Source: Candidatus Iainarchaeum sp.
Lineage (GTDB): Archaea; B1Sed10-29; WALL01
DNA: 24,175 bases
NCBI GenBank assembly: GCA_023129115.1
Contig: JAGMCR010000014.1
Coordinates: forward strand, 1 to 24,175
Direction: 5' to 3'
The notes beneath the pieces are model-generated. The model saw nothing but the letters and a program-made list of their open reading frames with translations. It made no database searches and was not told the DNA's origin. Below are positions 1-24,175 of the stretch, piece by piece. The position numbers and the translations under genes were made by a program. Position 1 is the stretch's first letter. Each line of letters begins with the position of its first letter.

Positions 1-33
1 TAACACCAGGCAGTGTTACACCACCGCTTTCTC

Positions 34-47
34 GAAACCTTTAAAAA
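34..47 (+). promoter_or_regulatory. BRE/TATA promoter of the first pilin gene
   Basis: GAAACC-TTTAAAAA matches archaeal BRE+TATA. SD-like AGGTGA at 69-74 precedes the ATG at 80. Confidence 0.6.
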
Positions 48-79
48 GCGCCTGTGTTTAATGGCTTCAGGTGAAGCAA

Positions 80-460
80 ATGAGGAAAGGATTGTCCCCC
101 ATCATCGCCATTGTACTGATTCTCGCGATTACAGTAATCGCTGGCGTCACCCTTTACTTCTGGGTAATCGGGACAACTGCACAGCAGCCGACCCCCTCGA
201 CGCCGAGGACCATCACCGCGCGCATGATTAACTGCGCCGAGGCCGGCAACAGCACCATGCTGATCAGTAACATAAGCCCCCCGGGAAGGTCCGTCAACAG
301 CAGCCACTTCAAGGTCACCACCGGGACGCTTTACTGCCCCCAAAATGTGACTATGGTCTCCAAGGGCCAGATTGTCTGTGAAATAGCCAATTTCACCGAG
401 GGCGCTGGAACAGCGTCCATTTACGGCGACAACATCGCCTCTGCAGACATAACGTGCTGA
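80..460 (+). CDS. Archaeal type IV pilin / archaellin-like class III signal peptide protein
   Basis: MRKG^LSPIIAIVLILAITVIAG is a class III signal peptide followed by a hydrophobic helix. The small beta-rich domain has 4 Cys and several N-x-S/T sequons. ATG at 80 is preferred over GTG at 71 because of the SD. Confidence 0.9.
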   Translation: MRKGLSPIIAIVLILAITVIAGVTLYFWVIGTTAQQPTPSTPRTITARMINCAEAGNSTMLISNISPPGRSVNSSHFKVTTGTLYCPQNVTMVSKGQIVCEIANFTEGAGTASIYGDNIASADITC

Positions 461-485
461 GAAACCCCCGAAAACACAATCGTGC

Positions 486-1721
486 TTAGTGCAAGCGCCA
501 CAGCTTCTTCCGGTAATCTTTCCACGCCTGAGTCTTCTTTGCGGCGCTCCCCTCAAGAATGCGGTACTTCTTCCGCTTCAGGTGCGTGACCGGCTGCTTC
601 AGCAGGTCCTTGAGCAGCGCCTTCGCGGTCGCGTACTCGCGCCTCCTCTCCGTGACAATCCGGTTCCCCCGAACCGCTGCCTTCTTGTACTTCTTCAGGA
701 AGGCCTCGGCGTGCACGCGGTCGTACACCCTCGGCCCCCAGTGGTCGTTCACCGGCGGAAGCTCCCACACCTCGAGCTCGAGCAGGACCTGCGCCTTGCT
801 GCAGCAGTCTGTCCACGCCCGGCTGTCAATCACGCCGAACTCCTTTTCATGCAACTGCTTCACCAATTTTTTCTCGAGCCGCTGGAGCTGCGACCAGATT
901 ATTTCCTCGTTCTCTTCCCCGATTTTCCACTCGATGACCATGACGCGCCCCCGGCTTGGCAGTAGCGAGGTCTTTTCCGGCATCCCTTTCTTCAGGAACT
1001 CGCGCGACAGCAGAATGAACTCGCATAACTTCTGCTCGCTCACCGCGGCGGCAACATTCCTTTCGGGGTCCACTGGGTCGACCACGACCAGCGGCTCACG
1101 GAACTTTTTTTTGCCGTGGCCCGCAAGGTTGATGTACTCGCCGCTCTCCCAGCGGCTCGCCCTCTCGAGCACTTTGCGGAAAGTCCCGTACTTGAGCACA
1201 AGCAACTCACACAAGTACCCCGAGAAGCCGTGCGTCTGAACCTCTGCGCCGTACACCTCAATCCGCTTGGCGAAGTGCTTCAAAAGCCTCGCCTCATCCG
1301 GGCTTTTGAGGTTCGCCAGGATGTACTCGGTGTGAAGCGGCGACCTGTCCACCGCAGAAATGATTTTCTCGCCCTTCTTGATGTCGTAGCACGGGACGAC
1401 GTCGATGTCGTAGCCCCTGATGTTCATCTTGGTGTACGGGTGCTCGGCGTAGTGCGTGCCCGCCTTGCTGCCGAAGGCCTTCGCGACTTTCTTCCCGATA
1501 TCGAGGCCCTTCTTTTCCAGCATCTTCCGTGGCACTTTTTTGTCGAACAGGATGAAGATGTCCAGGTCCTTGTCGCCGCGGAGGCACGTGTTCTTGGCAA
1601 TCGACCCCACGAGCATGGCGTCGTATCCCATGCCGCGAATTTCCCCTATGATGCTCTCGGCGAGCGCAAGCTCGCTCTTCCGCTCCCGCGGTGTTGGCTT
1701 GAGCTCGCTTATCTTCTTCAT
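486..1721 (-). CDS. cca: Archaeal (class I) CCA-adding tRNA nucleotidyltransferase
   Basis: Motifs VGSIAKNT..GDKDLDIF, YAEHPY, SAVDRSPLH, GFSGYLCELL and DPVDPERNVAAA. Confidence 0.97.
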   Translation of the reverse strand: MKKISELKPTPRERKSELALAESIIGEIRGMGYDAMLVGSIAKNTCLRGDKDLDIFILFDKKVPRKMLEKKGLDIGKKVAKAFGSKAGTHYAEHPYTKMNIRGYDIDVVPCYDIKKGEKIISAVDRSPLHTEYILANLKSPDEARLLKHFAKRIEVYGAEVQTHGFSGYLCELLVLKYGTFRKVLERASRWESGEYINLAGHGKKKFREPLVVVDPVDPERNVAAAVSEQKLCEFILLSREFLKKGMPEKTSLLPSRGRVMVIEWKIGEENEEIIWSQLQRLEKKLVKQLHEKEFGVIDSRAWTDCCSKAQVLLELEVWELPPVNDHWGPRVYDRVHAEAFLKKYKKAAVRGNRIVTERRREYATAKALLKDLLKQPVTHLKRKKYRILEGSAAKKTQAWKDYRKKLWRLH

Positions 1722-3259
1722 CCGTAGCTCTTCCTTATCAAGCCCTTTTCCGCGAACTTTTCAATCGCGGCCTTCACGAGCACTTCCGAGAACCCAGTCT
1801 CGGTGACGTAGTCCTCGGCCTTGAACCCGCCACTCCTCCTCCGCAGCGCGTCCCACACTGCCTTCTCCAGCGGGTCCTTCGGCAGGTAGTTGTCGCTGAT
1901 GATAGTGTAAGTGCCGTCGAGCGTGTCCTTCTTAAGCATGCTTACGCCCTTCTTCATTCCCATTACCTGGTAGATGAAGTCCGTCTTGTACTGGAACAGC
2001 GCGAACACAGCCACGAACACAAGCGCGAACATCGCAATCAGCATGATGCCGGGGAGGCAGAACGGCCCAATGCAGAACAGGCCCTCCTGTATGCCCGCCG
2101 ACCAGGGGCACTCGTGCATCTCGCCGCGGCAGTTCGCGGGCTCGGGCTCGCGGTAGACCTGAGTGTACTCCGAAGACTTCCCGGCAGGGTCGTAAGTGAA
2201 CGCCGTCGTCCCCGCGTACGCCACCACCCACGCATAGTAATTGCCCTCCTTGTAGCCAACCCTGGCCTCGGCCGGCAGGCCCTGCCGCCTAGCCATCTCG
2301 CGGAACATCAGCGCCTTCTCGACGCTGTTCAGCCCCGTGCCCAGCCTTCCCACGACGTCCTCCAGGTCGACCTCAAGCGTCGCCAGCGTGGACTCGGACG
2401 TCGGCGTGTCCGCGATGGAGTCCATGGTCTGCTTGAACAGCTGCAGCGCGTCCATTCCCGTGGCGGTCTCGCCTATGGCCGGCCTCAGGGCGTCTGTCGC
2501 GCTCTCGCCAGAAATCTCGAACAAGGCATCGCTCTGCGTGTGCAGTATGTACTGGTTGCTGTACGGCGGGCTGTACGGGCTGTCCTTCAGAAGGTCCTCG
2601 TCGTTGACGTATCCCGGGCTGTACTTTATGACAATGGACTTCTTCTCGCCCTCCTCGAGCGTGACAGTCCATGCGAGCATGCGGACGAAGTTTTGCTTCA
2701 GGTTTATCTCCTGGGGCTGGTCGAACGTCGGCCGCCCCGTGGCGAAGGTAATCACCACGCCCTCCGCCCTCTCTTCCGCCAGTTGGGGGGACACCCACAG
2801 GTAGTCGGCGTTGGGGCTGCGCTTGTACGGCGCGTAAACATAATAGCTGCCCTTGATTGTGGGGAGCACCTCGACCTCGACGGTCAGCTGCTTGTCGCCG
2901 CTGTTCTCGAGGCTTATTACCTGCTCGACGTAGTCGTCGTTGACTTCCACTGACGCGGAGCCGAATATGTCTTCCGCGAAGTTTTCGGGGTAATTCACTA
3001 TGTAGGTGTTGGTCTTCCCGCCGACCGCGGTGCCTGTCACTTGCGGTATGCTGACGGGCACGGGCTGGCCCTTTGACTTTATCGTCGGGAACATTGGGAC
3101 CGTCAGCACGCCAGCTATGTCTAGCCGGTTGTTGGCTATGTTGACCTTTGCAGCTATGTTCGGCGACGAGAGCACAACGTCCCCACTCGCTGTTTCCACC
3201 ACGACGGTCAGCGCGGAAGCCATTGCGAGTATCATCAGCAGGCTAAAGAGTCTTTTCAT
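1718..3259 (-). CDS. Single-pass membrane protein with signal peptide, beta-rich ectodomain, degenerate transglutaminase-like domain and C-terminal winged helix
   Basis: N-terminal signal peptide. The segment KALMFREMARRQGLPAEARVG..YAW..YDP resembles a TGase core. One TM helix is followed by the wHTH-like tail LEKAVWDAL..SEVLVKAAIEKFAEKGLI. Confidence 0.7.
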   Translation of the reverse strand: MKRLFSLLMILAMASALTVVVETASGDVVLSSPNIAAKVNIANNRLDIAGVLTVPMFPTIKSKGQPVPVSIPQVTGTAVGGKTNTYIVNYPENFAEDIFGSASVEVNDDYVEQVISLENSGDKQLTVEVEVLPTIKGSYYVYAPYKRSPNADYLWVSPQLAEERAEGVVITFATGRPTFDQPQEINLKQNFVRMLAWTVTLEEGEKKSIVIKYSPGYVNDEDLLKDSPYSPPYSNQYILHTQSDALFEISGESATDALRPAIGETATGMDALQLFKQTMDSIADTPTSESTLATLEVDLEDVVGRLGTGLNSVEKALMFREMARRQGLPAEARVGYKEGNYYAWVVAYAGTTAFTYDPAGKSSEYTQVYREPEPANCRGEMHECPWSAGIQEGLFCIGPFCLPGIMLIAMFALVFVAVFALFQYKTDFIYQVMGMKKGVSMLKKDTLDGTYTIISDNYLPKDPLEKAVWDALRRRSGGFKAEDYVTETGFSEVLVKAAIEKFAEKGLIRKSYG

Positions 3260-3725
3260 GGATTACCTCGTACTTCGGCCCTTCCGGTGTCAAAATGCTC
3301 TTCATCAAGAGTACCCTGTCGACCCGCACCTCGATGCTTATTTTTTCCTTGAGCAGCTCGAACACGCTTTTGTCGGGCTTTCCCTTCACCCGCGCCAGCG
3401 TTACGTGCGGAGACAGCTCTCCTTCCCCTATAACTCTATGTATGTTTAAAAGGCTTTGCGAGGGCCCACAGCCCACCCAAACCACGCGGATATAATCTTT
3501 ATTTGGAAAAACCCCAATCTGGTCGAACACGATTGTGAACGCTTTCTCGCCAATCGACTCCAGCTTTTTTGTCCATTCCTCTGCATTGCCTTCGCCGATG
3601 AAGCGCATCGTCATGTGCAGGTTCTCTTTTTCCACAATCTTCAGCGGGCCCGTTAGCCTGCGCTGCAGCTCCACCAACTCGGCTTTTGCCTCTTCCGGCA
3701 GCGGTATCGCAATGAACAGCCGCAT
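3243..3725 (-). CDS. thpR: RNA 2',3'-cyclic phosphodiesterase (2H phosphoesterase, '2'-5' RNA ligase')
   Basis: MRLFIAI start, two HxT motifs (NLHMTMRFIG, PHVTLAR) and the C-terminal LMKSILTPEGPKY. Confidence 0.95.
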   Translation of the reverse strand: MRLFIAIPLPEEAKAELVELQRRLTGPLKIVEKENLHMTMRFIGEGNAEEWTKKLESIGEKAFTIVFDQIGVFPNKDYIRVVWVGCGPSQSLLNIHRVIGEGELSPHVTLARVKGKPDKSVFELLKEKISIEVRVDRVLLMKSILTPEGPKYEVIHEKTL

Positions 3726-3752
3726 CCAGAAAGAAAAAGAGCGCGCCTTATT

Positions 3753-4313
3753 TCAACTTATCGATTGCTCGCCGCCGCTGTTGCGTATCCGCACGTGCTT
3801 CGGCCCCTCGAGCGTTGACGCCACCGCCCTCAGCTCGTCAAACCCCTTGTCCGCGTAAAGCACGAACGTCCCTGTTATCTGCGCCGCCGCCTCCCTTGCA
3901 TCGCTTTCGTCACCGCTCCAGTCAAGCACGACCTCGTGCTGGACCGAAGAAGACTGCATTAGCTTTACACTCTCCCGAATTTGTTCAGACCCCTCGTAAA
4001 GCGGCGCGCCGATGGTTATGGACACGTAGTCCACCAGCCTCCTGTCCACGAGCTTCTTCAGCAGGCCGGGGTTCGTGCCGTCAGTGTTCACCCTCACCAG
4101 CTTGTTCTTGAGCTTCATCTTCTTCGCGACAATCGGGAGGTCGCCCTGCCTCTCGACCTCTCCCTCGAACACGACCGCGTTGGTGGTGAAGCTCTTCTGC
4201 AGCTCTGCATCTACTTCGCGCATGCTGCTCCTCCCTCTGCCGGCAACTACGACTACCGCTATTTTGCCGGGCCAGGCCTTCGTGTCTTGGCCCCGGTACT
4301 CTGCTACGTCCAT
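3753..4313 (-). CDS. NrdG-like radical-SAM-fold protein lacking CxxxCxxC (probable pseudo-activase)
   Basis: Aligns by eye with the neighbouring NrdG (WPGKIAVVV~YPDNIAAVV, LVRVNTDGTNP~LVKLDTNGLNP, LVDYVSI~LVDYVAM, VQHEV~RPHEF). It contains no Cys, and GGEP is changed to EGEV. Confidence 0.8.
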   Translation of the reverse strand: MDVAEYRGQDTKAWPGKIAVVVVAGRGRSSMREVDAELQKSFTTNAVVFEGEVERQGDLPIVAKKMKLKNKLVRVNTDGTNPGLLKKLVDRRLVDYVSITIGAPLYEGSEQIRESVKLMQSSSVQHEVVLDWSGDESDAREAAAQITGTFVLYADKGFDELRAVASTLEGPKHVRIRNSGGEQSIS

Positions 4314-4314
4314 C

Positions 4315-4524
4315 CTACCACTTTATTTCTTCGTAGCCCTTGACTATTGAGAACGTGGCGGCCACTGTGCCGATGAGGCCGAGCAGTGCGAACGCCTGGC
4401 CTATCTTCGTGCCGATGGTGACAAATCCAACAATCAGCAGGCAGAAGTAGGCGGGCAGGGTGAGCACGCCAATCTCGAACTCGTACTTGGTAAAGAGGCA
4501 CCGCCTCTTGTCCTTGCTTGCCAT
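4315..4524 (-). CDS. Small two-TM membrane protein of unknown function
   Basis: 69 aa with two hydrophobic segments. It ends 1 nt before the pseudo-nrdG start, and TATA-like TTTTATA lies about 24 nt upstream. Confidence 0.7.
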   Translation of the reverse strand: MASKDKRRCLFTKYEFEIGVLTLPAYFCLLIVGFVTIGTKIGQAFALLGLIGTVAATFSIVKGYEEIKW

Positions 4525-4547
4525 GCTGCACTAAAACGAATAAGGGG

Positions 4548-4586
4548 TATAAAAAAGGGGAGCCCCCGGTGGGCGCCGGGGGGCCC
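4548..4586 (-). terminator. GC hairpin plus U-tract after nrdG; the U-tract may double as TATA box for the next gene
   Basis: Minus strand reads GGGCCCCCCGG-CGCCCA-CCGGGGGCTCCCC-TTTTTTATA. Confidence 0.6.
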
Positions 4587-4617
4587 GAATGCATGGCTGG
4601 GTGGTCTCCTTGTAGTC

Positions 4618-5301
4618 TCAAATGCCGCGAATGCCAACGTTCTTCACTTTCTTCCGCGCGACTTCCGCGAGCTTTTCCAGTATAGCCGGCTCGTAGGCCT
4701 TCGAAAGAGGCCCGGCCTGCTTCACGGGCCTGTACTGCTGAATGTAATAGTTCTCCGCCCCCTCGACGAACTCGACAAGGGAGTCAAAGTCTTCCTCGGG
4801 AATGAACGCCGGCACGACCGTTGTCCTGAACTCGTGCGGCCTCCCCGACTCCTTGAGGATCTTTATGCTCTTCTCGATTTTCTTGATGTCCAAGTCCACG
4901 CCGGCCGCGTCCTTGTAGCGCCGCCTCGCCGCCTTCACGTCCATGGCAACGTAGTCCACGAGCGGCAGCAGCTCCTCAAGCGCTTCCGGGTTCAGGCCGT
5001 TCGTGTCGAGCTTCACGAGCATCCCGATTTCCTTTATCTTTTTGATGAACTCCGCCAAGTCGTACAGCGTCGGCTCTCCGCCGCTCAGCACGACGCCGTC
5101 GAGGAACTTTTTCCTGCGCTCCAGCTCGTTCAGGACCCACTCCGGCGTCAGCTTCTCGTACTTGTCCGGCGCCTTCACCAGGTCCTTGTTGTAGCAGAAC
5201 GGGCACGACATGTTGCAGCCGCCGAAGAACACTACCGCCGCTATGTTGTCGGGGTAGTCCACTAGCGACTGCGGCAGGAACCCGCGCATATTAAGGTCCA
5301 T
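4618..5301 (-). CDS. nrdG: Anaerobic ribonucleotide reductase activating enzyme (radical SAM)
   Basis: Motifs SLVDYP..GCNMSCPFCYN, SGGEPT, KLDTNG, YVAMDVK and EFRTT. Directly downstream of nrdD. Confidence 0.96.
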   Translation of the reverse strand: MDLNMRGFLPQSLVDYPDNIAAVVFFGGCNMSCPFCYNKDLVKAPDKYEKLTPEWVLNELERRKKFLDGVVLSGGEPTLYDLAEFIKKIKEIGMLVKLDTNGLNPEALEELLPLVDYVAMDVKAARRRYKDAAGVDLDIKKIEKSIKILKESGRPHEFRTTVVPAFIPEEDFDSLVEFVEGAENYYIQQYRPVKQAGPLSKAYEPAILEKLAEVARKKVKNVGIRGI

Positions 5302-5444
5302 CAGTTCACCGATACTTTTTCAGCTGCCTGGACAGCGTAGAGCTGGCGGTCCTTCCACTCTTCTTTCTTTCCTGCGTTCCACTGCTTGATTGGCCGGAAG
5401 TACCCGACCACCCTGCTGTAAACTTCAACTTCTTCATTGCACAT
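5301..5444 (-). CDS. nrdD: Stand-alone glycyl-radical domain of class III RNR (47 aa; not in ORF track)
   Basis: Manual translation MCNEEVEVYSRVVGYFRPIKQWNAGKKEEWKDRQLYAVQAAEKVSVN* carries the NrdD signature YSRVVGY. SD AGGTGA lies 6 nt upstream, and the stop overlaps the nrdG start (TGATG). Confidence 0.93.
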   Translation of the reverse strand: MCNEEVEVYSRVVGYFRPIKQWNAGKKEEWKDRQLYAVQAAEKVSVN

Positions 5445-5456
5445 TTTAATTCACCT

Positions 5457-7412
5457 TTAATTGTATGGGCACGTGTGGTGCTCTCCTGGAATGTAGCCGT
5501 GGGTGGGGCAAATCGTGAACGTCGGCGTCACCGAAAAGTACGGCAGCCGGTAGTTCTCCGCCACCCTCCGCACGAGCTTCTTCGTCGCCTCCACGCTCTC
5601 AATCCTCTCGCCGAGGTAGCAGTGAAGCACTGTCCCGCCCGTGTACTTGCGCTGCAGCTCGTCCTGGTGGTTCAGCACCTCGAAGAGGTCGTCCGTGTGG
5701 TTCGCCGGGAGCTGGGTCGAGTTCGTGTAGTACGGCGCGTCACGGCCCTGCGTGAAAATGTCGGGGAACTCTTTCTTGTCAATCCTCGCCAGCCGGTACG
5801 CCGTCCCCTCCGCCGGAGTCGCCTCGAGGTTATAGATATGCCCGGTCTCTTCCTGGAAGTCCGAAATCCTCTCGCGCATGTAGTCCATCACTTTCTCGGC
5901 GAACTTCTTCCCGCCCGCGGTCTCGATTCCCTCGCCGAGGAAGTTCATGCAGCTCTCGTGCATGCCGATGAGCCCGATTGTCGAAAAGTGGTGGTCCAAG
6001 TTGCCCAAGTACCTTTTTGTATAAGGCAAGAGCCCGCGCTCAATATTCTCCTGGACTTCCTTGCGCTTTACCTCGAGCGAGCCCTTCGCCAGGACCATGA
6101 GCTTGTTAAGGTTCTCGAAGTAAGCGTCCTCGTTCCGCGCGAGGTAGCCGAGCCGGGGCATGTTTATCGTCACAACCCCAACACTCCCCGTTGACTCGCC
6201 AGCGCCGAACAATCCCCCGGTCTTGTTCCGCAGCTCCCGCAGGTCCAATTGAAGCCGGCAGCACATCGAGCGCACGTCGCTCGGGTTCAGGTCGCTGTTG
6301 ATAAAGTTCTGGAAGTAGGGTATGCCATACTTCGCCGTCATCTGGAACAAGAGGTCCGCGTTCTCGCTCTTCCAGTCAAAGTCCTTTGTGATGTTGTAAG
6401 TTGGAATCGGGAAAGTGAATATCCTTCCCTCGGCGTCGCCCCCCATCATTATCTCGAGGAACGCCTTGTTGATGAGGTCCATCTCGTCCTGGTAGTCGCC
6501 GTAAGTCTCCTTCAACAGCTTCCCGCCGTAAATCACAGGCTTGTCCTTCATGTCATCGGGCACAATCCAGTCCAGCGTCACGTTCAGGAAAGGCGTCTGG
6601 TTCCCCCACCGCGACGTCTGGTTCGCGGAGTAGACGAACTCCTGCACGCCCTGCTTGATTTCGTCGTACGTCATCTTGTCCTTGTGCACCATCGGCGCGA
6701 GGTAAGTGTCCACGCTCGAAAACGCCTGCGCGCCAGCCCACTCGTTCTGGAGCGTGCCCATGAAGTTGACCATCTGCCCGAGCGCGGCGTCGAAGTGCTT
6801 CGCCGGCTTCGCCGACACCCTCCCGGTTACTCCGTTGAACCCCTCGGTCAGCAGCTGCGCGAGCGACCACCCCGCACAATAGCCACTAAGCGTCCCGTAA
6901 CTAAGGTCGTGGATGTGGAAGTCGCCCTCGCGGTGCGCCTTCCCCGCTTCAGTGGGATAAACATTGTTCAGAGTGTATTCCGCGACGACGGCGCCGCTTA
7001 TGTACGCCTGCAAGCCACTCAGTGAATAGCTAGCGTTGCTGTTCTCGTTGACGCGCCAGTCCTGCAGCCCGACGTATCCGTCGACCAGCTCGACAATGCT
7101 TTCGCCAAAGTTTTTTTCCGAACGGAACTTCGCGCGCTGCGCGCGGTAAAGGATGTACGCCTTCGCAGTCGAAGCGTACCCCTCCTCAATCAAAACTTTT
7201 TCCACGGTGTCCTGGATGTCCTCGATGGTCGGGACCTTGCCCGTGTACTTCTTCTCGATTTCCTGGACCACTTTGTCCGCGAGCTTTGCCGAGAGCGCGC
7301 GGTCCTTGCCGCCGATTGCCCTCGCTGCCTTGAAAATGGCGTCCGTAATCTTGGCTTTGTCAAAGTCTGCTGTACGGCCGTCCCGCTTGAGAACCTTGCT
7401 TATTTCAGCCAT
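5457..7412 (-). CDS. nrdD: Class III (anaerobic) ribonucleoside-triphosphate reductase, large fragment with N-terminal ATP-cone
   Basis: ATP-cone VLKRDGRTADFDKAKI, then HIHDL..GYCAGW, FTFPIPTYN, finger loop RSMCCRL, LEATPAEG and YYTNS. Ends in a partial Zn site CPTH..CPYN with no Gly-radical motif. Confidence 0.96.
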   Translation of the reverse strand: MAEISKVLKRDGRTADFDKAKITDAIFKAARAIGGKDRALSAKLADKVVQEIEKKYTGKVPTIEDIQDTVEKVLIEEGYASTAKAYILYRAQRAKFRSEKNFGESIVELVDGYVGLQDWRVNENSNASYSLSGLQAYISGAVVAEYTLNNVYPTEAGKAHREGDFHIHDLSYGTLSGYCAGWSLAQLLTEGFNGVTGRVSAKPAKHFDAALGQMVNFMGTLQNEWAGAQAFSSVDTYLAPMVHKDKMTYDEIKQGVQEFVYSANQTSRWGNQTPFLNVTLDWIVPDDMKDKPVIYGGKLLKETYGDYQDEMDLINKAFLEIMMGGDAEGRIFTFPIPTYNITKDFDWKSENADLLFQMTAKYGIPYFQNFINSDLNPSDVRSMCCRLQLDLRELRNKTGGLFGAGESTGSVGVVTINMPRLGYLARNEDAYFENLNKLMVLAKGSLEVKRKEVQENIERGLLPYTKRYLGNLDHHFSTIGLIGMHESCMNFLGEGIETAGGKKFAEKVMDYMRERISDFQEETGHIYNLEATPAEGTAYRLARIDKKEFPDIFTQGRDAPYYTNSTQLPANHTDDLFEVLNHQDELQRKYTGGTVLHCYLGERIESVEATKKLVRRVAENYRLPYFSVTPTFTICPTHGYIPGEHHTCPYN

Positions 7413-7457
7413 TTTCAATACCGTGGTTCATTTTGCAAATATTTTAGTGCAACAATA

Positions 7458-7533
7458 TTCGGATTTCGAAAGCTTTTCCGAGCAAAGTTGTTACTACTAT
7501 CTTATTAATAAAGATTCGTGTTAGGAGTTCGAA
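7458..7533. promoter_or_regulatory. nrdD promoter region with two TTCG-N5-CGAA-type palindromes flanking a TATA-like element
   Basis: TTCGGATTTCGAA at 7458-7470, CTTATTAATAAAG at 7501-7513 and GTTAGGAGTTCGAAC at 7520-7534. Confidence 0.55.
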
Positions 7534-7659
7534 CTAAAATCAGTCTATCCCCATACTTTCCAAACCATGTCTTATTGTACTGGGGTTAGAAGCTAATTTG
7601 CGTGGTTCTGTGCCGGGCACCCACAGAGATTAAATAGTTGGTCTGCCCAACTATAGCCC

Positions 7660-8172
7660 ATGTCTTTCAGGCCTTCCAAAGACGAGTATTACCTCGAGAT
7701 TGCGAAGTCAATCGGGCTCCGCTCGCCGTGCATGCGCAAGAAATTCGGCGCAATCATCGTGCGGCACGACACCGTGGTGTCCACGGGCTACAACGGCCCG
7801 CCGCGCGGCGGGGTGAACTGCTTTGACATTGGGTGCGTGCGGGACGAGCTGGACATGGAGCACTATGCTGCGTACGACGCGACGTGCCCCGCGGTGCACG
7901 CGGAAGAGAACTGCATTGTGAACGCGGCGCGGAACGGGACCAAAGTCCTCGGCGGCGTTTTGTATATACAGGGCGTCTCTCCAGAGGACAACTCGCTTGT
8001 GGAATCGAGGCCGTGCCACCGGTGCCGCCGCGCATTGATTAACGCGGGCGTCACCGAAGTAATCACCCGCGACACCGAGGGCCAAATCCTCCGCTACAAT
8101 GTCGGGGAGTGGACCAAGACCGATACCGAGACGTACATCAAGAAGTACAAAGAGGCCACTGCGGGGAAGTGA
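7660..8172 (+). CDS. dCMP deaminase (ComEB/cytidine deaminase family)
   Basis: RSPC..FGAIIV..STGYNG, VHAEENC and RPCHRC zinc motifs. Divergent from nrdD, with TATA-like ATTAAATA about 24 nt upstream (leaderless). Confidence 0.92.
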   Translation: MSFRPSKDEYYLEIAKSIGLRSPCMRKKFGAIIVRHDTVVSTGYNGPPRGGVNCFDIGCVRDELDMEHYAAYDATCPAVHAEENCIVNAARNGTKVLGGVLYIQGVSPEDNSLVESRPCHRCRRALINAGVTEVITRDTEGQILRYNVGEWTKTDTETYIKKYKEATAGK

Positions 8173-8174
8173 GC

Positions 8175-8546
8175 ATGCCTTTGCGTGACTTGCCTGGCGC
8201 GATTGCCGGCTTTCTTTTTGGGAAGAAGGAGAAGCCGAAGGACTTGGGCAAGCTCGGGCCTTACATGGACAAGGAGCTTGTGGTTGACGTCTACAACTTT
8301 TACCAGACCGTGAAGCTAGAGGGCGTGCTGGTCGGAAGGATTGCGAGGGGCGTGGTGCGCGTTGGCACCCCAATATTAATCATGCCCATATGCAAAAAAG
8401 CCGTAGTGAAGTACATCGAAATCAAGGGCGTGCGGCAGGGCGCGGCTGTCGAGGGAGAGTCAATCGGAATCGGCGTGGACGGCGTTGGCACAGAAGACAT
8501 CGACCCCTCCACCGTAGTAATCAACGCAGTGGCTCAACAGCAGTGA
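8175..8546 (+). CDS. Stand-alone EF-Tu/EF-1A domain II-like beta-barrel protein
   Basis: VLVGRIARGVVRVGTPILIMP..AVVKYIEI....AVEGESIGIGVDGV..DI resembles domain II of translational GTPases. No G domain. ATG lies 2 nt after the deaminase stop. Confidence 0.75.
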   Translation: MPLRDLPGAIAGFLFGKKEKPKDLGKLGPYMDKELVVDVYNFYQTVKLEGVLVGRIARGVVRVGTPILIMPICKKAVVKYIEIKGVRQGAAVEGESIGIGVDGVGTEDIDPSTVVINAVAQQQ

Positions 8547-8556
8547 AATCATTTCC

Positions 8557-8668
8557 CATCACACTCTCGGCTCTTGCGGAATGAGAGTGGGATGTGAGGG
8601 TGCGGGGGAGAGGAGAATCGCACCCTCACCGGCACTCCAAAGGAACGCCGTTGCCCTATTGCTGGCAA
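8557..8668 (-). ncRNA. Candidate structured RNA / 3' UTR element of four abutting hairpins
   Basis: Stems 8557-8568/8583-8594 (11 of 12 bp), 8594-8604/8619-8629 (11 of 11), 8630-8638/8642-8650 (9 bp with two G-U pairs, minus strand only) and 8651-8655/8664-8668. Confidence 0.45.
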
Positions 8669-8676
8669 GGCAGTAT

Positions 8677-10653
8677 TTAAGCCTTACGCTTGAGCGTGAA
8701 TGAGAGCATCCCTTTCTTCATCAGTGCGTACGCCTTTCCGCTGGGGTCCTTGTAGTCCGTTACATCGAGCTTGGCCGCGCCGCGGCAGTACTGCTGGAGG
8801 CGGGCCTCCGTGTCAATCCACTTCTCCGTGTCCTGCAGCACATGCGTGAACCCGCTCGCCGGGTACACTTCCTTCACGCCGAACCGCTTCTCGTTCATCT
8901 TCGAGAACCGCTTGCCCGCCTTCTTCGCGTCCAGGCAGCCGAACAGCATATAGCTCCCCTCCGCGTTGAAGCCGTCCAGCTTCGTCTGCGCGTAAGCAAG
9001 CACGCGCTCCGCGAACTTCAGCGCACCAGCGTCCTTGTTGATTTCCTCCCCGGTGTAGTCGTGCACCGCGTTGTCAAGCCCAATGATGTTGACAATGCTC
9101 GGCGCATTCTCAAGCGAATAATACTCCTCGCCACCGAACTCCTGCGTCAGGAACGGCAAAATCTTGTCCTTGTGCAGGCGCTTCTCAATGACCTTCCTCT
9201 TCTCCTGCGCCACGCTCCGCGCCAGCTCAAGCGCGCGGTCGAACTCGCTGAAGAACTCCGCGTCGTCCTTCGCAGACAAAGCAATCCGCGGCAGGTTAAT
9301 CGACACTTCCTGCAAGACACCGGTCCGCAGCGTCGAAAACCACTTGCCCTGGCGCGGGCGGATTATGTGGTTCGGCGACACCATGCTCAGGTTTGCCTCG
9401 CGGTCGCGCAAATTAAGGATGGTCACGTCGTTCTTCTCGACAAACTTCGCCAGCGCCTTCTCCGTCGACACCGGAATCCCGCCGTCACGCACCTTAATCA
9501 CGACCTTCGGCGTCGGGAACAATTTGCCCTTGAAGTCGCCGTCGGCCATCGCGTTCAGGAATAGGTTCATCACGCGCACGCTCTCGCGCTCGTAGTCGAG
9601 GTAAGTGTCCTGGCCGGTCACGCCCTTCGGCAGGATAGCCTTTTCCTTCTTCAAAAACGGCGGCGTCTCCAGCTCGAAGTTCAGCGTGGACTGCGCGAGG
9701 CTCCCGCCGCGCACGGCATAAATCTGGTTCAGCTCATACAAAAACGTCTGCACCAATTGCTTGACTTCCTTGTCCGACAAGTTGATTGTGTACGGGGCCA
9801 AGAGAGTGTTGAAGAAGTCGAACGACAAGCCGCCGCTAAGGTGCGTCTCGCCCGACAAAATCACGCGGATGGCGTGCGAAATCGCGACCTCGGCGTGCCG
9901 CGCCGGCCCCGCAATGCTCGTGTTCTCGCCAAGCCCGTCAGTCGTCACGCCGTTCTTGAGGAACCACCGCAAGTCGTTCTGCAGGCTAACCGGCCGCGTC
10001 GCGAAGTACGGCAAGTCGTGAATGTGAATCGCGCTCGTCAAGTGCGCCTTGGCGACATCGTCCGGCAGCATCCGCACCAATGCGTACTCGCCCGCGACCG
10101 CGTCGCCGAACTTCTTGTGCAGCGCCTCGGGGTTGGGGGTCGCCTCGAGCGACTGGATGATTTGCGTCACGTCATAAATCGGCAGGCCCAGCCGCGTGTA
10201 CTCTGTCTTTGCCTGCATGTACCTGCGCTCGAGCAGCTTCGAGTTCACCATCTCGCGAATCAGCGGAGCAGAAACATAGCGCAGCTCGAGCCTCCGGATG
10301 TCGCTCTCGACCTCGCCAGCGATTTCCTCGCACGTGTTCTTCGCCAGCGTCGTCTCCTTCAGCAGTGACTCGATTATGCACTGCTTGTTGAACGACTCGA
10401 GGACGCCGTCGCTCGTCCGGACGTAGACCTTGTGGTAGTTCTCGAACTCGCGGGCCATGCCCTCGTCCCGCTTCTGGAGCTCCTGGACAATCAAGTCGTT
10501 CAGCTCCTCCTCGGTCAGGGGGTCCGTCAATTTGGGCTGGAGGGCGAGGGCTACCTCGGTAGCGAGCCAGAAGCTGATGCCCGCCCGGCTGCACTTGTCC
10601 TCAATGGTTTTTGGGTTGAACTTCGAACCCGGGCAAGCCTTTTGGGTTGCCAT
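8677..10653 (-). CDS. NrdD-like protein with tandem ATP-cones lacking catalytic cysteines and glycyl-radical domain (probable pseudo-enzyme)
   Basis: ATP-cone VRTSDG..FNK..SAPLIREMVN, then YTRLGLPIYDV, HIHDLPYFATRPVSLQND, GPARH, FPTP and LRTG..SINLPRIA. No Cys in the finger-loop region and no Zn site or RxxGY at the C terminus. The start at 10653 is inferred from TATA position; the ORF track gives 10692. Confidence 0.85.
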   Translation of the reverse strand: MATQKACPGSKFNPKTIEDKCSRAGISFWLATEVALALQPKLTDPLTEEELNDLIVQELQKRDEGMAREFENYHKVYVRTSDGVLESFNKQCIIESLLKETTLAKNTCEEIAGEVESDIRRLELRYVSAPLIREMVNSKLLERRYMQAKTEYTRLGLPIYDVTQIIQSLEATPNPEALHKKFGDAVAGEYALVRMLPDDVAKAHLTSAIHIHDLPYFATRPVSLQNDLRWFLKNGVTTDGLGENTSIAGPARHAEVAISHAIRVILSGETHLSGGLSFDFFNTLLAPYTINLSDKEVKQLVQTFLYELNQIYAVRGGSLAQSTLNFELETPPFLKKEKAILPKGVTGQDTYLDYERESVRVMNLFLNAMADGDFKGKLFPTPKVVIKVRDGGIPVSTEKALAKFVEKNDVTILNLRDREANLSMVSPNHIIRPRQGKWFSTLRTGVLQEVSINLPRIALSAKDDAEFFSEFDRALELARSVAQEKRKVIEKRLHKDKILPFLTQEFGGEEYYSLENAPSIVNIIGLDNAVHDYTGEEINKDAGALKFAERVLAYAQTKLDGFNAEGSYMLFGCLDAKKAGKRFSKMNEKRFGVKEVYPASGFTHVLQDTEKWIDTEARLQQYCRGAAKLDVTDYKDPSGKAYALMKKGMLSFTLKRKA

Positions 10654-10660
10654 CACATCA

Positions 10661-10715
10661 TTTTTTATATCCCCATGTATATAATCCTTCATATGGCGGT
10701 TCGCTTTCCGAACCG
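10661..10715. promoter_or_regulatory. Divergent promoter with perfect palindrome CGGTTCG-CTTTC-CGAACCG
   Basis: TATA-like TTTTATAT (+, 10663-10670) and ATTATATA (-, 10678-10685). The 7-bp-arm inverted repeat is at 10697-10715. Confidence 0.65.
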
Positions 10716-10724
10716 GGTGTTTCC

Positions 10725-11168
10725 ATGGAGATAGACGAGATTGACGCCAGGATACTGGAGCTCCTTTCCGAGAACTCCAGGATGAGCTATTCCGACATAG
10801 CGAGGCACTTCGGCTTCTCGGACGTCGCGATTCGGAAGCGCGTGGACAAGCTCACAGAGAAAGGGATTATCAAGAAGTTCACGACCGCGGTGGACCAGAA
10901 AAAGCTGGGCAAGAACGTGACGGCGTTTCTGTTCTTCAACACGCGCTCGGACAAGACACAGGAAATCGCGGACCAGCTGCTCGCGCTGGACGGCATCGAG
11001 GACGTCTATATCGCTCTCGGCGTGTACGACATCATCGCCAAGGTGCACTGCGCCGACGTCGTTGCGCTGAAGTTGCTCACCGAGCAAAAGCTCAACGACA
11101 TCAACGGCATCATTGAGGTCCGGCCCTCGATTGTATTCACTGAGGTCTCGAAGAATGAACCAGCTTAG
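10725..11168 (+). CDS. Lrp/AsnC family transcriptional regulator
   Basis: HTH IDEIDARILELLSENSRMSYSDIA..SDVAIRKRVDKL..KGIIKKF and a RAM domain with GVYDII. Confidence 0.95.
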   Translation: MEIDEIDARILELLSENSRMSYSDIARHFGFSDVAIRKRVDKLTEKGIIKKFTTAVDQKKLGKNVTAFLFFNTRSDKTQEIADQLLALDGIEDVYIALGVYDIIAKVHCADVVALKLLTEQKLNDINGIIEVRPSIVFTEVSKNEPA

Positions 11169-11997
11169 GGGCTTCGCCGCCATCATTGTTTCTGCCATAG
11201 CGTTCGGCGTAAGCACTTCCGTCGTAAAGGACGCGATGAACCTCGGGCTCGAGCCGCTCGCGTTCAGCGTCGCGTCAATGCTGTTCGTCGTCGCCTTCAT
11301 GCTCCCGTACTTCTTCACGCTGAAGCAAGAGAAGCTCACGAGGCGTGACTGGCGCGACTTCGCTGTGCTCGGCGTTGTCGCGTCTGGCGTTGCGCACTTT
11401 GCTTACACGGTCGCGCTGGACTACACTTCCGCAATCAACTTTTCTTTCCTCACGCAGACCGGCGCGCTGTTCACCGTCGTGTTCGCGTTTTTCATGCTCG
11501 GCGAGCGCGTGAAGAAGTGGCACCTCGCCGCAGGCGCGGTCATGCTCGCCGGCGCGTTCCTCGTTAGCACTGGCGGCGAGTCGCTCTCGTTGGGGGCAGG
11601 CGACTTGATTGTCATCGGGGGTTCGCTGCTGCTGGGCTTCTCGAACGCGTTCGCGAAGCGGCTCATGAAGAGGCACGCGCCGGGCGCGGTCGCGTTCTGG
11701 CGGTCGGTCTTCGGCCTCGCGTCGCTCGCGCTTGTGGCGCTTGTGCTTCGGCTTGACGTGCTGGCGGTGGTTGGGTGGCACGCCGCGCTGAACGGGCTCA
11801 TGATTGCGCTCATCTTTGTGTTCATCTACATCGCGTTCGACGAGCTTGGCGCGTCGCTTGGCGCGATGCTGATGCTGGTCGCGCCGGTGTGCGCGGTTGC
11901 GATGGCGATGCTCTTTCTGGGCGAGACGCTGCTGCTGGTGCAGGCGGCCGGGGGCATACTCATTTTATTGGGCGCAGTGGTAATCTATCGGTCGTAG
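11155..11997 (+). CDS. DMT/EamA family transporter
   Basis: About 10 TM helices in two repeats (AFFMLGERV and MLFLGETL), with the GDL motif. Confidence 0.92.
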   Translation: MNQLRGFAAIIVSAIAFGVSTSVVKDAMNLGLEPLAFSVASMLFVVAFMLPYFFTLKQEKLTRRDWRDFAVLGVVASGVAHFAYTVALDYTSAINFSFLTQTGALFTVVFAFFMLGERVKKWHLAAGAVMLAGAFLVSTGGESLSLGAGDLIVIGGSLLLGFSNAFAKRLMKRHAPGAVAFWRSVFGLASLALVALVLRLDVLAVVGWHAALNGLMIALIFVFIYIAFDELGASLGAMLMLVAPVCAVAMAMLFLGETLLLVQAAGGILILLGAVVIYRS

Positions 11998-11998
11998 C

Positions 11999-12526
11999 AT
12001 GGAAGTCGAGTTCAAGGCAAAAGCCCCGCGCGGGATTGAGAAGAAGCTCGCAGCCGCTGGCGCGAAGGGGCTCGGCACGGTGGTGAACAAAGACACTTAT
12101 TACGACAGGCCGGGCGAGCCCTTGCGCCGGAAGGGCGCGGTGGTCCGCGTGCGCTCCCAGGGCAAGAAAACCATCGTAACCTACAAGTCTCCGTCAAAGT
12201 CCAGGTCCACCAAGGCAATGAGGGAAATCGAAATCCGCGCGACGCCGGCAATTGAGGTATTGCTCCGCGGCCTCGGCTACAAAGTGACTCTCGAGAAGGA
12301 AGTCAGGCGCACCAGCTATTCCCTCAATGGCGTCACGGTCTGCCTGGACACGGTCAAGGGCCTCGGCAGCTGGGTCGAGTTCGAGGTATTCGGGACCGCG
12401 GCAGGGGCGAGGAAGAAAATCCTTGCCGTGGCCAGCAAGCTCGGCATTCCAGCTAAAGAGCTCACGCCCAAGTCGTATCCCCAGCTGATTAGGGAAAAGC
12501 TAAAAAGCAAGAAAAAACAGAAGTAG
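11999..12526 (+). CDS. CYTH / class IV adenylate cyclase-like triphosphate tunnel metalloenzyme
   Basis: EVEFK (ExExK), DTYY, VRVR, TYK, REIE, LDTVKGLGSWVEFE and KSY. Confidence 0.92.
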   Translation: MEVEFKAKAPRGIEKKLAAAGAKGLGTVVNKDTYYDRPGEPLRRKGAVVRVRSQGKKTIVTYKSPSKSRSTKAMREIEIRATPAIEVLLRGLGYKVTLEKEVRRTSYSLNGVTVCLDTVKGLGSWVEFEVFGTAAGARKKILAVASKLGIPAKELTPKSYPQLIREKLKSKKKQK

Positions 12527-12530
12527 TGCG

Positions 12531-13316
12531 ATGAAGCGCTTACTGGCGATACTGCTCCTGCTCTCGGTTTCTTTCGCGACAATCCAGCTGGTCACGCCCA
12601 AGCACATTGCGTTGAGGTCGCTGGACGAGGTCGAGGTCTCGCCCGTGGGACCGGGCCACGAGGTCTTCCTAAAGTTCCAGCGCAAGGTCAGCGAATACAT
12701 GTGGGATGAGGTCAGGCTCGTGAACACAGTGGACCCGGACTGGGAGCTCGACAGCTACAGCGACTACAAGTACATCTATTACTCCATGGGCGTGCCGCCC
12801 TCAAAGGCGTCGGGCAAGTACACGTTCCAGTTCGAGATAAGCGACAGGGAAGGCCTCAAGGACTCGGAGGTCGCGATTGTGCAGGTCGTGGTGACGCACG
12901 GCCAGGACGACTTGATAACGGTCTTCGAGATGCCCAAAAAAGTGGAGGGCTTCGCCGACCGCGAGGCCCCAGTCAGCTTCGACGTAGAGAACAAGGCCTT
13001 GTCCCGCGTGAACTACAAAATCACGTACTGGGTGAAGGAGCAGCAGGGCCTCGCCAAAGAAACAATCACGCAGTCCTTCCTGAGCGGGCAGACCAAGGCG
13101 GTGACGCTCCCGGTCGTGGTGCCGGAAGAGGGCGAGTACACGATTATGGCAAAGGTGTGGAGCGAGCACAACCCCAACATCAACAAGCAGGTGTCGACGC
13201 GCATGGTGCTCAAGCCCACGTTCCGCTCCAAGCTACGCAGCATCGGAAAGGGGTTCCCCCTCGTGCCCCTCACAATGGCGCCTTTCTACGCGGTGTTTGG
13301 CATATTCGGCTGGTAA
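12531..13316 (+). CDS. Secreted/surface protein with two beta-sandwich-like domains
   Basis: Signal peptide, beta-rich segments (GKYTFQF, EGEYTI) and a hydrophobic C terminus. Confidence 0.7.
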   Translation: MKRLLAILLLLSVSFATIQLVTPKHIALRSLDEVEVSPVGPGHEVFLKFQRKVSEYMWDEVRLVNTVDPDWELDSYSDYKYIYYSMGVPPSKASGKYTFQFEISDREGLKDSEVAIVQVVVTHGQDDLITVFEMPKKVEGFADREAPVSFDVENKALSRVNYKITYWVKEQQGLAKETITQSFLSGQTKAVTLPVVVPEEGEYTIMAKVWSEHNPNINKQVSTRMVLKPTFRSKLRSIGKGFPLVPLTMAPFYAVFGIFGW

Positions 13317-13349
13317 GGCTTTTTATTCCACAATTCCCCTAACTAGCGT

Positions 13350-13832
13350 GTGTCACCCAAAGAGCTCAGCAAGGAAGCCAGGATAATGAGGTTCTCCAAA
13401 AAAATGGAGCTCGACAAGATAAAGGACAATCTAAAGGAAAATCCACAAAAAGGGAAGTTCGACGTAATAGTCAAAAGGTATATCACCAATGAAGAAGACC
13501 CTGTCGTGCGGGCACATGCAGTGGATGCCCTCCTCTGCGTGCCCCACGAGGGCGTTGCCGCCAAAGTAATTGAAATTATTGGGGGCGAGACTGACGCCGA
13601 GGCACTGGACCTGATGTGCAAGGCACTCATCACCTCTCCTGGAAAATACAATAAGGAAATTCAGGACGGCCTGCTGGGGCTCCCGGAAGAAACGTGGGAC
13701 AAGGTATTCGCGCTGCTCGAGAAGCACCGAGCCGCCAGCGACCGGCCGCGGCCCAGGCGCAGAAAAAGGATAGTCAAAAGGCCCAAAAAGATTGAAGACA
13801 TTACAGAAGACGACGAGTTCTGGAAATTCTGA
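13350..13832 (+). CDS. Hypothetical alpha-helical (HEAT-like) protein with basic then acidic tail
   Basis: HEAT-like motif EEDPVVRAHAVDAL. GTG start about 24 nt after TTTTTAT. Confidence 0.6.
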   Translation: MSPKELSKEARIMRFSKKMELDKIKDNLKENPQKGKFDVIVKRYITNEEDPVVRAHAVDALLCVPHEGVAAKVIEIIGGETDAEALDLMCKALITSPGKYNKEIQDGLLGLPEETWDKVFALLEKHRAASDRPRPRRRKRIVKRPKKIEDITEDDEFWKF

Positions 13833-13847
13833 ACAAAAGTGTTCGCC

Positions 13848-14753
13848 ATGGACGGAATAAACGAAATCCTTGCATTGAAGCGCGACCTGAATGCAGTCTT
13901 CCTAGTGCACAACTACCAGCCCCCCGAGGTCCAGGACCTCGCCGACTTCTGCGGCGACTCGCTTGAATTGTGCCGGCACGCGCAGGAGACGGACGCGGAC
14001 TACATCCTGTTCTGCGGAGTCGACTTCATGGCGGAATGCGCAGCAATCCTCAACCCGGACAAAAAAGTATTGCTCCCGGACAGGGAGGCGCGCTGCCCCA
14101 TGGCGGGGATGCTCCCCGCCGAAGAAGTGAGGAAGGCCAGGGAAGAGCACCCCGACGCCGCAGTAGTCCTATACATCAACACGCTCGCCGAGGCCAAGGC
14201 AGAGGCAGACCTGGTATGCACTTCCGCGAACCCGGTCGAGATGGTTGACGCGCTCAAGGAGCGCACAGTCCTCTTCGGCCCGGACAAGAACCTCGCGTGG
14301 TTCGCCCAGAAGCACACCCGGAAAAAGATTGTCCGCGTGCCGGACGACGGCTACTGCTACACGCACCACCTGCGGCTGTTGAGGAAAGACGTCGAGGCCT
14401 TGAAGGCGGCTCACCCAAATGCCGTGGTCCTCGCGCACCCCGAGTGCAACCCAGACGTCCAGGAAATTGCGGACCGCGTGCTGGGCACGGGCGGCATGAT
14501 GCACGCGGCACACGAGCTGCGCGCCAGGGAATTCATTGTCGCCACCGAAAAAGACATGTGCTACCGCCTCAAGAAAGCCCACCCCCACAAGGAATTCTAT
14601 CCAGTGGAGTCCGCGGTGTGCGACCAAATGAAAAAGCACACGCCATTCAAGATCCACGAGGCCCTCAGCAGCCCGGAGCCAGTGCGGGTCGAGAGGCACA
14701 TCGCCAAAAAGGCACTGCGGCCAATACAACGAATGCTTGAGCTGAGCGAATGA
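13848..14753 (+). CDS. nadA: Quinolinate synthase
   Basis: HNYQ, GDSLEL, FCGVDFMAE, CPMA, YINT, CTSAN, GPDKNL, CYTH, AHPEC and CDQMK, including the three Fe-S cysteines. Confidence 0.97.
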   Translation: MDGINEILALKRDLNAVFLVHNYQPPEVQDLADFCGDSLELCRHAQETDADYILFCGVDFMAECAAILNPDKKVLLPDREARCPMAGMLPAEEVRKAREEHPDAAVVLYINTLAEAKAEADLVCTSANPVEMVDALKERTVLFGPDKNLAWFAQKHTRKKIVRVPDDGYCYTHHLRLLRKDVEALKAAHPNAVVLAHPECNPDVQEIADRVLGTGGMMHAAHELRAREFIVATEKDMCYRLKKAHPHKEFYPVESAVCDQMKKHTPFKIHEALSSPEPVRVERHIAKKALRPIQRMLELSE

Positions 14754-16219
14754 ACTTTTTCTCTGAAATTGTTTCCGAGATAGAGGAAGGAAAAATAGTC
14801 ACGCGCGACCAGCTGGAAAAAAGGAAGAAGCAACTGTGCAAGAAGCACGGCGTCGTGAAAATCCCGACCAACGCAGAAATACTCTCCCGCGCCGACTTCG
14901 AGACCCCGCTTTTGCTCACGAAGCCCACGCGCTCGCTTTCTGGCGTGTCTGTCGTCGCCGTCATGACCAAGCCCCAGCCATGCCCCGGAAAATGCATTTA
15001 CTGCCCGCGCGGCGAGGCCGCGCAGAGCTACACCGGCCACGAGCCAGCCGCATTGCGCGCGAGGCAGAACGAGTTCGACCCGCACCGGCAAACCGCCGCG
15101 CGGCTGCGGCAGCTCTCTGAGGCGGGCCACCCCACGGACAAGATTGAGGCAATCATAATGGGCGGCACGTTCACCGCCATGCCGGAAGAATACCAGCAGG
15201 AATTCGTGCTGGGGGTGTTCAACGCGCTGAACGGGGCGGAAAGCGCCACCATCGAAGAAGCACACCGCACCAACGAGACAGCGAAGCACCGGTGCATTGG
15301 GCTGACGTTTGAAATCCGCCCGGACTATTGTGGCGACGAGGCAGTCGAAAAATTGCTCGGGCTCGGCGCGACGCGCGTCGAGCTGGGGGTGCAGACAGTG
15401 TTCGACGACGTCTACGAAAAAGTCAACCGCGGGCACACTGTGCAGGATGTTGTGGACGCCACGAGGCGGCTGAAGGGCGCGGGCCTGAAGGTGTCGTACC
15501 ACCTCATGCCCGGGCTTCCCGGCTCCTCGCGCGAAAAAGACTTGGAAATGTTCCGCGTTGTCTTCGAGGACGAGCGGTTCAAGCCAGACATGATAAAGAT
15601 TTACCCGTGCCTCTTGGCAAAGCGCGAGTTCTACGACAGCGACGAGGCGCACCGCCTCTACGAAAGCGGCGAGTGGAAGCCGCTCGGCAACGAGGGGGCT
15701 GCCTCACTAATCGCGGAGGCAAAAAAGTATTTCCCGCCGTGGGTGCGCGTGATGCGAATCCAGCGCGACATCCCGGCGCCGTACATAGAGGCGGGCGTCA
15801 CCGCCGGGAACCTGCGCGAGCTCGCGCACGCGCTGAACCCCAAGTGCCAGTGCATCCGGTGCCGCGAGATTGGGCGTGTGGATGAAGACGCGGAGCCGTC
15901 AATCGTGCGCCGCGAGTACGGCGCGTCGGGCGGGAAAGAAGTGTTCATCTCGATGGAAACAAAAAAGGCACTGTTCGGTTTCCTGCGGCTGAGGAAAGCA
16001 GAAAAAAACTTCATCCGGGAGCTGCACGTCTACGGCCCAGAGGCAAAAATAGGCAAGCCTGGCGAAGTGCAGCACACGGGAATCGGGAAAGCTCTTTTGG
16101 CCGAGGCGGAGAAGGAGTGCAGCGGAAAGCTGTCCGTGACTTCGGGCGTGGGGGCACGGGAATACTACCACAGGCTTGGCTATTCCTTTGAGAAGCCCTA
16201 TATGGTGAAGTATTTATAG
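14750..16219 (+). CDS. elp3: Elongator Elp3 (radical SAM plus KAT; tRNA U34 modification)
   Basis: KPTRSLSGV..PCPGKCIYCP, MGGTF, RPDYC, RVELGVQ, RIQRDIP, CIRCRE, RELHVYG and QHTGIG. Confidence 0.97.
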   Translation: MNFFSEIVSEIEEGKIVTRDQLEKRKKQLCKKHGVVKIPTNAEILSRADFETPLLLTKPTRSLSGVSVVAVMTKPQPCPGKCIYCPRGEAAQSYTGHEPAALRARQNEFDPHRQTAARLRQLSEAGHPTDKIEAIIMGGTFTAMPEEYQQEFVLGVFNALNGAESATIEEAHRTNETAKHRCIGLTFEIRPDYCGDEAVEKLLGLGATRVELGVQTVFDDVYEKVNRGHTVQDVVDATRRLKGAGLKVSYHLMPGLPGSSREKDLEMFRVVFEDERFKPDMIKIYPCLLAKREFYDSDEAHRLYESGEWKPLGNEGAASLIAEAKKYFPPWVRVMRIQRDIPAPYIEAGVTAGNLRELAHALNPKCQCIRCREIGRVDEDAEPSIVRREYGASGGKEVFISMETKKALFGFLRLRKAEKNFIRELHVYGPEAKIGKPGEVQHTGIGKALLAEAEKECSGKLSVTSGVGAREYYHRLGYSFEKPYMVKYL

Positions 16220-16241
16220 CTCTTCTCCCATAAAGCGATGT

Positions 16242-16436
16242 ATGGAGCCGGAAAAGTCGCAACTGGACACCCTCGAGCTTTATCTCAGGAAAATGGTTTC
16301 TGAGGAGAAGACGAAGGAGCTTATTCGCAAGTTTGTGGACGCTGGGGAAGACGTGGCGGACAAGGCGATAAAGCTGTTCGAGACGAGGCACAGTGTCCGG
16401 CTGCAGGACATAGAGCGCTTGCTGGAGGGGGCTTGA
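16242..16436 (+). CDS. Small hypothetical helical protein
   Basis: 64-aa ORF with host-like codon use. TTTATA about 25 nt upstream; abuts the next gene. Confidence 0.65.
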   Translation: MEPEKSQLDTLELYLRKMVSEEKTKELIRKFVDAGEDVADKAIKLFETRHSVRLQDIERLLEGA

Positions 16437-16700
16437 GTGCCCAAGTGCATCAACTGCGAGAAGGACGCTGTCATGTTCTGCGCGAACTGCGGGCAGCCGA
16501 TTTGCGCGACTCATACTGTAGAAGGCAGGTACTGCACCAGGGAGTGCTACACCATGCACGCGGTCTCCAGGGGCGAGGGAAAGGTTAACCACAGCAAGGA
16601 CGTCGCCAAGAGGAGCCAGACCGTCCTCATGCTGGGCGTGTCCGCGCTGCTGCTAATCGCCATAGTGGCAATCTGGCTCTTTTGGTACGGGGGATTCTAG
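16437..16700 (+). CDS. Tail-anchored zinc-finger protein (B-box/AN1-like)
   Basis: CxxC-x7-CxxC-x4-CxxH-x6-CxxxC followed by a C-terminal TM helix. Confidence 0.7.
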   Translation: MPKCINCEKDAVMFCANCGQPICATHTVEGRYCTRECYTMHAVSRGEGKVNHSKDVAKRSQTVLMLGVSALLLIAIVAIWLFWYGGF

Positions 16701-16702
16701 GC

Positions 16703-18400
16703 ATGAAGCTCATTGCGCTTCACTCTGACTTCATCGAGTTCGAGCCGAAGAAAAAAGCGGTGAAGTCGGCGGAGGAGACAGAGAAGGCCAAGAAGCGCGT
16801 CGAGGACTGCCTGGTCGTGTTCACTTCGATTGAGAAGGGCGACGAGGCCGGGCTCGAGAGCGTTGTTGCGCAGGCAGTGGACAGCGTCAAGGACATCGCC
16901 GCGCAGGTAAAGGCCAAAAAAGTCGTGGTCTACCCGTGGGTCCACCTCACCTCGAACCCGTCGTCGCTCGACGCGGCGCGCCAGGCCCTTTCAATGTTCC
17001 AGAAGGCGCTTTCCAAGGAATTTGAATGTATCCTTGCCCCCTTTGGGTTCTATAAAAAGTTCAACATCTCGGTCAAGGGCCATCCGCTCGCCGAGCTGTC
17101 GCGCGAAATCACGCCCACGTCCACGAAGGCCATGAAATTCGACGCGGCAAAGGCATTGCACTCCATCTCAAAAGCAGTCCTGAGCAAGAGCGAGCTCAAG
17201 GAAAACGACCACCGCATCATCGGCCAGAACCTGGACCTGTTCAGCTTCTACAACGTCGCGCCCGGCATGGTGTTCTGGCACCCGAAAGGCCTAGTAATAT
17301 ACAACGAGCTAATAAAGTTCTGGCGCGAGGAGCACCGCAGCGCGGGCTACCAGGAAATCTCGACGCCGGAAATCATGAGCGACGTATTGTGGAAGGTGTC
17401 GGGGCACTGGGAGCACTACAAGGACCACATTTTCATCACCGAGTACGACAAGCGCCCGTTCGTGGTCAGGCCCATGAACTGCCCCGGCGGTCTGCTGGTG
17501 TACAAGTCGCGGGCGCGCAGCTACAAGGAATTGCCGATGCGTGTGGGCGAGCTTGGGACGGTCCACCGCGTTGAACTGTCGGGCGTACTGTCCGGGCTAT
17601 TCCGCGTCGTCAAGTTCATGCAGGACGACGCGCACATCTACTGCACCGGGGAGCAGCTCGAGGACGAGCTCGCTGGCGTCCTTGACCTGACGGAAAGGAT
17701 TTACGCGCCGTTCGGCTTCAAGTGCGAAGTGGAGCTGTCGACCCGCCCCAAGAAAGCAATGGGCGAGAAAAAAATGTGGGACCGCGCCGAGGCCGCGCTC
17801 GAGTCAGTGCTCAAGAAAAAGAAAGTGAAGTACAAGCTCAACGAGGGAGAGGGCGCGTTCTACGGCCCGAAAATTGACTTCCACGTCAAGGACTCGCTCG
17901 GCAGGAGCTGGCAGCTCGGCACGCTCCAGCTGGACTTCCAGATGCCGGAGCGCTTCAACCTCACTTATATCGGCGAGGACGGCAAGGAGCACACGCCAAT
18001 CATGCTGCACCGCGCGCTCTACGGCTCGTTCGAGAGGTTCATCGGCGTGCTGCTTGAGCACTTGAACGGCAACCTGCCGCCGTGGCTCGCGCCAGTCCAG
18101 GTGAAGGTAATCTCGTTCAGCGAAAAGAACGACAAGGCCAGCCAAAAACTCGGGGGGCAGCTGTTCGGGCTCGGCTACCGCGTCGAGGTCGACACAAGCT
18201 CCGGCACGGTCCAGGCAAAGGTCCGCGACGCAGAGCTACAGAAAATCCCGTACATAATCGTCATCGGAGACAAGGAAGAGAAGAGCAAGACGCTCGCCGT
18301 CCGCACCCACGGCGCGAAGAAGGCCGAGTTCGGCATAAAGTTCGAGGACTTCGAGAAGAGGCTCAGGCAAAAAGTAGAGTCCCGCGAGCTCAAGCCCTAA
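16703..18400 (+). CDS. thrS: Threonine--tRNA ligase (archaeal-type editing domain plus bacterial-type catalytic core)
   Basis: N-terminal MKLIALHSDFIEFEP..VYPWVHL..APFGFYKKF..KGHPLAELSR. Core DHR..PGMVFWHPKG, RPMNCP, QDDAH, AFYGPKID, HRALYGSFERF and PPWLAP. Confidence 0.97.
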   Translation: MKLIALHSDFIEFEPKKKAVKSAEETEKAKKRVEDCLVVFTSIEKGDEAGLESVVAQAVDSVKDIAAQVKAKKVVVYPWVHLTSNPSSLDAARQALSMFQKALSKEFECILAPFGFYKKFNISVKGHPLAELSREITPTSTKAMKFDAAKALHSISKAVLSKSELKENDHRIIGQNLDLFSFYNVAPGMVFWHPKGLVIYNELIKFWREEHRSAGYQEISTPEIMSDVLWKVSGHWEHYKDHIFITEYDKRPFVVRPMNCPGGLLVYKSRARSYKELPMRVGELGTVHRVELSGVLSGLFRVVKFMQDDAHIYCTGEQLEDELAGVLDLTERIYAPFGFKCEVELSTRPKKAMGEKKMWDRAEAALESVLKKKKVKYKLNEGEGAFYGPKIDFHVKDSLGRSWQLGTLQLDFQMPERFNLTYIGEDGKEHTPIMLHRALYGSFERFIGVLLEHLNGNLPPWLAPVQVKVISFSEKNDKASQKLGGQLFGLGYRVEVDTSSGTVQAKVRDAELQKIPYIIVIGDKEEKSKTLAVRTHGAKKAEFGIKFEDFEKRLRQKVESRELKP

Positions 18401-18433
18401 AGCCTTTTAAGGAGGGGCACTGTTTTTGTTCAC

Positions 18434-18556
18434 GTGGGCTTCGCCGAGAACCTGACAAAGTTTTCTGCCCTCGTGGCAGTCGCCGGCGTAGTGATTTTTG
18501 TCCTGATGGTGCTCGTCTTTTTGGCGAGAATAGCCCTCCAAGCCCTTTTGGGGTAA
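18434..18556 (+). CDS. 40-aa single-TM microprotein (not in ORF track)
   Basis: GTG-started MGFAENLTKFSALVAVAGVVIFVLMVLVFLARIALQALLG*. TATA-like TTTTAAG lies about 23 nt upstream, and the ORF fills the thrS-ATPase gap. Confidence 0.6.
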   Translation: MGFAENLTKFSALVAVAGVVIFVLMVLVFLARIALQALLG

Positions 18557-18602
18557 GTATTTAAATGTCGGTCGCATTATTAGCCTTGCTAGAGGCAGAA
18601 AT

Positions 18603-20261
18603 ATGGGCTATCTTGACGGCTTGATGCATCGGACGAAGAAGCCAGAAGACGAAAAAAAGCCAGCTCCCGCTCCAACGGGGAAAGGCGCTCCCATCCCAAC
18701 AGGGGGGGCGCCAACTGGCGCCCCCCCCAGTGCTGCTGCCGGTGTAGCCAAGGCTGCCACTCCAGCTGCCGCCGCTCCAGAGCCAGTCCCTACTCCCGTT
18801 GCCCCCGCTGCCAAGCCCGCTCCTGTCGAGCCGGACCTGGGGCAGCTGGTCGCCGAGTCGGGCGTGGCAAGGATTTACAGGTCCCCGAGCGGCACCATGG
18901 TCTACAGCGTGCCGGTCCCGAGGCCGACTGGCCCGGAGCGCCAGATTCTTGACACCATCAAGGAGGCGGCGACGCGGTTGATTACGGTGACTCCCGAGGA
19001 AATCGCGGACGCGGACGAGCGGCGCGAGTTCTTCAAGAAAAGGGTCCTCGAAATCATCGAGGCGTCGCCCGAGCTTGGGGTGGCGCCCACCAAGATTGAC
19101 TTTTACGCGGACACCATTGTGCGGGAAATGATTGGCTACGGCTCGCTCGACCTGCTGCTCGTGGACGACCAGCTGGAAGAGATAATGGTGCTTGGCCCGC
19201 ACCGGCCTGTCTACATATTCCACCGCCAGCACGAAATGATTCCAACGAACGTCGTGTTCGGCAGGGACGACGACATCCGCGCCATCATCGACCGCATCGC
19301 CCGCGACGTCGGCCGAAGGATTGACGTGAAGGACCCGCTGCTGGACGCGCGCCTGCCGGACGGCTCTCGCGTGAACGCGACCATTCCCCCAATCTCGCTG
19401 GAGGGCTCGACAATCACAATCCGGAAGTTCCGGGAGGACCCGTTCACTGTGGTGGACCTGATTAAGTTCGGGACGCTGAACTCGGACCTCGCGGCGTTCC
19501 TGTGGATTGCGGTCGAGGGCATGAAGGCCAAGCCCGCGAACATCCTGGTGAGCGGCGGCACTGGCTCGGGGAAGACGACGACGCTGAACACTCTGGCAGG
19601 GTTCATCCCGCGGACCGAGCGCATCCTCACGATGGAGGACACCGCGGAGATAAAGCTCCCGATAAAGCACTGGATTCGGTTCGAGACGAGGCCGCCGGGC
19701 ATCGAGGGCACCGGCGAGGTCACGATGGACACGCTGGTCAAGAATTCGCTGCGCATGAGGCCGGACCGCATTGTCGTGGGCGAGGTCCGTGGCTCCGAGG
19801 CCTCCACGCTGTTCACTGCGATGAACACTGGGCATGATGGTAGCTTAGGCACGGTGCACGCGAACGACGCGAGGGAGACGCTGGTGCGGCTCAAGAGCCC
19901 GCCGATGGACGTGCCCGAGCTCATGCTCGCGGCGCTGAACCTGATTGTTGTGCACAAGCGAATCCATGACCGCCGCAAGGGCACCATCCGCAGGGTTACC
20001 GAGGTCGCCGAGGTGACGGGGGTGCTCGAGGGCAACCCGCAGCTGATTTACCTCTACGAGTGGGACGCTGCGACAGACATAATCAAGCCGACGGGCGTGC
20101 CGAGCAAGTACTTGAACGAGCTGAGCAAGTACACGGGCCTGTCGCATACCGAGCTGCAGGCCGAAATCACCCGCCGCAAGGGGTTCCTCGAGCAGCTCGT
20201 GGAGCAGGACATGAAGGGCATCGACACGGTGTGCGGCAAGATTCACCAATTTGCTGGATAG
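18603..20261 (+). CDS. Type IV pilus / secretion ATPase (CpaF/TadA/VirB11 family)
   Basis: Walker A GGTGSGKTT, Asp box EDTAE, LRMRPDRIVVGEVRG and His box MNTGH..TVHA. Pro/Ala-rich N-terminal linker. Confidence 0.96.
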   Translation: MGYLDGLMHRTKKPEDEKKPAPAPTGKGAPIPTGGAPTGAPPSAAAGVAKAATPAAAAPEPVPTPVAPAAKPAPVEPDLGQLVAESGVARIYRSPSGTMVYSVPVPRPTGPERQILDTIKEAATRLITVTPEEIADADERREFFKKRVLEIIEASPELGVAPTKIDFYADTIVREMIGYGSLDLLLVDDQLEEIMVLGPHRPVYIFHRQHEMIPTNVVFGRDDDIRAIIDRIARDVGRRIDVKDPLLDARLPDGSRVNATIPPISLEGSTITIRKFREDPFTVVDLIKFGTLNSDLAAFLWIAVEGMKAKPANILVSGGTGSGKTTTLNTLAGFIPRTERILTMEDTAEIKLPIKHWIRFETRPPGIEGTGEVTMDTLVKNSLRMRPDRIVVGEVRGSEASTLFTAMNTGHDGSLGTVHANDARETLVRLKSPPMDVPELMLAALNLIVVHKRIHDRRKGTIRRVTEVAEVTGVLEGNPQLIYLYEWDAATDIIKPTGVPSKYLNELSKYTGLSHTELQAEITRRKGFLEQLVEQDMKGIDTVCGKIHQFAG

Positions 20262-20265
20262 CCAT

Positions 20266-21537
20266 ATGGCAGAGATAAGGAAAATCATAACCGCCGAGGA
20301 GAAGGCGCGCAAGAAGGAAGAGGAGCGCAAGAAGCGGCTTGGCCGCGTCGAGGTGGAAAAGCTCCCCTCCCGGGAATACGAGCACGCCAAGGTAGACGAC
20401 ATCGTATCACGGATGAAGCAGCGCTTCGAGGCGAGGGGCTACGGCAAAAAAGAGGGCAGGGGCGCCGAGCTGAAGAAAAAGGTCGCGGGCAAGCGCGTGT
20501 TCGCCCTGGACCAGCGCCAGGCCAAGGAGCTCGTGTTCGCGAAGGACGGCTTCGCCCGGCTCGTGGGCAGGCTTTACTCGACCCTTCCATTCCTGGACGC
20601 ATTGACGGACCGGTTCTCGAAGTACAGCATGGCGAAGCGCGTCCCCTACGACCTGGACAAGGCCAACATGAACTACAGCGCGAGGCAGTACGTCAGCATG
20701 GCGGCAATCGCGTCGCTGTTCGCGTGGGGGTTCTCGCTCGTCCTGATAATCGCGCTTTCAGTCACGGCGTTTTCTTCTAGCGTGTCCGAGCTCGCGGGGC
20801 AGGTGGCCTCGCCGAACACTCCGCTCGTCGCCGCCTTGGTGGCGCAGGGCGTTGATGCGCCCATGATTCTGATGGGCGTGACTGTCCTGCTGCACCTGGC
20901 GCTGGCGTTCCTCCTGTCCTTCGCTGCACTGGTGTTCGCGATGCTTGTGGCGTTCCAGTGGCCGACGAACAGGGCGATGAAGCGCGGGAAGGCGATTGAC
21001 AAGGAGATGCCGTTCGCGCTCAGGCACATGGCGACGGAAATAAAGGCGGGAATCGGAATCCACAAGACCATGGAGAGCATTGTGGAGGCGGGGTACGGCG
21101 AGCTCAGCGTCGAGTTCGACCGCACTTTGCGGGACATTGACAAGGGCGTGAGCACCGAGGACGCGCTGCTGGCCATGAGCGAGCGGGCGCCCTCGGACAA
21201 CCTGTCGAAGTCTGTTATGCACATGGTCCGCACGCTCAAGACCGGTGGAAATTTGTCCGAAATCATTTCCACAATCGCGAACGAAGTGGCTTTCGAGCTG
21301 CGGATGAAGATGCGGGACTTCGTGGAGCGGCTGAACCTGATTGGGCTCTTTTACATGATGATTGGCATTGTTGCTCCGGTCTTCGTCGCGATTCTCGCGG
21401 GCATACTGAACGCAGTCCCGACGATTGGGTTGGCTGGGGTGCTCGGCACCGAAGTGCTTTTCCTGATTTACTTCGTGCTTATCCCGATGGCGCTCTCGCT
21501 GATACTGTACGTAATCAAAGTAATGCAGCCGATGTGA
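20266..21537 (+). CDS. Type IV pilus membrane platform protein (T2SS F / TadB-C-like)
   Basis: IDKEMPFALRHMATEIKAG, YGELSVEF and KTGGNL, with multiple TM helices. Confidence 0.92.
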   Translation: MAEIRKIITAEEKARKKEEERKKRLGRVEVEKLPSREYEHAKVDDIVSRMKQRFEARGYGKKEGRGAELKKKVAGKRVFALDQRQAKELVFAKDGFARLVGRLYSTLPFLDALTDRFSKYSMAKRVPYDLDKANMNYSARQYVSMAAIASLFAWGFSLVLIIALSVTAFSSSVSELAGQVASPNTPLVAALVAQGVDAPMILMGVTVLLHLALAFLLSFAALVFAMLVAFQWPTNRAMKRGKAIDKEMPFALRHMATEIKAGIGIHKTMESIVEAGYGELSVEFDRTLRDIDKGVSTEDALLAMSERAPSDNLSKSVMHMVRTLKTGGNLSEIISTIANEVAFELRMKMRDFVERLNLIGLFYMMIGIVAPVFVAILAGILNAVPTIGLAGVLGTEVLFLIYFVLIPMALSLILYVIKVMQPM

Positions 21538-21538
21538 T

Positions 21539-22396
21539 ATGGGCATATACCAGGACTACCGCAAGGCCGTGAAGTACGTGAACCCGTCGCTTGAGGCGGA
21601 CTTCGTGATAGGCGTGGCCATGTTCGCCTCGGCGGTGGCCCTGATGTACCTGGGCCTGTTCGTGGACCTCGTGCTCGGGGGCCTGGTAGCCATAATGGTC
21701 TTCGACGTGGCGCTTGGCTATCCCATGTTCATGCGGGACAAGCGCATTACCCAGATAGAGACGACGCTGCCGGACGTGCTCTCGCACATGTCGACGAGCC
21801 TGCGCGCCGGGGCGACCGTGGAGTCCGCGCTGAAGGAGGTCGCCGGCTCGGGCTATGGCCCCATCAGCATCGACCTGCGGAACATGCTTCGTGAAATCAA
21901 CGAGGGCAAGACGTTCGAGGAGGCGTTCCTGGACTTCGGGAGGCGGACCGAGTCCATTACCGTGCAGCGGAGCGTGAACGTGATTGTGTCGGCCAAGCGG
22001 ACGGGGGGCGGCCTCGTGGACGCGCTCTCGAGCATCGCTGACGACATGCGCCAGAACATGCGCCTGTTCAAGGAGCGGCGGGCAAAGACGATGGTGCAGG
22101 TGCTCTTCATAGTGATTGCGGCGAACTTCGTGGGGCCTTTCATCTTCGGGCTCGTGGCTGGCATAATCCTGTTCCTCGCGAGCATCAGCGGCGAGCCGCC
22201 CGCGCTTTTCGGCACCCTGATTTTCTACTTCAAGGGCTACCTCGTGGTGTCGGCATTGTTCTCGGCGCTGGCCGCGTCAATGATTCGCGAGGGCAACGTG
22301 ACCAAGACCGTGATTTACGCGCCCGTACTCCTCGTGATTTCGTACGTAATCTTCGTTGCCGTGAACTATATGGCGAATGCGTTCTTCGTGGTCTAA
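21539..22396 (+). CDS. Second type IV pilus membrane platform protein (T2SS F / TadC-like)
   Basis: IETTLPDVLSHMSTSLRAG, GYGPIS and RTGGGLVDAL, with multiple TM helices. Confidence 0.92.
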   Translation: MGIYQDYRKAVKYVNPSLEADFVIGVAMFASAVALMYLGLFVDLVLGGLVAIMVFDVALGYPMFMRDKRITQIETTLPDVLSHMSTSLRAGATVESALKEVAGSGYGPISIDLRNMLREINEGKTFEEAFLDFGRRTESITVQRSVNVIVSAKRTGGGLVDALSSIADDMRQNMRLFKERRAKTMVQVLFIVIAANFVGPFIFGLVAGIILFLASISGEPPALFGTLIFYFKGYLVVSALFSALAASMIREGNVTKTVIYAPVLLVISYVIFVAVNYMANAFFVV

Positions 22397-22399
22397 TGC

Positions 22400-22441
22400 G
22401 AAACGTTTATAAATGCGCTCTCTTTAACCGTATCCGGAGGT
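22400..22441 (+). promoter_or_regulatory. BRE/TATA promoter and Shine-Dalgarno of probable major pilin
   Basis: GAAACG-TTTATAAA at 22400-22413 and GGAGGT at 22436-22441. Confidence 0.7.
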
Positions 22442-22442
22442 A

Positions 22443-22778
22443 ATGGTGATGAGGAAAGGTCAAGGCTCTCTTGAATACCTGCTCATACTAGCGGCCATTC
22501 TGGCCATCGCAGTGGTAGTTGTAGTCGTAGCGAACTCGCTCATGAGCGCTCCGCGGGAGACCGCAGCGCTTGAGGAAGACAAGTACAAGTGCGGCCTGCA
22601 GGGCATAGTGCTCGAGGACTACACCGAAGTCGGCACGGTCACCGGTGTTACTTACAACGGCAACCCCTGCACCCCGGTAACGTCCATCACTGGCGCGGAC
22701 GCCAAGTGCACGCTCGGCGACGGCACGACGCTTGAAGTAAAGAAAACGGGCTCAACGACGTGCGAGTACTCGGATTAG
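22443..22778 (+). CDS. Class III signal peptide pilin (probable major pilin)
   Basis: RKG^QGSLEYLLILAAILAIAVVV with Gln+1/Glu+5 and 4 Cys. The true start may be the ATG at 22449. Confidence 0.9.
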   Translation: MVMRKGQGSLEYLLILAAILAIAVVVVVVANSLMSAPRETAALEEDKYKCGLQGIVLEDYTEVGTVTGVTYNGNPCTPVTSITGADAKCTLGDGTTLEVKKTGSTTCEYSD

Positions 22779-22798
22779 GGGGCAGCCCCCCCTATTTT
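22776..22798 (+). terminator. Hairpin plus T-tract after pilin
   Basis: TAGGGGG-CAGCC-CCCCCTA-TTTT. Confidence 0.55.
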
Positions 22799-22823
22799 AT
22801 ATCACTAGCGCCTAGTGCTATCC

Positions 22824-23006
22824 ATGCGCTTGCTTCGTGAGGAACGGGCACAGACCAGCCTGGAATACCTTTACCTCACTGCTTTTGTCATCGGCCTCGC
22901 GGCCATTACTGCGGTGCTGGTGACCGACGTCATGAACATCCAGGCCCAGGCCCGCGACAGGGTCGCCGATATCCGGGACAGGCTGATAGGCAAGCTCACG
23001 GACTGA
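22824..23006 (+). CDS. Short (Flp-sized) class III signal peptide pilin
   Basis: ERA^QTSLEYLYLTAFVIGLAAI; 60 aa. Confidence 0.8.
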   Translation: MRLLREERAQTSLEYLYLTAFVIGLAAITAVLVTDVMNIQAQARDRVADIRDRLIGKLTD

Positions 23007-23012
23007 ATTCCC

Positions 23013-23891
23013 ATGCCAAACATGCTTCTTGCCTTGGCAGGGCTCGCCCTTGCCTCGCTCACTGACCTGCGGGAAAGGATTGTGCCGGACTGGCTGAGCT
23101 ACTCAATGATTGGCGCTGGGCTGGCCTACCACGCGGGCCTTTCTGTCATGCACTGGAGCGCTGCCCACTTCGTGCTTTCCCTTATTTCCACGGCATTGGC
23201 GTTCGCGTTCGGCTACGCTTTGTGGCGCGTGGGCGCGTGGGCCGGCGGGGACGTGAAATTGTTCACGGGCATCGGCGCGCTCGTGCCGCTATTGTTCCCG
23301 TACGTCGCCTTCCTTAATTCCATAGTCCTCTCGTTCCCGTTCCTGATGCTCTTTGTCTTTTTCCGCACCGCGACTGTGCCAGCCTTACACAAGCTCTTTT
23401 CCCGCATGCTCGTGCGCGGCACGAAGCGGGGCTTTGGGCTTGCCGCGCTTGGGCTGGCGCTCGGCTTCGTGATGAACCCCTTGTTTGGCGTGCCGGAGGC
23501 CGTTGCTGTCGTTGGCTCGTCGCTTTTCGTGGCCATGTTCTGGGAAGTGCTTTCGTATGGCCGCCGCGAGGCGCTCCGCAGGCGCGTCCCGGTGTCGGGG
23601 CTGGAGGAGGGCATGATTTCTGCTGAGTCGCTTTATGTCGAGAAGGGGAAAGTCAAGCATTTTTCCCCCACGCTCTTGCAGAAGCTCACTCTTTTCGAGC
23701 CGAAGAATACTGTTGCCTCGATGTACTTGGCGGGCGGCCTCGAGAAGAAAGAAATCACTGCCTTGCGGCGCTATGGCGTGAAGTCTTTGTGGGTGAGGGA
23801 GGGCATGCCAATGGTGCCAGTGCTTTTCGCGGGGGCACTGGTTGCCGCCTTATTCGGCAACCTTGCTTTAATGCTTTTTGAGCTCTTTTGA
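23013..23891 (+). CDS. A24 family prepilin peptidase (EppA/PibD-like)
   Basis: Both catalytic Asp motifs (ASLTDLRERIVPD and WAGGDVKLF), plus LEEGMI and PMVP. Confidence 0.93.
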   Translation: MPNMLLALAGLALASLTDLRERIVPDWLSYSMIGAGLAYHAGLSVMHWSAAHFVLSLISTALAFAFGYALWRVGAWAGGDVKLFTGIGALVPLLFPYVAFLNSIVLSFPFLMLFVFFRTATVPALHKLFSRMLVRGTKRGFGLAALGLALGFVMNPLFGVPEAVAVVGSSLFVAMFWEVLSYGRREALRRRVPVSGLEEGMISAESLYVEKGKVKHFSPTLLQKLTLFEPKNTVASMYLAGGLEKKEITALRRYGVKSLWVREGMPMVPVLFAGALVAALFGNLALMLFELF

Positions 23892-24047
23892 GTATTGCTC
23901 GAGGAGTATTTTCCTTATGACGGCCGGGGCTTTTTCGTTGTTGAATATGTCTTCGTGCTCTCTTATGGCGAGTGCTGCGTCGGGGAATGGCTGTGTGTAG
24001 AAGGCGTCTTTCTGGAGGATTAGGCTGAATATGTAGATGAGCTGCAC
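23868..24047 (-). CDS. Possible 59-aa ORF or C-terminal gene remnant
   Basis: GTG-QLIYIFSLILQKDAFYTQPFPDAALAIREHEDIFNNEKAPAVIRKILLEQYSKELKKH*. Overlaps the peptidase stop and the end of the upstream pilin. Confidence 0.35.
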   Translation of the reverse strand: MQLIYIFSLILQKDAFYTQPFPDAALAIREHEDIFNNEKAPAVIRKILLEQYSKELKKH

Positions 24048-24175
24048 TCGATAATGTCCAGGGACACGCCCCGCTGGTCCATAGGCGCCGCGAGCACCGA
24101 ATTTATAATCATCAGCACTCCCGCAATCAAGCCCATCACGGCGATGGCGATAAGCAAGTACTCAGTCGCTCCCTG
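24020..24175 (-). CDS. Class III signal peptide pilin, 5' partial
   Basis: Manual translation from the window edge: QGATEYLLIAIAVMGLIAGVLMIINSVLAAPMDQRGVSLDIIECSSSTYSA*. Confidence 0.75.
   Translation of the reverse strand, partial: QGATEYLLIAIAVMGLIAGVLMIINSVLAAPMDQRGVSLDIIECSSSTYSA

Follow-up and report, generated by a model that had tools for sequence, protein, structure and literature searches.

A new 13-bp palindrome, the nrd box, stands in front of the RNR genes of an archaeal order whose genomes also keep a catalytically dead class III RNR paralogue (psiNrdD), typically beside a divergently transcribed Lrp gene. The window, a 24,175-nucleotide stretch of DNA from a Diapherotrites-like DPANN archaeon (assembly of 1.25 Mb), contains five linked features: a two-piece class III RNR, psiNrdD, a Cys-free NrdG paralogue (psiNrdG), a dCMP deaminase gene and the divergent Lrp gene. 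Every item that a sequence-only reading of this DNA had listed was recovered where it had been placed, by ORF positions and Pfam matches. Taken as a whole, the locus would represent a deoxynucleotide-supply cluster in three layers, namely a working enzyme, a regulator and dead paralogues. The joint explanation, which combines a two-piece RNR, Lrp as RNR regulator, psiNrdD as sensor and a non-catalytic psiNrdG, is one to which we give about even credence. The features are as follows.

3243..3725, minus strand: LigT-like 2H phosphoesterase, last gene of the cluster (Pfam LigT_PEase, E 5e-21)
3753..4313, minus strand: psiNrdG, 186 aa, a Cys-free derivative of the NrdG2 clade (BLASTP to NrdG, E 1e-7)
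4315..4524, minus strand: TM69, a small hydrophobic protein of 69 aa (ORF), directly upstream of psiNrdG
4618..5301, minus strand: NrdG, the radical-SAM activase of class III RNR (Pfam Radical_SAM, E 1.3e-25; CxxxCxxC at residue 29)
5301..5444, minus strand: glycyl-radical subunit, 47 aa (MCNEEVEVYSRVVGYF...), matching the last 36 positions (527-562) of Pfam NRDD, E 1.7e-10
5445..5459, minus strand: junction at which nrdD and the Gly peptide are split (TAA, AGGTGA Shine-Dalgarno, short spacer, ATG)
5457..7418, minus strand: NrdD large chain, 653 aa (Pfam NRDD positions 1-525, E 2.2e-176; ATP-cone, E 4.2e-25)
7458..7470, no strand assigned: nrd box 1 (TTCGGATTTCGAA), 40-46 bp upstream of the nrdD start
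7521..7533, no strand assigned: nrd box 2 (TTAGGAGTTCGAA), 63 bp from box 1, in the divergent intergenic region between nrdD and the dCMP deaminase gene
7660..8172, plus strand: dCMP deaminase, divergent from nrdD (Pfam dCMP_cyt_deam_1, E 4.6e-18)
8677..10653, minus strand: psiNrdD, 658 aa from the conserved start (Pfam NRDD positions 7-470 of 562, and ATP-cone)
10698..10714, no strand assigned: weaker nrd box, GGTTCG-CTTTC-CGAACC, between the TATA boxes and the Lrp ATG
10725..11168, plus strand: Lrp/AsnC-family regulator, 147 aa (Pfam HTH_AsnC-type, E 1.1e-12; AsnC_trans_reg, E 3.4e-10)

The consensus of the nrd box is TTCGGA-N-TCCGAA. A looser form, TTCG-N5-CGAA, occurs at 7458 and 7521, between nrdD and the dCMP deaminase gene, and at 10700 in the Lrp promoter, beside two back-to-back TATA boxes (10660-10686); the related palindrome that had been remarked on in both promoter regions is real, and it is conserved. 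The tighter motif has seven matches in the 1.25 Mb assembly, three being these sites and four lying inside ORFs, and both the best-scoring site of the whole assembly (box 1, 19.7) and its only paired sites are at nrdD. Pairs exactly 63 bp apart are present in eight loci (the window and seven further), and extra boxes at 31-32 bp in four. Most relatives examined carry boxes upstream of nrdD, and boxes also precede the Lrp gene, nrdG2 and, in one case, a class II RNR gene. In the Lrp promoter of the congener G001 both arms of the palindrome have changed together (GGTTAG...CTAACC), and related palindromes occupy the same place in G003, G004, G005 and G009. When a matrix built from 15 boxes was tested on 18 unused loci (116.8 kb), 11 sites scored at least 16, whereas 50 shuffles yielded 0.72 such sites on average and never more than 4; ten of these 11 preceded the start of an nrdD or class II RNR gene by no more than about 260 bp. 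In the DNA around the nrdD loci G004:C15, G005:C37 and G018:C38, no box reached a score of 11. These data establish the motif and its distribution.

The linked Lrp gene described in the sequence-only reading is likewise genuine and conserved beside psiNrdD, from which it is divergently transcribed in the window and in 13 of 14 other loci, the fourteenth ending at a contig edge. Its recognition-helix residues are invariant across 15 orthologues, and the genome carries three further Lrp paralogues. The best reading, in our view, is that Lrp acts as a transcriptional regulator of the RNR genes in this archaeal order, with psiNrdD as a putative nucleotide sensor. The predicted targets of Lrp are the 13-bp palindromes, helically phased at distances of 31-32 or 63 bp, in four kinds of promoter: those of nrdD, of nrdG2 and of one class II RNR gene, and the bidirectional promoter shared by Lrp and psiNrdD; synteny and the shape of the motif point to Lrp as the box binder, rather than to another factor or to psiNrdD. 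The latter would have lost radical chemistry while keeping its ATP-cone and the nucleotide-binding half of the barrel, and may sense the (d)NTP pool and feed into Lrp regulation. No DNA-binding domain was recognisable in psiNrdD, and a comparison of its N-domain with the winged helix of dead NrdDs from Bathyarchaeia revealed no similarity (hhalign probability 0.3). The earlier suggestion of a dNTP-sensing or control role finds support, as it fits the retained ATP-cone, the conserved pairing with Lrp and the winged helix of the sister clade. However, in the distant genome G037 the neighbour of a Lrp gene is a functional NrdD of 759 aa, so the Lrp-nrdD pairing is older than the death of psiNrdD, and the synteny may reflect simple inheritance without implying cooperation. 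In the literature on archaeal Lrp/AsnC-family regulators, we found no paper naming RNR genes as targets.

The working enzyme at this locus consists of two polypeptides. The NrdD large chain contains the bottom Cys (SGYCAGW) and the finger-loop motif (SMCCRL), and aligns to T. maritima NrdD (4COI, E 3.3e-34); its C-terminus falls within the second CPxC of the Zn site. The 47-aa subunit has the radical Gly motif and the fourth Zn-site ligand. The junction between them reads ...CPYN TAA AGG TGA ATT AAA ATG TGC..., with two in-frame stops, the second of which (TGA) is contained in the AGGTGA Shine-Dalgarno; downstream, the stop codon of the Gly peptide and the nrdG ATG share bases. Positions 5238-5479 are also present, without any difference, in a contig of another sample from the same study (run X3, record 17). 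Both congeners, G001 and G002, keep the split, making three of three genomes of the genus, with AGGAGG or AGGTGA at the equivalent junctions. Other relatives have different split sites, indicating at least three independent fissions, and the protein database yielded ten stand-alone Gly-peptide homologues of 47-74 aa. These sequence features show a two-chain class III RNR, in which the NrdD body supplies the cone, the barrel and both catalytic Cys, the separately translated subunit supplies the radical Gly and completes a Cys3His Zn site between the chains, and NrdG is the activase. The nrdD(large)-Gly peptide-nrdG set proposed earlier is thus borne out by Pfam matches, motifs and the junction sequence.

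PsiNrdD corresponds to the second NrdD-like ORF without catalytic residues of the sequence-only reading, and both Cys positions are indeed empty. The ORF extends to 10692, with a likely start at the ATG at 10653, matching homologues. The protein shares 24% identity with the co-resident NrdD (E 7e-33) and has three parts: an N-domain made of helices, an ATP-cone of the 'VRTS' type and the barrel of a class III RNR. The cone ('VRTS...SAPLIREMVN...TRLGLP') is of the type found in functional archaeal NrdDs. Its AlphaFold2 model (pLDDT 85.7) matches P. copri NrdD in Foldseek (E 1.7e-25). TPAE, the Zn ribbon, the RxxGY motif and the Gly domain are all missing, and the sole invariant Cys, C34, lies in the N-domain. 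Many barrel residues are strongly conserved, with 51 invariant columns among 29 sequences; since none of the conserved barrel residues is a Cys, a thiyl radical is impossible.

Both dead genes are under purifying selection, as are their live paralogues. Between the window's genome (G000) and G002, dN/dS is 0.097 for psiNrdD and 0.096 for NrdD, and 0.165 for psiNrdG and 0.140 for NrdG; none is near 1, and neither dead gene is decaying. In relatives both proteins are intact: psiNrdD frames are open across the order and the class, with a stop in only one of the 12 closest matches, and all 14 database relatives of psiNrdG (57-100% identity) are intact, with zero or one Cys and none with CxxxCxxC. 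Every catalytic residue is missing in both proteins, and DPANN genomes hold many degenerate genes, so the two might be taken for decaying, functionless relics; the selection data (dN/dS of 0.10 and 0.17, no different from the live paralogues), the intact frames and the 51 invariant psiNrdD columns already contradict this reading, and we consider it very improbable.

PsiNrdD is an ancient nrdD copy: all 13 genomes of the order have it, as does most of the class. Its clade is monophyletic (23 rows, SH-aLRT 100), the co-resident live NrdD falls in a different clade, and the nearest clade is that of the Bathyarchaeia dead NrdDs, with weak sister support (67%). Three genomes, G006 (92% complete), G010 (89%) and G012 (61%), keep psiNrdD alongside a class II RNR, which was the only RNR found in them, no live NrdD being detected. 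In the class-level relatives G018 and G022, psiNrdD immediately precedes a co-oriented nrdD-Gly-nrdG set. This arrangement, together with a preserved cone and a preserved N-terminal barrel half, which includes a conserved HIHDLPYFATRP stretch common to live NrdDs, would suit a non-catalytic RNR subunit, modelled on the dead subunits of some class I RNRs, which forms hetero-dimers or higher oligomers with live NrdD and tunes activity or specificity. We regard this as unlikely, given that identity to the co-resident NrdD is only 24%, across clades, and that psiNrdD persists in the three genomes where only class II RNR was found; the same three genomes weaken the hetero-oligomer regulation of NrdD put forward earlier.

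PsiNrdD adjoins an NrdG2-type gene in G004, G007, G008, G010 and G011, with a gap of only 4 nt in G007, G010 and G011. Intact NrdG2 genes adjoin psiNrdD even where live NrdD was not found (G006, G010), which our proposed model leaves unexplained. One could therefore imagine that psiNrdD acquired a new catalytic or carrier function needing neither Gly radical nor Cys and that, in relatives, it might work with the intact radical-SAM NrdG2 on a nucleotide-like substrate, as the many invariant barrel columns would also allow. However, the Cys-free barrel forbids a thiyl radical, psiNrdD is equally constrained in the window's genus, where the partner lacks Fe-S, and a candidate reaction cannot be named; we place the probability of such a function low, below that of the RNR-subunit role.

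The Cys-free NrdG paralogue noted earlier, psiNrdG, is present with zero Cys at 3753-4313 on the minus strand. It aligns with NrdG residues 61-157 and gave no match in a Pfam search; a deletion of about 20 residues has removed the CxxxCxxC stretch, and the GGE motif is also lost. The AlphaFold2 model (pLDDT 93.1), whose best Foldseek matches are PFL-activating enzyme and QueE (TM 0.65-0.68), indicates that the radical-SAM fold is kept. In the tree psiNrdG is nested inside the NrdG2 clade. Among the 18 NrdG-like proteins compared, four lack the Fe-S motif and 14 keep CxxxCxxC; the Fe-S-less form is confined to the window's genus and one neighbouring genus, and elsewhere the orthologue is an NrdG2 with CxxxCxxC. 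On our reading, psiNrdG is the former activase of the locus; in this genus it was replaced by a second nrdD-Gly-nrdG set, then lost its Fe-S cluster, and would have been kept for a non-catalytic, probably binding, role.

This restricted distribution argues against an obligate, co-evolved 'shadow pair', as the sequence-only reading had it, because psiNrdD is order-wide (13 of 13) whereas Fe-S-less NrdG is not. A looser version, in which psiNrdD and psiNrdG/NrdG2 hold, protect or exchange the free glycyl-radical peptide in a GrcA-like spare-part system, could draw on the adjacency of the two genes in five genomes, their shared place within the nrd-box regulon, the purifying selection on both proteins and the retention in psiNrdG of the fold with which an activase normally docks the Gly loop. 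We nevertheless judge it improbable, marginally more so than the RNR-subunit role: psiNrdD is without the C-terminal region that seats the Gly domain, G000 has a single Gly-peptide gene, Fe-S loss affects only the four proteins above, and psiNrdD and NrdG2 occur together with an unsplit NrdD (G007, G009) or with none found (G006, G010). Sequestering of the radical peptide, also suggested earlier, is weakened in the same way, since psiNrdD is kept where the Gly peptide was not found or NrdD is unsplit.

Other genes of the cluster recur in relatives. The LigT-like phosphoesterase gene adjoins an NrdG-like (NrdG2/psiNrdG) gene in 11 of 20 related loci examined, and the dCMP deaminase gene is also part of the cluster in G001, G002, G006, G008 and G009. 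TM69 had no match in a Pfam search; its homologues occupy the same position directly upstream of NrdG2/psiNrdG in G001-G006, and its dN/dS is 0.073.

The closest characterised relatives of the working enzyme are single-chain class III RNRs, NrdD with NrdG (T. maritima 4COI/4U3E, P. copri 8P23, S. thermophilus 9D3X and phage T4 1H78). Like them, the window's NrdD and Gly peptide together have a cone, a barrel, a bottom Cys, an RVVGY motif and an adjacent activase, with a 'CC' finger loop as in T. maritima; unlike them, the live enzyme comes as two chains that each contribute to the Zn site. PsiNrdD shares their fold, as the Foldseek match indicates, but has neither Cys, TPAE, Zn site nor Gly domain. 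The Gly peptide also resembles GrcA/YfiD of pyruvate formate-lyase, a small separate protein carrying a radical Gly loop. Whereas GrcA rescues an oxygen-cleaved full-length enzyme, the window's peptide would be an obligate subunit, because the NrdD body has no Gly domain of its own.

The HTH-ATP-cone-dead-NrdD proteins of Bathyarchaeia (P0092, P0093, P0102, P0111), for which we found no characterisation in the literature, are, like psiNrdD, dead NrdD barrels with the same 'VRTS' cone, but they retain the Zn ribbon and carry a winged helix (ArsR/DUF7347) at the N-terminus. Their genes had no nrdG or nrdD neighbours across 80 loci and adjoin pyrB in eight of eight loci checked.

As in archaeal regulators of the Lrp/AsnC family, the window's Lrp has both domains. 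Such regulators tend to use a 13-bp palindrome with an A/T centre, regular site spacing and a site in their own promoter, and the candidate nrd boxes match these habits in length, A/T centre, spacing and the box in the Lrp promoter; the usual effectors of the family are amino acids. In bacteria, RNR operons are repressed by the ATP-cone protein NrdR, whose boxes, too, are helically phased. One paper describes NrdR as binding two 'NrdR boxes' upstream of RNR operons (PMC12176259). In both systems an ATP-cone protein is genetically tied to RNR genes, and palindromic boxes precede RNR operons of more than one class. PsiNrdD does not belong to the NrdR family. NrdR, a small protein composed of a Zn ribbon and a cone, binds DNA itself, whereas in the window the cone is part of a 658-aa dead enzyme that lacks any recognisable DNA-binding domain, and a separate protein, Lrp, is the candidate for binding DNA; the box sequences are also unrelated. 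The proposed psiNrdD-Lrp system would instead be analogous to NrdR, which couples an ATP-cone to DNA binding.

Every open reading frame (ORF) that the sequence-only reading had listed around the split class III ribonucleotide reductase (RNR) of Candidatus Iainarchaeum sp. was found in the window, and the Pfam assignments agree with that reading.

Genes of the class III RNR locus, with coordinates in the window
3753-4313, minus strand: psiNrdG, a Cys-free NrdG paralogue (NrdG residues 61-157 aligned, E 1e-7; no Pfam match; 0 Cys)
4618-5301, minus strand: NrdG, radical SAM (Pfam)
5301-5444, minus strand: 47-aa glycyl-radical ORF (Pfam, last 36 NRDD model positions)
5457-7418, minus strand: NrdD with ATP-cone (Pfam)
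7660-8172, plus strand: dCMP deaminase (Pfam)
8677-10692, minus strand: psiNrdD, a catalytically dead NrdD paralogue and the second protein with ATP-cone and NRDD domains (Pfam, model positions 7-470 of 562)
10725-11168, plus strand: Lrp/AsnC regulator (Pfam)

The assembly holding the window (G000) comprises 19 contigs and 1.25 Mb at a completeness of 88.6%, and the names carried by close homologues suggest a DPANN archaeon of Diapherotrites type. Three DNA runs contain the stretch; all are cold-seep metagenomes of a single study, possibly with the source sample among them. Several other features lie beside the listed genes. A 513-aa ORF (1718-3259, minus strand), with a hydrophobic signal-like stretch at its start, adjoins the cluster. 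Between the dCMP deaminase gene and the 3' end of psiNrdD lies a 145-aa ORF (8109-8546, plus strand), whose match to EF-Tu domain 2, at 27.6 bits, falls short of the cut-off of 30.3; after it, at 8554-8629, two terminator-like inverted repeats (arms of 15 nt and 11 nt) lie between convergent genes. In the window and in seven related loci the Lrp gene has a CYTH (triphosphate tunnel) gene (window 11999-12526, plus strand) in its vicinity, and in the window and the congener G002 an EamA transporter gene (window 11113-11997, plus strand) lies between the two.

The NrdD body, the 47-aa peptide and NrdG are predicted from their sequences to form a working class III RNR. The large chain and the peptide cover the NRDD barrel (PF13597 positions 1-525, E 2.2e-176, and 527-562, E 1.7e-10, respectively). 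The finger loop SMCCRL of the large chain aligns with ASCCRL of T. maritima NrdD, the bottom (second active-site) Cys in SGYCAGW aligns with PYCFAYT, and the glycyl-radical motif RVxGY is present as YSRVVGYF on the separate ORF, the one Gly-peptide gene in G000. At the junction (...CPYN-TAA-AGGTGA-ATTAAA-ATG-TGC...), the second CPxC of the Zn site is interrupted by an insert with a pair of in-frame stops, a Shine-Dalgarno site and a start codon, so that the large chain ends in C-x2-H...C-P-Y and the peptide begins with M-C; the same region in unsplit relatives reads ...CPVCGERTEVYSRVVGYF. The stop codon of the peptide overlaps the nrdG start. Both congeners, G001 and G002, keep the split with AGGAGG or AGGTGA sites, and a second sample yielded a contig with an identical junction. 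Read-through or recoding of the stops here was ruled out, because each of the three congeners has an ATG and a Shine-Dalgarno site together with two or three different stops.

Across the order, 12 functional-type nrdD genes were found, eight split and four unsplit. In the window's genus the break lies inside CPxC; in G004 (contig C22), G008, G011 and G018 it follows the Zn ribbon; in G022 and G026 it separates the two CxxC pairs; and in G003 and G005 it precedes a Gly ORF with an additional Cys-rich domain. These differing sites mean at least three independent fissions of nrdD, and show that the radical domain has repeatedly been separated into a small subunit. On contig C30 of G011 (locus L053, 487-2700) the nrdD body is interrupted too (451 aa and 217 aa), besides the Gly split, and this extra interruption may come from a sequencing error or mark a broken gene. 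Phage nrdD 'split genes' are, in PMC3653736, mostly put down to introns, inteins or homing endonucleases, and the cause of the split nrdD of Aeromonas phage phiAS4 is stated there to be unknown.

psiNrdD belongs to the NRDD family (PF13597 7-470, E 5.6e-62; Foldseek to 8P2C, E 1.7e-25); its structure model (pLDDT 85.7) matches class III RNR structures, and its identity to the co-resident NrdD is 24%. The catalytic Cys pair is absent, the bottom Cys being replaced by Ser and the finger loop reading LSMVSPNHI. In an alignment of 105 homologues the bottom-Cys position is Ser throughout the psiNrdD clade (HIHDLPYFATRPVSLQNDL), which also has no finger-loop Cys, TPAE, Zn ribbon or RxxGY, and functional archaeal NrdDs retain all these catalytic features. 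The Zn ribbon and Gly-radical domain are missing from proteins P0001-P0029 and the other clade members, no Gly ORF was found downstream of psiNrdD, and the only invariant Cys in 29 family members is C34, in the N-terminal helical domain. The cone ('VRTS...SAPLIREMVN...TRLGLP') is of the same type as that of functional archaeal NrdDs. Two further NrdD-homologue clades have neither the Gly motif nor the finger-loop Cys (P0044, P0049, P0065, P0071, P0072 and P0098; P0074 and P0082); both branch within functional archaeal NrdD groups, so catalysis has been lost several times.

The psiNrdD clade is monophyletic (23 rows, support 100) and psiNrdD was found in 13/13 genomes of the order; its protein query matches 36 of 41 relatives, a count that includes live NrdDs. 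That the dead genes are relics is very unlikely. psiNrdD is under purifying selection, with dN/dS at 0.097 against 0.096 for NrdD, as estimated from G000 and G002 with the remaining genome pairs saturated at synonymous sites. A less likely alternative to a regulatory role is that psiNrdD is a hetero-oligomer partner of NrdD; psiNrdD was found with no functional-type NrdD in G006 (92% complete), G010 (89%) and G012 (61%), all of which have a class II RNR. A further, unlikely alternative is that psiNrdD has a new activity. Its N-terminal domain yielded no outside clue to its role in hhalign, ESM Atlas or phmmer comparisons: hhalign probabilities were 0.3 with the Bathyarchaeia winged helix and 0.4 with the cone of the family itself, the 'ATP cone' clusters of the ESM Atlas reached 0.87, a lead only as this falls under the 0.9 line, and phmmer against 1.84 billion representatives returned just 12 proteins, all from the same family or fragments.

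psiNrdG has lost both the [4Fe-4S] motif CxxxCxxC, with no Cys and the stretch deleted, and the SAM-binding motif GGEP, with FEGEVE replacing SGGEPT. CxxxCxxC occurs in 0/14 of its database relatives (57-100% identity, 0-1 Cys each). The fold is an activase-like partial TIM-barrel (pLDDT 93.1; PFL-AE and QueE best, TM 0.65-0.68), at a Foldseek E-value of only 1.2e-3. Fourteen of 18 NrdG-like proteins from the window and related loci keep CxxxCxxC; the other four are the three copies of the window's genus (~20-residue deletion) and a G003 copy with a degenerate motif. These four cluster (support 86) within a clade, NrdG2 (support 92), whose remaining members are intact. The gene order is TM69, encoding a small hydrophobic membrane protein, then NrdG2, then LigT, and NrdG2 lies directly downstream of psiNrdD in G004, G007, G008, G010 and G011. 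Given this nesting and gene order, psiNrdG looks like the old activase of the locus, which would have lost its Fe-S cluster after a second nrdD-Gly-nrdG set arrived upstream. psiNrdG is likewise still constrained (dN/dS 0.165 against 0.140 for NrdG), and the protein may retain a binding role.

psiNrdD and psiNrdG had been proposed to form a 'shadow pair', and a related but unlikely explanation is that psiNrdD and psiNrdG or NrdG2 handle the radical peptide together, the genes being neighbours in several genomes. psiNrdD is order-wide and the Fe-S-less NrdG is confined to 4/18 NrdG-like proteins; these very different ages and ranges argue against an obligate pair. G006 (L032, L041) and G010 (L036) combine psiNrdD with an NrdG2 of intact CxxxCxxC, and only class II RNR was found there, with no functional NrdD or Gly peptide. 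Either nrdD lies in the missing 8-11% of these genomes or NrdG2 has another substrate; an intact NrdG2 in genomes with no detected live NrdD is unexplained by the regulatory model we propose. A LigT-like 2H phosphoesterase gene (window 3243-3725, minus strand; L027-L043) follows NrdG2 or psiNrdG in 11/20 related loci, a puzzling but conserved pairing of an RNR activase with an enzyme of RNA ends.

The Lrp protein carries an AsnC-type HTH (PF13404, E 1.1e-12) and a C-terminal RAM/AsnC_trans_reg domain (PF01037, E 3.4e-10), and its recognition helix is invariant among orthologues. The Lrp gene and psiNrdD are transcribed divergently in the window and 13/14 other loci, the fourteenth stopping at a contig edge, and in a distant genome (G037) the Lrp gene adjoins a functional 759-aa NrdD. 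Between psiNrdD and Lrp, a region of ~70 bp contains back-to-back TATA boxes, two in number, and the palindrome GGTTCG-CTTTC-CGAACC, both arms of which are altered in G001 (GGTTAG...CTAACC). Upstream of nrdD, G000, G001 and G002 each have two copies of the core TTCG-N5-CGAA at a distance of 63 bp, and the core also precedes TM69-nrdG2 in G004 and other nrdD genes. We infer that Lrp binds these 13-bp nrd boxes. A complex prediction for psiNrdD and Lrp scored 0.25 (mark 0.32) and was given no weight in either direction.

The box motif was discovered by eye and by regular expression, and an inverted-repeat finder (seed 6) returned nothing in the promoter regions. Taken by itself, the palindrome GTTCGAAC does not reach significance in the window (1 match, with 0.78 expected); only the 13-bp form does, on the strength of the comparative data. 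When a matrix made from 15 boxes (consensus TTCGGAATCCGAA) was applied to 18 loci outside the building set (116.8 kb), 11 sites scored >=16, where shuffles averaged 0.72, and 10 of them lie at most ~260 bp upstream of nrdD or, in G007, of a class II RNR gene (score 19.7). Box pairs exactly 63 bp apart occur at eight loci and additional boxes at 31-32 bp at four; no box scoring >=11 was found at nrdD of G004:C15, G005:C37 or G018:C38. Across the whole G000 assembly, the top-scoring site and the sole paired sites are those of nrdD, and C1:69504 and C19:83649 also reach a score of 16. Four other tight-pattern matches in G000 (C4:76850, C8:967, C12:80075, C13:69938) lie inside ORFs and were taken as chance. 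Elsewhere in G000, a weak box-like site, TTCGGAAACCAAA (C14:44706, score 14.2), precedes an ftsZ-like gene by ~90 bp, and a second Lrp paralogue (C16:36920, 34% identical) has its own TTAG-N5-CTAA palindrome ~64 bp before its start.

There are several further dead NrdD clades in archaea. In the one nearest to psiNrdD, at a weak support of 67, the Bathyarchaeia proteins P0092, P0093, P0102 and P0111 carry an ArsR/DUF7347 winged helix ahead of the same cone. This form is widespread in Bathyarchaeia, with 154 matches. The 80 loci retained (L059-L138) include no nrdG or nrdD neighbours, and in all eight annotated ones the gene is tail-to-tail with pyrB (aspartate carbamoyltransferase). Beyond pyrB, pyrI is present in at least three annotated loci. 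Both the fusion to a winged helix and the position next to pyrB lend support to a possible role of dead NrdDs in controlling nucleotide metabolism.

A full-text literature search and passages of PMC3019208, PMC4390871, PMC3653736 and PMC11528403 yielded no account of dead NrdD paralogues, a Cys-less NrdG, an archaeal regulon of RNR genes under Lrp or an NrdD whose Gly domain is split off. The novel elements are the regulon motif and its link to Lrp, the way in which the activase came to be Cys-less, the survival of psiNrdD in genomes that yielded class II RNR alone, and the Bathyarchaeia fusion clade. The locus shows that a reductase and a radical-SAM activase can both persist for long as selected, non-catalytic proteins. 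It also provides a concrete, testable set of parts: an operator motif with conserved 63-bp phasing, placed before nrdG2, before one class II RNR gene and, in most of the relatives studied, before nrdD; a candidate regulator that is conserved; and a conserved dead enzyme for which nucleotide binding still looks possible.

NrdR is a mainly bacterial protein, and archaeal control of the supply of DNA building blocks is therefore largely unknown. Beyond the observed anatomy, losses, selection, distributions and motif, psiNrdD may sense nucleotides and feed into control by Lrp and the boxes. We tentatively propose, as a possibility that we consider somewhat doubtful, that the lineage runs all its RNR genes, class III and class II, by a two-part analogue of NrdR. 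The dead NrdD would read ATP/dATP or the dNTP pool through its cone and effector sites and signal to Lrp on helically phased 13-bp boxes, the Bathyarchaeia proteins would represent a direct winged-helix fusion, and the Cys-less NrdG would be a second enzyme turned adaptor. If the sensor reading is true, psiNrdD would clearly exemplify how an enzyme can become the regulator of the pathway in which it once worked. Such a system would differ from NrdR itself in its parts, psiNrdD being a protein of 658 aa with no Zn ribbon and Lrp having no cone.
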